A DNA stretch of 64,000 bases from a virus. Lineage: Duplodnaviria > Caudoviricetes. This document shows positions 1 through 64,000 of this stretch, piece after piece. The first letter of the stretch is position 1. Each line of letters begins with the position of its first letter. Under the pieces are notes generated by a model. The model worked only from the letters and a program-made list of their open reading frames with translations, had not been told where the DNA came from and searched no databases. The position numbers and the translations under genes are program-made. The stretch lies in the IMG/VR virus record IMGVR_UViG_3300028887_000070, positions 167,847 to 231,846 of that record; one strand, written 5' to 3'.

Positions 1-7
1 GAAGAGA

Positions 8-232
8 ATGAAGAAGAGAAACGTTCCTGTGGACGAGTACAACAAACTCGTTAGACAGAGAAGCATAGCTATGAATGTGTTTAAGACAAACTTCAAGCAC
101 ATGAGTAGTCTCGACAAGAACTTCAACTTCGCAGCATACTACAACAGTACACCTTTCTCAGACAACGGTGTTAAGATCACTAACAGTACGTTAAGATACG
201 GACTGGCGGCAATGAAGAGAATCGTTAGATGA
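8..232 (+). CDS. hypothetical protein, possibly 5'-truncated at the window edge
   Basis: Frame is open from the window start; phage-like codon usage; followed by hairpin 242-266. Confidence 0.6.
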   Translation: MKKRNVPVDEYNKLVRQRSIAMNVFKTNFKHMSSLDKNFNFAAYYNSTPFSDNGVKITNSTLRYGLAAMKRIVR

Positions 233-241
233 CAAAAAAGA

Positions 242-266
242 AGGGGTGGCAGTGCTGACCACCCCT
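242..266. terminator. bidirectional intrinsic terminator hairpin
   Basis: AGGGGTGG-N9-CCACCCCT between convergent genes, with an A-tract on the left and T-rich sequence on the right. Confidence 0.7.
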
Positions 267-282
267 CCTCTTCTTGTATTAG

Positions 283-729
283 TTACATTGCTACTTGAAC
301 GAATTCGTCCAAGTTACAATCGTAACTGAGCAGTTCAACTATTTCTTCATTACTCATTTCCATACCTTTGATATCTTTATACCATTCAAATTGTACATAC
401 ATTTTGTCAAGGATAGATGTGATATGATTGATAGCTTCGTTTCCTGTGTACGATTGTCTCTCAAATACAGCAGTCTTATCAAAGAAGTCTATTAAGTCCA
501 TTACTTCGCTGAAGAATGTGAAGTCGATCTCGTTTAAAGTTACTAAAGCATTTCTGATAACTCTTATATACTTTGCGTCGTTGTCATCATTTACTGATGC
601 ATCATCTAAGCTTGCACCGTTGTCATTTACTTCGTGCATTATCGTATCATACATTCCGCCCAGAAGTACAAAGAGTTCATATGCCTTACGGTCAACTATA
701 CTCTTCTTGATTATATCGCGTCTTAACAT
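283..729 (-). CDS. hypothetical acidic protein (148 aa) behind the conserved structured leader; candidate early/anti-defence gene
   Basis: ORF with own promoter/leader (730-886), flanked by terminators on both sides. Confidence 0.8.
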   Translation of the reverse strand: MLRRDIIKKSIVDRKAYELFVLLGGMYDTIMHEVNDNGASLDDASVNDDNDAKYIRVIRNALVTLNEIDFTFFSEVMDLIDFFDKTAVFERQSYTGNEAINHITSILDKMYVQFEWYKDIKGMEMSNEEIVELLSYDCNLDEFVQVAM

Positions 730-886
730 AAAGCCCTCGCTTTCATTGTTCCTACCCTAGCGGCTCCTACCTTTCCACTTAGGAGCATAGTCATTTGCTG
801 AGTAGCAAGCCAAGAACGTCAACCTTTGTTGAACTACTACCTTGACTCACTACAATGGTATACAGTCAAAACCATCTACTTTTACG
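730..886 (-). ncRNA. promoter plus two-domain structured 5' leader RNA, copy 1
   Basis: Collinear with 10163-10316; stem-loop domains at 807-848 and 752-805 with compensatory changes between copies. Confidence 0.7.
855..864 (-). promoter_or_regulatory. early-type promoter TGTATACCAT
   Basis: Matches the TRYATAnnAT motif recurring upstream of non-structural genes; CGTAAAAGTAGA box upstream at 875-886. Confidence 0.6.
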
Positions 887-897
887 CAACAAAAAAA

Positions 898-923
898 AGA
901 ACGGACCCGTTAAGGTCCGTTCT
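898..923 (-). terminator. intrinsic terminator
   Basis: AGAACGGACC-N6-GGTCCGTTCT followed by a T-tract on the minus strand. Confidence 0.8.
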
Positions 924-934
924 CTATCTTTGTC

Positions 935-1057
935 TTACTCCTGGTTGGGCTTCTCTTCAGGCTCGTAATCCTTACAGTCCATGCAGCCGTTACATTCGAT
1001 ATGATATATGCAGCATTCATCGTAGTTGACGATGTACTTACAGTTTCTTGTATCCAT
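935..1057 (-). CDS. small Cys-rich protein (40 aa; MDTRNCKYIVNYDECCIYHIECNGCMDCKDYEPEEKPNQE), not in the ORF track
   Basis: AGGAGG RBS 7 nt before ATG; stop lies just before the terminator; 6 Cys. Confidence 0.7.
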   Translation of the reverse strand: MDTRNCKYIVNYDECCIYHIECNGCMDCKDYEPEEKPNQE

Positions 1058-1068
1058 ATTATACCTCC

Positions 1069-1848
1069 TTAGATATCGATCATACGTCTTACTCCATTGA
1101 TGTCATACTTACCAAAGCTCATTACATTAAAGAGACCATTCACAGCATTGATAAGAGTAGAACTAGTCTCAGCATCAATCTTATCCTTAAGACGTGCTAT
1201 AAGTGAATCGATACTCTTTGTCTTTACACATGGGAATTTTGGTGTTTGGTATAAAGATGACATCGCCATATCACTATACTCTGCTGCAGGAATCGACTTT
1301 GCTTCAATGCCACCTATAAGTTCTGTGAAGAGATTTGCTGTCTCATAGTCTCTAAGCTTCTCGAATATTTCCTTTATAGTATCGAGGAAGTTTGTATACA
1401 CAGGAGTCCATTCACCATCAGAGTGCGTATAGCTTATTTTAGGAAGACAGAGTTCATTGTATACATATCTGAGCATAAAGTACAACTTAGACTTGTTTGT
1501 CTTAGCGACAGTATCAAGAGATGTATCTCTGAGCTCTATATTGCTATCTCTTGAGATGACATAGATCTGACTAAGAATAGCATCTCTGATGTTTCCTTCT
1601 CTGAGATCTTTACAGATGTATTCATTGTAGTCCTTGTAAGGTTCGCCGTCTTCGGTACAGCAATCGGGCGCCTTGTTGTACAGCTCCCATATCTTATCAT
1701 ATGCGTTTTGTGATACAGGATCGATCAGTGATTTCATGTTCTCCATGATAACGTAAAAGTTCATACCAGAAGGATAGTCTCTATAGAGTTCCTCTTGAAG
1801 ACTTGTAAGTTGCTTCTTGAGCTCTTTGAGCTTCTTACTGCTCTCCAT
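1069..1848 (-). CDS. hypothetical protein, paralog of 1835-2659
   Basis: Collinear with its neighbour (LQEELY.D.PS, SLDTVAKTNKSKLYF, TLINAVNG, MSFGKY). Confidence 0.85.
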   Translation of the reverse strand: MESSKKLKELKKQLTSLQEELYRDYPSGMNFYVIMENMKSLIDPVSQNAYDKIWELYNKAPDCCTEDGEPYKDYNEYICKDLREGNIRDAILSQIYVISRDSNIELRDTSLDTVAKTNKSKLYFMLRYVYNELCLPKISYTHSDGEWTPVYTNFLDTIKEIFEKLRDYETANLFTELIGGIEAKSIPAAEYSDMAMSSLYQTPKFPCVKTKSIDSLIARLKDKIDAETSSTLINAVNGLFNVMSFGKYDINGVRRMIDI

Positions 1849-2659
1849 TGTTAGTACCTCCTCTTATACATGGTGGGATCTCACAGAGATCTATCATGCG
1901 TTTAATGTCTACTATCTCGTACTTGCCAAAGCTCATTATGTCAAGCATGCCATTGACTGCATTGATAAGAGTGGTATCTGTCTCAGCGTCTATTCTAGTC
2001 TTAAGAGTTGCTTCAAGTCCAGTTATGAGATCCATGTTAACACACTGGAACTCTGGAGTCTGACATATAGCAGCTACGAACTCATTGACATTGTTAGAAA
2101 TTGGCGGCTTCTTCATCTCTATAGATCCCAATAGACGATTGAGCATACTTATCATCTCATCATCTTTCAGGTCTTCAAAGATGTCTCTTAAATTGAAGAG
2201 ATAACTTGTATCTACTGGCATCCACGTTCCATCTGGGAGATTGAAGCTTATCTTAGCCATAGTGATATCATTGTAGAAGTATCTAAGAATGAAGTACAAC
2301 TTAGACTTGTTTGTCTTAGCGACAGTATCAAGAGAGTCGTCTTTGAGTTCAATCTTATTCTCTCTTGTTATAGTGTAGATCTGGCTAATGATACCATCTC
2401 TGATTGTACCATTTCTGACGTCATTACAGATATACTGATTGAAGTCCTTATAGGGTACATCACCACCATTAGTACTACGGAAGTCAGGTGCCTCGTTGTA
2501 GAGATTCCATATTTCCTCATATGCTCTCACAGATACAGGATCAATCAAATCCTTTATAGCTTCCATGATAGTCTTGAAGTTGTGCCTGCTAGGAAAGTCT
2601 TTATAGAGTTCTTCCTGAAGGGCTATGAGCTGTTTCTTGAGCTTCTTACTGTTATCCAT
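1835..2659 (-). CDS. hypothetical protein, paralog of 1069-1848
   Basis: Same shared blocks as its neighbour; GGAGG RBS. Confidence 0.85.
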   Translation of the reverse strand: MDNSKKLKKQLIALQEELYKDFPSRHNFKTIMEAIKDLIDPVSVRAYEEIWNLYNEAPDFRSTNGGDVPYKDFNQYICNDVRNGTIRDGIISQIYTITRENKIELKDDSLDTVAKTNKSKLYFILRYFYNDITMAKISFNLPDGTWMPVDTSYLFNLRDIFEDLKDDEMISMLNRLLGSIEMKKPPISNNVNEFVAAICQTPEFQCVNMDLITGLEATLKTRIDAETDTTLINAVNGMLDIMSFGKYEIVDIKRMIDLCEIPPCIRGGTNNGEQ

Positions 2660-3041
2660 TGTTAGTTTCCTCCTTGTTATACTCGAAGATTCGAGTTACT
2701 TCGAACAAGCCAACCTCAGCAAAGAAATCGACACACATTTTGTCGACAGCTTTGGCTTCGTCCTTTCCATCAGTCCATGTGTCGAGCGCGTTCAGAAGTT
2801 CCAAACCAGGTACAGCATCTTCACACTCGCCATTCAGTTCGCAGAGAAGTATATAACCCATAGAGTAATCGTACTTCCCTCCTATGTTTCTTTTGTTCTT
2901 GTCATGTTCATTGTAGGCCTTATTAGCCTTACACATCACAGTCGCCCAGAGATTGACTCTTCTATCGAAGTCGACATTCTTGTCTCTGATAGCAGCCACT
3001 ATCTCATCAGTAAAGCTAACTGTTATGTTCTTCATAATCAT
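2652..3041 (-). CDS. hypothetical protein
   Basis: GAAAGGAGG RBS before ATG at 3041; first gene of the leftward early operon. Confidence 0.8.
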   Translation of the reverse strand: MIMKNITVSFTDEIVAAIRDKNVDFDRRVNLWATVMCKANKAYNEHDKNKRNIGGKYDYSMGYILLCELNGECEDAVPGLELLNALDTWTDGKDEAKAVDKMCVDFFAEVGLFEVTRIFEYNKEETNNG

Positions 3042-3091
3042 AAGTCTACCTCCTTTCATAGATTGATGTATACCCTTGGGTGTACATCACT

Positions 3092-3118
3092 ATAATATGT
3101 AACTAGGTTATATATTAT
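3092..3118. promoter_or_regulatory. divergent early-type promoter pair forming an inverted repeat
   Basis: ATAATATGTAAC-TAG-GTTATATATTAT; TACATATTAT on the minus strand and TATATATTAT on the plus strand, each followed by a 5' hairpin. Confidence 0.6.
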
Positions 3119-3165
3119 CACGTTGAGACTGAGAAGTCTTAATACTTTGGAAAGGAGGCATTCTT

Positions 3166-3735
3166 ATGCTAACAGGATCCGCGATTATACAGGCGGTCAA
3201 GAAGAAAGAGATACAGATCACGCCATTTGACATATCATGTATCAACCCAAACAGTTACAATGTCCATCTCGCTAACACTCTGAAGATATACACGGAGCAT
3301 AGAGTTTTGGACACTAGGGAGAAGAACATCCCTGATTATGAACGTACAATACCAGAAGAAGGATTCATACTCTATCCTGGTAAGCTGTACATTGGCTCTA
3401 TAGTAGAACGAGTCAAGAGCAACTTCTATATATCTGCAATCGACGGAAGATCTTCTATAGGAAGACTTGGTCTGCAGATACATGCAACAGCAGGTTTCGG
3501 AGATATAGGATTTGATGGACACTATACTCTGGAGATGATCGCAACTGTTCCAGTGAGAGTCTATCCTAATGACCTCATAGGACAGCTGTACTTTGAGAAA
3601 CCTGATGGCGATGTAGACTTCCTCTATAGTGGAAGATATCAACACCAGGTAACGCCTACTGAGAGTAGGATTGAAATCGATAGCCGAACTATCAAGGGCT
3701 ATCACTATGTAGAACAACAGAAAAAAGATGAGTAG
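3166..3735 (+). CDS. dcd: dCTP deaminase
   Basis: INPNSYNVHL, DGRSSIGRLGL, AGFGDIGFDGHYTLE, IGQLYF and YSGRYQHQ motifs. Confidence 0.92.
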   Translation: MLTGSAIIQAVKKKEIQITPFDISCINPNSYNVHLANTLKIYTEHRVLDTREKNIPDYERTIPEEGFILYPGKLYIGSIVERVKSNFYISAIDGRSSIGRLGLQIHATAGFGDIGFDGHYTLEMIATVPVRVYPNDLIGQLYFEKPDGDVDFLYSGRYQHQVTPTESRIEIDSRTIKGYHYVEQQKKDE

Positions 3736-3748
3736 GAGAGATGTAATC

Positions 3749-4492
3749 ATGAGTAAGGAAACAGATAACAAGAAACTGGTAGGAACCTATTGGTACAACA
3801 AGATAAGTGATGATGAGTATGAGCTCTATCGTCATATAGACTATGTATATGGAGACAAACCAGTATATGAAAACGTTGAGACACATAAAGTTTCACTCAG
3901 TATACCTGAGACTTGTATAGAGCTTGTACCTATCATGACACTTGCTATAGATAAGGTGATGGGTGAGTTCTACTTCGTGCTCAGACATGATGATGGTAAG
4001 ATTGTCAGAGCATACAACGCATGGTCTATCAAGAGACCTATACATATCAAGAAAGAGATAAAAGCTATTGAAGCTAAAGAGAACTATGTATTTGCTCTCT
4101 ATGTAAACGATGATGTAAACACTCTTAAGAGACTCGGAATCAACAATGATGTTGTAGTCTATAACATCTTATCACTGTTTCACATCGAAACTGGTATTGT
4201 TGAGACTCAACATTCTAACCTCATAACAGATAAATATGAGGGTGAGCAGTTCATCGAAGAGTTTGAGAACCAGTTCGATATAGAACTGGTTGGCTATAAG
4301 CTCTTTGACTACGACTTCTCTATTAACCTCTCTAAGATAGTGCAAGAGTATCAAGTGATAGTAGATAAAGACAATCACTTCTATCTGATCACTTACACAA
4401 GCAAGGCTAGAGAGATCGATCCAGACAACAACGAAGATGACAAGAACCTGAAGGAGATATCAGACTTCATGGATAGTCTTGTCAAAAGGTAA
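3749..4492 (+). CDS. hypothetical protein
   Basis: Long ORF; AGGAG RBS favours ATG at 3749 over 3728. Confidence 0.8.
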   Translation: MSKETDNKKLVGTYWYNKISDDEYELYRHIDYVYGDKPVYENVETHKVSLSIPETCIELVPIMTLAIDKVMGEFYFVLRHDDGKIVRAYNAWSIKRPIHIKKEIKAIEAKENYVFALYVNDDVNTLKRLGINNDVVVYNILSLFHIETGIVETQHSNLITDKYEGEQFIEEFENQFDIELVGYKLFDYDFSINLSKIVQEYQVIVDKDNHFYLITYTSKAREIDPDNNEDDKNLKEISDFMDSLVKR

Positions 4493-4498
4493 GATAAC

Positions 4499-4549
4499 TG
4501 TATATAATAGGAGTGTCCTTAGGTAGCTTCTTACCTTAGGGACAACTCC
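4499..4549 (+). promoter_or_regulatory. early-type promoter TGTATATAAT with 5' hairpin (4510-4549)
   Basis: Motif match; GGAGTGTCCTTAGGTA...TACCTTAGGGACAACTCC stem. Confidence 0.6.
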
Positions 4550-4582
4550 ATTATAATAATAACACAAAGGAGGACACATACT

Positions 4583-5632
4583 ATGAGTATGAAGTCAATG
4601 GAATCAGCCGTTCTCGATGAAATCTTTAAGGACCACATCGATGACAGTGACGACACCACAAATGTAGCAAATCCCACAGCTGCATCAACAGACTCAGAGG
4701 ATGCTACAACAGTAGATACATCATCTACTTCAAAGGATACATCATCCACAACAACATCTGCACCCGCAGAAAAGAAGATCGGTAAGATCAAGTGGAAGGG
4801 TGATTATAAGCCCGAACCCGTACAGTATGCTATACCTGTGAACAGCAACATGATCCTCAAGGAAACATCTGAGTTCCTCAGAGGAATCTTCGATGACTTC
4901 GATGGCTGTGCATGTGATTGGCAAGACAACGTTAACAGTAACAATCAGCAGGGTACATTCAGTATAACAGCTCGTTTCATCTACAAGCAGAATCTTGATG
5001 ACGACAAAAAGTTCAGAGCAGTACAGTCTAAGCTTGGTTCCGTTAAGGAATCATCTGCATCAGACGCACTCAGCATCTACAATGCTATGAAGTTCGGCAA
5101 AGCTGCAAAGAACAATGAGGTATTCATCACTGAGAACCTCAAGGAAGTTCTTAAGGACTATGTTCCTAACTGCGTTGGTGTTATAAATGAGCAGAAAGGC
5201 ACAGTAACTATCAACCAGATCAAGAACAATAAGGGTCAGATTAACTGGGATCTTGTAACTAAGGTCAATGTAGTCGACCATCCATTCAACTACAATCAGA
5301 AGATCTATGAGGTACTTGTTACACTCGATGGTCTGAAGCTGTATGAGGAAATCCTCAAGCACGGTGAAGACGCTCTGATCGAAGATTGGCACAAGAACAA
5401 GGACGGAATCTGGGTTCGTAAGACCAAGTATGATGACTGGACTGTACAGCTCATCAGAGAGTGGCAGGGCGAGCTCCGTACTGACCTTTATGATAACGGA
5501 GATTATCAGAACATCAACGTTATCAAGATGAAAGCAATACTCCAGAACAATCCTGCAGCTCGTAGAATAAACTCAGTAATGAACCAGGGTGTTATCGTTA
5601 CTGGCATTCCGATGCAGAGAAAGTTCGTATAA
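4583..5632 (+). CDS. hypothetical protein (349 aa) with acidic S/T-rich N-terminal arm; monocistronic
   Basis: AAGGAGG RBS, own promoter and terminator, strongly biased codon usage. Confidence 0.85.
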   Translation: MSMKSMESAVLDEIFKDHIDDSDDTTNVANPTAASTDSEDATTVDTSSTSKDTSSTTTSAPAEKKIGKIKWKGDYKPEPVQYAIPVNSNMILKETSEFLRGIFDDFDGCACDWQDNVNSNNQQGTFSITARFIYKQNLDDDKKFRAVQSKLGSVKESSASDALSIYNAMKFGKAAKNNEVFITENLKEVLKDYVPNCVGVINEQKGTVTINQIKNNKGQINWDLVTKVNVVDHPFNYNQKIYEVLVTLDGLKLYEEILKHGEDALIEDWHKNKDGIWVRKTKYDDWTVQLIREWQGELRTDLYDNGDYQNINVIKMKAILQNNPAARRINSVMNQGVIVTGIPMQRKFV

Positions 5633-5656
5633 GCTTACACACAGCAAACATCATAA

Positions 5657-5688
5657 GGTGGCGGGGTCTAACTCCGCCACTATTTTTT
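5657..5688 (+). terminator. intrinsic terminator
   Basis: GGTGGCGGGG-tctaa-CTCCGCCACT followed by a T-tract. Confidence 0.8.
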
Positions 5689-5705
5689 ATGAAAGGAAGA
5701 TCTAC

Positions 5706-6104
5706 ATGACCGAAACGACAGGTACTAAGATTACCTTTGATATCACTGGTATCAATGAGATAATCGAAGAGAAAGAGAACCAGTTTACGGCTCTCAGAGA
5801 AGTTCAGTGGGGAGACAGACAGTCAAACCTTGAGCTTCGTCGTTGGAGAAACATGCCTGATGGTGGAGAGTTCCCTCTTAAGGGTGCAACTTTCATGACA
5901 CCTGAAGGTCCTAGTACTCTTGCAGAGACATTAGTTAGCCTTGGATTTGGCAATACTAAAGAGATCCTTTCTAGCATTAAGAACAGGGATGACTTCAGAA
6001 GAAGTCTCAACACTGTTCTTGGAAAGAGCGATGAGCTCTATGATGAAAGTGCGGGGGAAGTTGATGATGATTACTATGATCCTTCGGAGCTAATGAAGCT
6101 TTGA
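5706..6104 (+). CDS. PC4/YdbC-like ssDNA-binding protein
   Basis: LREVQWG...LELRRW...KGATF pattern of the PC4/YdbC fold; acidic C-terminal tail; GAAAGGAAG RBS before 5706. Confidence 0.65.
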   Translation: MTETTGTKITFDITGINEIIEEKENQFTALREVQWGDRQSNLELRRWRNMPDGGEFPLKGATFMTPEGPSTLAETLVSLGFGNTKEILSSIKNRDDFRRSLNTVLGKSDELYDESAGEVDDDYYDPSELMKL

Positions 6105-6346
6105 GATGGAAAGCAATCATTGAAAAGAACGAACGTGGGGAGTTGATAACAATCACCCCCACTAAGTTCGACTTTATCAAGACTAGCCATGATATAGATG
6201 CACTTCATCAACAACCAATCATAATACCTGATAAGAATGACAGTAGGAAGCTCGCTATATACTTTAACTGTGAAGATAGTGTAGTAGAAGCTGTCAATGT
6301 TGCCCAAGAACTCTATCTTGGGTATATTGAAGGAGGTTTTAAGTAA
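6101..6346 (+). CDS. hypothetical protein
   Basis: Overlaps both neighbours, consistent with translational coupling. Confidence 0.65.
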   Translation: MRWKAIIEKNERGELITITPTKFDFIKTSHDIDALHQQPIIIPDKNDSRKLAIYFNCEDSVVEAVNVAQELYLGYIEGGFK

Positions 6347-6663
6347 TGGGAGCATATGATGATTATATGGACGAGAACCATCCCTTTGGCATCACATCTA
6401 CAGTAGATGATGAGCATAAGAAGCTTGATGAGGATGGTATCTATATAGAGAAGTGTGACGACACCTCTTGCATCAATCATGATTCAAGAGGATTCTGTAG
6501 ATACGAGTCTTGTGTACTCAAAGCAGCAATCCTTCCCAAACAGCATACTAAATTCATGTGTCATTGTGTAGTATGTGGAAACGAGAAAGACTTCTCTAAT
6601 CTTCGTGGAGACATCTGCACTGACTGTATGGGCCGTATCATCAATAAGCTTCTGGAGGAATGA
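6346..6663 (+). CDS. Cys-rich putative zinc-binding protein
   Basis: C-x4-C...C-x4-C, CxCxxC and CxxC; AGGAGG RBS. Confidence 0.7.
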   Translation: MGAYDDYMDENHPFGITSTVDDEHKKLDEDGIYIEKCDDTSCINHDSRGFCRYESCVLKAAILPKQHTKFMCHCVVCGNEKDFSNLRGDICTDCMGRIINKLLEE

Positions 6664-6666
6664 ACC

Positions 6667-7749
6667 ATGTACTTCGTTCCTGCAAAGAGAGGCTTTAACT
6701 CAGAGTATATCCCAGTACAGGCTATACTCTTCTCTTACTACATCAAGTATGATAATCTGAGGGAGCTCACTAGTGAGGCTTTCTCAGGATCAGATTCAGA
6801 TGAACTGATAGTGTACATAGACTGCTATGATATCATCAAGTCTATATACAACAGATCTCTGTTAGGACCAGATGGACTCTTTGAGTCTTCATCCAATATC
6901 CTTACATCAGCCCTATTGAATCTGGCTGCTCACCTTAGATCATTCTATTGGAGCGGCTATCATGTAAAAACAGAGTTCTATCTAGTGTTCAGTGAACAGC
7001 CTCAAGGGGTTAGTCTTAACCACTACTGTCATAACGAACACCTTGATAGAATCATCGACTTAAACCTTAAGATGCTGCGTACACTATGTCCATACATTCC
7101 AGGTGTCTATCTTATGGAGAGAACTTGGGATTCTTCTATAGTAGTAATGACGGATGTCAAGCAGCATAGAGAAGCAGGAATCAACACTCCTGCGATAATC
7201 ATTTCTAAAAATGATATGATGTGGCAAATACCTTGCCAATACCCAGATATTGCTGTATTCAGACCACGCAAGACGTCATCTGGGGACACGTCATTTTGCG
7301 TACATCAACGCAACGTCGTTTCAGTGTACAGAACACAGAGAAGGCACATGAAAACGATGCTAGAGGCATTTCTAGCTCCTGGACTACTTCCGTTATATAT
7401 AGCGATGACTAGTTATAGTGAGTTGGATCTGCCAATCTACTTTAGCTCTTCCAGAGCAGTATCTTTGATAACTGGAATGGTAAGAGATAACAGAATTCTT
7501 AATGGCTATAACTCTCCAGATGCTATAGAGGGCATACTGAAAGAAGTTAGTCTTAAGAGTGGACAGATGAACTTGTATGAGAGGTATAAGATAATAGACC
7601 TCTTCTATAAGGCAAACATCTACCAAACAAAGCCTGAGTCTACCATACTGCTTAAGACTCAGTTATCAGACGTAGCAGGTGTAGAAAGCATCAATAACGA
7701 GTACTTCACAAGTAACCCGATTGACATCATACACTTGTTCTACTCATAA
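6667..7749 (+). CDS. putative PIN/FEN-like (T4 RNase H-type) 5'-3' nuclease-fold protein
   Basis: LIVYIDCYDII N-terminal strand and IIISKNDMMWQ resembling the 5'-nuclease IISxDxDxxQ motif; catalytic acids partly divergent. Confidence 0.45.
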   Translation: MYFVPAKRGFNSEYIPVQAILFSYYIKYDNLRELTSEAFSGSDSDELIVYIDCYDIIKSIYNRSLLGPDGLFESSSNILTSALLNLAAHLRSFYWSGYHVKTEFYLVFSEQPQGVSLNHYCHNEHLDRIIDLNLKMLRTLCPYIPGVYLMERTWDSSIVVMTDVKQHREAGINTPAIIISKNDMMWQIPCQYPDIAVFRPRKTSSGDTSFCVHQRNVVSVYRTQRRHMKTMLEAFLAPGLLPLYIAMTSYSELDLPIYFSSSRAVSLITGMVRDNRILNGYNSPDAIEGILKEVSLKSGQMNLYERYKIIDLFYKANIYQTKPESTILLKTQLSDVAGVESINNEYFTSNPIDIIHLFYS

Positions 7750-7765
7750 GATGGGAGGAATAGTT

Positions 7766-8275
7766 ATGAACTTATTCAATGAAGATAAGATTGATAGGTT
7801 TACTAGTACGATTGAGATGGACAACATAAACAATCTAAACGACAATAGACTGAAGGATATGATCGACAGCTTCAAAGGTCACTACTTCAATGTGATTAGG
7901 TATCATATAATGGAGCATTATGGCATGTCTTCACTAATACTTTACTGTAACAACGCTCCTAGTAGTGATACGTTCGAAGGGACTACTCTTCATGCGATCT
8001 TCTGTGTTGACCCAGAATATGATAAGCTTTCTAGATCGATAGTAGAGACAACTTACAAGAAATTTATCAAAGCTGTTCGCGACAGTGTAAACAACAATGA
8101 GAATCCTACATTCTCGATAGGCACTGAAATATTTGGAGAGACACTTAGTCGTGATGAAGAGAATCATCCAGTAAACGATTCATTCAGTCATCAGCATCCA
8201 TTACTCAATGTAATCGAGAACATCTGGAGTGAAGAAGAAAACGATGATGAGAGAGAAGAAGGTAAGATCATATGA
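7766..8275 (+). CDS. hypothetical protein
   Basis: GGGAGG RBS before ATG 7766. Confidence 0.75.
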   Translation: MNLFNEDKIDRFTSTIEMDNINNLNDNRLKDMIDSFKGHYFNVIRYHIMEHYGMSSLILYCNNAPSSDTFEGTTLHAIFCVDPEYDKLSRSIVETTYKKFIKAVRDSVNNNENPTFSIGTEIFGETLSRDEENHPVNDSFSHQHPLLNVIENIWSEEENDDEREEGKII

Positions 8276-8520
8276 TGACACATGATATTATCTTAAGGAT
8301 CGCTAAGACGATCTGCTTCGTGATTGCTGGAACATGTATCTATATAGGGATGGATAACATGAAGAAAGCATTCCAGTGTAAGAATAATCCTCTGACAGAG
8401 AAGGAAAGACTTCATGGTTGGAGAATACTTATTACTATCTCTATATCGTTCTTCATAGCAGGATTCCTGCTGATAGTGTTGGGGTACTATCTTATAACAA
8501 GACTTGCTGGGACAGGTTAA
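8272..8520 (+). CDS. small membrane protein with two hydrophobic segments
   Basis: IILRIAKTICFVIAGTCIYIG and ILITISISFFIAGFLLIVLGYYLI. Confidence 0.7.
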   Translation: MMTHDIILRIAKTICFVIAGTCIYIGMDNMKKAFQCKNNPLTEKERLHGWRILITISISFFIAGFLLIVLGYYLITRLAGTG

Positions 8521-8573
8521 TCCTGTCTCGGCACTCTTGTGCCTCTAACACGCTTTGTTTTTTCTTAGCCATG

Positions 8574-8586
8574 TACATCTTAATAA
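8574..8586 (+). promoter_or_regulatory. late-type promoter TACA-N6-TAA
   Basis: Variant of the recurrent AACA-N6-TAA motif, directly upstream of an RBS. Confidence 0.55.
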
Positions 8587-8605
8587 GTATGAAAGGAGTG
8601 ATCTC

Positions 8606-9796
8606 ATGGCACTTGAATCGTATAGATACAAGGTGACTCTTAGCTACATCCACTTCGGATACGAGATAGCTATAGACCCACAACAGATACAGTATGTAGG
8701 TATAGATAGAACTTTCGATAGTAACAACATGCCTGTCATAGCAGTGAACTGTAACATCGAAAGAGATATACTGGACATGATGATACAGAACACTAATGAG
8801 AACATCGTAGAGTTAGGTATCTTCAGATACGATGCTTCTAATCAGAATGATAATATAACTAAGAAGTACTTCCATGATCGTTTCATCTACTTCTTAGGAG
8901 ATGACATCTCTCAGACTGCTGAGATAGACTATGGTAACGGACAAGAGCATACAAGAGAGAAGTATAAAGAGGTTACTATGTGGCTGATTCAACAGGATGC
9001 AGTGAACAACAACCGTAAGGTTATCAATGGTATCTTCAAGAATGCTACTACCAACTCTCTGATTCTTCAGATAACTGACTATGTAGGAAACACTGTACTT
9101 GAGCCAGTAGACTATGATAACAAGTACGACCAGATTATCATACCTCCTACAAACAGCATAGCTCAGTACATAGCATTTCTCAACAACAATCTGTCAGTTT
9201 TCTATGATACTGGATATAGGTTCTTCATAGACTTCGACATGACATACATAGTGTCTAGTAAGGGGAAGCCTATACAGACAAAGAACCAGAACATCTTCAC
9301 TGTCGAAATCAATGTGACGAATATCATACCTGATGAGGACTCTGAGTCTGGTATGGTAGTAGATACAAGGAATGGTAAGTATATCATGGATGTACCATTG
9401 GCAAACATCAACTTCACAAAAAATAATGTGACTAACAAGATGGTGAACAAGATCACCACCATCGATAGCAGCGGTAATGTGAAGGAGAAGTTGATAGAAG
9501 GTAATGATACTAATGTAACGACTATGATGAACAAGATAGTGAATCTGAGCAACAACGACCAGAACGCTATCAACAACATTACTGCAGATTACGAGTTGAA
9601 CAATGTATTCCTTAGTATCACCAAGAATGACCTTGATGCTAGTATCTTCACTATGAACAAGGAGTACATCATCACTATGGATGAAGACCATGAAGAGTAT
9701 AGCGGAAGATACCTTCTGAGTGCAGTAAAGCAGTTCTTCGTAAAGCAGAATGAGTACTTCGTAATGACAACGATACTGTTGTTCAAGAAGATATAA
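8606..9796 (+). CDS. putative virion tail/baseplate (hub-like) protein
   Basis: Late-type promoter; beta-rich; C-terminal YSGRYLLSAVKQFF resembles hub-protein C-termini; GAAAGGAG RBS. Confidence 0.45.
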   Translation: MALESYRYKVTLSYIHFGYEIAIDPQQIQYVGIDRTFDSNNMPVIAVNCNIERDILDMMIQNTNENIVELGIFRYDASNQNDNITKKYFHDRFIYFLGDDISQTAEIDYGNGQEHTREKYKEVTMWLIQQDAVNNNRKVINGIFKNATTNSLILQITDYVGNTVLEPVDYDNKYDQIIIPPTNSIAQYIAFLNNNLSVFYDTGYRFFIDFDMTYIVSSKGKPIQTKNQNIFTVEINVTNIIPDEDSESGMVVDTRNGKYIMDVPLANINFTKNNVTNKMVNKITTIDSSGNVKEKLIEGNDTNVTTMMNKIVNLSNNDQNAINNITADYELNNVFLSITKNDLDASIFTMNKEYIITMDEDHEEYSGRYLLSAVKQFFVKQNEYFVMTTILLFKKI

Positions 9797-9805
9797 GAAA
9801 TAAAA

Positions 9806-9828
9806 AAGAACCCCCTATGGGGGTTCTT
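9806..9828. terminator. bidirectional terminator
   Basis: AAGAACCCCC-tat-GGGGGTTCTT between convergent genes. Confidence 0.8.
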
Positions 9829-9841
9829 ACTTCTGACTGAA

Positions 9842-10162
9842 TCAGCACTTGCTGACAAGCCAGAAGTTTATTGTTGCACCTTCTGGGAGCGTTGTAGCTC
9901 CCTCAGGCAGTCTCGGCCCAGTATACTGAGCCACCAAAAGCGTCTCATCGGATGTGAGCTGTACGCTCATTCGATTTGGGTTTACCTCGATGCCAAGAAT
10001 GCCGCCTACAATGTTGGCGGTGTCATCATGGCCTATAGCTGATATTATATCATCAGCCTCTTTGATGAATGTTCGAGCAGTCTCTGTGGAGATCTGCTCG
10101 AAATTTACCTTTGCTGTACCAGACAGCATGTTTATCGAGAATGCATTTGTGATAATAATCAT
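9842..10162 (-). CDS. acrIII-1: DUF1874/STIV B116-like cyclic oligoadenylate ring nuclease (anti-CRISPR AcrIII-1), 106 aa
   Basis: NAFSINML, SAIGHDDTA (catalytic GH), NRMSVQL and RLPEG motifs typical of DUF1874; GAAAGGA RBS before ATG 10162. Confidence 0.85.
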   Translation of the reverse strand: MIIITNAFSINMLSGTAKVNFEQISTETARTFIKEADDIISAIGHDDTANIVGGILGIEVNPNRMSVQLTSDETLLVAQYTGPRLPEGATTLPEGATINFWLVSKC

Positions 10163-10316
10163 ATGACTATTCCTTTCATAGTTCCCGTTACCATATTCCT
10201 GGCCTTCCCCCAGGATCATAGTCATTGGCAACGACAAGTCAAGAACGTCAGCACTTTACTGAACTACTACCTTGACTCACTATAATGATATACAACTATT
10301 CGACTCTACTTTTACG
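10163..10316 (-). ncRNA. promoter plus two-domain structured 5' leader RNA, copy 2
   Basis: Collinear with 730-886; domains at 10236-10278 and 10185-10234; promoter TGTATATCAT at 10285-10294. Confidence 0.7.
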
Positions 10317-10323
10317 AAAGATA

Positions 10324-10348
10324 TCGGAGAGGGAACTTCCCTCTCCGA
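10324..10348 (-). terminator. terminator-like hairpin ending the head-protein operon
   Basis: TCGGAGAGGGAA-c-TTCCCTCTCCGA palindrome right after the stop of 10355-11803. Confidence 0.7.
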
Positions 10349-10354
10349 AAAGTT

Positions 10355-11803
10355 TTAGCTAGTAGCATTTGTATTCTGAGGCTTACTGTCAGTATTCTGA
10401 TCAGGAGCAGTTGTAGTGCCGATCCATGTTCTTACATGTGCTCTGATTACGTCGAAGTAGTCTCTACGAGTATCAGAGAGTGAGTTCAGAGCAGCGCCCA
10501 TACAGAGAGATCTAGTATTGCCCCATGCTCTTATCATTGAAAGAGCATAGTCTTCATACTTTGCAAGGTTCTCATCAGATACACCTTTCTCCTTCATATT
10601 AGCTGCTGTCTGTTTACTCTGACCTCCAGCAACGCCTTTCATATGATTGGAATCAGACTTAATATCCGAAGCTGTTTCTGATCCTTCTTTTCTGTTAGCT
10701 TTATTAGCTGTATCGAGAGACTTGTTGTCTTTCTGGCTATATGAAGAATCTCCAGCATTGATCTTCGAATCTGTATTCTTGCTATTTCCAGCATCAATCT
10801 GTACACCGTCTTCGTTTATAACTCTACCGTATACATATGAGTATGCTTCCTGCGTAGCTTCTGCTTCAGCCTTAGCATCTTTCAGTTCTTTACCAAGTTC
10901 TGAACTAGGATTATCGGTGGCTGCGTCTGCTTTTGCTTTTGTGACATCAGCAGAAGAAACACCTTTGAGGGTTTTGCTCACGGCATCGTAGCCCTTCTTA
11001 TATGCGGACTCGATGCCGCTCATTCCGTTATCAAAAGCATCCTTGATCTTCTTTAACTTCTCTACAGTAGCATCATACTTGTAGAGGAAGTTATACATAT
11101 GCTCCATATGAGCACCTTCGAGATCGGATCCAGAATACTCATCGATCTCTTCTCCGCCGTTAAGCCAGTTACGAATCCTACCAGCGAATCCAGCTATATC
11201 ATCAGGATCAACGAAGCTCTTTACATTGGTTATACCAATAGCTGTAGCAACTTGCGTTTGCTGAGATATTGTGAACGTATCTACTGCAGCATTGCCTGCT
11301 TTTGTAAGATCCCCTCCAGTAGGAGTGTTAGTCTTATCTGTACCAGCTATCTTACCAAGTTCAGCTTCTATCTTCTCAAGATCGCTAAGATCTGGAACTT
11401 TAGAGAACACATCTTTAACTTTGCTGACTAATGTGTCAAAGTTCTTCTGACCCTCGAAGTGATCCTGCATCTTGACAGATTTAAGAGTACACTTCTTCTC
11501 GAAGATTATATTCGCATACTGCTTAAGATAAGCAATGTTATCTCCTGCCCAAGCCTGAAGACTCTCGAGGAACTTCTGATAGATCTTTGCGAAGAAGGAC
11601 TTGATTCTAGCCCATACCTTCTTGAACTTGTCACCGAGTGCACCTTCATTGAAAATAGCCATCTCCTCGATAGCCTTTCTCTTATCAGTACCAGAGAGGA
11701 TTACACACTCGTTAACATATCTTGTCATGTCAGCCTGCTGAAGCTCAAGATCTAAGAGATAGTACTCGTTAGCTATTATATCAGTATATCTACTTTCATA
11801 CAT
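10355..11803 (-). CDS. internal head protein, paralog family member 4
   Basis: Propeptide ending FNE-G, then an amphipathic KFKKVWARIKSFFAKIYQKF helix shared with the three neighbours. Confidence 0.65.
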   Translation of the reverse strand: MYESRYTDIIANEYYLLDLELQQADMTRYVNECVILSGTDKRKAIEEMAIFNEGALGDKFKKVWARIKSFFAKIYQKFLESLQAWAGDNIAYLKQYANIIFEKKCTLKSVKMQDHFEGQKNFDTLVSKVKDVFSKVPDLSDLEKIEAELGKIAGTDKTNTPTGGDLTKAGNAAVDTFTISQQTQVATAIGITNVKSFVDPDDIAGFAGRIRNWLNGGEEIDEYSGSDLEGAHMEHMYNFLYKYDATVEKLKKIKDAFDNGMSGIESAYKKGYDAVSKTLKGVSSADVTKAKADAATDNPSSELGKELKDAKAEAEATQEAYSYVYGRVINEDGVQIDAGNSKNTDSKINAGDSSYSQKDNKSLDTANKANRKEGSETASDIKSDSNHMKGVAGGQSKQTAANMKEKGVSDENLAKYEDYALSMIRAWGNTRSLCMGAALNSLSDTRRDYFDVIRAHVRTWIGTTTAPDQNTDSKPQNTNATS

Positions 11804-11820
11804 AGTCTTATCCTCCCTTC

Positions 11821-13053
11821 TTATATAGTATCTGCTTTATGACCCTTGATCTTTGAGAGGGCCTTGTACAGAATAGCCTTATCCTGATTGAAGCAGTCCT
11901 TAGCAGCAGTCAGCTTAGCAGAGAATGCAATGCCGTGGATATTGCTCATCTGGTTTACCTGAGCAGCACGAGCTCTGAGGAATGACTCGATAAGTGCCTT
12001 CTGCTCAGCAGCAGTAGCTTTAGTCTTAGTACCATCAGGTCCATTTGCGAGAGTCTCTTCGTACTTTTTCTCGTCATCATATCCATCCATGCCGAGATGT
12101 GTCTTCTGAGCATCAACATATGAAGCATGAGAACCGCTGTAGTCTGTGATCTTGAATGAATCCTTAGACAGTTTGTATGACTTCTCGAAGTATCTCTCGA
12201 GAGCACCATACTCCTTGTCGATATCATTTCTTGTCTTCTCGACAGACTTCTTGAGCTTCTCATAACCATCGAATCTCATATAAGCAGCACTTACTTCAGA
12301 TGAAGTGATAGTAAACTTACTCTTATCTTTAGAGTCATCTCTGAACTTGAGGAAGCACTCTTCATCAAACTGACTTGCAGGGATATCATTCTGATCTCCA
12401 AGAACCTTACCTCTGAAAGTATCAAAGAAATCTTCTTTATTATCCTCGAAAGCATCATACTTACTCTTGAGTACATCGTAATTGAGTTTGCCACTACCGA
12501 ATGCTCCTGCAAGAGTATCGTTAGTACTATCCATATCAAGACCCAAAGTAGTGATTACAGGAACATTACCGCCATCATAAAGGTTGGTGAACTTATATCC
12601 CTCGAACTCGAACTCGTCTTCAGTTTTGAACTTGGAAAACTCATTCTTGTTCTTCTTAAGATATCCTTCAGCCTTGAACATACTGTTCATCTTAGCAATG
12701 AACTTGTTAAAGATCTTCTTGATCCAAGCAAGGAACTTCTTGATGATCTCTTTGACCTTGCCAAAGAAGTCACCAAAGCCTTCATGAATCACTTCAGGTG
12801 AGTCACAGCTTTCCATGATAGTCTTGTAAAGCTGCTTAGAAGCATCGAAGTATGAACGGTTATAGTCTGAGAGGAATGCATAACACTCAGACATATAGTC
12901 GTAAGAAGCTTCTGCTTCTGCAGTAGTCAGGTTGTCTATAGCTAAAGCACTTGAGAATGCATGCTCGTGAATAGTAGTGTCTCCAGAAGCCTCTGAATGG
13001 GATCTCTTAGGAGCACTAGACAGAGCAGCAAAGTCAACTTTGAAAAGTGACAT
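11821..13053 (-). CDS. internal head protein, paralog family member 3
   Basis: VIHE-G then KVKEIIKKFLAWIKKIFNKFIAKM; FEFEGYKFT block; late-type promoter. Confidence 0.65.
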   Translation of the reverse strand: MSLFKVDFAALSSAPKRSHSEASGDTTIHEHAFSSALAIDNLTTAEAEASYDYMSECYAFLSDYNRSYFDASKQLYKTIMESCDSPEVIHEGFGDFFGKVKEIIKKFLAWIKKIFNKFIAKMNSMFKAEGYLKKNKNEFSKFKTEDEFEFEGYKFTNLYDGGNVPVITTLGLDMDSTNDTLAGAFGSGKLNYDVLKSKYDAFEDNKEDFFDTFRGKVLGDQNDIPASQFDEECFLKFRDDSKDKSKFTITSSEVSAAYMRFDGYEKLKKSVEKTRNDIDKEYGALERYFEKSYKLSKDSFKITDYSGSHASYVDAQKTHLGMDGYDDEKKYEETLANGPDGTKTKATAAEQKALIESFLRARAAQVNQMSNIHGIAFSAKLTAAKDCFNQDKAILYKALSKIKGHKADTI

Positions 13054-13076
13054 AGACTTCTCTCCTTTCGTATGTA

Positions 13077-13089
13077 TTACTATAAAGTT
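13077..13089 (-). promoter_or_regulatory. late-type promoter AACT-N6-TAA
   Basis: Motif upstream of an RBS and downstream of terminator 13102-13127. Confidence 0.6.
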
Positions 13090-13101
13090 AAGACAAAGAA
13101 A

Positions 13102-13127
13102 TCGGGAGGGTCTATTGGCCCTCCCGA
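13102..13127 (-). terminator. intrinsic terminator
   Basis: TCGGGAGGGTC-tatt-GGCCCTCCCGA, T-rich tail on the minus strand. Confidence 0.75.
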
Positions 13128-13171
13128 CTCTATATGTGCTTGTGTATAATCGTGATGTAGATCAGAGCCGA

Positions 13172-14389
13172 TTACTTGAGAACGATGCTGTCGAAGTAGT
13201 TAGCTGTTTCAGCAACTCCCTCATAGTCATCATCGTAGTCATATGACTCGTTTGTCATCTTCTTACCGCCGCCGATAACCTTAACCATGATAGCCTTAGC
13301 CTGACGCTTTCTGTCAGTGATAGCCTGGAGGTAGATACCGTTAGCCTGTGTGAAGCAATTAGAAGCGAACTTGAGCTCATCCATAGCAGATACAACAAGT
13401 GCGAGAACATTTGAAAGGTTGTTTGAACCCTTTGTTTTCTCTGCACCGCTCTTGCCCTTTATGTCTTCACCAGACTGAGCCTTGCTGAGCTTCTTTTCAG
13501 CTGTCTCAAGCTTTCTGACTGTATCATTGTAACCCTTTGTGAAGTGATCACAAATTTTCTGAGCAGCCTTCTTGAACTTCTCAGAATCCTTTACATCTGA
13601 CACAATATCAGAAACAGTAAGATCCTTCTTTTCGATGGATTCCTTCTCTGATTCGCCGTTTCTGAAAGCTTCGAAGATTTCCTTAGAGAACTCTGAAGCT
13701 GTAAGAGGCTGATCAGCCACAACTTTAGTTGAAAGCTTATCAGTGATCTTATTAGCAACGAATCCACGGATAGCCTCTTCCTTGTCTTCCTTGTTATCTC
13801 TTATGGTATCGACAGCCTTCTTGAGATCAGCATCATCGGCATCAAGGATAGTATTTATGTCTGCATCGAGAGCACTCTGGATAAGATTATTGTTAGCAAC
13901 TGCTCTTTTAACTGCCTCGTCAGCAGCAGCAGATCTTTCGAGACCAACGTTATCAAGCTTTACAGTGAACTTATAACCCTTGAACTCGAAGTCGCTCTTA
14001 ACCTTGCTCCACTTGAGTGAGAATTCCTTCTGATACTTCTGTACGAATGAATTATCGCTTGAAGCCATAGAAGAAAGCTTAGCAATGAATGTATGAAGGA
14101 GCTGACGAATCTTCTCGATAAGCTTCTTGAAGAATTCCTTGATCTTGCTGAGCACACCAGACACACCGCTTGCCTCATAGATAACCTCTTCGCCGTTCTG
14201 AGCGAAGTAGTTTACCTCGTTAAGGCCGATAGCCTTCATGATAGAGATATAGTTCTGCTCGTTCTCTGCTACCATAGCAAGAGAGAGCTCTTCGTATGTA
14301 GCAGTCTCACCGCACTCTGCGAAGAGGTCTCTAGGAGTGAAGCTACCATCATCTACATATGAAGAATTGAAGTTAGAATAGATTCCCAT
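13172..14389 (-). CDS. internal head protein, paralog family member 2 (starts MGIYSN)
   Basis: AAGGAGG RBS before ATG 14389; VIYE-A then KIKEFFKKLIEKIRQLLHTFIAKL; FEFKGYKFT. Confidence 0.65.
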   Translation of the reverse strand: MGIYSNFNSSYVDDGSFTPRDLFAECGETATYEELSLAMVAENEQNYISIMKAIGLNEVNYFAQNGEEVIYEASGVSGVLSKIKEFFKKLIEKIRQLLHTFIAKLSSMASSDNSFVQKYQKEFSLKWSKVKSDFEFKGYKFTVKLDNVGLERSAAADEAVKRAVANNNLIQSALDADINTILDADDADLKKAVDTIRDNKEDKEEAIRGFVANKITDKLSTKVVADQPLTASEFSKEIFEAFRNGESEKESIEKKDLTVSDIVSDVKDSEKFKKAAQKICDHFTKGYNDTVRKLETAEKKLSKAQSGEDIKGKSGAEKTKGSNNLSNVLALVVSAMDELKFASNCFTQANGIYLQAITDRKRQAKAIMVKVIGGGKKMTNESYDYDDDYEGVAETANYFDSIVLK

Positions 14390-14408
14390 AATGTGTGTCC
14401 TCCTTTCC

Positions 14409-15674
14409 TTAGCATATAGCCTGGAGATCTGACAGAGTATCATACTCTACAGCCTCTCCGATTGCTGTGTAGTAATCATAAGACTCGTTCTTGTGGTCTA
14501 CAGAAGCGTAAGCAGCTGCAGAAGAGAATACACGACGAGCCTGTGTGATAGCGAACTTATAAGCGCCAAGACGAGCTGCAGTAAGCTTGTTGATTACAGC
14601 CTGCTCAGCGTTAGCATAACGCTGCCAGAATCCAGCAAGACGCTCAACTATCTCAATTGAATCTGCAGTTTTAGCCGTAGTACCAGCTGAGGTAGCTGTA
14701 TCACGTACAGTTGATGCGGAGCCTTTGAACTTATCTGATTCTTTACCACCGCCTACAACTGTCTTGTGGGGTTTATATTCATCAGGTGACTTTGTACCAG
14801 TCTTGCCGTTAAGTCTGTTGTTTGAGAGAGCCTTAGAAACGTTCTCAGCTTCCTTGTTGATCTGCTTGATGATCTTTTCGATAGTGCTCTCCATATTTGC
14901 GTTGCACTTCTTGATCTTCTCTTCGTTCTTTGTAGCATCCTTGAGAAGATCGCCGATGTAACTGTGAAGAATCTCACCAGAAGACCAGTCATCCTTAACT
15001 TCCTCATCGTCAAATACGATGTCCATGAACTCCTTACCGATATCATTGATATCGCCGCCGTTTATAGCGTTCTTGAGATCATCTGAGAGAGATGCAGATA
15101 CTACTGCGCTGTAGATATCATCCTGATCGATGTCTGAATCTTTCTTAACTATATCCGATACATTGATATCGCCTACTTTACCGCCAGTAGTCTGATTAAA
15201 CCAGTAGCAGTCACGATATTTGTAAGTACCCTTGTCGTTGATATAACCAACAACGTCAGCACCAGAGCCCTTGAAAGGTCTTACCTTTGCCTTGAAGTTC
15301 TTCCAGTTGCTGTTCTTTGAGATAACAGGGCCGTACTTCTTGTGAAGTGCTGCGCTGTCTGCGAATACGCCGCTGATCTTTGCGATGAATGATTTGAAGA
15401 TACCCTTGATCTTAGCGAGAAGCTTTGTGAAGATCTCCTTGAGCTTGCTCCAGATTTCCTTGGCACCTTCGTTGATAACTTCGTAACCCTCGTTTACAGC
15501 AGCGATCTCAGCCATGTCGCTGTGAATAGCTGACTCAAAGAGTGCGAAGTCGTTCTGATAACCTTCGATAAGAGCCATTGCACAACCAGTTACACAGTTG
15601 TATGACTCGTTAGCAGCTACATCTACGTTGTAGTCGCCTAAATTATCGTATCTAGTATTTGAATAGATACCCAT
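14409..15674 (-). CDS. internal head protein, paralog family member 1 (starts MGIYSN)
   Basis: VINE-G then KLKEIFTKLLAKIKGIFKSFIAKI; AGGAGG RBS. Confidence 0.65.
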   Translation of the reverse strand: MGIYSNTRYDNLGDYNVDVAANESYNCVTGCAMALIEGYQNDFALFESAIHSDMAEIAAVNEGYEVINEGAKEIWSKLKEIFTKLLAKIKGIFKSFIAKISGVFADSAALHKKYGPVISKNSNWKNFKAKVRPFKGSGADVVGYINDKGTYKYRDCYWFNQTTGGKVGDINVSDIVKKDSDIDQDDIYSAVVSASLSDDLKNAINGGDINDIGKEFMDIVFDDEEVKDDWSSGEILHSYIGDLLKDATKNEEKIKKCNANMESTIEKIIKQINKEAENVSKALSNNRLNGKTGTKSPDEYKPHKTVVGGGKESDKFKGSASTVRDTATSAGTTAKTADSIEIVERLAGFWQRYANAEQAVINKLTAARLGAYKFAITQARRVFSSAAAYASVDHKNESYDYYTAIGEAVEYDTLSDLQAIC

Positions 15675-15759
15675 AAATGGTTTCCTCCTTTGTATAGTAT
15701 TCTTTACCTAATGGTATATTAGTAAGGTCTCTATGGTCTTAATGATAAGACCGTAAGAT

Positions 15760-15772
15760 TTACTAATATGTT
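15760..15772 (-). promoter_or_regulatory. late-type promoter AACA-N6-TAA
   Basis: AACAtattagTAA. Confidence 0.65.
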
Positions 15773-15787
15773 GGTCTGCCCAGTCGC

Positions 15788-17851
15788 TTAGAACAGGGCA
15801 GATGAGGCGGAGTCAGGAAGTTCATCAAGAACTTCTTTGGTTTGGTACTTCTTGTTTTCCTTGGTAAGTTCTTTGGTTGCTTTGACTTCGGACTGCTTAA
15901 CTTCTATAGCGATGTGAGATGAAATCCTACGGAAGCGTTCAGCAATCTTCATCTGCTTTGTAGAGATGCTCTTCTTCTGCTCATTGTTGAGATCAGGACG
16001 AGAGTGCTCTACGTTATATGCATTTATCTGAAGCATGTCAGCCTGCATATCGAAGTATTCTGATATCCTTACTCTATTGTAGTAGAACAGGAATATCACT
16101 TCTCTGAGTATAGGCACAATAGCAAAGAGGATAGCAATCACACCGAGAGCTGATCCTGCTACTGTAAGCTCACCCATGAAGTTCTTAGAGTTGGACTTGA
16201 TTACATACTCCATAGCGTTTGTAACCTGTCCCTTATCGTAAGCCTGATTGAACTTCTCAAGAGTCTCAAAGACCATATGATCCTTAGTCTTAACAAGAGC
16301 AGACTTATCGATAGTAGCTTGGAATGTGTCTGTACCTGGAAGCTTTATATACTGTACACACATGGAGATGAGATATGATGTACTCTCTATAATGCTCAGG
16401 ACGATTGAGTTGTAGAACACGATTGGGAGTTCTACATTGAGGGCATATGCTCTCTTCCAGATCGATGTAGAATCGATGATGTTAGAGATAGCTGTCCTTA
16501 TAGTATCAACAGGCTTAGTGTCCTGCTTATACTCGAGAAGAAGATTCTTCATTGTGTCGAGAGAGTCCATAAGACGGAGATAGTTAGAGAGCTTAGTGAT
16601 ATCACCCTTAGTAGATGGTATCTCTCCAAAATCTACATCGTCAACCCTTTCAACTACATTATCGTATAGTTTTGAAGTTAAAGAGACAAGTACCTTAGTT
16701 TGGTCATCTTCATTAACTGCAAGGAGAATCTTACGTGTTTCGCGGTCATTGAGATCAAAGTACTCTGTGATCGCTTTGCTGTACTCAGGTGTTCTATACA
16801 CTGAGCGGAAGTCGAAGTCTTCCTTCTTAACTTTCTTGCTGATCTTCTGATACTCAGTATCGAGAGCTTTGTTGTAACCCTTCTTTATCTTAGTACCAGT
16901 ACGAGTAGTATCTATAGCATCGCCGACAATCTTGCCAGCAGCACCACCGATAGCACCGCCTACAGAAGCACCAACTGATCCACCAATCATGGCTCCACCA
17001 ACTGATCCTCCAGCAGTACCGAGTGCACCCATTACTGCTCCTGCAGGATGACGGATAGCATCTCTCGCATCTTCAGCAGACTGGTATACATATCTCTTAC
17101 CATGGAATACGACACCCTGGCCGAACTCCATAGTCTTCTCTTCACCCTTCTTTATAGGACGAAGGATTGCTTTGCCGACTTTGAGCATACCATTCTTCAG
17201 AAGAACAGGCTTGTCTGCTTCAGTGAGAACTATATTACCCTCTGTATCGAGAGCATGGAACTCTTCTGAAGTGTACTCTTTTCTGTCCTTCTTCTGTCCT
17301 CTCTTAGCGCCTTTATCAGCCCATCTACCGCCAAGAAGAACTGCACCAGTTACACCACCGATCTTCTCTCCAGCAGCACCACCAATAGTTCCGCCAATAG
17401 CAGTACCTAAAGCACCACCTATAACGCCACCACCGATAGCTCCAGCAAGAGCTTTACCTCCAGTGTTAGGACCGCTGATAAGGATATATTTATCCCCATC
17501 TACATCGATAATTACATCAGAGTTTGCTTTCATGAAGTCTTTATCTGATGTCTTCTTCTTAGAGAGTCTCTGGAATGTATAGCCGTCTTTAGTTATCATC
17601 TCAGCTTCAAGGAGTGAACCTTGAGTAGACTTACCTGTCTCTTCGTTAGTGATGGTGTAACCCTCTTTGGTTATATGGAGTGTTCTCTTGGACTTCTTAA
17701 GGTTTTCCTTAACGTTGTTCTTGAGTTTCTCCTTACCCTCACCGATCTTAGCACCGAGCTCGTCGATGTTGTCTGATACTGTTTGAGCAACAGACTTGTC
17801 TTTAGACTCATTGAGTACTCTAGCAAGCTGTTCGTTAGAATAGATAGCCAT
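15788..17851 (-). CDS. virion (head) protein with two glycine-zipper hydrophobic segments and a C-terminal TM-like segment
   Basis: MAIYSN start; LNE-S, LLE-A and LTE-A sites; GGAIGG/GAIGGGVIGG repeats; SALGVIAILFAIVPIL. Confidence 0.6.
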   Translation of the reverse strand: MAIYSNEQLARVLNESKDKSVAQTVSDNIDELGAKIGEGKEKLKNNVKENLKKSKRTLHITKEGYTITNEETGKSTQGSLLEAEMITKDGYTFQRLSKKKTSDKDFMKANSDVIIDVDGDKYILISGPNTGGKALAGAIGGGVIGGALGTAIGGTIGGAAGEKIGGVTGAVLLGGRWADKGAKRGQKKDRKEYTSEEFHALDTEGNIVLTEADKPVLLKNGMLKVGKAILRPIKKGEEKTMEFGQGVVFHGKRYVYQSAEDARDAIRHPAGAVMGALGTAGGSVGGAMIGGSVGASVGGAIGGAAGKIVGDAIDTTRTGTKIKKGYNKALDTEYQKISKKVKKEDFDFRSVYRTPEYSKAITEYFDLNDRETRKILLAVNEDDQTKVLVSLTSKLYDNVVERVDDVDFGEIPSTKGDITKLSNYLRLMDSLDTMKNLLLEYKQDTKPVDTIRTAISNIIDSTSIWKRAYALNVELPIVFYNSIVLSIIESTSYLISMCVQYIKLPGTDTFQATIDKSALVKTKDHMVFETLEKFNQAYDKGQVTNAMEYVIKSNSKNFMGELTVAGSALGVIAILFAIVPILREVIFLFYYNRVRISEYFDMQADMLQINAYNVEHSRPDLNNEQKKSISTKQMKIAERFRRISSHIAIEVKQSEVKATKELTKENKKYQTKEVLDELPDSASSALF

Positions 17852-17866
17852 ATGGATTACACCTCC

Positions 17867-19156
17867 TTATCGAGAAACTTTGGTAAGAAGATTTACCATC
17901 TTCTTATACGTATTGTCAGAGGCTTCTCTCTCCATGTTGGAGAATGTAAGTCTCTCGTAGTTGTCATCGCCACTGTCGTAGAGGAACGAAGCAGTTTCTA
18001 CTGCTTCATTGAGCACGATGATAGTGATGAAGTTGTAAGCATCAAGAATCTTTCTAGCAGTCGATACGTTCATAATATCGATACCAGTTGATTCCTTCAT
18101 TGTCTTAGCAACGTTGTCCGAGATACAGAGAGCAGTGATAGCAGTAGCATCATTGTACTGCTTAAGATTGCGTCTGAACTTAGACTTTGCAGCTCTTCTC
18201 TCAAGAACCTTCCAGAGCTTGCTGGATGTAGCGTCCTTGCCGTAAGAAAGAGCATCGAGCTTAGCCTTATCAACTGCGAACATGAAGTCACGGAAGAAAG
18301 CTATCTCATTAGTTGTAGCTCTGATGAAGCTGTTGAGTACATTTCTGTCCTGTACCTTAGAAGTAATACGGTTGATGATATCGCCTGTAGATACAGGATA
18401 TACCTTAACCTTTACACCTATAGTACAAGTCTGAGTGTAGGTTTCACCGTTCTCAGACTTACCGATGAAGTTAACTACCATCATAGTCGGCATGAGCTCG
18501 TTAGCTTTCTTATACTCAGAGTTAAGCATACGCTTAGTCTCTATATCTGTATAGTCGAGAACTCTCTTAGCTCTAGCCTCTGCATCCTGGTTAGGACCCT
18601 CCATAACTACCATATCTTTCATTCCAGTTTTATAACCAGGAACGATCTTGTAGTCTGAGATTGCCGACTCATTGATATCGTCGGGAAGTGTATAGTTTGA
18701 TTCCTTGAGATCCTCAAGTACAGCGTTGATAAGATTCTTGTCTATCTTAAGTGTACTTGCATTCTCGTCGAACTTGAGCACGAGTCTGTCGAGAGCATCT
18801 GAATAGTCATCGAGTGTAGCATCAAGAGTTCCAAGATTGCTATGGAACTTTCTTACATAGTCATACACATCTTCATTCTCTCCAACACAGATAGCGGTGA
18901 AAAGAACGTGCAGCATAGCAGCGCACTTCTTCTCATGAGCCTTAGCAGCCATAGCTACTGATTCAGGGTCGAGGTCAGCTGAAGCCAGCATAGGGAATGT
19001 TAATATGAGATCTTTTGTAGCAGATGCAACCGACTTGAATGAACGACGGTTGATATTGCTCAGATAGAACTGAACTTCATCATAGTCCTTCATGCTTGTC
19101 ACGATGTCTACGATATCTCTCACTACAGATTCGTGAAAGTATTCTCTACCGTTCAA
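17867..19156 (-). CDS. virion structural protein (TTG start)
   Basis: Late-type promoter; AGGAGG RBS; FHE-S, INE-S and VME-G sites. Confidence 0.6.
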   Translation of the reverse strand: MNGREYFHESVVRDIVDIVTSMKDYDEVQFYLSNINRRSFKSVASATKDLILTFPMLASADLDPESVAMAAKAHEKKCAAMLHVLFTAICVGENEDVYDYVRKFHSNLGTLDATLDDYSDALDRLVLKFDENASTLKIDKNLINAVLEDLKESNYTLPDDINESAISDYKIVPGYKTGMKDMVVMEGPNQDAEARAKRVLDYTDIETKRMLNSEYKKANELMPTMMVVNFIGKSENGETYTQTCTIGVKVKVYPVSTGDIINRITSKVQDRNVLNSFIRATTNEIAFFRDFMFAVDKAKLDALSYGKDATSSKLWKVLERRAAKSKFRRNLKQYNDATAITALCISDNVAKTMKESTGIDIMNVSTARKILDAYNFITIIVLNEAVETASFLYDSGDDNYERLTFSNMEREASDNTYKKMVNLLTKVSR

Positions 19157-19182
19157 GTATATTACCTCCTTGCCTAGTATTT

Positions 19183-19195
19183 TTATAGTGATGTT
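19183..19195 (-). promoter_or_regulatory. late-type promoter AACA-N6-TAA
   Basis: AACAtcactaTAA. Confidence 0.65.
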
Positions 19196-19226
19196 TCATT
19201 GGTTTAGCGTATCAGACCAAAAAAGA

Positions 19227-19251
19227 AACAGATGGGGACGTCCCATCTGTT
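19227..19251 (-). terminator. intrinsic terminator
   Basis: AACAGATGGG-N5-CCCATCTGTT with a T-tract on the minus strand. Confidence 0.75.
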
Positions 19252-19268
19252 CCTTATCATCGAAAGAG

Positions 19269-19601
19269 TTAGAGCTCTACTACCACTTCACCACTAGACA
19301 TAGTTCTGATTGTATTATAGTTGGTCTCATTGGTTGGCTTTCTCTCGATGACTTGGAAGAGTTGCTTCTGCTCTATTGCATCTACTCGACTGCTGAGATT
19401 ACACAACTCTTCTCTTATGATTCTTATATCTGATTGTATAGCTAGTAGAGCTCTCTCTACTGTTGGATCTGAATTACCATTGCCTACTCCTCTTAAAGCC
19501 TCACTAAGGTGGCTAGCCATAGAAGCAAACATTGCATCGTTTTGTCTTTGCTGAACTTCTTCGTAGTAGTTAGCTAATAACTGTTCGTCTTTTCCATTCA
19601 T
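19269..19601 (-). CDS. hypothetical coiled-coil protein; stand-alone early-type gene
   Basis: GGAGG RBS; own early-type promoter at 19689-19698 and own terminator. Confidence 0.75.
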   Translation of the reverse strand: MNGKDEQLLANYYEEVQQRQNDAMFASMASHLSEALRGVGNGNSDPTVERALLAIQSDIRIIREELCNLSSRVDAIEQKQLFQVIERKPTNETNYNTIRTMSSGEVVVEL

Positions 19602-19688
19602 GATGAAAACCTCCGTTCGTTAGTTGATTGTAATTGACGTATGTTTGAACGTGGAGATTCATCATATGAATCGTACATAGACACTCCT

Positions 19689-19735
19689 ATACTATACAAC
19701 TGAGAACAAAATTGGAGGGTGGAACATCTCTATAA
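19689..19735. promoter_or_regulatory. back-to-back early-type (TGTATAGTAT, minus) and late-type (AACAtctctaTAA, plus, 19723-19735) promoters
   Basis: Both motifs present; spacer resembles 42498-42542. Confidence 0.6.
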
Positions 19736-19761
19736 TTGATCCCAAGAAAGGAGGATTACGC

Positions 19762-21006
19762 ATGGCAGATAGCATGTTCGATAATAGTAATGTGCCTGGT
19801 CCTAACTCCGATCCAGACTATACTAACTCCCAGAGAATGAACAACACTGGAAACAATTCAGACAAGGTAGCTGCTAGTACAATAGATACTATAGCAACTG
19901 CTGCAAATAGTCTTATGTCTCATAAGGATAGAATGTGGAGAGATACTCTTGAAGGAAGATCTATCCCATTTGATGCTAAGGCGTTCGATATTGATGAAGC
20001 CACTATGCAGTCTATCATCAACAGTGCCAATATTAAGTCTCCAGAACAGCTCAACAATCTGAGGTTCAATAGCTTTGCTAGATACGGAGTTCTGGATATA
20101 GCTCATAACCATTCTGGTTCTAGAGAGTATCTGTTCTTCACTAAGCCAGATCTTCATATCTTTAGTACTAATGGCTTTGAGATCAACAAGCAGCTTAAGG
20201 ATGTCACATTCTTCAAGAATGCTATAGAACAGTATCCTATGAGTCTATTAGCATTACAGCAGACTTTGAAGAGAGGTAATGGTCTCTATCCTCACCATTT
20301 CGATCCAGCATCTAAGTTCATACCTCTTCTTTCGAACCATGTAACTAGTTCTCTCGATCTCCCCGCAATAGCAGCTACAGAGACAGAGAACAACACTTCA
20401 CTCTTCCAAGTGAAGACAACTTATAGAGATAGCTCAGAACAGTCAGATTTTGGATTCGACTTCTCTCTTGAGTTCTGGGATACTCGATATCTTGATGTGT
20501 ACATGTTGTTCAAGGCATATGATGAGTACTGTAGACAAGAGTTCTACAGGAACATTACACCGCCTAAACTCTCATACATTACAGATAGGGTAAACTGTAA
20601 GCAGTTCTCTATCTATAAGCTCATAGTAGACGAAACAAACACTATCATCTTCTATGGTAAGGCTACTGGAGTGTATCCTATGGGTGTACCAAGAGAAGCT
20701 ATGAGTAACTTCGATGGTACTATCAAGATCACTGTTCCGATGAAAGCTCAGTTTGTTTCTGATATGGATCCTATCATACTCGATGAGTTGAATCGTATAA
20801 CACGAATGTCGTATTATGATGGCAATAGTGGTGGTACAGGAATCACTTCTGGAATCATGCCATTGTATAATCGCTATACTGGAACTGCAGATACAAGATG
20901 GGGAGGATTCCCATACATTGTTAAGGATAAGGGCGCTGCCAGAAAGGGAGCACCTGATGGAGAACAGTTCTATAGACTTACATGGATCTATAACTATAAC
21001 AGCTAA
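19762..21006 (+). CDS. putative tail tube-like/baseplate protein
   Basis: Late-type promoter; immediately upstream of the wedge gene; YLFFTKPDLHI, DFSLEF and GVYPMGVP pattern suggestive of a tube-like fold. Confidence 0.5.
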   Translation: MADSMFDNSNVPGPNSDPDYTNSQRMNNTGNNSDKVAASTIDTIATAANSLMSHKDRMWRDTLEGRSIPFDAKAFDIDEATMQSIINSANIKSPEQLNNLRFNSFARYGVLDIAHNHSGSREYLFFTKPDLHIFSTNGFEINKQLKDVTFFKNAIEQYPMSLLALQQTLKRGNGLYPHHFDPASKFIPLLSNHVTSSLDLPAIAATETENNTSLFQVKTTYRDSSEQSDFGFDFSLEFWDTRYLDVYMLFKAYDEYCRQEFYRNITPPKLSYITDRVNCKQFSIYKLIVDETNTIIFYGKATGVYPMGVPREAMSNFDGTIKITVPMKAQFVSDMDPIILDELNRITRMSYYDGNSGGTGITSGIMPLYNRYTGTADTRWGGFPYIVKDKGAARKGAPDGEQFYRLTWIYNYNS

Positions 21007-21026
21007 TATTAGAAAGGAGGACACTT

Positions 21027-24000
21027 ATGTCAGTTAAAATACCAGTACAGAACACTACTGACAAGATTCTTAACTCAGACATCTATGATCTTACAGCGTT
21101 CGTAGATGACATTAAGAAGACAGTCATTGATGGTGTCGATAATCCAACCGAAACTCTACAGGTTGGTATGTACGGATATCTTGGATACGAGTTTGCATCT
21201 CTGCTTCAGAACTCTATAGTCGTAGCATCTGAGCTGGCAAACGAAGCTATCCCTACAAGAGCTAAGTTTGATAGAAACGTTATCACACATGCTTTATCTC
21301 TTGGCATCAAGAAGGTACAAGCTACAGCGGCTTCTATGAAAGTACTGCTCATCTTCCCAGAAAAAGCTCTTCTCAACAATATGGTCAACGACAAGTTTGT
21401 TCTGAAAGCTTCTACTCCGATATACTTTGACGATATCGAGTTCCATACAGACTATGATATTGTCATCAACAAGACTAAGCTTGACTCATCTACTATGGGT
21501 AGCAGGACTATGGACTACGTCTATACTGCTGTCTATGATATGAGTATCATGAACACCGAGTCTCCTATAGATAATGCATATCTCCCTCCGATAGGAGTCT
21601 ATGCAGATGAGACAGACAATATGATAGTGGTAACAACCACTATCCATCAGGTTGAGTATCATACTATAGAGAACAAGATAGTCGGCAATGACAACCTTGC
21701 TAACAAGACTCTTAACTTCACATTCGAGAATCAGCTTAGCCACTTCACTGTCACTGTATTCGAGAACAACAATGATACTCCTATCAATCTTGTTCCATAC
21801 TATGACGGTCTCTACCATAACCCTTATACTACAAGAAACTATGATGAGTCTAGAGCTCTTCTGAATGATCTCATTGTGCAGAGTCACACAGGAGTTACTG
21901 GAACTACAGCAGTTCAAGAAGAGAAGTACTGTTACTATCAGTACATCAACTCTAATACTATCCGTATAAGATTCGATCCTGAGTCTTATCAGCCTAGAAC
22001 GAATGCTAATGTAGTTATCACTGTATGGACTTCTCAGGGCGCTGGAGGAAACTTCAACTATGAGGATGACATCACTGTTCGTCTCTCTTCAGATAACTAT
22101 ACTAATCTCTACATGACAGTTAAGCAGCGTGGAGATGAAGGTTCTTATGGTGGTATTGATCGTAAGAGTGTACCAGAACTTCAGAAGATCATTCCTAAGG
22201 AAGCTCTTAGTAGAGGTAGTGTAACAACAGTTACAGACCTGAAGAACTACTTCAACTCTATCAACAGTGAAGACTCAGTTCTCCATATCTTCAGAAAGGA
22301 AGACAATACACTCAGACGTATCTACTACACATATCAGTTGATGAAGGATGAGTTGAACAATGTCATCCCTACAAACACTATACCTATATATGAGCCACTT
22401 CCTCCGATGCATACTGACGAGACAGTTGGTGATATGTATGTAGAAGCTGGTGATCCTATATACTTCTACAAGAATCAGCATATGGCTATCCCTTACATGA
22501 GGAAGAACTTCATTGGCTATACTGGTTCCGAAGACGCAGTAGATGTAACCAATGTACAAGTAGTAGGACGACTCAGAGAAGAGAATACTCCTAGCGAATG
22601 GGAAAGAGACATCGATGGATATAGCAATGGTATCAGAGCAACAGCTATAAATGAATTCAGAATGAACAGTGCTGTCTTCGATAACAACTTCACTAAGTTC
22701 GTTAAAGATCAGCTTAGCATATACTATCCAGATGTGTATCCTTTTGAACCAGGTCAAGTCGTAAAGTTCTCTGTATCTAGTATATATGGAGCACCAGATC
22801 ACTTCCACAACATGGGTGGAACTTATGAAGGTAGCGTAGTATCATACGGATACTATGGCGACACTGCAGGTGAAGACAATACGAGTTACTTACCTTCTGA
22901 TTGGACAGATTCATCCCAGTATGCTTACCTTAAGCTCGTAGTATGCGCTAAGAATGACTTGGATGAGTTGGAAGACGTTACTTTCATCATTCCTTATTCA
23001 AGGACTTGGACGTATCCAATAGTCAGAACAGCAACGTTTGTCATTGAAGCTTACGAAACATACACATACAATGCTCGTTATAGTCCTATGTATACTCAGG
23101 ATCTCACCCAGGGTAGTCATATAAAGTTCTGTGTCTACAATGGAAACAATGTATATGACTCTCTTGCTGATGAATCATGCTGGTATGTCGGAGAAGTAGT
23201 AGGTGTATCAAGATCTTATACCAATGGCTCTGGTAGTATCTCTAGTGTTACTATGCTTTATCTGAAGCCTATGGATGACATAGAAGAGACTAACCTTAGC
23301 TTCATGCAACACACATTCAACTTCCCACCTCCTTCAGCAGGACAGTCTCATGGCAGAGCTCTCGATACAAATGATATTATAGCTATACAGCCTCTTACAG
23401 ACTTCGTGTACACATCACCTCTGAACATTCTTCTCAGAGATAGTGCTGTTGCTGGATCACATAGAGTAGATGCTTCATTCTATCTCGATATGATCAATGA
23501 GACTCGTTATCTTGACTACACACATATCAATACACGTTCGCCATTCCAGTACATTTCATCATACACTAAGGTTATAAGACCATCATGGATCTCTTATGAT
23601 CGTTATAGATACACTATCGATGTAGACGTTACTCCGAATATTGGCGGAGAAATCACTGATGAAATCAAGAAGCGTACTCAGATAGTTGCTGTGTACTACA
23701 GAGACAATGATATGAAGAATCCTATCTGTTGGTCAGTAGGTGAACTCGTAGCTTCAAGTGGATCTGTAGATACATACAGATTCTATCTCTATACAAAGCC
23801 ATTCAAGGAGAGAACTAGTGAGACTGATCACATAGTAATCGATCAGAATGATCGTCTTTATGTAGGAGAACAGAATCCTTACTTAGCTCCTCTCACTGCA
23901 AAGAAAGATGAGATACAGGCTGATTATGATGCTGAACCTGCAGGAACTCCTAGAAAGGAAGAGCTTGCTAGAGATCTTGCGCAAGCGACTCTGGAACTCC

Positions 24001-25025
24001 ACAGATGCACTAACTTCGGATATAGACCTCATACAGATGATCCTATAGATGATCTTGGTATTCGAATGGATCTCAATACTCATATGAGAATCTATACTCT
24101 CTATAAGTATTCTGGTTATACTCCTCACGATGGTAATCCTGGTAAACTGATGGATGAGCTTACTCAAAGCTACATGTACGGTACAGGACTCGACGAGAGT
24201 ATAGTTTCTATAGTAGGAACCCCTCTCAGTGACATAATACCTTCAGACTTCCAGTTCTATGAGAATCAGGGTGTAGATGATCCTGTAGAGACATATCTCA
24301 TGCAGGATATGGTTTTAACCAATGTGTACGACAGCAGTGATGGTATCAATCTCATGTATAACTACTCTAACCTTATGAACTCATACGTTCATATGGCAGA
24401 CCTTGGAGAAGATATATACGATACATCATCTAGCGATGACAAGAAGCATAACTATGGTTACATTATCAACAGAGTTCCATGTATCAGATACTTCTATCTC
24501 AATGAAGAGTACAAGATCAGAGACTTCATCCGTGAGATGAAGAGAAAGATACTCTATGTACTTGATGCTATAGAACCCTTAGAGACTACATTTGGTCTTG
24601 ACTACAAGTTCTTCAATACTTATGGTCCAAGCAATATGTACTACACCACTGAGGGTGGTATTAGATCAGAAGAGGCTATCGACAACGTTGCTCTCTCACT
24701 TACATTTAGAACTAAGTTCTATAACGAAGACAACGATGCTGCTACAATCATTCCTCAGATCAAAGATACTATCAAGACATACATTGAGAATATCGAAGAG
24801 CTTAACGATATCCACTTTCCGAACCTCACTACAGAGATTGAGTCTAAGTTCTCTCAGTACATTGTATTCTTCGAGTACGTTGGTTTCAACAAGTACAATG
24901 CTACAATGCAGCATATCATTACGGATGAGAACATGGAGATGCTTAATGTCGTTCCAGAGTTCCTCAATGTCAATACTGACGATAGCACTGGTACTTCATT
25001 CATCAGTATCGAGATAGTTTCGTAA
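21027..25025 (+). CDS. baseplate wedge subunit (T4 gp6-like)
   Basis: ANEAIPTRAKFDRNVITHALSLG, WTSQGAGGNF and GGIDRKSVPELQK...RGSVTTVTDLKNYF are gp6/J-like motifs. Confidence 0.75.
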   Translation: MSVKIPVQNTTDKILNSDIYDLTAFVDDIKKTVIDGVDNPTETLQVGMYGYLGYEFASLLQNSIVVASELANEAIPTRAKFDRNVITHALSLGIKKVQATAASMKVLLIFPEKALLNNMVNDKFVLKASTPIYFDDIEFHTDYDIVINKTKLDSSTMGSRTMDYVYTAVYDMSIMNTESPIDNAYLPPIGVYADETDNMIVVTTTIHQVEYHTIENKIVGNDNLANKTLNFTFENQLSHFTVTVFENNNDTPINLVPYYDGLYHNPYTTRNYDESRALLNDLIVQSHTGVTGTTAVQEEKYCYYQYINSNTIRIRFDPESYQPRTNANVVITVWTSQGAGGNFNYEDDITVRLSSDNYTNLYMTVKQRGDEGSYGGIDRKSVPELQKIIPKEALSRGSVTTVTDLKNYFNSINSEDSVLHIFRKEDNTLRRIYYTYQLMKDELNNVIPTNTIPIYEPLPPMHTDETVGDMYVEAGDPIYFYKNQHMAIPYMRKNFIGYTGSEDAVDVTNVQVVGRLREENTPSEWERDIDGYSNGIRATAINEFRMNSAVFDNNFTKFVKDQLSIYYPDVYPFEPGQVVKFSVSSIYGAPDHFHNMGGTYEGSVVSYGYYGDTAGEDNTSYLPSDWTDSSQYAYLKLVVCAKNDLDELEDVTFIIPYSRTWTYPIVRTATFVIEAYETYTYNARYSPMYTQDLTQGSHIKFCVYNGNNVYDSLADESCWYVGEVVGVSRSYTNGSGSISSVTMLYLKPMDDIEETNLSFMQHTFNFPPPSAGQSHGRALDTNDIIAIQPLTDFVYTSPLNILLRDSAVAGSHRVDASFYLDMINETRYLDYTHINTRSPFQYISSYTKVIRPSWISYDRYRYTIDVDVTPNIGGEITDEIKKRTQIVAVYYRDNDMKNPICWSVGELVASSGSVDTYRFYLYTKPFKERTSETDHIVIDQNDRLYVGEQNPYLAPLTAKKDEIQADYDAEPAGTPRKEELARDLAQATLELHRCTNFGYRPHTDDPIDDLGIRMDLNTHMRIYTLYKYSGYTPHDGNPGKLMDELTQSYMYGTGLDESIVSIVGTPLSDIIPSDFQFYENQGVDDPVETYLMQDMVLTNVYDSSDGINLMYNYSNLMNSYVHMADLGEDIYDTSSSDDKKHNYGYIINRVPCIRYFYLNEEYKIRDFIREMKRKILYVLDAIEPLETTFGLDYKFFNTYGPSNMYYTTEGGIRSEEAIDNVALSLTFRTKFYNEDNDAATIIPQIKDTIKTYIENIEELNDIHFPNLTTEIESKFSQYIVFFEYVGFNKYNATMQHIITDENMEMLNVVPEFLNVNTDDSTGTSFISIEIVS

Positions 25026-25027
25026 TG

Positions 25028-25040
25028 AACTTTATAATAA
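25028..25040 (+). promoter_or_regulatory. late-type promoter AACT-N6-TAA
   Basis: AACTttataaTAA before an AGGAGG RBS. Confidence 0.6.
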
Positions 25041-25067
25041 AACTATACCTAGAAGGAGGTAAACCTA

Positions 25068-25991
25068 ATGAACTATAAAGAAGTACAGGAAGCTTTAGCA
25101 TATAAGGAAAGAGCAGCTAAGGAGGCAGCTATACCTAGCAACAGAGCTAAGGCTAGAGCAATCCTTGAGCAGTCTGACAGAGAAGACTACTATGCTCACC
25201 GCTACGCAAACGACAATGCGGCAGCTGCATATGGTAGATTCAAGCAGGAAGTTACAGACACTCTTGTAGCAGAGACTGTATACTGTCTGGCAGCAAGTGC
25301 TACAGACTCAATGATACTCGAGAGCGGTTATAACAAGGATCTTCTCAGAGTACTCTCTACAAACTTCGTGAATGAGAACGGTTCTCAGAACCTTCTTAGA
25401 AAGTGGAAGGGCACTTCTTACATCATGAGCGAGTTTGCTTATATCATCCAGAACAACATCGACTCTATCTGCGAGAAGGCTGATCCTAAGAATCAGGCTA
25501 CTCTGAAGATTAAGGATGACCAGAAGAAAAAGTTCTTCAAGGACATCGACAAAGTTAATGCTGACTCTGCTATAACAGCAATCAGAACTAAAGTTAAGAG
25601 TGCTACAGCAGAGTTCATCGACTCTAACAACGCTGCTAAGGAACAAATCAAATCTATTCTTGACTCTACTAAGAAGAAGATAGAGAAGAATGAGAAGGAT
25701 GAGAACCTTAAGGAAGCTTATGCTGCTCAGGCTAAGAGAAGAATCACAGACATTAGAGCTGGTAAGACAAAGGGTGTCTTCGAAGCTATGGTATACTCTG
25801 TGTCTCAGTCTGCATTCAAGAATGAAGATGCCAAGAAGATCTTCATCGAGGATGCTAACCTGAATATGGATACAGTAGTTGAGCACTGCGAGACTATGTA
25901 TACATTCCTCGAGACTCTCAACACACTGAAACTTATCAAGATAGATGAAGCTTACATTGAGAAGCTCATCACTGATCTCAGAGAAGGTTAA
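25068..25991 (+). CDS. helical virion (head-associated) protein
   Basis: Late-type promoter; ILE-S and LKE-A sites; strongly biased codon usage. Confidence 0.6.
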   Translation: MNYKEVQEALAYKERAAKEAAIPSNRAKARAILEQSDREDYYAHRYANDNAAAAYGRFKQEVTDTLVAETVYCLAASATDSMILESGYNKDLLRVLSTNFVNENGSQNLLRKWKGTSYIMSEFAYIIQNNIDSICEKADPKNQATLKIKDDQKKKFFKDIDKVNADSAITAIRTKVKSATAEFIDSNNAAKEQIKSILDSTKKKIEKNEKDENLKEAYAAQAKRRITDIRAGKTKGVFEAMVYSVSQSAFKNEDAKKIFIEDANLNMDTVVEHCETMYTFLETLNTLKLIKIDEAYIEKLITDLREG

Positions 25992-25993
25992 TA

Positions 25994-26023
25994 AGGGTGG
26001 GTAGGGATTTCCCTACCCACCTT
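25994..26023. terminator. bidirectional terminator (GGGTAGG/CCTACCC family)
   Basis: GGTGGGTAGGGA-tt-TCCCTACCCACC between convergent genes. Confidence 0.75.
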
Positions 26024-26024
26024 C

Positions 26025-26384
26025 TTATACCTTTATGAAATATCTGTTTTCGATTCGTGCAGTGATTATGAAGAGATTGTTCTCTAATGACTTGAAGTCT
26101 TCGTACTCTTCATCGGTGATATCGTTGTTATTATGCATAGACTCAATAGCTTCTACTATACATTCCTTAACAACTTCCGATACTAGATCTATATCAAGCC
26201 TTGTGTCTAACTCGAAAGTGTAAGTGCTAGTAGCAGTATCTTGATGTATATCTACTTCAAAGTGTTTATTGAGTATCTCTGAGAAGTCCTTGCCGCACTT
26301 ATCGTCACAATACAGTTTGTCCCAAAGATGTACCCTTCCATAAGTCATCTTGTCTATATCCTCACTCAGTTTCTTATCATACAT
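26025..26384 (-). CDS. hypothetical acidic protein
   Basis: Overlaps the rusA stop region. Confidence 0.75.
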   Translation of the reverse strand: MYDKKLSEDIDKMTYGRVHLWDKLYCDDKCGKDFSEILNKHFEVDIHQDTATSTYTFELDTRLDIDLVSEVVKECIVEAIESMHNNNDITDEEYEDFKSLENNLFIITARIENRYFIKV

Positions 26385-27078
26385 AAGTCAAATTCATTCC
26401 TTCCGTAAAGTCTTTACGCCCAGTAATATTCTTGTACTGGTGCTTGTTGTATACTGCATTCATATAGAGGAGATCTATCTCTACTCTAGGGAGTATAGAG
26501 TAATACTTTTCAACCATTCCTCTTATTGTAAGCATGTCGTCAAGCCATACATTCGCATTATACATGTCTGCGTATAACTTAGCGATGTTATCGAAGTCTG
26601 GTTTAGAGATTGGGCGATCTAACCCTATCTCTGCAATGAACTTTTCTAGTCTGTTATAGTAGCTAGGAGTTGGAAAATAAGCTCTATACGTGACATCGCA
26701 TGGTGTGCAGATGACCTGTTTGAGCGCATCTAGCTCTCCTGAATCTACTACTCTTCTCATGTATGCATTGTTCTGTGCAGCTCCAGGTGAGTACACATGA
26801 ATAAAGTCAGAGCTCTTAGCGAACTCTGTGATGTTAGATCTGTTGATGAGTCTATATCTAGGACGCTTAGCGCCTTCTGGTACCATATACAATACAAACG
26901 ATATTTGATTGTAGTACAGATTTCCCATTCGTCTAGCTTTCTCAGAGAGAATCTGTTTGGCAAGTTCATCATCTATCTTATATTGATCGTACATCCACTC
27001 TAGTCTTTCTTTATAGTCGAGTGGGATGTCACCATATTTGGCTTGGTATTGCTTCTGCATTTGTTTGAAAGAAGCCAC
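26377..27078 (-). CDS. rusA: RusA-family Holliday junction resolvase
   Basis: PEGAKRPR, KPDFDNIAKLYAD, WLDD and KYYS..PRVEI motifs; probable GTG start at 27078 after AAGGCGGTG. Confidence 0.85.
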   Translation of the reverse strand: MASFKQMQKQYQAKYGDIPLDYKERLEWMYDQYKIDDELAKQILSEKARRMGNLYYNQISFVLYMVPEGAKRPRYRLINRSNITEFAKSSDFIHVYSPGAAQNNAYMRRVVDSGELDALKQVICTPCDVTYRAYFPTPSYYNRLEKFIAEIGLDRPISKPDFDNIAKLYADMYNANVWLDDMLTIRGMVEKYYSILPRVEIDLLYMNAVYNKHQYKNITGRKDFTEGMNLTYV

Positions 27079-27095
27079 ACGTTCACCGCCTTTAT

Positions 27096-27131
27096 AATAG
27101 AGTAAGGTGAGTTCCACCTTACTCTATTGTT
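27096..27131 (-). promoter_or_regulatory. 14-bp hairpin containing late-type promoter AACAatagagTAA (27119-27131)
   Basis: AATAGAGTAAGGTG-N5-CACCTTACTCTATT; the promoter motif overlaps one arm. Confidence 0.5.
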
Positions 27132-27151
27132 TTGGGTCTAGTTAGATCTGA

Positions 27152-29254
27152 TTAGAACGCAGAGAAGATATTAGAGATCTTCGTGGTCAGTTTCTGACCT
27201 ATATTAGCAGTAAGGTTGAACGGAATGTCTACCCACTTGCTAGTTATATTAAGTGTAGCATACAGCTTAACGATTCTGGTAAGCTCAGGTTCATTGATAT
27301 TGATACCACATAAGCTGCAGAGATAGTCAAGCTCTTGAATGTTCTCTAGTGTGTTACTCTTAGCAAGTGTGATAGGAGTCATAGAGATTGAAGAATAGAG
27401 ATCCTGAATAGTAAATGATACATCTACTACTGTAGGAAGACCATCCTTTGTCCATCCACCTTCCTTACCCTTATTGACTGTCATCTCAGTGATGATACCC
27501 ATGTCTATATTGAATGATCCCTTATAGAAAGCCTTTACAAGGAACGGTGCAGAATAACCATTGTGGTACTCACCTCTAGGCATAACGAGTCCTATAAGAT
27601 GACACAGAGGAACATAGATATTTAACCACCACGACTTGACGTCATAGTAGGGTGTAGTAAGCTTGATACTTACTTGATAGCTCTTGTTGTATGAGGAGTT
27701 AGACCAGATATTAGGGAACTGAAGTCTACCACCAGTAGCTACAGTCTTCAGAGATCCAAGTAAGCTAGAGAAGATATTACCATTTCCAGCGAGCTTAGAG
27801 GTGAAGTCATCTATAGCCTTACGAGAGTTAGCGAATACGTCTCCCAAAGCATCAAAGTCCTCTGCTATCATAGATGATGTAGTACCCATAAGGAACTGCA
27901 TCTCTCTTGCTGCATCAGAGAAACCGTTGATCTTAGACGCAAGACTTGATTCTGTAGTCTCATTCGAGAAGTTATCTGAGAACTGAGACTCAGATGTGAT
28001 ATAAAATGGGATAACTTGACGATAGTATATCCAAGACAAAGTATCTTCAGCCCACTCTACAACCTTTTCGAACGCAGAGTTAGTCTCATTGTCTCCCTTG
28101 AATGAATCGTCTTCTCCGCTATTATCAGCCCAAGCCCAGTTATAGTCGGAACAAGTACGTCCATCAAGCATTCTATACTCGTTATACTCTGCTTCTGAGT
28201 CGAAATCATCTGCTATAGCTCTCTTATCTTGGTCTGTAGCAAGATGATCAAGTCCTAAGAGAACTGCACCTATTCTACACATAGGGTTGACATACTGGAA
28301 GTACTCATTGTATGCTGGCTGTATAGAATACAGCTTACCAGAGTATCCATCCAGAAGGTCATTCAGGTTACCATCGTTACCTCCGAACATGTGATCAATG
28401 ATATTAGAGATAGCACCCTGACGTTCTGAAGATGTGTTATCTGCAAGGAATCTTGAGTTACCTGGAGTTAGATAGAGAAGTGGCATTCTAGACGCTATCT
28501 TCTCCGCAAAGGTTACACCAAAGATCTCATCTTCTCCAGCAGAGTTCGGATTGCCATTCTGAACTCTCATATCTGCAGTTGGAAGAAACTGATAAGGAAG
28601 ACCGAAGACGAATCTAAGTTTCTTAAGGTCGTTCATATTGTCTATAGCTTTACTATAGTCAGCAGCAGTAGCAGTAGGATCTGTAATCCAAAACTCATCT
28701 ACAGCATATGCTTCTATTCTAGCCATAGCTTCTTCGCCTTCTGCTCCTTCTCCTCCAGCAGCACTAGAGTCTCCTTGCATAACACTTATATTAGCAGACC
28801 ATTCAGATATGTTCTGGATTCTATTGAGATCAGCTCTACCACACTCTATAAACTTAGGTGTAGAAGCAAGATCTCTTCCAGCATCATGCTCTGAATATGA
28901 AGATACTTTAGTCTTCTTAATGTAGCTAGTGTTGTCTCCTCCTGTATAGAGCTTAGCTATGCCACTATCATCTGTTCCTATATTGATCCATACATACTGT
29001 GCTTTTTTCCAGTTGTTTCCTACTGTATCTGATGGTACCAATACTGATACGTAGTGCTTTCCATCTATAGCTTTATAATCATTCGTTTGAACCTTGATAG
29101 GACCACTGATATTACCAAGGAGTGAATCTGGTATATGGGAGAAATCTCCATATGCTGCTATAGAAGCAGCATCTATAACTAGCCAAGCACCAAAATGGAC
29201 ATTGGTTAGCATGGATATCATGTCTTTATGATCTACATAGAATGTATTAGCCAT
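27152..29254 (-). CDS. putative baseplate/tail tube initiator-like protein
   Basis: Late-type promoter; adjacent to the tape measure; FPNIWSNSSYNKSY, APFLVK and GLPTVVDVSFTIQDL suggest a gp48/gp54-like fold. Confidence 0.5.
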   Translation of the reverse strand: MANTFYVDHKDMISMLTNVHFGAWLVIDAASIAAYGDFSHIPDSLLGNISGPIKVQTNDYKAIDGKHYVSVLVPSDTVGNNWKKAQYVWINIGTDDSGIAKLYTGGDNTSYIKKTKVSSYSEHDAGRDLASTPKFIECGRADLNRIQNISEWSANISVMQGDSSAAGGEGAEGEEAMARIEAYAVDEFWITDPTATAADYSKAIDNMNDLKKLRFVFGLPYQFLPTADMRVQNGNPNSAGEDEIFGVTFAEKIASRMPLLYLTPGNSRFLADNTSSERQGAISNIIDHMFGGNDGNLNDLLDGYSGKLYSIQPAYNEYFQYVNPMCRIGAVLLGLDHLATDQDKRAIADDFDSEAEYNEYRMLDGRTCSDYNWAWADNSGEDDSFKGDNETNSAFEKVVEWAEDTLSWIYYRQVIPFYITSESQFSDNFSNETTESSLASKINGFSDAAREMQFLMGTTSSMIAEDFDALGDVFANSRKAIDDFTSKLAGNGNIFSSLLGSLKTVATGGRLQFPNIWSNSSYNKSYQVSIKLTTPYYDVKSWWLNIYVPLCHLIGLVMPRGEYHNGYSAPFLVKAFYKGSFNIDMGIITEMTVNKGKEGGWTKDGLPTVVDVSFTIQDLYSSISMTPITLAKSNTLENIQELDYLCSLCGININEPELTRIVKLYATLNITSKWVDIPFNLTANIGQKLTTKISNIFSAF

Positions 29255-29279
29255 AACGTTACCTCCTTCTTAGTCGTTG

Positions 29280-29292
29280 TTATAGAAATGTT
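29280..29292 (-). promoter_or_regulatory. late-type promoter AACA-N6-TAA
   Basis: AACAtttctaTAA. Confidence 0.65.
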
Positions 29293-29309
29293 CCAGAGGC
29301 AAAAGAAAG

Positions 29310-29333
29310 CCAGTAGAGGTTTCCCTCTACTGG
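29310..29333 (-). terminator. intrinsic terminator after the tape measure gene
   Basis: CCAGTAGAGG-tttc-CCTCTACTGG with a T-rich tail on the minus strand. Confidence 0.75.
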
Positions 29334-29343
29334 TCTTCTCACG

Positions 29344-32300
29344 TTAGTTCTTAGCTATCTGATATACTGCAGATGATATGTCTTTGCTTGTGGAGTTATT
29401 GAGTATAGAGTTGAGTGCTGTGATTGGAGCTGATGTGTTTGGTCTACCACCTGCTGTAGTGATAAGCTTAAGAAGATCAGCAGTTGTCGCATCTCCATTC
29501 TTAGCAGCAGTGTTAGCCACGATAGCAGCAAGGAGCTGAACTATCTGTTCGTTTCTAGCACTGTTATCTGCTATAGTCTTGAGGATTTCTACTACTGATG
29601 TAAGTTCCAGATTGATTGTAGATTCAGAACCTCTACCCATTCCCATACCAGAGTTAACTGGTATAGATACAGCATCACTACCGTTGATCTTAATGTTAGT
29701 CTGAGGAATAACACTACGTCTAGCAGTATTGTGTACTGCATCTGCATAGATACCTGTCTGAATCAGCTGTGGATTTCTGTTATCCTCAGCTCTTGTCTTC
29801 AGAAGTTTACGTCTATAGCTCTGATTCTCTGCGCCAAGAGTATTATAGATCTTCTTATTAGCAGACTTCATTCTCATAGCAAGCTCAGCCTGTCTAGATT
29901 GGCTAACCGTTCTAGGAGTTCTAGCTTTACCGAACTTGAATTCAGACATACTAATCTTAGGAGCTGTTTTACCCTGACCAGTGAAGAGGTGTGATTCATA
30001 TTCCTGATACTCTACGATATCATCGTTCGGGAAGCCCATGATGTAAACTTCAGGGTTGACGAATGTACCATCAGACTTCTTGATACCGAAGTGGAGATGT
30101 CTACCTGTAGATGAACCAGTATGACCACCTATACCGATTGGTGAACCGATATAAACTTGAGCATTCTCCTTAATGTCTTGATGAATTGCGTTAAGATGCA
30201 TGAACTGATAAATGTATCCGTCAGTACCAGTGATTTCAACATAGTTACCAGCTCCTCCACCATCACTAGAACCAAGACAACCAGTGTTAGGAGCATATCC
30301 GCTTGTAACGTGTGTAACGACACCATCACAAAGTGAGTATACTGTCCAGTCTTCGTCTGAAGAACCACATGAAAGTAGGTCAGTACCATTATGTCCATTA
30401 GGATGAACACCATCGTTATACCAACCGAATCTACATGAGCACTTAAACTTACCTCTGAATGGAGCAACGATCTGTCCATTGAAGTTAGTATTAACGTCGC
30501 CTGGTACACCACTGCTAGAACTTCCTTCTTCATCTGCTGTATCTCCGAAGAGAGCATCATACAGAGGTCCGAAGAGTTTCTTAGACGCAGCGATGATATC
30601 ATTGGAAAGAATACTAAAGAGTGATTGTTTGCCAGACGATGTAGATGCTGTTGATGTAGTAGTACCAGATTTAGCAGCTTCATCAGCCTTAGCATTCTCA
30701 CTAATCTCTTTATGTGTTCTTGTATCTTTGATTACTGTACCATACTTATCTGGGAAACTGTTACCCATATTAGTACGGCTCTTATATACAGTCTCAAAAG
30801 CCTCAGCATCAGTCTTACCAACCTTCTTGAGGTTTCTGAATGTTTCAGCCATATCGAACTGTATCTTTGCTTTCTGGAGATCTTCATTGACTCTATTCCA
30901 AGCAGCATCATAACCTGGTCCGCTTAAGTTCTTAAATGAACCATTGTGGTTCTTAAGATCGTTCATTTCCTTCATGCGCTTATCATAAGTTGCCTTAGCG
31001 TCATCATAATAAGCCATGTAGTCATAACCATCTGTTCCCTTACCGAACCTACTGAGTATTCTGTTAGCTCTACCCTTACCTGTACTATCTGTATCGCTCT
31101 TACCATTGACGATAAGTTCGTACAGTATCTTAGCATTCAGTCTTCTGAGACGATCGTAGATCATATTCTCAGAGTAGTGAACTCCCTCAGAGTTTCTACC
31201 ATTCCAGTCACCTGAAACTTCAAAGACTCTCTCGAAGTTAGCAGCTGCAGATTCGGGATCTGAGAGCTTCTTGAATTCCTCGAAGGAACCTACTGGTGTA
31301 AGTCCCTGAGATGCAAATGAAGGACTAGCGTTAGCAGGATTAGCCCAGTTACCGCCGTTCATGATCTCGTGTTTAGCATGTTCGAGGTTTGCTTCCCAAC
31401 TCCATACGTCACCAGCGAAGCCATTATCTCTAGCCCAGTTCTCGTGTTTAGAACCAGGAGTCCACTGCATGATACCGCCACCGTACCAGATAACGCCCTT
31501 AGTAGCAACGCTTCTGATAGAGTTAATACCACACTCTTGCTCCCAGTTACCTATAGCACCACAAGCTGCAGCAGGACTAAGTCCGCATTCACCAGTGAGC
31601 ATAGCGTAGAGCTCAACCTCATCATCAGTAATGGAGATTGTGTGTGTATTGCCAGCATCATCCGACAGAGTAAGTGTCTTACCCTTCATCTTAGAAGCAT
31701 CACCAGGATTTCCTCCAACAGAACCAGATGTGCTGCCCTTCTTAGTGCTAGAAGTACTAAGTACGTTCTTGAGAATCTTACCGTAAGGTACAAGTATAGC
31801 ATTAGCTGTATTGGAGATGAACTTCGAGAGAAGTGTCTCTTTACCCATACCAGTAGTAATCTTGACAGAACTGTTAGCCAGTGTAGAAGCAAGGTCGTAA
31901 CGGTCGCCACTTGTTCTAGACTCAGAGTCTTCAACAATAACTTTACCGTTCTTATCAATACCTGTAGCTACTACATAGTGAGCCTGGCTACCGTAAGGAG
32001 TGTTGCCACTATTGCTATAATCGTTACCCATCAGTACGACAGGATTACCATTAAGCAGTGACTTCAGAACACTCTTGTTGCTAGATGTAACGTTAGCAGG
32101 TATACCCTTATTAGCCAGATAGTCTGTAAAGAATGCAGGGTATGTACCACCGTTAACTTCCTTGTAGTTATTGGACATAGCGTACTTTCCAGCCTCTGTT
32201 ATATTGGCATCTCTGATACCAAACTTTCTAGCGACTGTAGCAGCAGCTGCAGGTCCACAACCAGAATCTGCAAGAGTTTGTCTTGTAGAGTCTCCCTTAG

Positions 32301-35300
32301 TAGAGTAAGAACCGTTATAGTCTCTCTGATAGATATGATCTGGATCATATGTACCATTGCCATAACTGTCATCACTACCCATACCGAAGATACTCTTTAT
32401 CTTACTTATACCAGTCTTGATAGACGAAGTAAGCTTTGATGTAAATGAAGTGTCTGACTTGGAGTCTGCACCAGTAGATACCTTAGCTGTCTTGATATCA
32501 CCCTTGTCACTACTCATAGCTCCAGTAACATTCTTCATTGTGTTTGATACGATTGCGAATGGTGCCTTAACTACTCTTTCCATGAGTTCTTTCAGAGAGA
32601 ACATAGAGTCAGCTATGCCGCCATTAGAGTCTCCTCTTACTTCCCAGAACTTAGAATCGAGAGGTGTCAGTGTACCATCGTTTATCTTCTTATCGACAGA
32701 AGAGTTCTTAGAGACGAGGCTCTTGAATGTCTTGCCGATATCAGATACCTTTCCGAATGCATTAGAAAGTCCGTTCTTAATAGAGTCCTGAATAGTACCA
32801 GTAACTCCAGATGGATCCATGCCAAGTCCGTTGAGTAAAGCAGATGGAATCGGATACATATTCTGATCAGCACGAGCATTGAACCAACCCTTTACGGTGT
32901 TCCAACCCTTGCTAACAGCACCCTTTACAGCCTTACCAGCACCAGCGCCTTTCTCTACAATCCAGTCGCCTGCAGCTCTAGCTCCCTTACGAATGCCTTT
33001 AACTGCATCAGTATTCCAGATATCCTTACCAGCATCCTTGAACCAGTTACCGATAGCTTTAGTATCTTTTCCAGCCCAATCAACTGTTTGTGCCCATGCC
33101 TTCTTGATGCCACCTTCTTTAAGGTTCTTAATCTGAGTCTTGATTCTTCCAGGTATATTAGTAACAGCGCCAACGAGTCCGTTACCAGCCTTGTCAGCAT
33201 AGTTCCAGAATACACGGTCAAGCTTGTTCTTCTCTCTAGAGTAGTTATACTCTTCAAGAGACATGTTTGCACCATGCTCCTTGTTGTAAGCAGCTATGAA
33301 CTCCTTAGCATCTTGCTGTCTTTGAATGTATTCATCTTCAAGACCGCACTTAGCTATAGCTTCGAATAGGTGGATAACTGCTCCTACGCACTGATTAGGC
33401 GTAAGAACGATTACGAGTCCACTAAGCACCTTAGCAAGACCAGCAAGCTGTCTATCTACACTGTCTACTTCATCTGGAGTAACTTGGAGAATGTCTGCTG
33501 CTTGTGTCTTACCCTTAGCATAGTCTATAAGCATAACAGCTACTTCGATGATTGCACCTATAACCTTTCCAGCTATAGTAACACTCTTCTTAGCACACTG
33601 CTCTACTACTTCCTTAGCAGCCTTCTCAGCACCCTCTTCGATACCTTCCTCGACACCCTTAGATGTGATCTTCTTACCGAACTTAGATGCTATACCTTCA
33701 ATGAACTCTTTTAGCACTGAACCGTCTCCGAAGAGTTTCTTGAATGCATTCTTAATGAAACCAGTAAGCTTAGAAAGTATACCGCTCTTAGCAGCTTTCT
33801 CAGCACCCTCTGTAATAGCTTTCTTAGCTCCCTTTTCGGCAGCTTCTTCAGCCATTTCTTTAAGTGCCTTCTCTCCGCCTTCCTTAGCGACTTTCTCTAC
33901 AGCCTCACCAGCTACTTCCCTAGCAGCCTTCTCAGCTACTTCTTTTTCCATCTTGGTAATTGCACCCTTAGCACCCTGTTCAATACCTTCTTCTGCTACT
34001 TCCTTAGCATTCTTCTTGAAGAGGTCCTTAACGTTTGTACTAAGAATTTTATCGAGACCCTTATCTTCGATCTTGTCGGCAAGCTTATTGATAAGCTTGT
34101 TCTTCCAACCCATCTTAGCACCTCTGTTTGATGCCTTATCGGTGAGTTTCTCGATTGCCTTACCTTCCTTTTCAGCTACAGTGCCAACACCCTTGAAGAC
34201 TTTACCGCCAAATCCAGGCATCCTACCAAGAGTTTTCTTAACTCCGATAGCAGCTTTCTGAGTTCCTTTACCGAACAGTCTAGAACTAAGTGCATAGAGA
34301 CCTTTATAGCTCTTATTACCTATAAGTGCTCTCTTACCATATCCTGAAACAAGTCTATTGCCAAGACTAGCTTGAGATACGTTTGAAGCATCTGCTTCTT
34401 CGGCGTTGATAAGATTCTCTTCAGCATGCATACTATTCCATACATTGCTAGTTCTATAGTTAGAATTCTGAGCTTCTATAAGGTCTTTAGCCTTGTAGTA
34501 GTTGCCATTAGCATCCATTCTGAGAGGATTCTTGTGCTCTGTATCGTCATCAGCATAGTATACAGCGTCACCAGCTATATCTGTTCTTGTGCTAGTAGCA
34601 TTGATTGTTTCGGAAGTTCCTACAGCAGTAACTTTGTTTCCACCGCTAAGAACACCGAGAGAGCTATTAAGCTTAGCCATATCAGAACCAATCTGATAAC
34701 CTGAACCAGAACCTACTTGATTGATTTCACCTTCATTGGATACTGCGAAGATATTCTTAGCACCAGTGAATGGGTTAGTCACAGTATGAACTGACTTAGC
34801 ATCAGTTACTATAGCCTGATCAGCAGCATTGAGCTGGTTATATGCATCGATATTGTTAGCCACGTCGACTAAGCTAGAAGGATCACCCTGTCCAACTTCC
34901 GTACTATTAGGCTTCTTGATAGCATTGATTACACCCTTAACAGCATATCCTACACCCTTGAAGAGAGCAGGGATAGCATTAGTGGTTACGATTTCAAATC
35001 CCTTAGTTACTACACTACCAACACCATTCTTAACCCCTTCCAGTACCTTAGGAAGTTTAGTCATTATAGCATCAGCACCAAGTTTCCAGAGATCTACGAG
35101 TGTATGAAGGAGTCCCGAACTTCCCTTATCAGGTGCAGCATACTTACCTTGATTAAAGATCCAGTCCTTAACTCCCTTGAAGAAGTTCTTTACCTTAGCA
35201 AGTGCTGGAGATATCATGTTAGCGAGACCGCTAAACATACCGCCTTCCCACTTCTCTACGGTGTTTCCATCTTCATCTTGATATGTGTTCTTCTTACCCA

Positions 35301-38300
35301 GGAAGAGAGGACCAAGCTTATCCTTAAAGAAAGGCATAAGGTGTTCCTTAACCCAAGGCTTTACGAACTGTTTATAGATTCCAGCGAACAGAGGAGCGAA
35401 GATAGCAACCTTAACGGCACCCTTGATGATCTTCTGAATCAGAGAACCACCCTTCTCCTTGATATTACCTATCTTATCCTTAAGGCTCTCCTTGGTGTTA
35501 TCCTTGATACCCTTAAGTTCCGTAAGCATCTTAGAGAATACGCTGTTCTTTTCGTTATCCTGAGCATCCTTTGAACCCTTCTCTGAGTTCTTGTTGCCTG
35601 AGAAGAAGTTCTTGACAGCTCTAATAGGATGGAATCCATCTGAGAGGAATGCATTGGTGTGAATCTCACCGTCTCCCTCTACAGGTTTATTAGCATCGAA
35701 GTACTTCTCAGCCTCGCCAAGAAGCTTCTGATTGATCTTGAGATTGAGGATTCTGTCGATCAGGTCAGCATAATCCTTCTTTCTCTTCTTCTGCATGAGA
35801 GAAAGTTCCTTGGAGAAACTTCCTTCCTTCTCAAACTCAGGGAATGCAGCTTTTACGTACTCCTTAAAGCCATCTACAGTGAATGGATAAACAGTACCCT
35901 TATACTTTACTCCCTTATGTCTAGGCTTGTAACTATTCTTGAACTTCTCGTACATCTCTGATACGATCTTTCCAAGAATTCTACGACGCTTAGTTACATA
36001 TGCATCATCAGTAACAGTAAGTATGTTACCTCTCTTATCGACATCGCCCTGTCTAGCCTTACTACCAACTGAATACTTCTGGTTTTCACCAAGCCATCCA
36101 GCCAATGCATTAGCTTTAGAGCCCATCTTATTGAACAGTCCACCTACAAGAGGTACATGAGAACCAACAGCGCCTACGACACCGACAGCTCTAGCACCAA
36201 GTTTAGCAGCTCCTATACCTCTACGAGCAAGGAAGTTATTTTGATGCTTAAATCCACCGAAGTTTCTAGCATTAGCATTTCCACCTGCAGAAGCATTTCT
36301 AAGGTCGTGATCTCTCTCGAGACTCTCCAGAGCTTGAAGTCTGATTTCATCATTACTCATGCTTGGATTCTGTTCTCTAATAGCAGCTAATCTTTCACTA
36401 ACGTCTCCTCTGAGTCCGCTAGCTGATGCTAATCCACTAGTAACCTTAGATCTATCGTGACGAATTCTACTCAGAAGAGCTTCATCGTCAGTGTATCCCA
36501 TCTGAGAATTGATAGTTTCAATCTCATAGTCAGAGAGCATACTCTCGCTAGCATAGCCTCTAGCCTTAGCATAATCTGCTTTAGCCTGTTTGAAGCTAGA
36601 ATCACGTTTATATTTCTCTGCGTTGAATTGATCGTTGGTATCTTTATACTGATAGTAAGCATCCCATATAGCCTTACCGATCTTCTCAGGGAGATCTGCA
36701 ATCTGATCAGAGATAACCGCTACATTGTTCTCGATCTTACCCTGTGGTGTAGCTATACCATCTTCTGCTTCCTGATGATACTTAGATTTATATTCTGTAT
36801 GGAAGTTCTTCTTAAGCTTCTCGAGACCCTTCTTGTTCTTAAGGAACTTCTCGCTTATACCAGCCTTCTTAAGATTCTCAAGCATCTGCTCCTTGCTAGT
36901 GTTCTTGAACACTTGCTGCTGTTGCATGATACGCTGAGTATCCTTCTTAAACTGATCGAGAGCCTTAAGTATGATCTCTTGATCTGCCTTGTCGAGAAGA
37001 GTTCTTCCGTCTTTACCCTTAGCTTTGCTCTTGATAAACTTCTGAGCAGCCTTGAAATCTGGAGCTGGATATCTGAGCATCTTAGTTACTCTACCAGCAT
37101 CTGCAGTATTCATATACTCGAGGAGTGAGTTAGAGAAGTCATTCTTAGCCTGATTATAGCGATCTCTGTAAGGATCACCAGTAGTCAGTGCAGCAAGCTG
37201 AGCTTCTATATCACCTATCTGAGTAGAAGTTCTGTCTCTAGCAACGTCTGCTATATTAGTATCGAACTCAAGACTTTCTGCGTTCTTGAATCCTCTACCT
37301 CTCATAACAGCATCAAAGCCAAATCCGAACTTATGCTGATCTCTATACTGAAGTCTCTCTTCAGCAGACCTATTGAAAGCAGTACCTCTACGTATACGAC
37401 CTCTTTCAAGTCTATTGCCCACGCTCTTAATCATGTGAGCTCCAGCCATGAATGGAGACAGTGCTATAGTACCGCCAACCTTAACTGCTCCACCTATCAG
37501 CTTCTTAAGAGGATTCCTAAGGAAGTCTGTTATACGAGCAGCAAGATTCTCTCCGAATACATTCTCGAAGTGCTGTCCTATCTTCTCAGCGAATGTATCC
37601 TTGATATCTTGAGCGACATTCTTAAAGGACTGAGCTATAGACTCTGCACCTTCCTTGAAAGGCTTGATTACCCAATCCTTAACTTCTCCCATCAGACCGC
37701 CTTCACGTTTCTCTTTACCATTCTCATCCTGAACCTTTTCACCGAATACTGCACTCATAGTGCTTTCGATAAGATCCTGACCGAAGTTCTTAAGAGGGTT
37801 AAAGGCTTTCTTAATAGTACCTACTACGCCACCCTGTTTCTTTCCATCAACTTCCTTACCAAAGATGAACTCCTTGAACTTGTCAGTTGATGCCACCATA
37901 CCTGCAGCACTACCAAGTAATGCACCAGGCAGTAATCCTATAGGACTGAAGACTGCACCAGCAAGTGCTCCTAATCCTATCTTAGGAAGTTTCTGCTTGA
38001 ACTTCTCCTTATCTCCAAGAAGACTATCTTCACCGAAGATAAGACCGTCAAACATTCCTTCGTGCTCAGCGATTCCTGCAGCTCCTCCGAGGAGTATACC
38101 TGCAAGCGGTCCAAGCGGTGTAACAAGACTAAGTGCTCCTCCCAGGAGTGCCCCTTTACGCATACTTGGGAATGCTTTTTGGAGTTCTGTAGAGATGAGT
38201 CCATTATCAGCTCTCTCGCCATTCTCTCCAAGATCACCGAATATAGCATTAGCAAATCCGTTAGATCTCTTAGAGAGTCCTGTAGCTATTCCAATACCAG

Positions 38301-41300
38301 CACCGAGAAGTGGCATACCGAGAAGTGCACCAGCAACTCCACCAATACCAGCCTTAGCAAGATAATCTGCTGCTACGTCCATCTTTTCTCCGTTGTTGAA
38401 GAAGTCAAGTATGGACTGTCTTACTGTCTTTTCGTCTGTATCGGTACCTTCAGATACAGTAGCATTAGCCATAAGCTTGTTACGGTAGTTACGCTCTGCA
38501 GCATACTGTCTAGATGCCTTAGAAGGAGATGCAGGGTTGATTACTACATCACCCTTAGAGAGTCCATAAACTCCCATTCTAGGTACAACACCAGAACCTC
38601 CACGTCCCATAACGATTTCGCCAGGGGAGAGGATAGATGTCATGTTGCTTTTAGCTACACCACCGTAAGCTGATGTAGGAGGATTATTGTCATTGCCGTT
38701 TATAGGATTTCCGAGAGCCTCAGCAATCTTTCTGAGAGGAGTAAGTATCTTCTCAAGTGTAGGTCCTATAACCTTATCGAGAGTCTCAGATATCTTCTTC
38801 TCTCTTTCGGCTTTAAGCTTCTCCTGTTCCGTAATCTCTGGTGTAGGTGGTTCTGGAATCTGAATAGAACCGATGTCTCTTATATTCGTATTGAAACCGT
38901 TATCTCTACGAATTCTGAGTCTTTGAAGCTTCTTATCCTTATCTTGTGCTTTGGTTTTACCGTGCAGATAAAGATCGGCATACCTGTCGAATACATCTTG
39001 TCCATTTCCACCAGCATCTGCCTTCATTTGGCTATAACCGATGTTGTGACTTATAAGGAACTGTATATACTTATCAGCTTCATTGTCGTCGGCTCCCTTA
39101 ACAGTAAATGCATTCCTGCACTTGTCAAGGAATCTATCGTCTTTGTTACCCTTGAACTGATTCTTAAGATCTCTAATCTTATCACGCTGTTCATCATCGG
39201 GCTTGATTGTATTAGTAGTTCTCTTAAATCTGTTCTTTACTCTATTGAAGTCGCTAGCTGGAAGCGGTTTGGTTCTCTCATTAGTGAAGTAATTCACAAC
39301 AGCCGATTGTCTAGCTGCATCATTATATGAAAGACCTTCGCTAGCAGCCCATTTGATATACTCGGTACCGAATCCAGTAATCTTTTGAGCAGTATACTTT
39401 CCAGGAATGAAAGCAGACTTGACTATCTGTCTGATAGCTTTCTTCTTTTCATTATCTGAACTCCAATCATACTTAGAATCAGACGATGATGATTCACTTG
39501 TTGATTCTTCATCTTTCTTGCCAGTGAGAGATCTAGCGTCACGTCTAGCCATTTCAGTTACATCGTGAGCATTCCTCTTGAGAGCATCGAAGATCCTATC
39601 TCCGATTCCGCCAGTTCTGAAGCCTTCGCCATCAGGTTTACCGATAATAGCTTCCTTAAGTTGACCAAAGAAACTATCTGGAGCAAAGAGTTTCTTAACG
39701 ACATTCTTCTGCCACCATCCATCTTCCTTGGTAAAGAAGTCTTCGAGCTTAGTGCCGATCATGTTTGTAAGAGAATCGAATCCACCCTTGAAGCTCTCCT
39801 GGAGCATTCCGAATAGACCCTTTTCCTCTACAGTCTCACCATCTTCGTTCTTCATCTTGAAAGCATGCTTGAAGAAGATATCATGAATCAGAGCCTCAGT
39901 ACTTACCATAGCATCTGTAGCATACTGCCATGGCTTATCTGCAATACTCTTCATGTACGCTCTAGCAAGTAAGAGCTTAGCCTTACCGCCTTGAGCAGCC
40001 TTCATCTGTTCCTTAAGGTCTTTCTCCTTATCATACTTGACAGCCTGAGCATTTTTCTTTTCATCAGATGAAATAAGGCCCCACTCTTCAAGTACATCGA
40101 ACATGTCCTTTTGATTAGCTTTCTCTTGTTTCTGACGCTCAACTTCATCTCTCTTGAACTCTTCAGTGATGTCATTGAGTATAGAACCAAACTGTCCCTT
40201 TACATTGTCACTACTAAGGTCAACTCTGTTAGGACGTCTGAGTCTCTTATTATAACGCTTATCACCAGACTGACGATATCTTTCATTCTGCTCCCATTTA
40301 GCTTTCTCTTCCTGGTAACGTCTTTCGAATGAATCCTCATCATGGCGTTCACGTCTTTTATGCTCAGCTTCGAGTCTCTTCCAGTCAAACTTTTCTTTCA
40401 GCTCGAATGTCATAGGTTCTCTAGAAATACTAGCATCACCAATATCGCCACCTCCGAGCATGATTGAAAAGAGTCCATTGTTTCTGATACCAGCAAGATC
40501 GAGCTTAATGTGCTTAAGATAATCGAAAATAGTGTATCCGTATTTATCTGCAGTCATAGCTATTGCTTTAGCAGTAGGTGAGTTCATTATAGACTTCTGA
40601 TCATAATCACCATACTTATTCTTAAAGCGTTCGAGCCATTCTCCGCTGTTCTTATTGATATCAATACCCTCTGAAGCAAACAGGAGTTCGAGTGACAGAG
40701 GATTGTTTCCTATGTCCTTTCTCTTGTCTGCATTTCTCTTACGAGATTCGAAGACACTCTTGATAGTATTGGCGAGGACAACTGTTACATCATCTCTACC
40801 AGTCAGTATAGGATTACCCTTAGACCAGTCAAGACCAGCAATTCTCTGCTGTTCTCTGTCGCGTTCCGCAGTACCATTACCGTATCTCCAGTCTCTCTTC
40901 TTAGTGTAACGATAGTTATACTTAGTCTCCTGAAAACTCTTCTGAATAAACTTAGCTACATCTTCATCAATGCCGTACTCTCTAGGATTACGAAGCATAT
41001 TGAAGTCTGGGTTCTCGTAGAAAGCATTAGCAAATGCAGTGAGTCCCTTGATGAACTTATCTGCATCTTTCTTATTTCTCATGATCTTGTTGAAGTCTCC
41101 TCCAACACCCTGTTTCATATAAGAGAAGAAGTCTCCCATAGCAGACATAGCTTTGTTCTTCTCATTCTTAAGAATCTCGTTATACTTAGCTCTTTTAGTA
41201 GTCCACTTACCACTGTTGTAGTCGAAGATCTCCTCATCTTCTCCAGTCAATGCAGAAGCAATCTTAGCGAGGTGATGTGGCATAACTTCAGTGATAGCTT

Positions 41301-42474
41301 TCTTAGTGATACCGTCGAATGGAACTGGACCTTTAGTGTACTTGGAAGTATCGAAGTTGCCTTCTCTATCCATCTTCATACCGAAGATGGATCCCATAAG
41401 CTTATTCATTCCAGTACCATTGAGTTTCATATTGTTCAACTGACCAAAGAGAGTATAGGCAAGACCACCAAGAACTTCGTTCAGATTATTTGCTGAAGCT
41501 TTGAAGTTCTTGTTGATGTTCTTCTTAAGAAAACCTTGAGTAAGGTCTCTCATTGGGTTAGCGAACATGAGAGCGAGAGTATTACCATCGCCGAGTTTAA
41601 ATGAATCCATAGAAAGACCAGTAGCTTCAGTGATAGTATCACCGATGTTCTTTCTGATAGCGTTCTTATAATCTCTGAGGTTAAGCATACCATTAGCATT
41701 AACTACGCTAGAAGCAGTAACTTTGTTCCCCTTTTTCTGACTCTGACGCTGGTCCTCATACAGATTTCTCTGCATCTTAAGCAGTTCATCGAGCTGAGCG
41801 ACTATAGTATTAGTGTTCTTCTCGATCTTCTCATAGAACTTGGCAGTCTTCTCCCAAGTCTTCTGTTGGTTCTTGATATTGGTATTAGCTGAATCGGAAA
41901 GCAGTCTAGTGATTCTTTCGAAACCATTGTTGACTGATCCCATAAGCTTTTCGTTCTGCATAAAGAGAAGAGTAGTATTCTCTCTAGATGCGTCTATCTG
42001 AGCCTTGCCTACAGTGACAATAGCATCAGTAGTCATCATCGTATTGAGCTTAGTATTCTTCTTGATAGCTGTAGCAATGATCTTATCACCATCGCTTACA
42101 TCCATACCTTCTTTATCCCAGTCGAACTCAGCTCCATCCATATCCCAGTCGTCACCGACACCAAGTCCGCCAAACTTTTCAGTGAGTCTAGTTTCACGGT
42201 CCTTAGCGTACCAGTCGCCAGTCTTGATATCTTCTATGAGTGAGTTTACACCTACAGAAGCAGCTACATAAACGTCGCTCTTCTGAATCCTGTCCTTGAC
42301 ACGTTTAAAAGTGGTACGATAGTCTCGCACCGAGTTATACGCGCCCTTTAAGGATTCATTGTTCTCTTCAATGAATGATTTAGGGTTGGTAAACATCTCT
42401 CCTGCTACATCAGCAGCAGAATAGATTACTGACTTACCAACGTTCTTAGCATATTGAGCTACCTTATTGAGCAT
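29344..42474 (-). CDS. tape measure protein (4376 aa) with C-terminal C39-like peptidase, phage tail lysozyme and M23 peptidase domains
   Basis: Long helical Ala/Gly/Lys-rich body with hydrophobic GxxxG segments; YQRD..SGCGP..HYVV (~31850-32340); GAIGNWEQE..GIMQWT (~31110-31620); HNGTDL..HLN..STGRHLHF (~30040-30460). Confidence 0.85.
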   Translation of the reverse strand: MLNKVAQYAKNVGKSVIYSAADVAGEMFTNPKSFIEENNESLKGAYNSVRDYRTTFKRVKDRIQKSDVYVAASVGVNSLIEDIKTGDWYAKDRETRLTEKFGGLGVGDDWDMDGAEFDWDKEGMDVSDGDKIIATAIKKNTKLNTMMTTDAIVTVGKAQIDASRENTTLLFMQNEKLMGSVNNGFERITRLLSDSANTNIKNQQKTWEKTAKFYEKIEKNTNTIVAQLDELLKMQRNLYEDQRQSQKKGNKVTASSVVNANGMLNLRDYKNAIRKNIGDTITEATGLSMDSFKLGDGNTLALMFANPMRDLTQGFLKKNINKNFKASANNLNEVLGGLAYTLFGQLNNMKLNGTGMNKLMGSIFGMKMDREGNFDTSKYTKGPVPFDGITKKAITEVMPHHLAKIASALTGEDEEIFDYNSGKWTTKRAKYNEILKNEKNKAMSAMGDFFSYMKQGVGGDFNKIMRNKKDADKFIKGLTAFANAFYENPDFNMLRNPREYGIDEDVAKFIQKSFQETKYNYRYTKKRDWRYGNGTAERDREQQRIAGLDWSKGNPILTGRDDVTVVLANTIKSVFESRKRNADKRKDIGNNPLSLELLFASEGIDINKNSGEWLERFKNKYGDYDQKSIMNSPTAKAIAMTADKYGYTIFDYLKHIKLDLAGIRNNGLFSIMLGGGDIGDASISREPMTFELKEKFDWKRLEAEHKRRERHDEDSFERRYQEEKAKWEQNERYRQSGDKRYNKRLRRPNRVDLSSDNVKGQFGSILNDITEEFKRDEVERQKQEKANQKDMFDVLEEWGLISSDEKKNAQAVKYDKEKDLKEQMKAAQGGKAKLLLARAYMKSIADKPWQYATDAMVSTEALIHDIFFKHAFKMKNEDGETVEEKGLFGMLQESFKGGFDSLTNMIGTKLEDFFTKEDGWWQKNVVKKLFAPDSFFGQLKEAIIGKPDGEGFRTGGIGDRIFDALKRNAHDVTEMARRDARSLTGKKDEESTSESSSSDSKYDWSSDNEKKKAIRQIVKSAFIPGKYTAQKITGFGTEYIKWAASEGLSYNDAARQSAVVNYFTNERTKPLPASDFNRVKNRFKRTTNTIKPDDEQRDKIRDLKNQFKGNKDDRFLDKCRNAFTVKGADDNEADKYIQFLISHNIGYSQMKADAGGNGQDVFDRYADLYLHGKTKAQDKDKKLQRLRIRRDNGFNTNIRDIGSIQIPEPPTPEITEQEKLKAEREKKISETLDKVIGPTLEKILTPLRKIAEALGNPINGNDNNPPTSAYGGVAKSNMTSILSPGEIVMGRGGSGVVPRMGVYGLSKGDVVINPASPSKASRQYAAERNYRNKLMANATVSEGTDTDEKTVRQSILDFFNNGEKMDVAADYLAKAGIGGVAGALLGMPLLGAGIGIATGLSKRSNGFANAIFGDLGENGERADNGLISTELQKAFPSMRKGALLGGALSLVTPLGPLAGILLGGAAGIAEHEGMFDGLIFGEDSLLGDKEKFKQKLPKIGLGALAGAVFSPIGLLPGALLGSAAGMVASTDKFKEFIFGKEVDGKKQGGVVGTIKKAFNPLKNFGQDLIESTMSAVFGEKVQDENGKEKREGGLMGEVKDWVIKPFKEGAESIAQSFKNVAQDIKDTFAEKIGQHFENVFGENLAARITDFLRNPLKKLIGGAVKVGGTIALSPFMAGAHMIKSVGNRLERGRIRRGTAFNRSAEERLQYRDQHKFGFGFDAVMRGRGFKNAESLEFDTNIADVARDRTSTQIGDIEAQLAALTTGDPYRDRYNQAKNDFSNSLLEYMNTADAGRVTKMLRYPAPDFKAAQKFIKSKAKGKDGRTLLDKADQEIILKALDQFKKDTQRIMQQQQVFKNTSKEQMLENLKKAGISEKFLKNKKGLEKLKKNFHTEYKSKYHQEAEDGIATPQGKIENNVAVISDQIADLPEKIGKAIWDAYYQYKDTNDQFNAEKYKRDSSFKQAKADYAKARGYASESMLSDYEIETINSQMGYTDDEALLSRIRHDRSKVTSGLASASGLRGDVSERLAAIREQNPSMSNDEIRLQALESLERDHDLRNASAGGNANARNFGGFKHQNNFLARRGIGAAKLGARAVGVVGAVGSHVPLVGGLFNKMGSKANALAGWLGENQKYSVGSKARQGDVDKRGNILTVTDDAYVTKRRRILGKIVSEMYEKFKNSYKPRHKGVKYKGTVYPFTVDGFKEYVKAAFPEFEKEGSFSKELSLMQKKRKKDYADLIDRILNLKINQKLLGEAEKYFDANKPVEGDGEIHTNAFLSDGFHPIRAVKNFFSGNKNSEKGSKDAQDNEKNSVFSKMLTELKGIKDNTKESLKDKIGNIKEKGGSLIQKIIKGAVKVAIFAPLFAGIYKQFVKPWVKEHLMPFFKDKLGPLFLGKKNTYQDEDGNTVEKWEGGMFSGLANMISPALAKVKNFFKGVKDWIFNQGKYAAPDKGSSGLLHTLVDLWKLGADAIMTKLPKVLEGVKNGVGSVVTKGFEIVTTNAIPALFKGVGYAVKGVINAIKKPNSTEVGQGDPSSLVDVANNIDAYNQLNAADQAIVTDAKSVHTVTNPFTGAKNIFAVSNEGEINQVGSGSGYQIGSDMAKLNSSLGVLSGGNKVTAVGTSETINATSTRTDIAGDAVYYADDDTEHKNPLRMDANGNYYKAKDLIEAQNSNYRTSNVWNSMHAEENLINAEEADASNVSQASLGNRLVSGYGKRALIGNKSYKGLYALSSRLFGKGTQKAAIGVKKTLGRMPGFGGKVFKGVGTVAEKEGKAIEKLTDKASNRGAKMGWKNKLINKLADKIEDKGLDKILSTNVKDLFKKNAKEVAEEGIEQGAKGAITKMEKEVAEKAAREVAGEAVEKVAKEGGEKALKEMAEEAAEKGAKKAITEGAEKAAKSGILSKLTGFIKNAFKKLFGDGSVLKEFIEGIASKFGKKITSKGVEEGIEEGAEKAAKEVVEQCAKKSVTIAGKVIGAIIEVAVMLIDYAKGKTQAADILQVTPDEVDSVDRQLAGLAKVLSGLVIVLTPNQCVGAVIHLFEAIAKCGLEDEYIQRQQDAKEFIAAYNKEHGANMSLEEYNYSREKNKLDRVFWNYADKAGNGLVGAVTNIPGRIKTQIKNLKEGGIKKAWAQTVDWAGKDTKAIGNWFKDAGKDIWNTDAVKGIRKGARAAGDWIVEKGAGAGKAVKGAVSKGWNTVKGWFNARADQNMYPIPSALLNGLGMDPSGVTGTIQDSIKNGLSNAFGKVSDIGKTFKSLVSKNSSVDKKINDGTLTPLDSKFWEVRGDSNGGIADSMFSLKELMERVVKAPFAIVSNTMKNVTGAMSSDKGDIKTAKVSTGADSKSDTSFTSKLTSSIKTGISKIKSIFGMGSDDSYGNGTYDPDHIYQRDYNGSYSTKGDSTRQTLADSGCGPAAAATVARKFGIRDANITEAGKYAMSNNYKEVNGGTYPAFFTDYLANKGIPANVTSSNKSVLKSLLNGNPVVLMGNDYSNSGNTPYGSQAHYVVATGIDKNGKVIVEDSESRTSGDRYDLASTLANSSVKITTGMGKETLLSKFISNTANAILVPYGKILKNVLSTSSTKKGSTSGSVGGNPGDASKMKGKTLTLSDDAGNTHTISITDDEVELYAMLTGECGLSPAAACGAIGNWEQECGINSIRSVATKGVIWYGGGIMQWTPGSKHENWARDNGFAGDVWSWEANLEHAKHEIMNGGNWANPANASPSFASQGLTPVGSFEEFKKLSDPESAAANFERVFEVSGDWNGRNSEGVHYSENMIYDRLRRLNAKILYELIVNGKSDTDSTGKGRANRILSRFGKGTDGYDYMAYYDDAKATYDKRMKEMNDLKNHNGSFKNLSGPGYDAAWNRVNEDLQKAKIQFDMAETFRNLKKVGKTDAEAFETVYKSRTNMGNSFPDKYGTVIKDTRTHKEISENAKADEAAKSGTTTSTASTSSGKQSLFSILSNDIIAASKKLFGPLYDALFGDTADEEGSSSSGVPGDVNTNFNGQIVAPFRGKFKCSCRFGWYNDGVHPNGHNGTDLLSCGSSDEDWTVYSLCDGVVTHVTSGYAPNTGCLGSSDGGGAGNYVEITGTDGYIYQFMHLNAIHQDIKENAQVYIGSPIGIGGHTGSSTGRHLHFGIKKSDGTFVNPEVYIMGFPNDDIVEYQEYESHLFTGQGKTAPKISMSEFKFGKARTPRTVSQSRQAELAMRMKSANKKIYNTLGAENQSYRRKLLKTRAEDNRNPQLIQTGIYADAVHNTARRSVIPQTNIKINGSDAVSIPVNSGMGMGRGSESTINLELTSVVEILKTIADNSARNEQIVQLLAAIVANTAAKNGDATTADLLKLITTAGGRPNTSAPITALNSILNNSTSKDISSAVYQIAKN

Positions 42475-42497
42475 AAGGTTCCCTCCTTTCTGTCAGA

Positions 42498-42542
42498 TTA
42501 CTAAGATGTTCCTCCCTCCAAATTGGTACGATTGTATACTAT
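42498..42542. promoter_or_regulatory. back-to-back late-type (AACAtcttagTAA, minus, 42498-42510) and early-type (TGTATACTAT, plus, 42533-42542) promoters
   Basis: Both motifs lie in the divergent tape measure/polymerase intergenic region. Confidence 0.6.
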
Positions 42543-42615
42543 TAGAGAGCAATCAACCATTAAATAATCAAGTAATCGTACGTGTTTGGGACGATTATGA
42601 ACAAGGAGGAAAACT

Positions 42616-44772
42616 ATGATACCTATTTCAAACAAAGGTCTTACCATCTATAAGACTGAAATGAAAGAAGCATTGAGACTGTCTTTCCCAAGACTGTTCG
42701 ATGCAGATATTGATGCAGCTATAGACTACTCTATAGCCAAGAGATTCTCAGACACACCAGTGAGACTGGATAACAACTATACACATAATCAACAGGACAC
42801 CACACTCTATAATGTCTTGAACTACATCATAGAACGAGAACCCATAGTAACCGTATCTGGTGTTCTCTTTAAGAAGCATGGTACATGTCCTAACCCATAT
42901 GTAGATCTCATTCAGGAGTTCCTGACTAAGAGAGCTGAGTATAAGGGAATGATGCTTAAGTATCCTAAGGGATCTGAAATGTATGAGAAGTACAACCTCC
43001 TTCAGCTTTCTGAGAAGGTATCGGCGAATGCTATCTATGGAGCTAGTGGTAATCATACATCTATCTTCTACAACGTTAACGTTGCATCATCTATCACAAT
43101 GCAGGGTCAGAACTGTATTGCTACAGCTCTTCTGTTGTTTGAAGCTACACTTAACAACAACGTTAAGTTTGGTTCACTCAACGAGATCATACAGTTCATC
43201 AACAACGTTCGTCGTGAGAGACCTACTCGTAAGTATAATGACTATGATGTCATTGATATGCCAGTATCAGCATATGATGTATTCTGTCAGCTTATCTGTA
43301 CATGTGGTTTCTACTACAGACCTTCAGAAAAGGATCTAATGATTGTATGGGATATCATCAATCAGCTTGACCAGGAAGACCTTAACCGTATCTTCTTCAA
43401 GAACAACCTCTTCTACTTCTTCGATAATAAGTATGTAATGGATAAGGTTGTATACTTCCTTAGTCTGCTTCCGATACACTTCATGGATCCGAACAAAACT
43501 CCTAATGCTAAGGATATCTATGATGCTCTTAAGGATACCGATAACCCGATGACTGAAGAACAGGCTAGTCATCTTGCAGATCAGATCAAAGCAGCGCTTG
43601 ATGAAGTATATGAACTCGTTAAGGAGTATGTATACTATGGTCATCAGTATATGGATCGTCTCGACAGAGCAGAAAACATGGTTCGTTCGGTATCTATCCT
43701 TACTGATACTGACTCTTGTTTCATCAGCTTCGACGGATGGTATCGTTATCTTCTCGCTAAGACACTCAAGATTCCAATGAGGATTAAGGAGATCGAGCAG
43801 AATAATGAGGGTAAGGTATGGAGAGCAGACGTTCATTCATATGACTATGACTTCTTCAAGGATGAAGTTATCGATCTTCAGCAGACTCTGAGTGATGATA
43901 ACTCTGTAGGTCCTACAGCAGGATATCGTTGTTCACTCATCAATGTGCTTGCTCACATTATGGGTCGTCTGTCGATTGACTATATGACAAGGTACTCAAC
44001 CAACTCCAATGCTATCAAGACGGCAGATGGTCAGATACGTAAATCATTCTTCATACTCAAGAACGAGTTCCAGCTTAAGCAGGCTCTCGTTACAATGGTA
44101 AAGAAGAACTACTGTTGTTATCAGGAACGTCAGGAGAATGCGTTCATTCCTCTTGAAGAAGCTCTCGATGTTAAGGGTATGCCTATCCGTAAGGTTGGAA
44201 TACCTGAAAAGACAGCAAGAAGAATTGAAGAAATCCTATGGTACTTCGTGCTCAATGCTGAGCAGATCTCTCAGATAGATATCATCAAACAGCTTGCTGC
44301 TCTTGAGAAGATGATCTATGACTCTCTCATGGCAGGTGATAAGAGCTACTTCAAGCCTCAGCGTATAAAGGCATCGTCTGGTTATGCGGATCCTATGGGA
44401 CAGTATACCATTAAGGCAGCTGTAGCATACAATCTTCTTAGAAGAGATAATGAGCCAATCATCGACCTTACTACACGTAACACAGTTCTGATCATCAAGA
44501 CGGATATGACAGAAAAGAATATCGATCAGATTAAGGATACATTCCCAGATGTATATGAGAGAGCAGTAAAGATGCTCACATCAAAGGACTTCAAGGGAGA
44601 GTGTGGTAACATTGCTATACTTTCTGAAGAAGATGTACCAGAGTGGGTTAAACCATTCATCAACTATACACAGGTTATCAATGATAACATTGCTACATTC
44701 CCAGTAGAAGCTCTCGGCATTGACAGACGAGAGAAAAAGAGCGTAAACTTCACTAACATTGTATCCCTGTAA
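42616..44772 (+). CDS. B-family DNA polymerase, catalytic (palm/fingers/thumb) subunit of a split phiKZ-type polymerase
   Basis: KVSANAIYG (motif B), LTDTDS (motif C), KKNY and DVKG; no N-terminal 3'-5' exonuclease motifs seen. Confidence 0.88.
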   Translation: MIPISNKGLTIYKTEMKEALRLSFPRLFDADIDAAIDYSIAKRFSDTPVRLDNNYTHNQQDTTLYNVLNYIIEREPIVTVSGVLFKKHGTCPNPYVDLIQEFLTKRAEYKGMMLKYPKGSEMYEKYNLLQLSEKVSANAIYGASGNHTSIFYNVNVASSITMQGQNCIATALLLFEATLNNNVKFGSLNEIIQFINNVRRERPTRKYNDYDVIDMPVSAYDVFCQLICTCGFYYRPSEKDLMIVWDIINQLDQEDLNRIFFKNNLFYFFDNKYVMDKVVYFLSLLPIHFMDPNKTPNAKDIYDALKDTDNPMTEEQASHLADQIKAALDEVYELVKEYVYYGHQYMDRLDRAENMVRSVSILTDTDSCFISFDGWYRYLLAKTLKIPMRIKEIEQNNEGKVWRADVHSYDYDFFKDEVIDLQQTLSDDNSVGPTAGYRCSLINVLAHIMGRLSIDYMTRYSTNSNAIKTADGQIRKSFFILKNEFQLKQALVTMVKKNYCCYQERQENAFIPLEEALDVKGMPIRKVGIPEKTARRIEEILWYFVLNAEQISQIDIIKQLAALEKMIYDSLMAGDKSYFKPQRIKASSGYADPMGQYTIKAAVAYNLLRRDNEPIIDLTTRNTVLIIKTDMTEKNIDQIKDTFPDVYERAVKMLTSKDFKGECGNIAILSEEDVPEWVKPFINYTQVINDNIATFPVEALGIDRREKKSVNFTNIVSL

Positions 44773-44776
44773 GGCT

Positions 44777-44803
44777 ATGGGTAGGGAGTTCTTCCCTACC
44801 CAT
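44777..44803 (+). terminator. intrinsic terminator (GGGTAGG/CCTACCC family)
   Basis: ATGGGTAGGGA-N5-TCCCTACCCAT with a T-rich tail. Confidence 0.75.
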
Positions 44804-44829
44804 TTCCTTCTTTTTAGTCGTTCTGATAG

Positions 44830-44842
44830 AACTATTATATAA
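44830..44842 (+). promoter_or_regulatory. late-type promoter AACT-N6-TAA
   Basis: AACTattataTAA. Confidence 0.6.
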
Positions 44843-44895
44843 TCAGCAGTGGCATTCATACCACTCAGATATACTAAACAAGGAGGAATCCAACT

Positions 44896-45342
44896 ATGGG
44901 AATATATTCACAGTCAACTGGAGTAAGTCCTGAGGTTGATGCTATCGACGTAAACATGGACGAACTCATGGAGGCTTTCTTCTATGACGATTTCGCTAAC
45001 TGCAGCGATGAGGAAAAGAAAGCTCTCTTCGAATCCGCAGAGATCGCTCTTCTCGAGAAGAAGAACATCACTAACCGCAAGACAATGGTTAGACTTAACA
45101 AGAATGATGATATCAGCCGTCGTACAACAATGGCTGCTCTTCAGCTTGCTAAGGATAACAATGATCCTCTCTGGAAGGCTCTTAAGATCAACCGTATCAA
45201 AGAGCGTAAGCTTCTCGCAGCTATCGAGAAGAAATACAACTCAAGAGCTCAGAAAGTTGCAAGAGTTGGCCAGAAGGAATACCTCAAGAATGTCAACAAG
45301 CCTAAGATGCTTAAGGCTGCAGACATTTCTCACAGAGACTAA
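44896..45342 (+). CDS. small head protein with acidic propeptide and basic mature region (starts MGIYSQ)
   Basis: Late-type promoter; LME-A, LFE-S and LLE-K sites followed by a Lys/Arg-rich C-terminus. Confidence 0.65.
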   Translation: MGIYSQSTGVSPEVDAIDVNMDELMEAFFYDDFANCSDEEKKALFESAEIALLEKKNITNRKTMVRLNKNDDISRRTTMAALQLAKDNNDPLWKALKINRIKERKLLAAIEKKYNSRAQKVARVGQKEYLKNVNKPKMLKAADISHRD

Positions 45343-45348
45343 TTGTGT

Positions 45349-45371
45349 GAGGGTAGGCATTGCCTACCCTC
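45349..45371. repeat. 23-bp palindrome GAGGGTAGGCA-w-TGCCTACCCTC, copy 1
   Basis: Exact reverse complement of 53420-53442. Confidence 0.8.
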
Positions 45372-45388
45372 TCAATCACGTCTTTCGT

Positions 45389-45398
45389 TGTATATTAT
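45389..45398 (+). promoter_or_regulatory. early-type promoter TGTATATTAT
   Basis: Motif followed by a 5' hairpin, upstream of the RNAP subunit gene. Confidence 0.6.
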
Positions 45399-45459
45399 AG
45401 GAACGACAGTAGAGGTTTACCTGTACTGAAACTATCCAATACTAAGGAGGTAGAGGACA

Positions 45460-47601
45460 ATGACAAGAACCGATTTATATGGAGTATGGTCATGCCTATT
45501 CCAGAATCAACCCGTAGAGATCATAGCCGAAGATCTCGACAATACTAAACTTAATGATTACCGTATAGGACTGCAGAACTTGATAACCGACAATGTCGAA
45601 CAACCATTGATGCAGACTAAGGTAACAGTCACATTTAGAGACTATAAGAAGAGTGTAAGACTTACACTTCCTGATCTTATGGTTAACCTTTGTATGTGGG
45701 GCTTTGTTGTTGAAGCTGGACATACACTCAGACCTTGGCATCTGTTCTTCTGTAAGAAGGGAATAGATAAGAAGGCTATAGCAAACTATATCAACAAGTT
45801 TGCCATCATACCAAACAGAGATACTATGGAACCGAAGAGACTCAATGAAATGATCTATACGAATCATAAGACTCTCAAGTTTGCAGAGAAGTTTGCACCA
45901 TACTATAACAACTCTATCAACTATGAAGACTTTATCCTTATGGCGAACAATTGTCCTGAGTTCGATGAGCTGATGCATAAGGATTACTCTATGCTACCAG
46001 CCGATCAGATGAATGCGGAGGCAATGAAGGATTGTAATAGAATCATTGAGCTTATCCTTGAGAGTAAGAAGTGGATCGGAAGAGACCATTGCCTTGCAGA
46101 TGCTTTCAGGGCTAAAGTAGGCGTAAAGCCGAAGCAGTTTAGAGAGATGATCTCTAACATTGGTATCAAGCCTAACGGTGAGGGAGGAATCTTCCCGCAC
46201 TCTATAGACGCTTCTTATATGAGAGGTGGTCTTAATCGTTTTGAATGGATGGTCGCTGAAGCTGGCATTGGTCGTCAGGCTCAGATTCTGTCCAAGCAGA
46301 ACACAGCAGATTCAGGTGCTTTCGCCAGAGTACTTGGTCTGAACCAAATTGATACGAGTCTCTATACCGATGAGTTCGGTAACGTTGATCCTGATTATGA
46401 TTGCCATACCAAGAACTTCGTTGAAGTAACTCTCACTGAAGAGAATATAGAGATGTATCAGGATAGATACTTCAGATTTCATCCTGATGGAATGGAATAT
46501 AACACTGGTTGTCTCAATACTCTTAGACATGATCTTGTAGGTCAGACAATCTATCTGAGATCTCCTATCACTTGTGCAAGCGCAGCCAGAGGACAGGGCA
46601 TTTGTAGGAAGTGCTATGGAAATCTCTTCATGAGCAATCGCATCGTGAACATCGGTAAGATTGCTGCAGAGTTAATCTCACAGACTCTCACTCAGCTTAT
46701 GCTGTCCGCTAAGCATCTTCTTGAGGCTAAGATTAGTAAGATTGAGTGGAGCATTCCTCAGGAGCAGTTCGATCAGTTCTTCACATTCGATGATGAGGAT
46801 ATCTATATAAACAGCGAGTTCCTTGGAGGTAAGAAGTGGTTACTTCATATCGATAGAGATAGCGTAGATACGGAAACAGTTGTAGCTATGAGTGATAGCG
46901 ATGGTGATAGTGATGACTTCGATATTCTTAGAGACTACATCACTCAGTTCGAGATCATAACTCCAGAGGGAGAAGTGCTTGAGGTTCACGGAACTAATAA
47001 TGAGTGTCTGTATCTCCAGGATGAGTTCTGTAAGCTGATCAACTCTAAGCAGTATGAAGACGAGACAGACATTTTCATTCCTATCACAGATCTTCAGCAG
47101 TCTAGAATACCTGTCTTTGGTGTAGGTATCTATAATGATGATCTTGGTAAGAATCTAAAGGAAGTTATGTCTATCATCAATCTCAAGACAAAGACTTGTA
47201 ACTATACAAGACATGAGATTCTTAGAGACTTCATCAATAAGCTTATCGATTGTGGTATGGGTGGTATCCGTTCCGTCCATGCAGAAATCATAATCATGAA
47301 CCAGATCAGAGCTGTAGACGATGTACTTCTCAAGCCAGACTGGGACTATCCAGATCAGGAGTATAGAATACTCACTCTTCGTCAGGCTCTTGAGACTAAT
47401 CCGAGCATTCAGGTTACCATGCAGTATGAGAACCTTGCTCGTACACTGTACAAACCAATCTCCTTCAGAAAGACAGCACCTAGTAAGCTCGACATGTTTG
47501 CTCATGTTCAGCCGCAGGTTTACATGGCAGAGAAGGTAGAGAGTGAAGTACAGACTAAACCTCTCTTCGAGATCATCGATAGAAGAGAGAACAAAAACTA
47601 A
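45460..47601 (+). CDS. phage multisubunit RNA polymerase beta'-C-terminal-like subunit (probably non-virion RNAP)
   Basis: Bridge helix KQNTADSGAFAR; Zn site RSPITC...GICRKCYG; trigger loop IGKIAAELISQTLTQLMLSAKH; HAEIII. No NADFDGD, consistent with a split beta'. Confidence 0.88.
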   Translation: MTRTDLYGVWSCLFQNQPVEIIAEDLDNTKLNDYRIGLQNLITDNVEQPLMQTKVTVTFRDYKKSVRLTLPDLMVNLCMWGFVVEAGHTLRPWHLFFCKKGIDKKAIANYINKFAIIPNRDTMEPKRLNEMIYTNHKTLKFAEKFAPYYNNSINYEDFILMANNCPEFDELMHKDYSMLPADQMNAEAMKDCNRIIELILESKKWIGRDHCLADAFRAKVGVKPKQFREMISNIGIKPNGEGGIFPHSIDASYMRGGLNRFEWMVAEAGIGRQAQILSKQNTADSGAFARVLGLNQIDTSLYTDEFGNVDPDYDCHTKNFVEVTLTEENIEMYQDRYFRFHPDGMEYNTGCLNTLRHDLVGQTIYLRSPITCASAARGQGICRKCYGNLFMSNRIVNIGKIAAELISQTLTQLMLSAKHLLEAKISKIEWSIPQEQFDQFFTFDDEDIYINSEFLGGKKWLLHIDRDSVDTETVVAMSDSDGDSDDFDILRDYITQFEIITPEGEVLEVHGTNNECLYLQDEFCKLINSKQYEDETDIFIPITDLQQSRIPVFGVGIYNDDLGKNLKEVMSIINLKTKTCNYTRHEILRDFINKLIDCGMGGIRSVHAEIIIMNQIRAVDDVLLKPDWDYPDQEYRILTLRQALETNPSIQVTMQYENLARTLYKPISFRKTAPSKLDMFAHVQPQVYMAEKVESEVQTKPLFEIIDRRENKN

Positions 47602-47602
47602 C

Positions 47603-47630
47603 GAGTGGGGAGGATATTTCCTCCCCATTC
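47603..47630 (+). terminator. intrinsic terminator
   Basis: GAGTGGGGAGGA-tatt-TCCTCCCCATTC followed by a T-tract. Confidence 0.7.
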
Positions 47631-47649
47631 TTTTTAGGGAGGACAACCA

Positions 47650-49176
47650 ATGAAGATTGAAGTACGACCCACTTGTGTAGTAATCAATGACTATACATGG
47701 GGAGATGCACCTAAGATAGAGAACAAGTTTCGTGTATGGAACAAAGCTACGAGATCAGTAACGTTTGAGCACATCATATATGACGAGCGTGCACGGAAAC
47801 TCTATCTCCCTAGAGGTATAAGTATAAGGACTTTAGAGAACACGTTTGACGTTAAGGCCTGTTACCAGACTACGTGTGACGGGTATCGTGGGAACCTTAC
47901 TCAGACTCTTTTGAAATATGGACCCAAGAATGACGTCCAAAAAGAGAGTATCAGATTTCTCTTAGGTATGGACGAGTATGCATATACTAAGAACGCATCT
48001 CAGATGATGCTTGCACTCAATACTGGTGCAGGTAAGACATATCTTGGTATAGCGTACATGGCATTCATGAACATCAAGGGAATAGTCATAGCTTCTTCTG
48101 TAGATTGGTTGAAACAGTGGAAGGAGAGAATCTTAGAGCATTGTAATATAGACAGCAAAGAAGTCTATGCGATCTCTGGTTCTCCGTCTATAGCCAGTCT
48201 GTACAAGAAGAAACAAGATACATTGGACAAAGTGAAAGTCTATCTAGTAACTCATTCTACTCTAGCGTCTTTAGCTAGTAGGCAAGGATGGGGAGCTGTT
48301 GGAGAGTTGTTTAGATATCTAGGTATTGGAGTTAAGATCTTTGATGAAGCACATCTTTACTTCGATGCCATGACGCATATAGACTTCTTCAGCAACACAT
48401 ATAAGACTATCTATATGACAGCCACCCCAGAACGAGGAGATGAGGGAGATAACAAGATCTTCCAACTCTACTTCAAGAACGTTCCTACAATCAAACTCTT
48501 TGATCCAGATAAGGATCCGAGAACTCACTACATCTCTATTCGTTACAACAGTAGGATGACACCACAAGACATCAGTAACTGTGGCAACTTCTACGGATTC
48601 AACAAGATGAACTATGCTGCTATGATAACTAAGTATCCCAACTTCCAGAAGATCTGTCATGTAGTGATGGATCTGATAGGTAAGATGTATGGAAGGATCC
48701 TTATCTTCATGGCAAGCAATGAAGCTATACAGGTAGTGTACGATTGGATACTTGAGAACTATCCAGAGTATACGTATAGTGTAGGTATCTATACATCTCT
48801 GAACAAGAATAAGAGAAGTGCACTGAATCATAAGATCATTCTGACTACATCCGTCTCTGCAGGAGAGGCATTGGATGTATCTGATGTAATCTGTTCAGTT
48901 CAGTTGGCTGAACCTATGAAGAGTAGACCAAAGTGCAGACAGAGACTTGGAAGAACCCGAATAAGGGGAAGTTACTTCATAGATGTCATAGATGACTCAG
49001 TACATACAATCAGGAAGTACTATGAGACTAATCTGGTGATGTATGAGGAGTTCGCTATGGATATCAAGACAATGAAGTTCAATGACAGACAACTCGATAA
49101 GGTATCTAATGCTATCTTAGAGGAGAGGGCTAAAGGCATCAATCCATTCATCATGGGATACAACAGCCTTGGGTAA
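47650..49176 (+). CDS. SF2 DEAH helicase (UvsW-like)
   Basis: TGAGKT, DEAH, TAT and QRLGRTR motifs; follows the beta'-like subunit as in phiKZ-like phages. Confidence 0.88.
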   Translation: MKIEVRPTCVVINDYTWGDAPKIENKFRVWNKATRSVTFEHIIYDERARKLYLPRGISIRTLENTFDVKACYQTTCDGYRGNLTQTLLKYGPKNDVQKESIRFLLGMDEYAYTKNASQMMLALNTGAGKTYLGIAYMAFMNIKGIVIASSVDWLKQWKERILEHCNIDSKEVYAISGSPSIASLYKKKQDTLDKVKVYLVTHSTLASLASRQGWGAVGELFRYLGIGVKIFDEAHLYFDAMTHIDFFSNTYKTIYMTATPERGDEGDNKIFQLYFKNVPTIKLFDPDKDPRTHYISIRYNSRMTPQDISNCGNFYGFNKMNYAAMITKYPNFQKICHVVMDLIGKMYGRILIFMASNEAIQVVYDWILENYPEYTYSVGIYTSLNKNKRSALNHKIILTTSVSAGEALDVSDVICSVQLAEPMKSRPKCRQRLGRTRIRGSYFIDVIDDSVHTIRKYYETNLVMYEEFAMDIKTMKFNDRQLDKVSNAILEERAKGINPFIMGYNSLG

Positions 49177-49215
49177 TCCCAAGGCTGATTTCCATTGTCT
49201 AAACGAAGAGATGGG

Positions 49216-49225
49216 TATATATTAT
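49216..49225 (+). promoter_or_regulatory. early-type promoter TATATATTAT
   Basis: Motif followed by a hairpin and an AGGAGG RBS. Confidence 0.6.
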
Positions 49226-49288
49226 ATAGGCGTACAGAGAGCAAGCTGATCAGCTCTCGAAACAATATAATCTAAAGGAGGATCAATC

Positions 49289-50101
49289 ATGATCTATTAC
49301 AATGTAAACGCAAACAAAATCGATAACACTAAAGTGATTCAGAGCATAGTGTTCAAAGTAACTAATGCTCTTGCAAACACTGGTATCCAGGGATATGACC
49401 TGGTATGTACAAACTTTGATGTGCCGACTATGACAATCTCATTTGAGATTACCCACATCGGTTATCCTGTTGAAATCTTATTCTACAATGGAACTGTATT
49501 CAAGCGTAGTAAGGACTTTACAGTGGACTACAAGAGTGTACTCGATCTTATCAAAGATCAGACTCTGACACCACAGCAGAAACAGGATGCTGTAGATAAG
49601 CAGATAGAGACAGTAAACGGAAGTATAGCAGGTATGCTGTATGACCAGATTAAGACGCATCATGTTCTGAAGAGCTTTGAAAAGCTCGTATATGACAAGT
49701 ATGTGGTATCAAGAAACTTCCCTTCACCTGAAGAGATGTGGGAAGAGTTCAAGGCATTCTATGAAGCTGTTAGCTCTATTCCTTCACCTATCCCATTCCC
49801 TTGTACCATAGCAGATTGGTGGGTGAAGCTTGAGGAGATAATCAAGAAGAATACTGCTTTCTGGAAATCCGCTACAACTGGAGATGCTTCATATTATGTA
49901 AAGTATGGATTGGAGAAGAGAGATTACTATGAGCCTACCTGCTTCAGCGTATATGAAGACATATATGATACATTCAGCGTAGGCGAAAACGAAAACAGTG
50001 ATATTGTCAGAGTTAGAGTAGATAATGTATCTCATATACTGTTAAACGAACTCAATGGCATTCCTGCAATCGTACAGAGTAGTATCCCGACAGCAGTTTA
50101 A
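49289..50101 (+). CDS. hypothetical protein
   Basis: AAGGAGG RBS; hairpin 50113-50137 after the stop. Confidence 0.8.
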   Translation: MIYYNVNANKIDNTKVIQSIVFKVTNALANTGIQGYDLVCTNFDVPTMTISFEITHIGYPVEILFYNGTVFKRSKDFTVDYKSVLDLIKDQTLTPQQKQDAVDKQIETVNGSIAGMLYDQIKTHHVLKSFEKLVYDKYVVSRNFPSPEEMWEEFKAFYEAVSSIPSPIPFPCTIADWWVKLEEIIKKNTAFWKSATTGDASYYVKYGLEKRDYYEPTCFSVYEDIYDTFSVGENENSDIVRVRVDNVSHILLNELNGIPAIVQSSIPTAV

Positions 50102-50112
50102 GATCAGTGAAG

Positions 50113-50137
50113 AGAAAGGTGGCCAGTCCACCTTTCT
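50113..50137 (+). terminator. intrinsic terminator
   Basis: AGAAAGGTGG-ccagt-CCACCTTTCT followed by a T-tract. Confidence 0.7.
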
Positions 50138-50157
50138 TTTTAGAAAGGAATGATACT

Positions 50158-50472
50158 ATGCAGATTGTTACGCCAATAATCAAAGAGTGCGACTATGTCG
50201 ACATCTACATAGATGGAGAGAAAGCTGTAAGTAGCAACTATCTTCTCTATCCAGCTATCTTCCGTACAATTATAGATGGAAGTACTATATGGCAGCACTA
50301 CATCGATAAGGTCAGTCTTGACCATATCATAAAAGCAGTAGCAGTAAAGGATAACACCGAAGAGGTGTTGTTCGAAAGAAACCTCTCATATGAAAATCTG
50401 CAATGGTTAGCAGAGAGGAGAGCAGAAGAAAAGCTGTTCCACAACACAAGGTATGGAATGGCATCAATGTAA
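50158..50472 (+). CDS. hypothetical protein
   Basis: GAAAGGA RBS before ATG 50158. Confidence 0.7.
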   Translation: MQIVTPIIKECDYVDIYIDGEKAVSSNYLLYPAIFRTIIDGSTIWQHYIDKVSLDHIIKAVAVKDNTEEVLFERNLSYENLQWLAERRAEEKLFHNTRYGMASM

Positions 50473-50484
50473 GGAGGAACTTAT

Positions 50485-51363
50485 ATGAAATCACTCATCA
50501 ACAAAGACAACCTTGGAACCACAAAGAACTGGAAGTTCTTAAGAGACGATCTGCTTAGCATCTTCGCAGCAGATGATTCAAAACTTCTTGGTAACTACAA
50601 TGAAAATGAGATTGAAGAAGTATTCGACGAACTGGCTAAAGAGTATCTTGATGGCTTCACAGTGTCTGGATTCTGTATCGATGCAGAAGACAACGTTACG
50701 GATGTGCTTGATATGATCACAGTACTCGCTGGAGCAAGTGCTTGGAACTGTCATCCTTTCGGATGGGATAGCGAATCCGAATATAGAGATGGTAAGCTTT
50801 ACAATGTTGAAGCATCACGTAAGGCTGGAAATGGTGTTGTTCCTACAATCTTCATGATTGATATCTCTAATGCTGGAGACAACTACAATAAAGATTTCCA
50901 GAGAACTCTTGATGAATACATGACTCTGTTTGGATATGGACACATGGATTGTGTATACGAACAGAGACTTATTTATATCAAGAAGATCGTATATGCGTTA
51001 AAGACAAAAGACACTGCTAGTGTAAGAGATAGTCTTAATAGCGATGTGTATGTAGTGAAGTTTGAACCATACAAGTTCAATCTTATTATGAACGATGTAA
51101 AACATGTAGACATTGCAGTTGGAGTTGTACTAAACATAGAGACTTGGGTATCTGCTATGGCAGGAATCAAAGAAGAGTTCGATATTTGTGCAACAGGTGA
51201 CGAAGAGTTCGACAATCGCATAAATGAAGACATCTTAGCATTGTCAGAGAGGTATAAGAGTTCTAAGGCAATGAAGTTTGATATAGAAACGACTAAAACT
51301 GATAATGGATATCATTATGCAGTAACATGTAACCTATTAAGCGCTAACGGAAACGGAGACTGA
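50485..51363 (+). CDS. hypothetical protein, distant paralog of 51366-52148
   Basis: Shared YLxGxTxSxF..DxVxDV and YMTxxGYGHxD blocks. Confidence 0.8.
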   Translation: MKSLINKDNLGTTKNWKFLRDDLLSIFAADDSKLLGNYNENEIEEVFDELAKEYLDGFTVSGFCIDAEDNVTDVLDMITVLAGASAWNCHPFGWDSESEYRDGKLYNVEASRKAGNGVVPTIFMIDISNAGDNYNKDFQRTLDEYMTLFGYGHMDCVYEQRLIYIKKIVYALKTKDTASVRDSLNSDVYVVKFEPYKFNLIMNDVKHVDIAVGVVLNIETWVSAMAGIKEEFDICATGDEEFDNRINEDILALSERYKSSKAMKFDIETTKTDNGYHYAVTCNLLSANGNGD

Positions 51364-51365
51364 TC

Positions 51366-52148
51366 ATGAAGTTTCTAATGAATAGAGTGCCATTCACTGA
51401 CAGGACAACTATTAAGGCATTCCCAGCTATAGTAGACTTCTTAGTTCACTCATTTGCTTCTCCAGAAGATGAGACTAAGAGTAAACTGTACACTGCAGAA
51501 TCACCGTGTAAGGAAGAGTACGACTTGGTAGACAAGTATCTTAGTGGTCTAACGTTGTCCACATTCACATTACATGAAGATGATACTGTATTAGACGTCA
51601 TAAACTATATGGGCTTGATTAGCCGTATGAACAATAGTCCTAATCTTGACGATGAGAAAGCTGTACTTGAATCACTCATACACGACATGCCTAGTGTTAT
51701 AGCCGTGTATGGAGTAGACAAATGTGATTACGTTAGAACTTACATCCACGAAGTTATAGATCCATACATGACTAATGTCGGTTATGGACATGTAGATCTA
51801 GCAGGATTCTGTTCTAATCCAGTAACTCTGTATATCAACAAGCTCATGTGGTTGAACATAACAAAGACTTGTAAGACAGACAGAGTTAAGTTTGATGACT
51901 ACTACTCAAAAGGCGCGGATGAGAGCACTATCACTTGTGAGCTATTGCTCCCTAGTCTGATAGAAAGTTATGCATCTACTCTGTGTTCTGATTGGGATGG
52001 GTTTAAGTTCGTCTTCGAGTACTCAGCAAGATATACTGTAGAAGAACTTGAGAAGATGATAGAGAAGTTCTGTATTGTCGTGTCTAAGGATGCTAAGATA
52101 AGTATAAACGGGTACGCGAACGTTACATTCACACTCAAACCAAGATGA
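51366..52148 (+). CDS. hypothetical protein, distant paralog of 50485-51363
   Basis: Same shared blocks as 50485-51363. Confidence 0.8.
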   Translation: MKFLMNRVPFTDRTTIKAFPAIVDFLVHSFASPEDETKSKLYTAESPCKEEYDLVDKYLSGLTLSTFTLHEDDTVLDVINYMGLISRMNNSPNLDDEKAVLESLIHDMPSVIAVYGVDKCDYVRTYIHEVIDPYMTNVGYGHVDLAGFCSNPVTLYINKLMWLNITKTCKTDRVKFDDYYSKGADESTITCELLLPSLIESYASTLCSDWDGFKFVFEYSARYTVEELEKMIEKFCIVVSKDAKISINGYANVTFTLKPR

Positions 52149-52150
52149 TT

Positions 52151-52177
52151 GAAAGGGAGTCCTAGCGACTCCCTTTC
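52151..52177 (+). terminator. intrinsic terminator
   Basis: GAAAGGGAGTC-ctagc-GACTCCCTTTC followed by a T-tract. Confidence 0.8.
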
Positions 52178-52219
52178 TTTTTACTCTAGGTCATACATCA
52201 TAATACAGGGGGTGTTAGA

Positions 52220-52930
52220 ATGACCAACAACAATCAGATGTATCGAATGGTCGATACTATCTTCGAGTCTGGTCCTCTCAAACTCAACTTCAATCTCAAT
52301 CTAAACTGGGTACTTCCAGAGACAGATATGTATGAAGAACGTATAGTTCACTATTGGGGAGAGTATAGAACTAAGACTAGACCAAGCAATGCTAATGTAC
52401 TTGTAAAGCGTAAAATAGACTACTTCATGTCTCTTGAGATCAAGAACTATAGAGCGAATATGGATGACTCCATATTCATTCCTAACGATAGACACTATAC
52501 ATTCGTGAACTCTCTTTCAAGAGCATCGAACATTCTGTTTGGTCAGAACCAGAACGTCTTCGTTATGGAGAATGACTATATAAAATTGAACAACACTCTT
52601 CCAGTCATTGTAGACAAGTATCCAAGGAACAAGATCTTTAAGATACTTCCTACTGTCATAAATCATACAGGTTACCAACAAGCTGGAGCGACATTGATGG
52701 TTGGTAATGTTGAATGTATGGCAGACATAACAGATCTAGAGTTTATATACTTAGCAAACATGATGAGTTCATTCAATGGTGCTATGTATGCAAACGCTAT
52801 GCTTGCGTCTATAGGACCACTAGACGGCGCTACATCAGCTCCAATGGACAGGATACAAGAGTTGAAGCAACCAAAGAACTCACCAAAGAAAGGTAGAACC
52901 TTTGCAGGTAACAAACAGAATATCATATAG
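52220..52930 (+). CDS. hypothetical protein (preceded by late-like TACA-N6-TAC at 52194-52206)
   Basis: ORF with AGGGGG RBS. Confidence 0.75.
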   Translation: MTNNNQMYRMVDTIFESGPLKLNFNLNLNWVLPETDMYEERIVHYWGEYRTKTRPSNANVLVKRKIDYFMSLEIKNYRANMDDSIFIPNDRHYTFVNSLSRASNILFGQNQNVFVMENDYIKLNNTLPVIVDKYPRNKIFKILPTVINHTGYQQAGATLMVGNVECMADITDLEFIYLANMMSSFNGAMYANAMLASIGPLDGATSAPMDRIQELKQPKNSPKKGRTFAGNKQNII

Positions 52931-52941
52931 GAGGTGATACC

Positions 52942-53427
52942 ATGTCAGACAATATACGAATGTACTCATATAAACAGAAAGAAGCATATGATGATTATTT
53001 GACTAAGAGAAGCGAGATCATAGGGATTGAGCAGGAGTCTGTAACTCTACTCAATCAGTACTTCGAGCTTCTAAGGATACCGATGAAGGTAACAATGTTC
53101 GCTATCAACAAGGATCTCGTTACTAATCAGATGCTAGATGTCAAAGCTGCTAAGTCTTTCTCTCCAATACTTGGAAGGGAAGTCAATGCAGACCTTACAG
53201 TGTGTTACGATATCAAGTTCGTTACTCCGATTAGAAAAGCTATAGAAGACATTCGTCACTATCTGAAGAATGATATCGATAAGTGTATCAAGGTGAAGAA
53301 GAGGAAAGACGGAAGAAGAATGTTCGTCCTGCATCTTAAGAACATTGACGACCAAGCTGTAGTCGACGACATCTTTGATTCTATCTACTATGCTATAGAC
53401 AATGACATGAAGAGAAGAAGAGGGTAG
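52942..53427 (+). CDS. hypothetical protein
   Basis: AGGAGGTG RBS. Confidence 0.75.
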   Translation: MSDNIRMYSYKQKEAYDDYLTKRSEIIGIEQESVTLLNQYFELLRIPMKVTMFAINKDLVTNQMLDVKAAKSFSPILGREVNADLTVCYDIKFVTPIRKAIEDIRHYLKNDIDKCIKVKKRKDGRRMFVLHLKNIDDQAVVDDIFDSIYYAIDNDMKRRRG

Positions 53428-53442
53428 GCAATGCCTACCCTC
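53420..53442. repeat. 23-bp palindrome, copy 2; probable bidirectional terminator
   Basis: Between convergent genes; reverse complement of 45349-45371. Confidence 0.75.
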
Positions 53443-53450
53443 CCTTATTT

Positions 53451-54659
53451 TTAGTAGCGATTCTCAACTATCTCTGGATACTGAACAGTGATTATGCTAC
53501 CACTGTAGTCGTATCTGTACTTAGTATTCGCAGCCATCTCTGCTCTAAGTGAGCAGTACTTATCATGCAGTGCGAACCAACGATCTCTCTCATACTCATC
53601 GAAGCGCTCCTTATTAAGAGCATCCTCGATAGCAGTGATTCTGAGATTGATTTGACGCATAAGATAGAGTGCATCCTCTTCTGTGGCGACGTGACGAGAT
53701 CTGAGTGTATACTCATAGATATCGCTCTCGAACTCTCTGAGCTTGTTGTTGGTAACCATCTTCCTGAGAATAGCGAACTTAGTGTCCTTCTTCTTAAGAG
53801 ATGCTCCCTCTTGTATGAGTATATAGTAGAAGTCACAATCCTTGAAGGGTTTAGCAGCTTCTCTAATAGCAGAAGTATCTATACTCTTCAGAGCATTAGT
53901 AACAATCTCGTATTCTTTTTTGTCAAGCTTAGATGAGGTGATTGAAGATGCCCGTCTGAGTAACTTGAGAGCAGGTATTCTTCTCAATTCCACGTTCTTA
54001 TACAGATTCAGTGTCCACGTTAAGGCAGCGAGCTTATTGACATCGTCGTTGATCTTCATACCGTTCTTACACAGCTTTCTGAAGATGCTGTTAAGCTCAT
54101 CCTGGAAACCACACATCATAACGAACTCATCTGCGAGAACTTCTCCATCTCTATAGATGAAGAACATACTGTTCATCTTTCTTACAGTGTTCTTGATTCC
54201 ATATGCAAGAATCTGATAGTACTGTACAGTATCAATGATAGAGAGAGTAGTGTTCTCTTTAGCAAGAGTTACATTGATAGCATCTCTTACTTGTTCAACA
54301 GGGTTAGGATCGTTGATGATATGACCTATTTCATGAAGCAGCATAGCGAGAAGCTCGCTAGCAGTGATATCAATGATAGGATTGAAGATCTTGGAGTCGA
54401 TCTCTATGACATAGTTCTGGAAACGATACTTACCGTCATCCTGAACAATCATCTTTACATCAAGCTTGCTGATTACTGGGTATACACACATACCAAAGAA
54501 CAGACCATCGTTTCTTGTGTAGATGATATCTGTACACTTAGAGTCTCTGAAGAACTTGTTGAGCTCTTTTCTGAGATTCTGATAAGCAGAAGCTCTTTCA
54601 GGATTAGCGATCACAAGATTACAAGCTTCATGGAGATCACTAAAGTCATACTTGATCAT
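53451..54659 (-). CDS. HEXXH zinc metallopeptidase, probably virion-associated
   Basis: LLHEIGH plus downstream EVLADEF; directly downstream of the capsid gene; IRE-A and IQE-G sites. Confidence 0.7.
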   Translation of the reverse strand: MIKYDFSDLHEACNLVIANPERASAYQNLRKELNKFFRDSKCTDIIYTRNDGLFFGMCVYPVISKLDVKMIVQDDGKYRFQNYVIEIDSKIFNPIIDITASELLAMLLHEIGHIINDPNPVEQVRDAINVTLAKENTTLSIIDTVQYYQILAYGIKNTVRKMNSMFFIYRDGEVLADEFVMMCGFQDELNSIFRKLCKNGMKINDDVNKLAALTWTLNLYKNVELRRIPALKLLRRASSITSSKLDKKEYEIVTNALKSIDTSAIREAAKPFKDCDFYYILIQEGASLKKKDTKFAILRKMVTNNKLREFESDIYEYTLRSRHVATEEDALYLMRQINLRITAIEDALNKERFDEYERDRWFALHDKYCSLRAEMAANTKYRYDYSGSIITVQYPEIVENRY

Positions 54660-54693
54660 TGTCTCTTACTCCTTTCTAAAGATTGTAAAAGAA

Positions 54694-54721
54694 GGGCCTG
54701 GCACCCTTAGGTACCAGGCTC
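54694..54721 (-). terminator. intrinsic terminator after the major capsid gene
   Basis: GGGCCTGG...CCAGGCTC hairpin with a T-tract on the minus strand. Confidence 0.7.
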
Positions 54722-54748
54722 TTTATTCTTTCGATCTTGGCCGTACAA

Positions 54749-56746
54749 TTAGCGAGCGTCGATATCGAAGTCATTCTTACCAACGCTAGCAACACCCTGA
54801 CCATCACCACGTCCAACAGGATCATTGTTGAATGCGTAGTTCTGACCATAGTTGCGGAGGCCAGTAGGATTGAGTATGCCGATACGTCCCTGTACAGGCT
54901 GATACTTCTCGAACTTCCAACGCTCGAATGCATGTACTGCAGGGAGTGTAGGATTACTGTAGTTTCTGATCTCGTTGCTCAGATACATCTGATAATCGTA
55001 GATTCTGTAGATGAAACGGTCTGTGTTTCTTGGGCAGAGAAGTACGATCAGGTTGTTTGTATCACGGAGCTTGTCAGAGCTGATGAACTGATATGTTCTT
55101 CTGTCTGATGTAACAACAGTCTTTACAAAGTCGAGCTCAACAGGGCCGATGTTTGTAGGTGTCTGATATGTGTACTCAGTAGGAGTAATCTTTCTGATGA
55201 GATCATCACGGCCGATTACGTTGATTGTCATGTTAGGATCGTTCAGAACATGGAGCAGCTGTGTTACATGAGTATCCATAGCGTCCATGAACATCTTGTA
55301 ACGCCACTCGAGAGGATCGAGAGCGTAGTTAGTTGTAGGAGCAAAGTCGAAGTAACGACCGATCTTCTGTGAGTTCGGAAGTTTAACGAAGTCTTCATCA
55401 AGTGCTCTACGAATAAGATCATCCTTGTAGTTGTTGAGGGATGTCTTTATAAGTGAGAGAACCTTTGTCAGCTGGTTGATCTGATACAGAGCAGAGATAT
55501 CCTTAACCTCTTCAGGAGAGATTGTAACGTTGATTGGAATAGCGTTAGGAATCTCGATGATATCTGTACGGATATCCCAAGATACTGAAGCAGTTCTGAG
55601 CTTAGCAGAAGATGTATCGATTCTTGAAGTAAGAATGACACCGCCTGCAGCAGCGTTTGAAGATGAAAGACCGAAGCGATCATCCTTAGAGAAGCCTGAG
55701 AGGAAGCCCTTTGTTCTTGCCTCAGCAGGAATGCTGTCTTCGCTTGTGCAGTTATCATACTGAACGCCGTTAGCTGTAAGCTTCCATGTGTCAGGAAGTG
55801 TACCTGTAGCAACTGCTGTAACCATAGGAACTGAGAAGCTCTCTACGATCTGTCTGTCATACTCGCCGTATGCAGGTGTGAACTTACCCTCGAACGGGAA
55901 GATAGCACCGACAACAGTTGTACCAACGAGAGGTGTAGAACCGCTAGGTGTAACACCAGCAGCGATAACCTCAGCAGCAGCTGTGTCGTTTGTATAGTCT
56001 TCGATCTGATATGTAGTAACACCGCCGCTTGTTGTGCTGGTTACGAGCTGGATGCTCTGGCCAGGGAATACAACACGGCTGCCAACGATACCGCTTACGA
56101 ATGACTCGATTGAAAGGTGATCCTCAGGATCTGTAGCGCCGAACAGTGTAGCAAGTACATCTGTTGTACCATCCTCAGGAAGAGCTATGTACATGCTCTT
56201 AAGAGGAGCTGCCTTGAGGATAGCATCAGTCATCTTCCACTGATCCTTCCACATATCGATCTTCTCACCTGTTACAGGATCGATGAGCCATCTGGTCTCC
56301 ATTGATACTGTGAACTTAGGTGAAGTAGCAACGAACTTCGGGATTGCACCCTTGTCGAAGATATTGTTCAGCATGATATTCTTGTGGATAGGGAATGTCA
56401 TACCGATTACGGGGTTGTGCTGACCAGGTGCTGAGTGCTCGAGGATAGCTTCTTTATCATTGATGTACATCTCCTCCATCATCTGAATCTGATCTTCCTG
56501 AGCCTCTGCGTCGTCGCGGAACATAGGATCATTTCTGTCGAAACAGTTTTCAACAAAGAAGTCCTTGATTGTGTTGTCTGTGATTGGATTCATGTGAACC
56601 TTCGTTGTATCTTCATACATCGAGAGATTGTTCTCATGAAGTAATGAGCTGGTTATGTCAAGGTATGCTTTCGCAAGTGGTGCTAAAGCGTCCTTAGAAT
56701 AGTTAGAACCAGCAGTTCTAACTTCTCTTGTACCTGAGATAGGCAT
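54749..56746 (-). CDS. major capsid protein precursor (665 aa)
   Basis: Strongest codon bias; own late-type promoter and terminator; N-terminal propeptide with LHE/FVE/ILE sites; size and synteny fit jumbo-phage capsid genes. Confidence 0.7.
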   Translation of the reverse strand: MPISGTREVRTAGSNYSKDALAPLAKAYLDITSSLLHENNLSMYEDTTKVHMNPITDNTIKDFFVENCFDRNDPMFRDDAEAQEDQIQMMEEMYINDKEAILEHSAPGQHNPVIGMTFPIHKNIMLNNIFDKGAIPKFVATSPKFTVSMETRWLIDPVTGEKIDMWKDQWKMTDAILKAAPLKSMYIALPEDGTTDVLATLFGATDPEDHLSIESFVSGIVGSRVVFPGQSIQLVTSTTSGGVTTYQIEDYTNDTAAAEVIAAGVTPSGSTPLVGTTVVGAIFPFEGKFTPAYGEYDRQIVESFSVPMVTAVATGTLPDTWKLTANGVQYDNCTSEDSIPAEARTKGFLSGFSKDDRFGLSSSNAAAGGVILTSRIDTSSAKLRTASVSWDIRTDIIEIPNAIPINVTISPEEVKDISALYQINQLTKVLSLIKTSLNNYKDDLIRRALDEDFVKLPNSQKIGRYFDFAPTTNYALDPLEWRYKMFMDAMDTHVTQLLHVLNDPNMTINVIGRDDLIRKITPTEYTYQTPTNIGPVELDFVKTVVTSDRRTYQFISSDKLRDTNNLIVLLCPRNTDRFIYRIYDYQMYLSNEIRNYSNPTLPAVHAFERWKFEKYQPVQGRIGILNPTGLRNYGQNYAFNNDPVGRGDGQGVASVGKNDFDIDAR

Positions 56747-56839
56747 AATTCATTTCCTCCTTTTTAGATTTATGATAGTAAGAGTTTACCTTGGAAAACT
56801 AATAGCCACACTGAACCGCCATACGGATAGGGGCTATAT

Positions 56840-56852
56840 TTAATATATTGTT
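56840..56852 (-). promoter_or_regulatory. late-type promoter AACA-N6-TAA
   Basis: AACAatatatTAA upstream of the capsid gene. Confidence 0.65.
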
Positions 56853-56884
56853 GTATCCGATCGTACGATTCGGGCAACTTTGTC

Positions 56885-57868
56885 TTAGAAGAAAGAGTTG
56901 AATCTTCCTGCATCGGCAGATTCTATCATCTTGTCTCCATAAGCAACTACTTCATCACCAGGATTAACTTCGGAATCATCGGCACCGCCTACGATTACAC
57001 CATCCTGGTCCTCTTCTTCCTCCTGAGTAGGATTATCCTCAGCCAACTGAGCAGATGCTATGATGTCTGAGATACTATCAAGAGTAGAGAGACAGATCTG
57101 ATAGTTGATAGAGTTCTCGATGTAAGTCTTTGTATCAAAGGACTTCTGAACAGTGAAGTCTACAAGATCCTTGAGTTCCATCAGCTTGTCAGTAACAAAG
57201 TGGAGTATATCCACATTAGTATCAGTCTTAGGGATATCATTGATACGAAGGATGACTGAAGAGATCGTTCCATAGATGTCTATGAAGCGCTGCTTAAGTT
57301 CCTTGTTCTTGATATCGATCTGTTCTGGTGAAAGGTTTGAGAAAAGTTCTGCTTCTATCTTTCGGAGGTCCTCGTAAGTATTGTCTTCAGTTTCCTCTTC
57401 ATCTCCTTCAGACTCTTCTCCTTCTTCGCTAGTTTCACCAGCATCATCTGATTCAGAATCGTCACCGTCATCAGCACCATCGGTGTAGTCGACATCTCCA
57501 TCTGACCCTTCATCATCAGTACCAGTATCGTCACCAGTATCATTAGATTCGTCGTCAGCAGCATCGTCAGCCCCATCAGTGTAGTCAACGTCATCACCTT
57601 CTGAATCGTCCTGGTCATCCTGGCCTTCTTCAGTTGTTTGGTTGTCATCATTGGATTCATCATCTCCTGCTTCATCAGCTCCGTTGGTGTAGTCGACATC
57701 GTCGTCTCCACCAGCATCGTCGGGTGCAGGATCGTTAGACTCATCATCTGCTGCAGTATCAGCACCAGCTGTATAGTCTTCATCATCCTGATTAGCTTGT
57801 GGCTTATTAGTACCGTCATCTACTTCCGCTTCATTGAGCGGATGTCTATATGAACTAAATATGCCCAT
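56885..57868 (-). CDS. highly acidic scaffold-like head protein with DYTxGAD repeats (starts MGIFSS)
   Basis: GGGAGG RBS before ATG 57868; four D-Y-T-x-G-A-D..ES(N/D)D repeats; upstream of the capsid gene. Confidence 0.65.
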   Translation of the reverse strand: MGIFSSYRHPLNEAEVDDGTNKPQANQDDEDYTAGADTAADDESNDPAPDDAGGDDDVDYTNGADEAGDDESNDDNQTTEEGQDDQDDSEGDDVDYTDGADDAADDESNDTGDDTGTDDEGSDGDVDYTDGADDGDDSESDDAGETSEEGEESEGDEEETEDNTYEDLRKIEAELFSNLSPEQIDIKNKELKQRFIDIYGTISSVILRINDIPKTDTNVDILHFVTDKLMELKDLVDFTVQKSFDTKTYIENSINYQICLSTLDSISDIIASAQLAEDNPTQEEEEDQDGVIVGGADDSEVNPGDEVVAYGDKMIESADAGRFNSFF

Positions 57869-57881
57869 ACTGTAACCTCCC

Positions 57882-60521
57882 TTACGTTTCTTTGATATCG
57901 ACAACTCCAGGGAGTCCGATATACTTTTCTTCGAAGTTTACGGCTTCGTCATAACTCTTATCGCCAGCGGTTGTAGGAGTCTTCTCGTTCCAGTTAACCT
58001 TCATGTTATAGCGAAGTCTACTTCTCTGTCTTTCAAGAGCTCTTTGAGTTTGCATGATAGATCTTACAGCCTTGAGGTCATTCCTATCTTCGGCAAGACG
58101 CATATACTTATCACACATCTTGAGCTCTATCTCGATGTCGTCAAGAATTATCTGACGCTCTTTCTTTTGGAGCTTCTTAGAAGTTCCTATAGCACCGAGT
58201 ACACCAATTACTGCAATAGCAGGAGATACTAACCAAGCAGCACCAGTAATGAGTGTAGCCTTGATTGTCTTTGAAGCAGAAGGTAAGAGAGAACCCTTGA
58301 TGATAGCTTCTCTTCTGTCATTAGTAAGAGCCCTCTCTGCAGCTTGAGCAAAGTGACCCATAGTAACGTCAATGTCTTTAGAGATCTTACGATCTTTGTC
58401 TTTGAGCTTAACAGCAGTCTTACCAAGTTTGTCTGCAGCAAGTTTGATCTTGTTAGACAGACTACCCTCGTTAAGAGCTTCTGTTCTACTAATGTCAAGA
58501 AGTTCAAGTACATCTTGTACAGTCTCCTGGACATAGTGGGTATACTCATTAGTAGAGACGATATCAAGATCTGGAATAGAGTCGTCTTCTTCCTGTTCCT
58601 TCAGAGCAGCTATATCTGCAAGAGCCAGATTGATAGGATCTATCTTAGCATACTTGCCATAGCCATTCTCAGAACGGAGACGATGTCTCTCGTATTCGAG
58701 TATAGAAGCATACTCATTCACATCAAAGATGTCTCTATTGAGGATGACTGCTTCTGTAAGTACAGGAATGCAGTCTGCAGTGACATAGTTGATGGAACGT
58801 CTTATAGTATTCATGAGTTCATTCTTATCCCAGTTCATAGATTCTACCAGGATAGAAGTGTCATCGAGATACTTGTACATCTCATCCCATGATCCGAAGT
58901 CGAAGTCGTCGTCATCTGAAGAAGAGTTCTTGTTTCTATTCTCGTAGCGCTCATCTCTCTTCTTCTCGAGTTCTTCTTCTGTATAGAGAGTATCCTCTCT
59001 AGCTTCAAGCTTATCTCTATCAGCTTCGAGTTTCTTAATGTACTCCTTATAGCGCTGTTTGGACTTTTCATCTTTAGTCTTGTTAAGTTTCTCTTGATAG
59101 CGAGAAATCTCTTTGTCATAAGCATCAACAACTTCTCTCATCTGCTTACGAGAGATGTCCATCTTAAGGAAAGCACCAGTAATCAGACCAAAGATTCCGA
59201 GGAATGGTGAGAAGGCAAACATGCCGATGATTGCTGCACCTCTTACTACAGCGAAGATATCAGGAAGTTCCTTGACGATATTCTCTGGTGAGTTACAGAA
59301 GACTCTATGGAGACACTTCTTCAGAGTCTGGATAGATTTGTTATGAGACATCTTGAAAGCATTAAGGTCTCCCTTAATGGTATTCTTCTTATCACCATTC
59401 AACTTCACCTTAGTTACAGTAGGCTTAATCTTCTTACCCTTTTCGTCTTTACGGATAAGCTCTTTATGCTTATCTGAATGAAACTCAAGGATAGTATCAA
59501 TAGCCTCTTCTGTAGAGGTGATTGGCTCGTAGTCTTCATCAAAGATGTAAGAGATTGGAGCAAAGTCGTTATCGTCATAGAACTTAGAGTTCTCTACAAC
59601 GTACTTCATGTCATGAACAAGATCATCCATAGAGAATTCTTCCGAGTCTTGATTGTTGAGCAAGAAGTAATCAGTAACAGCCTCAGCAATGAAGCTGTTT
59701 TCAAGAGGTATACAGTTCTTGTTCATCAGATACATGATATTCTCCAGTGCTATACCATACTTAGCACCGACAGCTATATCATACGAATCTATAAGTGAGC
59801 ACAGCTCGAAGATACAGTCTCTATAAGAACCATCTTCTCTTCGACACTCTCTAACGATCTTATCGAGGTTGAATCTCTTTGAGAGTTTATCGTGGTTCTC
59901 TATGACACGATCGCACTGCTGATTCTTTTGAACACATGCAATCATCATATCATAGCACTCTTCTACCATTGCCTCCTTAGGAGTCTTCTCTTCCTGTCCT
60001 TCTTCACCTTCTGGAGTATTCTTCTTGACAGCTTCGTCCTTACGCTGGTTGAACATGTCATACTTATACTTACGGTTGGGGTGAAGGGTGTTAACGTGGT
60101 GACCCTTGTTATCAAGGTCACGAGTAGTTACAGTAGCATTGGCATGAGTCTGCTTCTCGATCTTAGTATTAGCGATCTTATGCTTACCCATCTTGTAGTT
60201 GTTTAGATGGCGAAGAGCTTTACCATCACGAACTTTGTGAAGTATCTTGCCTTCTATAAGCTCTGAAGCGTTCTTGATGTGGGAAGGTGAGTCATTATCA
60301 CATATCAGCTGGAATAGTTCAAGAACCTGCTGAAAGGCAACAGACTCATCTCTAGATAGACCTCTCCAGTTCTCAAGGACTATCTTAGCATTGTTATAAG
60401 AGTATTGGCTCTTAACGTGTCTGAACAGGGTCTTGATGTTCACGCTAGCGGGAGTCTCCGAGATGATACGGAGATTGTTACTACGCTCTTTGATATCCCT
60501 GGCAGTAAGTTTAGGCATCAC
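57882..60521 (-). CDS. large virion/head protein with two hydrophobic hairpin segments
   Basis: Late-type promoter; ILE, LVE-S, LTE-A and LNE-G sites; two hydrophobic-SP-hydrophobic-coiled-coil units. Confidence 0.6.
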   Translation of the reverse strand: MMPKLTARDIKERSNNLRIISETPASVNIKTLFRHVKSQYSYNNAKIVLENWRGLSRDESVAFQQVLELFQLICDNDSPSHIKNASELIEGKILHKVRDGKALRHLNNYKMGKHKIANTKIEKQTHANATVTTRDLDNKGHHVNTLHPNRKYKYDMFNQRKDEAVKKNTPEGEEGQEEKTPKEAMVEECYDMMIACVQKNQQCDRVIENHDKLSKRFNLDKIVRECRREDGSYRDCIFELCSLIDSYDIAVGAKYGIALENIMYLMNKNCIPLENSFIAEAVTDYFLLNNQDSEEFSMDDLVHDMKYVVENSKFYDDNDFAPISYIFDEDYEPITSTEEAIDTILEFHSDKHKELIRKDEKGKKIKPTVTKVKLNGDKKNTIKGDLNAFKMSHNKSIQTLKKCLHRVFCNSPENIVKELPDIFAVVRGAAIIGMFAFSPFLGIFGLITGAFLKMDISRKQMREVVDAYDKEISRYQEKLNKTKDEKSKQRYKEYIKKLEADRDKLEAREDTLYTEEELEKKRDERYENRNKNSSSDDDDFDFGSWDEMYKYLDDTSILVESMNWDKNELMNTIRRSINYVTADCIPVLTEAVILNRDIFDVNEYASILEYERHRLRSENGYGKYAKIDPINLALADIAALKEQEEDDSIPDLDIVSTNEYTHYVQETVQDVLELLDISRTEALNEGSLSNKIKLAADKLGKTAVKLKDKDRKISKDIDVTMGHFAQAAERALTNDRREAIIKGSLLPSASKTIKATLITGAAWLVSPAIAVIGVLGAIGTSKKLQKKERQIILDDIEIELKMCDKYMRLAEDRNDLKAVRSIMQTQRALERQRSRLRYNMKVNWNEKTPTTAGDKSYDEAVNFEEKYIGLPGVVDIKET

Positions 60522-60545
60522 GATTCCTCCTTCTTGGTATTGAAT

Positions 60546-60558
60546 TTATTATAAAGTT
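60546..60558 (-). promoter_or_regulatory. late-type promoter AACT-N6-TAA
   Basis: AACTttataaTAA. Confidence 0.6.
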
Positions 60559-60605
60559 GACTCTGAACGGATTGAGTTGGGAGCGATTGTAAATGTAAGA
60601 AGAAG

Positions 60606-60632
60606 TGAGGGAACCCATTAAGGGTTCCCTCA
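60606..60632 (-). terminator. terminator after nrdD
   Basis: TGAGGGAACCC-attaa-GGGTTCCCTCA. Confidence 0.75.
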
Positions 60633-60661
60633 TATCTCTGTATCACATTGTTCTTTCTTTT

Positions 60662-61943
60662 TTAGTTATCTGAAGCGTCATGAGGACGTCTCATGCTCTC
60701 TTCGGCCCTCTTTGCGTCGTTCCATGTAACTACATCGCCCACTAAATAGCCTGTTATTCGTCTGATTCTCTCGAATCTGATATGGTCTTCTGATTCCTTA
60801 CGTCCACAGCATGGACAAGTATCACCGATGATGCCAGTGTATCCACATACTGGGTCTCTATCTACAGGGTGATTGATAGCACCGTAGCCGATTCCCTGAT
60901 CATGCATACAACGTACTACCTTCTCGATAGAAGCTACATTCTCTGATGTATCACCATCGAACTCGATGTATGTGATATGACCAGCATTAGTAAGCTCATG
61001 GAAAGGAGCTTCAAGTTTGATCTTGTCGAATGCAGAGATCTTGAAGTTTACAGGAATGTGGAATGAGTTAGTATAGAACTCCTTATCTGTTACTCCTTCT
61101 ATGATGCCGAACTTCTTTCTGTCGATTCTGAGGAATCTACCACAAAGTCCTTCTGCAGGTGTAGCAAGGAGTGAGAAGTTAAGTCCAGTCTCTTCAGCCA
61201 TCTGATCAGTTATCTCACGCATAAACTTAACGATGTTGATAGCTTTCTGTTCATACTCCTCACCTTCACCATGATGGTGTCCATACAGACACTTCATAGC
61301 TTCAGCGATACCAATGAATCCTATAGAGAGTGTACCGTTCTTGATAACCTCTCTTACTTCATCAGTCCACTTGAGTTTATCGGAGCCAATCCATACTCCC
61401 TGGCCCATAAGGAATGGGAAGTTATAGACATGTCTCTTAGCCTGAATCTCAAATCTCTCAAGAAGCTGAGACTTAGCAACTTCCATATAGTATCTGAGAT
61501 CGTTGAAGAACTTCTCTTCTGAACCGCCTGACTCTATAGCAAGTCTAGGAAGGTTGACAGAAGTGAATGAGAGATTTCCTCTACCATGAGTAATCTCATT
61601 CTCAGGATCATAGTGATTGCCAATAACTCTTGTACGGCAACCCATATAAGCAATCTCTGTTTCTGGACGTCCCTCTACATAGTACTGCTTATTGAACGGA
61701 GCATCAATGAATGAGAAGTTAGGGAAGAGTCTACGTGATGTAACCTCACAAGCCTGCTTGAAGAGGTCGTAGTTAGGATCTTCCTTATTGTAGTTGATAC
61801 CTTCCTTTACCTTGAAGATAACGATTGGGAAGATAGCAGTTTCTCCATGTCCAAGACCTTCATTCATAGCCTTGAGGAGATTCTTGGTAACCATTCTTCC
61901 TGCAGGAGAAGTATCAGTACCAAGATTTACACTGGAGAAAGGT
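60662..61943 (-). CDS. nrdD: anaerobic ribonucleoside-triphosphate reductase, 3' exon
   Basis: PFSSVNLGTDTS, YMGCRT, GRGNLSFTS, ATPAEGL, YTNSFH and RRITGYL (glycyl radical) motifs. Confidence 0.93.
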
Positions 61944-63151
61944 CAGTTGTGTTATCGTATAGGCTTTTTATCCTATACTTCTGGAGGTCACCCTCATACG
62001 ATTTACTAAGAATCGATACGTCTGTCAATTCAGACCAGCTCAGCGTACATTTCTACCCTCGTCATTACGTTAGGACCACGGGGCGCAACTCCCGCAGCAA
62101 TGCCCTATAGACATTGTATCGGATACTCTTGGTGGGATTATATTCCTCTCGGTGTTGAGGTTTCACCCACTACGCGTTACGATACTGATACTTGTTAAGG
62201 TATCAGTTATCTCGGTATTAACTCGGTATGATTCCATTGAAGAAGTCTTCGAACTTCTTCTTCTTTCTTTCCAGATAGATGTGAGAGTCAGTATACATGT
62301 AGTTGTAGAATAACTTTATGTCTTCTTTCCTCTCTATTCTTATGGCATATAACTGAGTATCAGTATCAGATTTCCGTAATGAATACTTTGACACACCAAT
62401 GTCATTTAATATCATCTGTAAGTCTTCTATGACAACAGGAAACCCTAATAACTCTATACAACCTCTAATAGCAACACTATTTAGATCTTCTGGATGCGAT
62501 CTTCTGTAATAGAATGATCCATCGCCATCAAACAATCCTCTAACCAAATGTCTAGTCAAGTTTGGTGGAAGTATAGGAATTTCTCTGTAGCTCTTACCAT
62601 ACCCAGCACCTATATCTTCCAAATTTGACACTATCTTTTGGCTAGAGATTCTCATTGTATACCACGTACTAATATAACCAGTATCGCGTATCTTTGTACT
62701 ACATGTAAGTTTGTAAGGATTGTTAATAGCTTCTGAGAACTTTTCAAGCATATAGCTATCAGCATCTTGTAATGTGAATGTTGCTACAGGTTTTCTTCCA
62801 TTATTGTACTTTATACACCCGTCTGCTATAAAGAAACCTAAGTAGTATGCTTGTTCCTCCGTTTGTATACATTCGAAGTAGTTCTCTACTGTGTTTCTGT
62901 TACGGACGTCTATTATATTTCTCTTGTTTGTGGTAGACTTCATAACTCTACCAAGTTGAGACTTAGAACATCCAGTGATCTGTTGCAATTCTTTGCTGCT
63001 GATCTTATTTCCTAAATATATCATACGTAAGATTGAATCGTCCATATTTTCACCTCCTCTGTATATGATAATATATGGAATCATACTCGAGTCTTCACCG
63101 ATATTACCCGAGCTCCGTATAAGGTTTCCCTTATACTAGGCAACTTTCTTT
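61944..63151 (-). mobile_element. group I self-splicing intron (1208 nt) in nrdD
   Basis: Excision restores GAQ-V(GT|A)-PFSS. 5' exon ends in U with P1 AGGU/GCCU (U.G pair); terminal G; P10 AGAAAG/CUUUCU; P2 GAAA tetraloop; P4 AUCGGU/ACCGAG; P7 GCGUA/UACGC. Confidence 0.9.
62218..63045 (-). CDS. intron-encoded double-motif LAGLIDADG homing endonuclease
   Basis: AYYLGFFIADG and LVRGLFDGDG motifs; AGAGGAGGTG RBS before ATG 63045; more AT-rich than the flanks. Confidence 0.88.
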   Translation of the reverse strand: MDDSILRMIYLGNKISSKELQQITGCSKSQLGRVMKSTTNKRNIIDVRNRNTVENYFECIQTEEQAYYLGFFIADGCIKYNNGRKPVATFTLQDADSYMLEKFSEAINNPYKLTCSTKIRDTGYISTWYTMRISSQKIVSNLEDIGAGYGKSYREIPILPPNLTRHLVRGLFDGDGSFYYRRSHPEDLNSVAIRGCIELLGFPVVIEDLQMILNDIGVSKYSLRKSDTDTQLYAIRIERKEDIKLFYNYMYTDSHIYLERKKKKFEDFFNGIIPS

Positions 63152-64000
63152 ACCTGTGCGCCACATCTGCTATGCATTGTATTGAGATTGTGTACGAATG
63201 CTTCCATAGCCTGATGTGCTTCTTTGTCTGTTTCTCGTAACGAATCATCCAATGCAGTCTGAATAATCTTCTCGAGATATGATACTACATTGACGTCATC
63301 GCTAGATACAATGTTATTCTCCTCAAGCTTCTTAGCCATCTCATAGATAGCATTATAAGTAGGTCTTACCAACTTAGTACTGAGCTGTCCGTCGAGGCTA
63401 TCGAGTACAGACTTCGTCATATCGGGCATTAACTCGTCTAACTTCTTTCGTGTTTCTCCTCCAGGAGTTATGTAATACGAGAACGCAAAGTCGAATAGCT
63501 TGCTGAAGTTGTCTTTGAAGTGCTTTGCAAAGCTCTTCTCTACATACTTAGCGAGTCCGTAGTCGAGGTTAGGAATGCTCTGTCCGCCGTGACAATCATT
63601 CTGATCGCTCTGTATAGCTATAGCTGCTAATGCAGCTGCCGACAGTATAGTAGCAGGTTCTCTAAGGTATCCATGGCCAGTATTGAAACCGCCCTCGAGG
63701 ATCTTCTTAGCGTCGATCTGACAGCAAGTAACAGTGAGGTCGTAGAAGTCAAGGTCATGTATATGTATATGACCATCTCTATGAGCCGTAGCTGCTGTAC
63801 GATTGATACGATTGTCGAGATAATACTCCTTAGACACATTAGCTCCGATCTGAAGCATAGTGCCCATAGCAGTATCACCATTCACATTAGCGTTGTCACG
63901 CTTAAGATTGCTGTCTTCAGAGTCCTTACCGAGGATCTCTTCCATACATTCAGCAGTCTTGTTACGGGTGTTACGGATCTCGTCACGCTTCTTACGATAG
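63152..64000 (-). CDS. nrdD: anaerobic ribonucleoside-triphosphate reductase, 5' exon (runs off the window)
   Basis: DNAN, GHIHIHDLDFY, TCCQID, QNDCHGGQS and HNLNTMHSRCGAQ motifs; frame open to 64000. Confidence 0.92.

Follow-up and report, generated by a model that had tools for sequence, protein, structure and literature searches.

The window analysed here is a stretch of 64,000 nucleotides (positions 167,847 to 231,846) of the viral record IMGVR_UViG_3300028887_000070, the 232-kb genome of which we refer to as G000. Within this window, a promoter followed by a leader of approximately 120 nt that forms two folded domains is present twice on the minus strand, at 886..730 (copy A) and at 10316..10163 (copy B). 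The first-pass annotation of this DNA had described these two copies as collinear, with a shared layout consisting of an upstream box, a promoter, two RNA domains, the string GAAC(A/U)AUGAAAG, and a start codon; both points were recovered on re-examination, with a mean column identity of 79% in the pairwise comparison. In the pairwise alignment, the similarity of A and B ends at the start codons, and a 19-nt core, GAGTCAAGGTAGTAGTTCA, occurs exactly 2 times in the window versus an expectation of 0.07. Coordinates and structural details of the features are collected in Table 1.

Table 1. Promoters, leaders, genes, terminators, and cassettes at the two loci (window coordinates).
Feature	Position	Strand	Description	Evidence
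Cassette A (moron)	240..887	-	promoter, leader, P0001, own terminator	equals G000 168086-168733
Gene P0001	283..729	-	148 aa, no assigned function	ORF list, translation
Leader A tail	730..751	-	conserved GAACAAUGAAAG (751..740) followed by GAGGG, the Shine-Dalgarno of P0001 itself	alignments
Leader A domain 2	752..805	-	outer helix of 6 bp + bulged A + 3 bp; 10-nt 5' internal loop with CUAUG end; inner hairpin CUCCUA/UAGGAG with purine loop AGUGGAAAGG	independent folds, covariation
Leader A domain 1	807..848	-	9-bp outer stem from predicted +1, loop UAGUA, inner hairpin UCAAC/GUUGA	MFE folds, pair counts
Early promoter A (AR9-like)	849..886	-	box CGTAAAAGT (886..878), 13 nt, core TGTATACCAT (864..855), 6 nt, predicted +1 G 848	
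Upstream gene's intrinsic terminator	896..925	-	13-bp stem + T run; cassette A inserted right past the T-tract	terminator scan
Cassette B (moron)	9797..10316	-	promoter, leader, AcrIII-1-family gene (by sequence matches), terminator	equals G000 177643-178162
Cassette B closing intrinsic terminator	9806..9828	-	10-bp stem + T run	terminator scan
Gene P0002	9842..10162	-	106 aa, putative DUF1874 / AcrIII-1 (viral ring nuclease) family member	Pfam, PDB sequence matches
Leader B tail	10163..10184	-	GAACUAUGAAAGG including Shine-Dalgarno AAAGGA, then spacer	alignments
Leader B domain 2	10185..10234	-	8-bp outer helix UCGUUGCC/GGUAACGG, internal loop AAUGACUAUGA; inner hairpin UCCUGG/CCAGGA with loop GGGAAGG	folds, direct sequence reading
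Leader B domain 1	10236..10278	-	outer stem from predicted +1, inner hairpin UCAGU/GCUGA	folds, pair counts
Early promoter B (AR9-like)	10279..10316	-	box CGTAAAAGT (10316..10308), 13 nt, core TGTATATCAT (10294..10285), 6 nt, predicted +1 G 10278	
Upstream gene's terminator	10324..10348	-	directly before promoter B	terminator scan

The genes that follow the two leaders are unrelated, as had been claimed. P0001 received no Pfam, PHROG, or Atlas assignment, and an ortholog that is 69% identical to it lies behind a further leader copy, H. The product of P0002 matches Pfam PF08960 (STIV_B116-like/DUF1874) with 57.3 bits versus a cut-off of 26, and its sequence matches PDB entries 2x4i, 2j85, and 6scf, in alignments that keep the IGHD motif; by the Pfam match and the His motif P0002 is assignable to the AcrIII-1/DUF1874 family, in line with the proposal that one copy heads an anti-CRISPR gene. 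No close relatives of P0002 were found in viral contigs, and the Protein Atlas look-up for P0003 yielded no usable match. The other leader copies head unrelated small ORFs on cassettes; the suggestion that the leader controls early counter-defence genes can be retained for the ring-nuclease gene only, the remaining genes being without assignable function.

Judged by sequence comparison, the phage is an uncultivated rumen jumbo phage that is distantly related to the Bacillus phages PBS1 and AR9, which are its best isolate matches. It carries two Rpb2_6 homologs and one beta' homolog, which indicate two sets of multisubunit RNA polymerase subunits. Strong AAAGGAGG-type Shine-Dalgarno sites and the kinship with AR9 are the sole basis of the argument for Firmicute-type RNases. 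In AR9, the early genes also have long 5' UTRs and the phage likewise encodes multisubunit RNA polymerases (PMC5312081); a motif in these UTRs was reported there without explanation, as was their length (PMC5312081).

The earlier reading had placed a phage promoter ahead of the leader, and the promoter layout, which is identical in all copies, parallels that of the AR9 early promoters. The AR9 early consensus is AAATATATATTAT-N6-G(+1) (PMC5312081), and a subset of these promoters has an upstream box, cCGTATtAAAA (PMC5312081 text and Table S2). In AR9 and the present phage alike, the core is AT-rich, the +1 (predicted here) lies six nt past it, and a box with CGTA precedes TATAT of the core by 20 nt; they differ in the sequence of the core, which here is TGTATAYMAT or TATATATTAT versus the AR9 early consensus. 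From this resemblance we infer an AR9-type early promoter, of the kind read by a virion RNA polymerase, with a predicted +1 that coincides in all copies with the base that opens the domain 1 stem, a prediction that rests on the analogy with AR9, whose core (TATATATTAT) is unlike TGTATAYMAT. The AR9-like character of the promoter with its +1 at domain 1 had escaped the first-pass annotation, as had the generality of hairpins at the 5' ends of the early transcripts. The motif T[AG]TATAYWAT-N6-G, which is like but not equal to the AR9 consensus, occurs 28 times in G000, and a hairpin starts within nt 1-3 at 17 of the 28 early-promoter-like sites versus 19% of controls (p = 2e-6). Hairpins at the 5' terminus, beginning at +1, are thus common among the predicted early transcripts of this phage. 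Long leaders of the kind described here are found only behind promoters of the CGTAAAAGT subclass. Contigs from an RNA library span gene and leader with 100% identity at 440-834 and 9898-10247; they end at 834 and 10247, short of the +1 sites at 848 and 10278, and leave the promoters uncovered, and such contigs cannot show strand or ends and may come from a library that contains DNA.

The leader constitutes a genuine 5' RNA motif that is strand-specific, shows covariation, and is absent from Rfam. Each copy folded alone gave the same architecture, including domain 2 in 8 copies with differing helix sequences. The stems listed in the earlier description do pair, and the differences between A and B within them are compensatory changes. 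Over the copies, in an alignment that was fitted to the structure model, 96.9% of cells pair and 7 pairs have changed on both sides; none of 500 shuffles reached the observed value, and slid controls were 36-49% paired, which supports the claimed two-domain covarying structure. The outer helix of domain 1 is 100% paired with three G-U pairs, and two pairs of its inner helix have changed on both sides. The G-U pairs of the outer stem are conserved and would be A-C mismatches on the opposite strand; the fold is therefore specific to the transcribed strand. MAFFT did not align the outer helices of domain 2, for which independent folds were used instead; this domain recurs in three further leaders (E, F, and F'), the helices of which have entirely other sequences, and a scan with its core matched family members only.

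Two loops had been described as invariant, and in this respect the first reading did not survive the additional copies, as they are fixed only between A and B. In other copies, loop 1 is UAGUAGUU, UAAUAGAU, AUAAGAGUU, or UAAAAGAU, and copy H has GUUUAUG for GACUAUG. The pseudoknot that had been proposed between the loops (GUAGUU/GACUAU) was rejected, as neither the loop 1 changes of copies C, D, and I nor the internal-loop changes of copy H are compensated. The unpaired stretches that are conserved are the internal loop AAWNNYUAUG and the block GGAAC(W)AUGAAAGG, the neighbouring helices of which change freely. Two candidate peptides were also considered and rejected: an upstream ORF from the conserved AUGAAAG, the AUG of which is ACG in copy H and the peptides of which share only MK, and a peptide from the AUG within CUAUG, for which frames and stops differ by copy and the changes on the 3' arm are compensatory.

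A search of the genome and its relatives, as the first-pass annotation had recommended, recovered a third full copy (C) elsewhere in G000 and three in other contigs, namely D in the viral contig G001 and H and I in metagenome contigs, bringing the full leaders to 6; leaders E, F, and F' consist of domain 2 alone. The known set of 6 + 3 sequences is narrow in its spread, being drawn from approximately five contigs that all come from gut or rumen-type data. Scans of the collections with short conserved words returned mostly chance matches, and true copies were recovered only in G001 among viral contigs and in L253 and L258 among metagenome contigs. The leader model R1 had no match in the nine other viral records reached via the pattern scans, which are mostly jumbo phages with the same promoter type and include G002, an 89%-identical relative, and nothing significant was found with it in a 251,042-bp viral record (E 0.49).

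In tailed phages, a moron is a transcription unit that is inserted between genes and brings its own promoter and terminator. Each leader copy heads a unit of this kind, in which a promoter, a single gene, and a terminator have been placed between an existing terminator and the following gene, and which in the case of both window cassettes is missing from an 89%-identical relative (G002). Classical morons are not known to share a common structured leader; unlike them, several of the morons described here use one promoter-leader module. That the whole unit is a mobile moron cassette, and that the promoter-leader block marks recombination boundaries, had gone unremarked in the first reading of the sequence. 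In G002, cassettes A and B are both precisely absent and the terminators at 896..925 and 10324..10348 are kept; both junctions of cassette A lie in TTCTTTTTTGT-type terminator tails, and the flanks of the cassette B site are contiguous. A DNA contig from run X5 joins 286 to 896 at the cassette A site. Other rumen strains exchange the gene precisely where the leader ends at its 3' side: in run X3, the gene downstream of 740 is swapped just past AUGAAAG with 740-959 kept, and 9808-10323 is replaced by 236 other letters; a contig from run X6 stops matching at 847, the predicted +2; and G001 has an extra gene behind an orthologous leader. The cassettes are thus present, absent, or gene-swapped in close relatives, with breakpoints at the edges of the promoter-leader block. 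Between the orthologous cassettes A and H, identity is 96% in the promoter, 83% in the leader, and 71% in the CDS.

The novelty of the motif was checked against Rfam 15, in which no family reached its gathering score anywhere in the window; at E <= 10, matches were terminator-driven only and all lay outside the leader, and no ribozyme or riboswitch model appeared even weakly. Among published elements, the leader resembles the DUF1874 RNA motif (RF02953; Weinberg et al. 2017), which is multistem with a conserved internal loop, lies in the 5' UTRs of DUF1874 and other small genes, and has a cassette-like arrangement in consecutive intergenic regions, and for which an attC-like single-stranded DNA site has been proposed (PMC5737381). 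Copy B likewise precedes a putative DUF1874 gene and the other copies precede unrelated ORFs, a resemblance of context only. At E <= 10, the RF02953 model (93 positions, gathering score 42 bits) matched nothing across the 231,846 bp of the genome, nor any of the leaders; by the family's own model, the leader is therefore not a member of the DUF1874 motif.

The arrangement of the cassettes is also like that of the PeSL (promoter-early stem-loop) elements of T4-type phages, in which repeated terminator/early-promoter motifs flank small non-essential variable-region genes (PMC2839356, PMC4122927) and bound indels and gene replacements among close relatives (Arbiol et al. 2010, PMC2839356; Comeau et al. 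2014, PMC4122927). Here too, a terminator lies directly upstream of each promoter, and indel junctions fall in terminator tails or at the box. PeSL elements differ in having sigma70-like promoters, a stem-loop that is the terminator, and a T4-type background, whereas the promoter here is AR9-like and the lineage another; no sigma70 -35 element was present at the promoters, the layout of which is AR9-like, and the present repeat additionally carries the two-domain covarying 5' leader of approximately 120 nt. In Bacilli, a 5' hairpin, or a Shine-Dalgarno-like sequence without a start codon, stabilises the downstream mRNA (PMC3997798). The present leader resembles the aprE leader and the cryIIIA STAB-SD (PMC3997798) in its Shine-Dalgarno-like sequence that no start codon follows and, if the predicted +1 is right, in beginning directly with a stem-loop; it has no sequence or structure homology to them, and its Shine-Dalgarno-like sequence sits in the hairpin loop of a larger conserved domain.

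Given these features, we favour, with somewhat better than even confidence, the reading that the module is a portable early-expression element, the leader RNA of which protects the 5' end and presents a Shine-Dalgarno-like loop. In this mechanism, the promoter would, like those of AR9, be read by the virion RNA polymerase of the phage, and transcription would start at the G with which domain 1 opens. The RNA would then begin with a fully paired 5'-terminal stem-loop, and in domain 2 a stable stalk would carry a loop that is rich in purines and resembles a Shine-Dalgarno sequence (GGAAAGG or AAGGAGAA). The two domains together may form a portable unit that stabilises the mRNA at its 5' end and enhances expression: it would block decay dependent on the 5' end and hold a 30S subunit or another factor near that end. 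Whichever small accessory gene stands downstream of the module, for example the one for the AcrIII-1 ring nuclease, would then be expressed as soon as infection has begun. As DNA, the promoter-leader block that the cassettes share would, with the terminator tails, provide homology for their shuffling. Of the functions that the first-pass annotation had offered (riboswitch-like, ribozyme-like, or RNase-protective), the RNase-protective one fits the evidence best, and conserved features of the other two were not found; more probably than a riboswitch, the leader is a module of general use that protects mRNA or serves expression. As most other early transcripts have a single short hairpin, domain 2 must add something more.

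A plain stabiliser leaves the conservation of AAWNNYUAUG and GGAAC(W)AUGAAAGG unexplained, and a specific binding site would look alike. These unpaired nucleotides, together with the purine loop, could bind a phage or host protein or a small molecule, the bound factor switching the translation or stability of early genes, for example in a late shut-off like that of T4 RegA on early mRNAs. We consider such an operator or riboswitch-like sensor rather unlikely. Conservation of unpaired sequence beside covarying helices, the overlap of the last conserved block with the ribosome-binding region, and the restriction of the long leaders to one promoter subclass speak for it, as do GGA motifs in the hairpin loop and at the Shine-Dalgarno site, which recall two-site CsrA-type targets, but a CsrA homolog was looked for in the phage and none was found. 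There is also no conserved alternative helix that sequesters the Shine-Dalgarno site or AUG and no terminator or U-tract after the domains, and in each of the five copies the Shine-Dalgarno window has a mean unpaired probability of 0.42-0.51. The copies differ in loop 1 and partly in the internal loop, the Rfam scan returned no riboswitch or leader match even at E <= 10, and the unrelated genes that are served make no common metabolite logic evident. A bolder form of the same thought, which we hold to be quite unlikely, is that the leader is a new regulatory RNA class specific to AR9-like jumbo phages, with internal and purine loops that form a pocket for a host or phage factor or a nucleotide signal as a common on/off switch for early anti-defence cassettes, and that it is carried as a plug-in with each captured gene.

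The gain, loss, and replacement of genes at the edges of the block, and the cassette-like arrangement of the published DUF1874 motif in consecutive intergenic regions (PMC5737381), would also be expected if the element acted at the DNA level only, as a recombination module (PeSL-like homology or an attC-like single-stranded site), the folded RNA having no function beyond promoter carriage. Four helices kept by compensatory changes, however, are not needed for homology-driven recombination, and the conserved G-U pairs tie the fold to the transcribed strand. The breakpoints, moreover, lie at several places (at the box, at +2, and after AUGAAAG), as edges of homology rather than one crossover site, and the leader is more conserved than the CDS between orthologous cassettes; we regard a DNA-only role as very unlikely. 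A second promoter of the host sigma-A type within the leader, with CTTGRCTTG and TATGAT as -35 and -10, is highly improbable: the consensus scan found TTGACT-16 nt-TATGAT with 10/12 matches at 10242..10215 in copy B, and copies C and D have TTGGCT-16 nt-TATGAT, but copy A reaches only 8/12 and was not called by the scan, copies E and F retain CUAUGRUCC without any -35, and matches in the region are at chance level (4 found versus 1.9 expected). Such a promoter would also leave unexplained the compensatory changes on the 3' arms beyond the "-10", and the RNA-library contigs reach upstream of the site. The compact multi-helix form and conserved junction nucleotides could likewise suit a self-cleaving ribozyme, or an RNA-processing site that trims the 5' leader, a notion that is barely credible given that no Rfam ribozyme model matched even at E <= 10, the Rfam scan being the comparison that was made.

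With this leader, a structured RNA motif becomes known from a group of phages in which long early 5' UTRs have been reported without explanation (PMC5312081). If the reading as a portable early-expression element is true, a jumbo phage with a virion RNA polymerase equips captured accessory genes, an anti-CRISPR gene included, with a ready early promoter and a protective leader, which together would make up a compact, transferable expression element. The promoter-leader block would then double as the homology through which accessory genes are shuffled between strains.

The leader is a genuine covarying 5' leader, as the first-pass annotation had supposed; it lacks a match in Rfam and is carried by mobile cassettes of early genes in an AR9-like rumen jumbo phage. 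Leader and cassettes are variants of already-known kinds, namely structured 5' stabiliser leaders and cassettes of the moron or PeSL type. Copies A and B have in common the CGTAAAAGT box, the TGTATAYCAT core, two folded domains, and a GAAC(A/U)AUGAAAG block, and they align collinearly at 79% column identity, with the likeness stopping at the start codons of the unrelated genes behind them, as had been claimed. The 19-nt core occurs twice within the window (0.07 expected), and searching G000, the 231,846-bp IMG/VR virus record whose final 64 kb form the window, returned three copies in total (A, B, and C). A match to Pfam STIV_B116-like/DUF1874 (57 bits) and alignments with SIRV1 gp29 (2x4i), STIV B116 (2j85), and 6scf, in which the IGHD motif is retained, place P0002, the gene of copy B, in the AcrIII-1 ring-nuclease family by sequence. 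No family was found for P0001, the gene of copy A, in Pfam, PHROG, and Protein Atlas look-ups. The proposed link to counter-defence has been shown for P0002 alone.

Locations of the leader copies, related leaders, and early-promoter-like sites
Feature	Location	Strand	Downstream gene or remark
Copy A	window 886..730	minus	P0001, 148-aa ORF, 729..283
Copy B	window 10316..10163	minus	P0002, 106-aa ORF, 10162..9842
Copy C	G000 129281..129122		P0003, orphan gene
Copy D	G001 (122.5-kb record, ~84% identical to G000), position orthologous to C		different first gene, then distant P0003 homolog
Copy H	metagenome contig L258		P0001 ortholog, 69% identical
Copy I	metagenome contig L253		truncated copy
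E, F, F'	G001 (E); G000 ~43.1 kb (F); G002 (F')		longer leaders with domain 2 only, same promoter type, other domain 1
Early-promoter-like sites, examples	G000 4820, 63396, 110331, 114663, 122156, 135247, 172345	-, +, +, -, +, +, +	
Early-promoter-like sites inside window	G000 172345 (window 4499); G000 170955 (window 3109)	+, +	
Other jumbo phages with the promoter	L204, L205, L210; L206, L216, L217, L222		L204, L205, and L210 from one 218.7-kb record

Across the six full copies (A, B, C, D, H, and I), 96.9% of cells are standard pairs and seven pairs are altered on both sides, values reached by 0/500 shuffles, and pairing fell to 36-49% when the partners were slid by 1-3 columns; the covarying stems described at first pass are thereby upheld. 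The alignment behind these counts was fitted to the model, and each copy was therefore also folded alone, which returned the same architecture. The domain 1 outer stem comprises 9 bp from the predicted transcript start (+1) and varies by G-U to A-U type changes only, while its inner hairpin takes the forms UCAAC/GUUGA, UCAGU/GCUGA, and UCAGA/UCUGA. Domain 2 has an outer helix with at least five sequences (CUACUCAGC..., CCACUGCUC..., UCGUUGCC..., GGAUGCA..., and GCUGUA...), a 10-11-nt internal loop on the 5' side (consensus AAWNNYUAUG), and an inner hairpin in which an invariable UCC/GGA base carries distal pairs UA/UA, UGG/CCA, CG/CG, UGC/GCA, or UG/CA and a purine loop (GGAAAGG, GGGAAGG, or AAGGAGAA). 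Comparison of the orthologs A and H shows two both-sided changes in the inner hairpin, and identity is 96% in the promoter, 83% in the leader, and 71% in the coding sequence. Because G-U pairs are conserved, the fold is specific to the transcribed strand. The loops are less constant than had been reported: loop 1 is UAGUAGUU in three copies (A, B, and H) and UAAUAGAU, AUAAGAGUU, and UAAAAGAU in C, D, and I, respectively, and GACUAUG of the internal loop becomes GUUUAUG in H. These changes are uncompensated on the opposite side of the proposed pairing, which leaves the loop-loop pseudoknot unsupported. A conserved upstream ORF was rejected, the AUG of AUGAAAG being ACG in H, and GAAAGG more plausibly forms the 5' portion of the Shine-Dalgarno (SD) site.

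The promoter has the same layout in every copy, namely CGTAAAAGT, 13 nt, TGTATAYMAT, 6 nt, and G. In phage AR9, the virion RNA polymerase that is injected reads early promoters of consensus AAATATATATTAT-N6-G(+1), and approximately 9 of 41 mapped early starts also have a cCGTATtAAAA box farther upstream (text and Table S2 of PMC5312081); counted on both sequences, CGTA and the TATAT core are 20 nt apart in AR9 and likewise in the present copies. By analogy, transcripts are predicted to start at G848 in copy A and G10278 in copy B, the predicted +1 G being the base that opens the domain 1 stem. The pattern T[AG]TATAYWAT-N6-G occurs at 28 AR9-type early-promoter-like sites in G000, 17 of which have a hairpin beginning within nt 1-3 of the predicted transcript (first 50 nt folded; MFE -9 kcal/mol or lower); among 3000 random G-starting sites the share is 19% (odds ratio 6.4, p = 2e-6). 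Predicted early transcripts in G000 thus generally open with a 5'-terminal hairpin, of which domain 1 is one case. Behind the hairpin, a short UTR and then a AAAGGAGG ribosome-binding site usually come next. At G000 127913(-), a weaker promoter of the same type precedes a leader with a hairpin and U-tract (AACCCA...UGGGUUCUUUUUU) 5' of the SD, which could be an attenuator within the 5' UTR. Long early 5' UTRs with an unexplained motif within them were described in the AR9 transcriptome (PMC5312081).

G000 encodes two RNA polymerase beta-type (Rpb2_6) matches and one beta'-type match; the beta-like protein is nearest to those of Bacillus phages PBS1 and AR9 (~31% identity), followed by Staphylococcus phage S6 and relatives and Yersinia phiR1-37. 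Public runs containing nearly the whole stretch are bovine gut metagenomes, and ribosome-binding sites genome-wide are strong and of the AAAGGAGG type. G000 is therefore an uncultivated rumen jumbo phage with AR9 kinship, and its host is probably Firmicute-like. The record is classed as linear, but near-identical sequence at its two ends (~737 and ~231588) points to a terminal repeat or to circular permutation of the assembly.

The complete relative G002 (89% identity across 208 kb) is without exactly G000 168086-168733 (window 240-887, cassette A) and 177643-178162 (window 9797-10316, cassette B), and its flanks are contiguous at both sites. Each cassette starts at the C of CGTAAAAGT, immediately 3' of the upstream gene's terminator T-tract, and ends with its own terminator, and the junctions have common TTCTTTTTTGT-like tails. 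DNA contigs from other rumen samples supplied additional cases (window coordinates): one joins 286 to 896 and so lacks cassette A; one retains leader and promoter (740-959), with 286-739 swapped for 450 other letters, the break falling exactly 3' of AUGAAAG; one has 236 other letters in place of 9808-10323; and the match of a further contig ends at 847, the predicted +2. The module edges behave as recombination boundaries, as do the PeSL motifs of T4-type phages (PMC2839356, PMC4122927), and the cassettes are morons with one common promoter-leader module. Contigs of a bovine metatranscriptome library cover 440-834 and 9898-10247 at 100% identity, spanning gene and leader in both cassettes; they are compatible with transcription from 5' of the domains, neither strand nor ends being proven in a library that may contain DNA. 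Next to cassette A (window 959-1855), one DNA contig has 131 other letters replacing 960-1854, and small indels cluster near 2460 (2457-2473), which suggests that this neighbourhood is a hyperplastic region, variable among rumen strains.

The best-supported reading of the leader is a portable early-expression module, in which domain 1 would sequester the transcript 5' end and domain 2 would display, at the tip of a stalk, a purine loop that resembles an SD but has no start codon after it. In Bacilli, a long downstream mRNA is stabilised by a 5' hairpin, a start-codon-less ribosome-binding site, or a protein bound near the 5' end, the aprE leader and the cryIIIA STAB-SD being standard examples (PMC3997798), and the present leader may stabilise its mRNA by analogous means. 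The expression module gives no account of the conserved AAWNNYUAUG loop and GGAAC(W)AUGAAAGG block, and a specific protein or ligand site is therefore kept as a rival, albeit a rather improbable one. The riboswitch and ribozyme ideas raised at first pass gained no support from the model searches, which gave no match of either kind, even weak; nor is there an expression platform, as a terminator is lacking 3' of the domains and no conserved helix hides the SD or AUG (unpaired probability of the SD window 0.42-0.51 in 5/5 copies).

A role at the DNA level only is unlikely because the helices covary and the G-U pairs are strand-specific. An embedded sigma-A-like promoter would draw on a sigma70-like match inside leader B (TTGACT-16 nt-TATGAT, 10/12; window 10215-10242, minus strand) that overlaps the domain 1 3' arm and the domain 2 internal loop, but the match is found in copy B only, is not conserved, and cannot account for the compensatory changes downstream of its '-10'; both of these readings are weaker than the protein or ligand site. 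By description, the nearest published RNA is the DUF1874 RNA motif, which has several stems and a conserved internal loop and is found 5' of DUF1874 and other genes; its occurrence in consecutive intergenic regions led to an attC-like proposal (PMC5737381). Its Rfam model, RF02953, had no match anywhere in G000 at E <= 10, and on this sequence comparison the leader is not filed as a member.

The leader family is real but narrow: the search model R1 had no match in nine other viral records from pattern scans, mostly jumbo phages with the same promoter type, or in one further 251,042-bp viral record. The CGTAAAAGT promoter subclass also stands ahead of longer multi-hairpin leaders of roughly 200-260 nt at G000 43124(-) and 33420(-), with orthologs in G001 (L198/L203) and G002 (L202). 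The same GTAAAAGT-N13-TGTATATAAT promoter as here is used by other jumbo phages of ~220 kb. They have multi-copy families of structured leaders of their own, roughly 170 nt long and without an Rfam match, which begin GAGUARGAGAUARUA and include AAAGCUAUGYUCC. At the copy-C-orthologous locus of G001 (L018 1542-1874, minus strand), an extra 110-aa ORF lies between the leader and a 23%-identical P0003 homolog, an instance of a gene captured behind a leader already in place.
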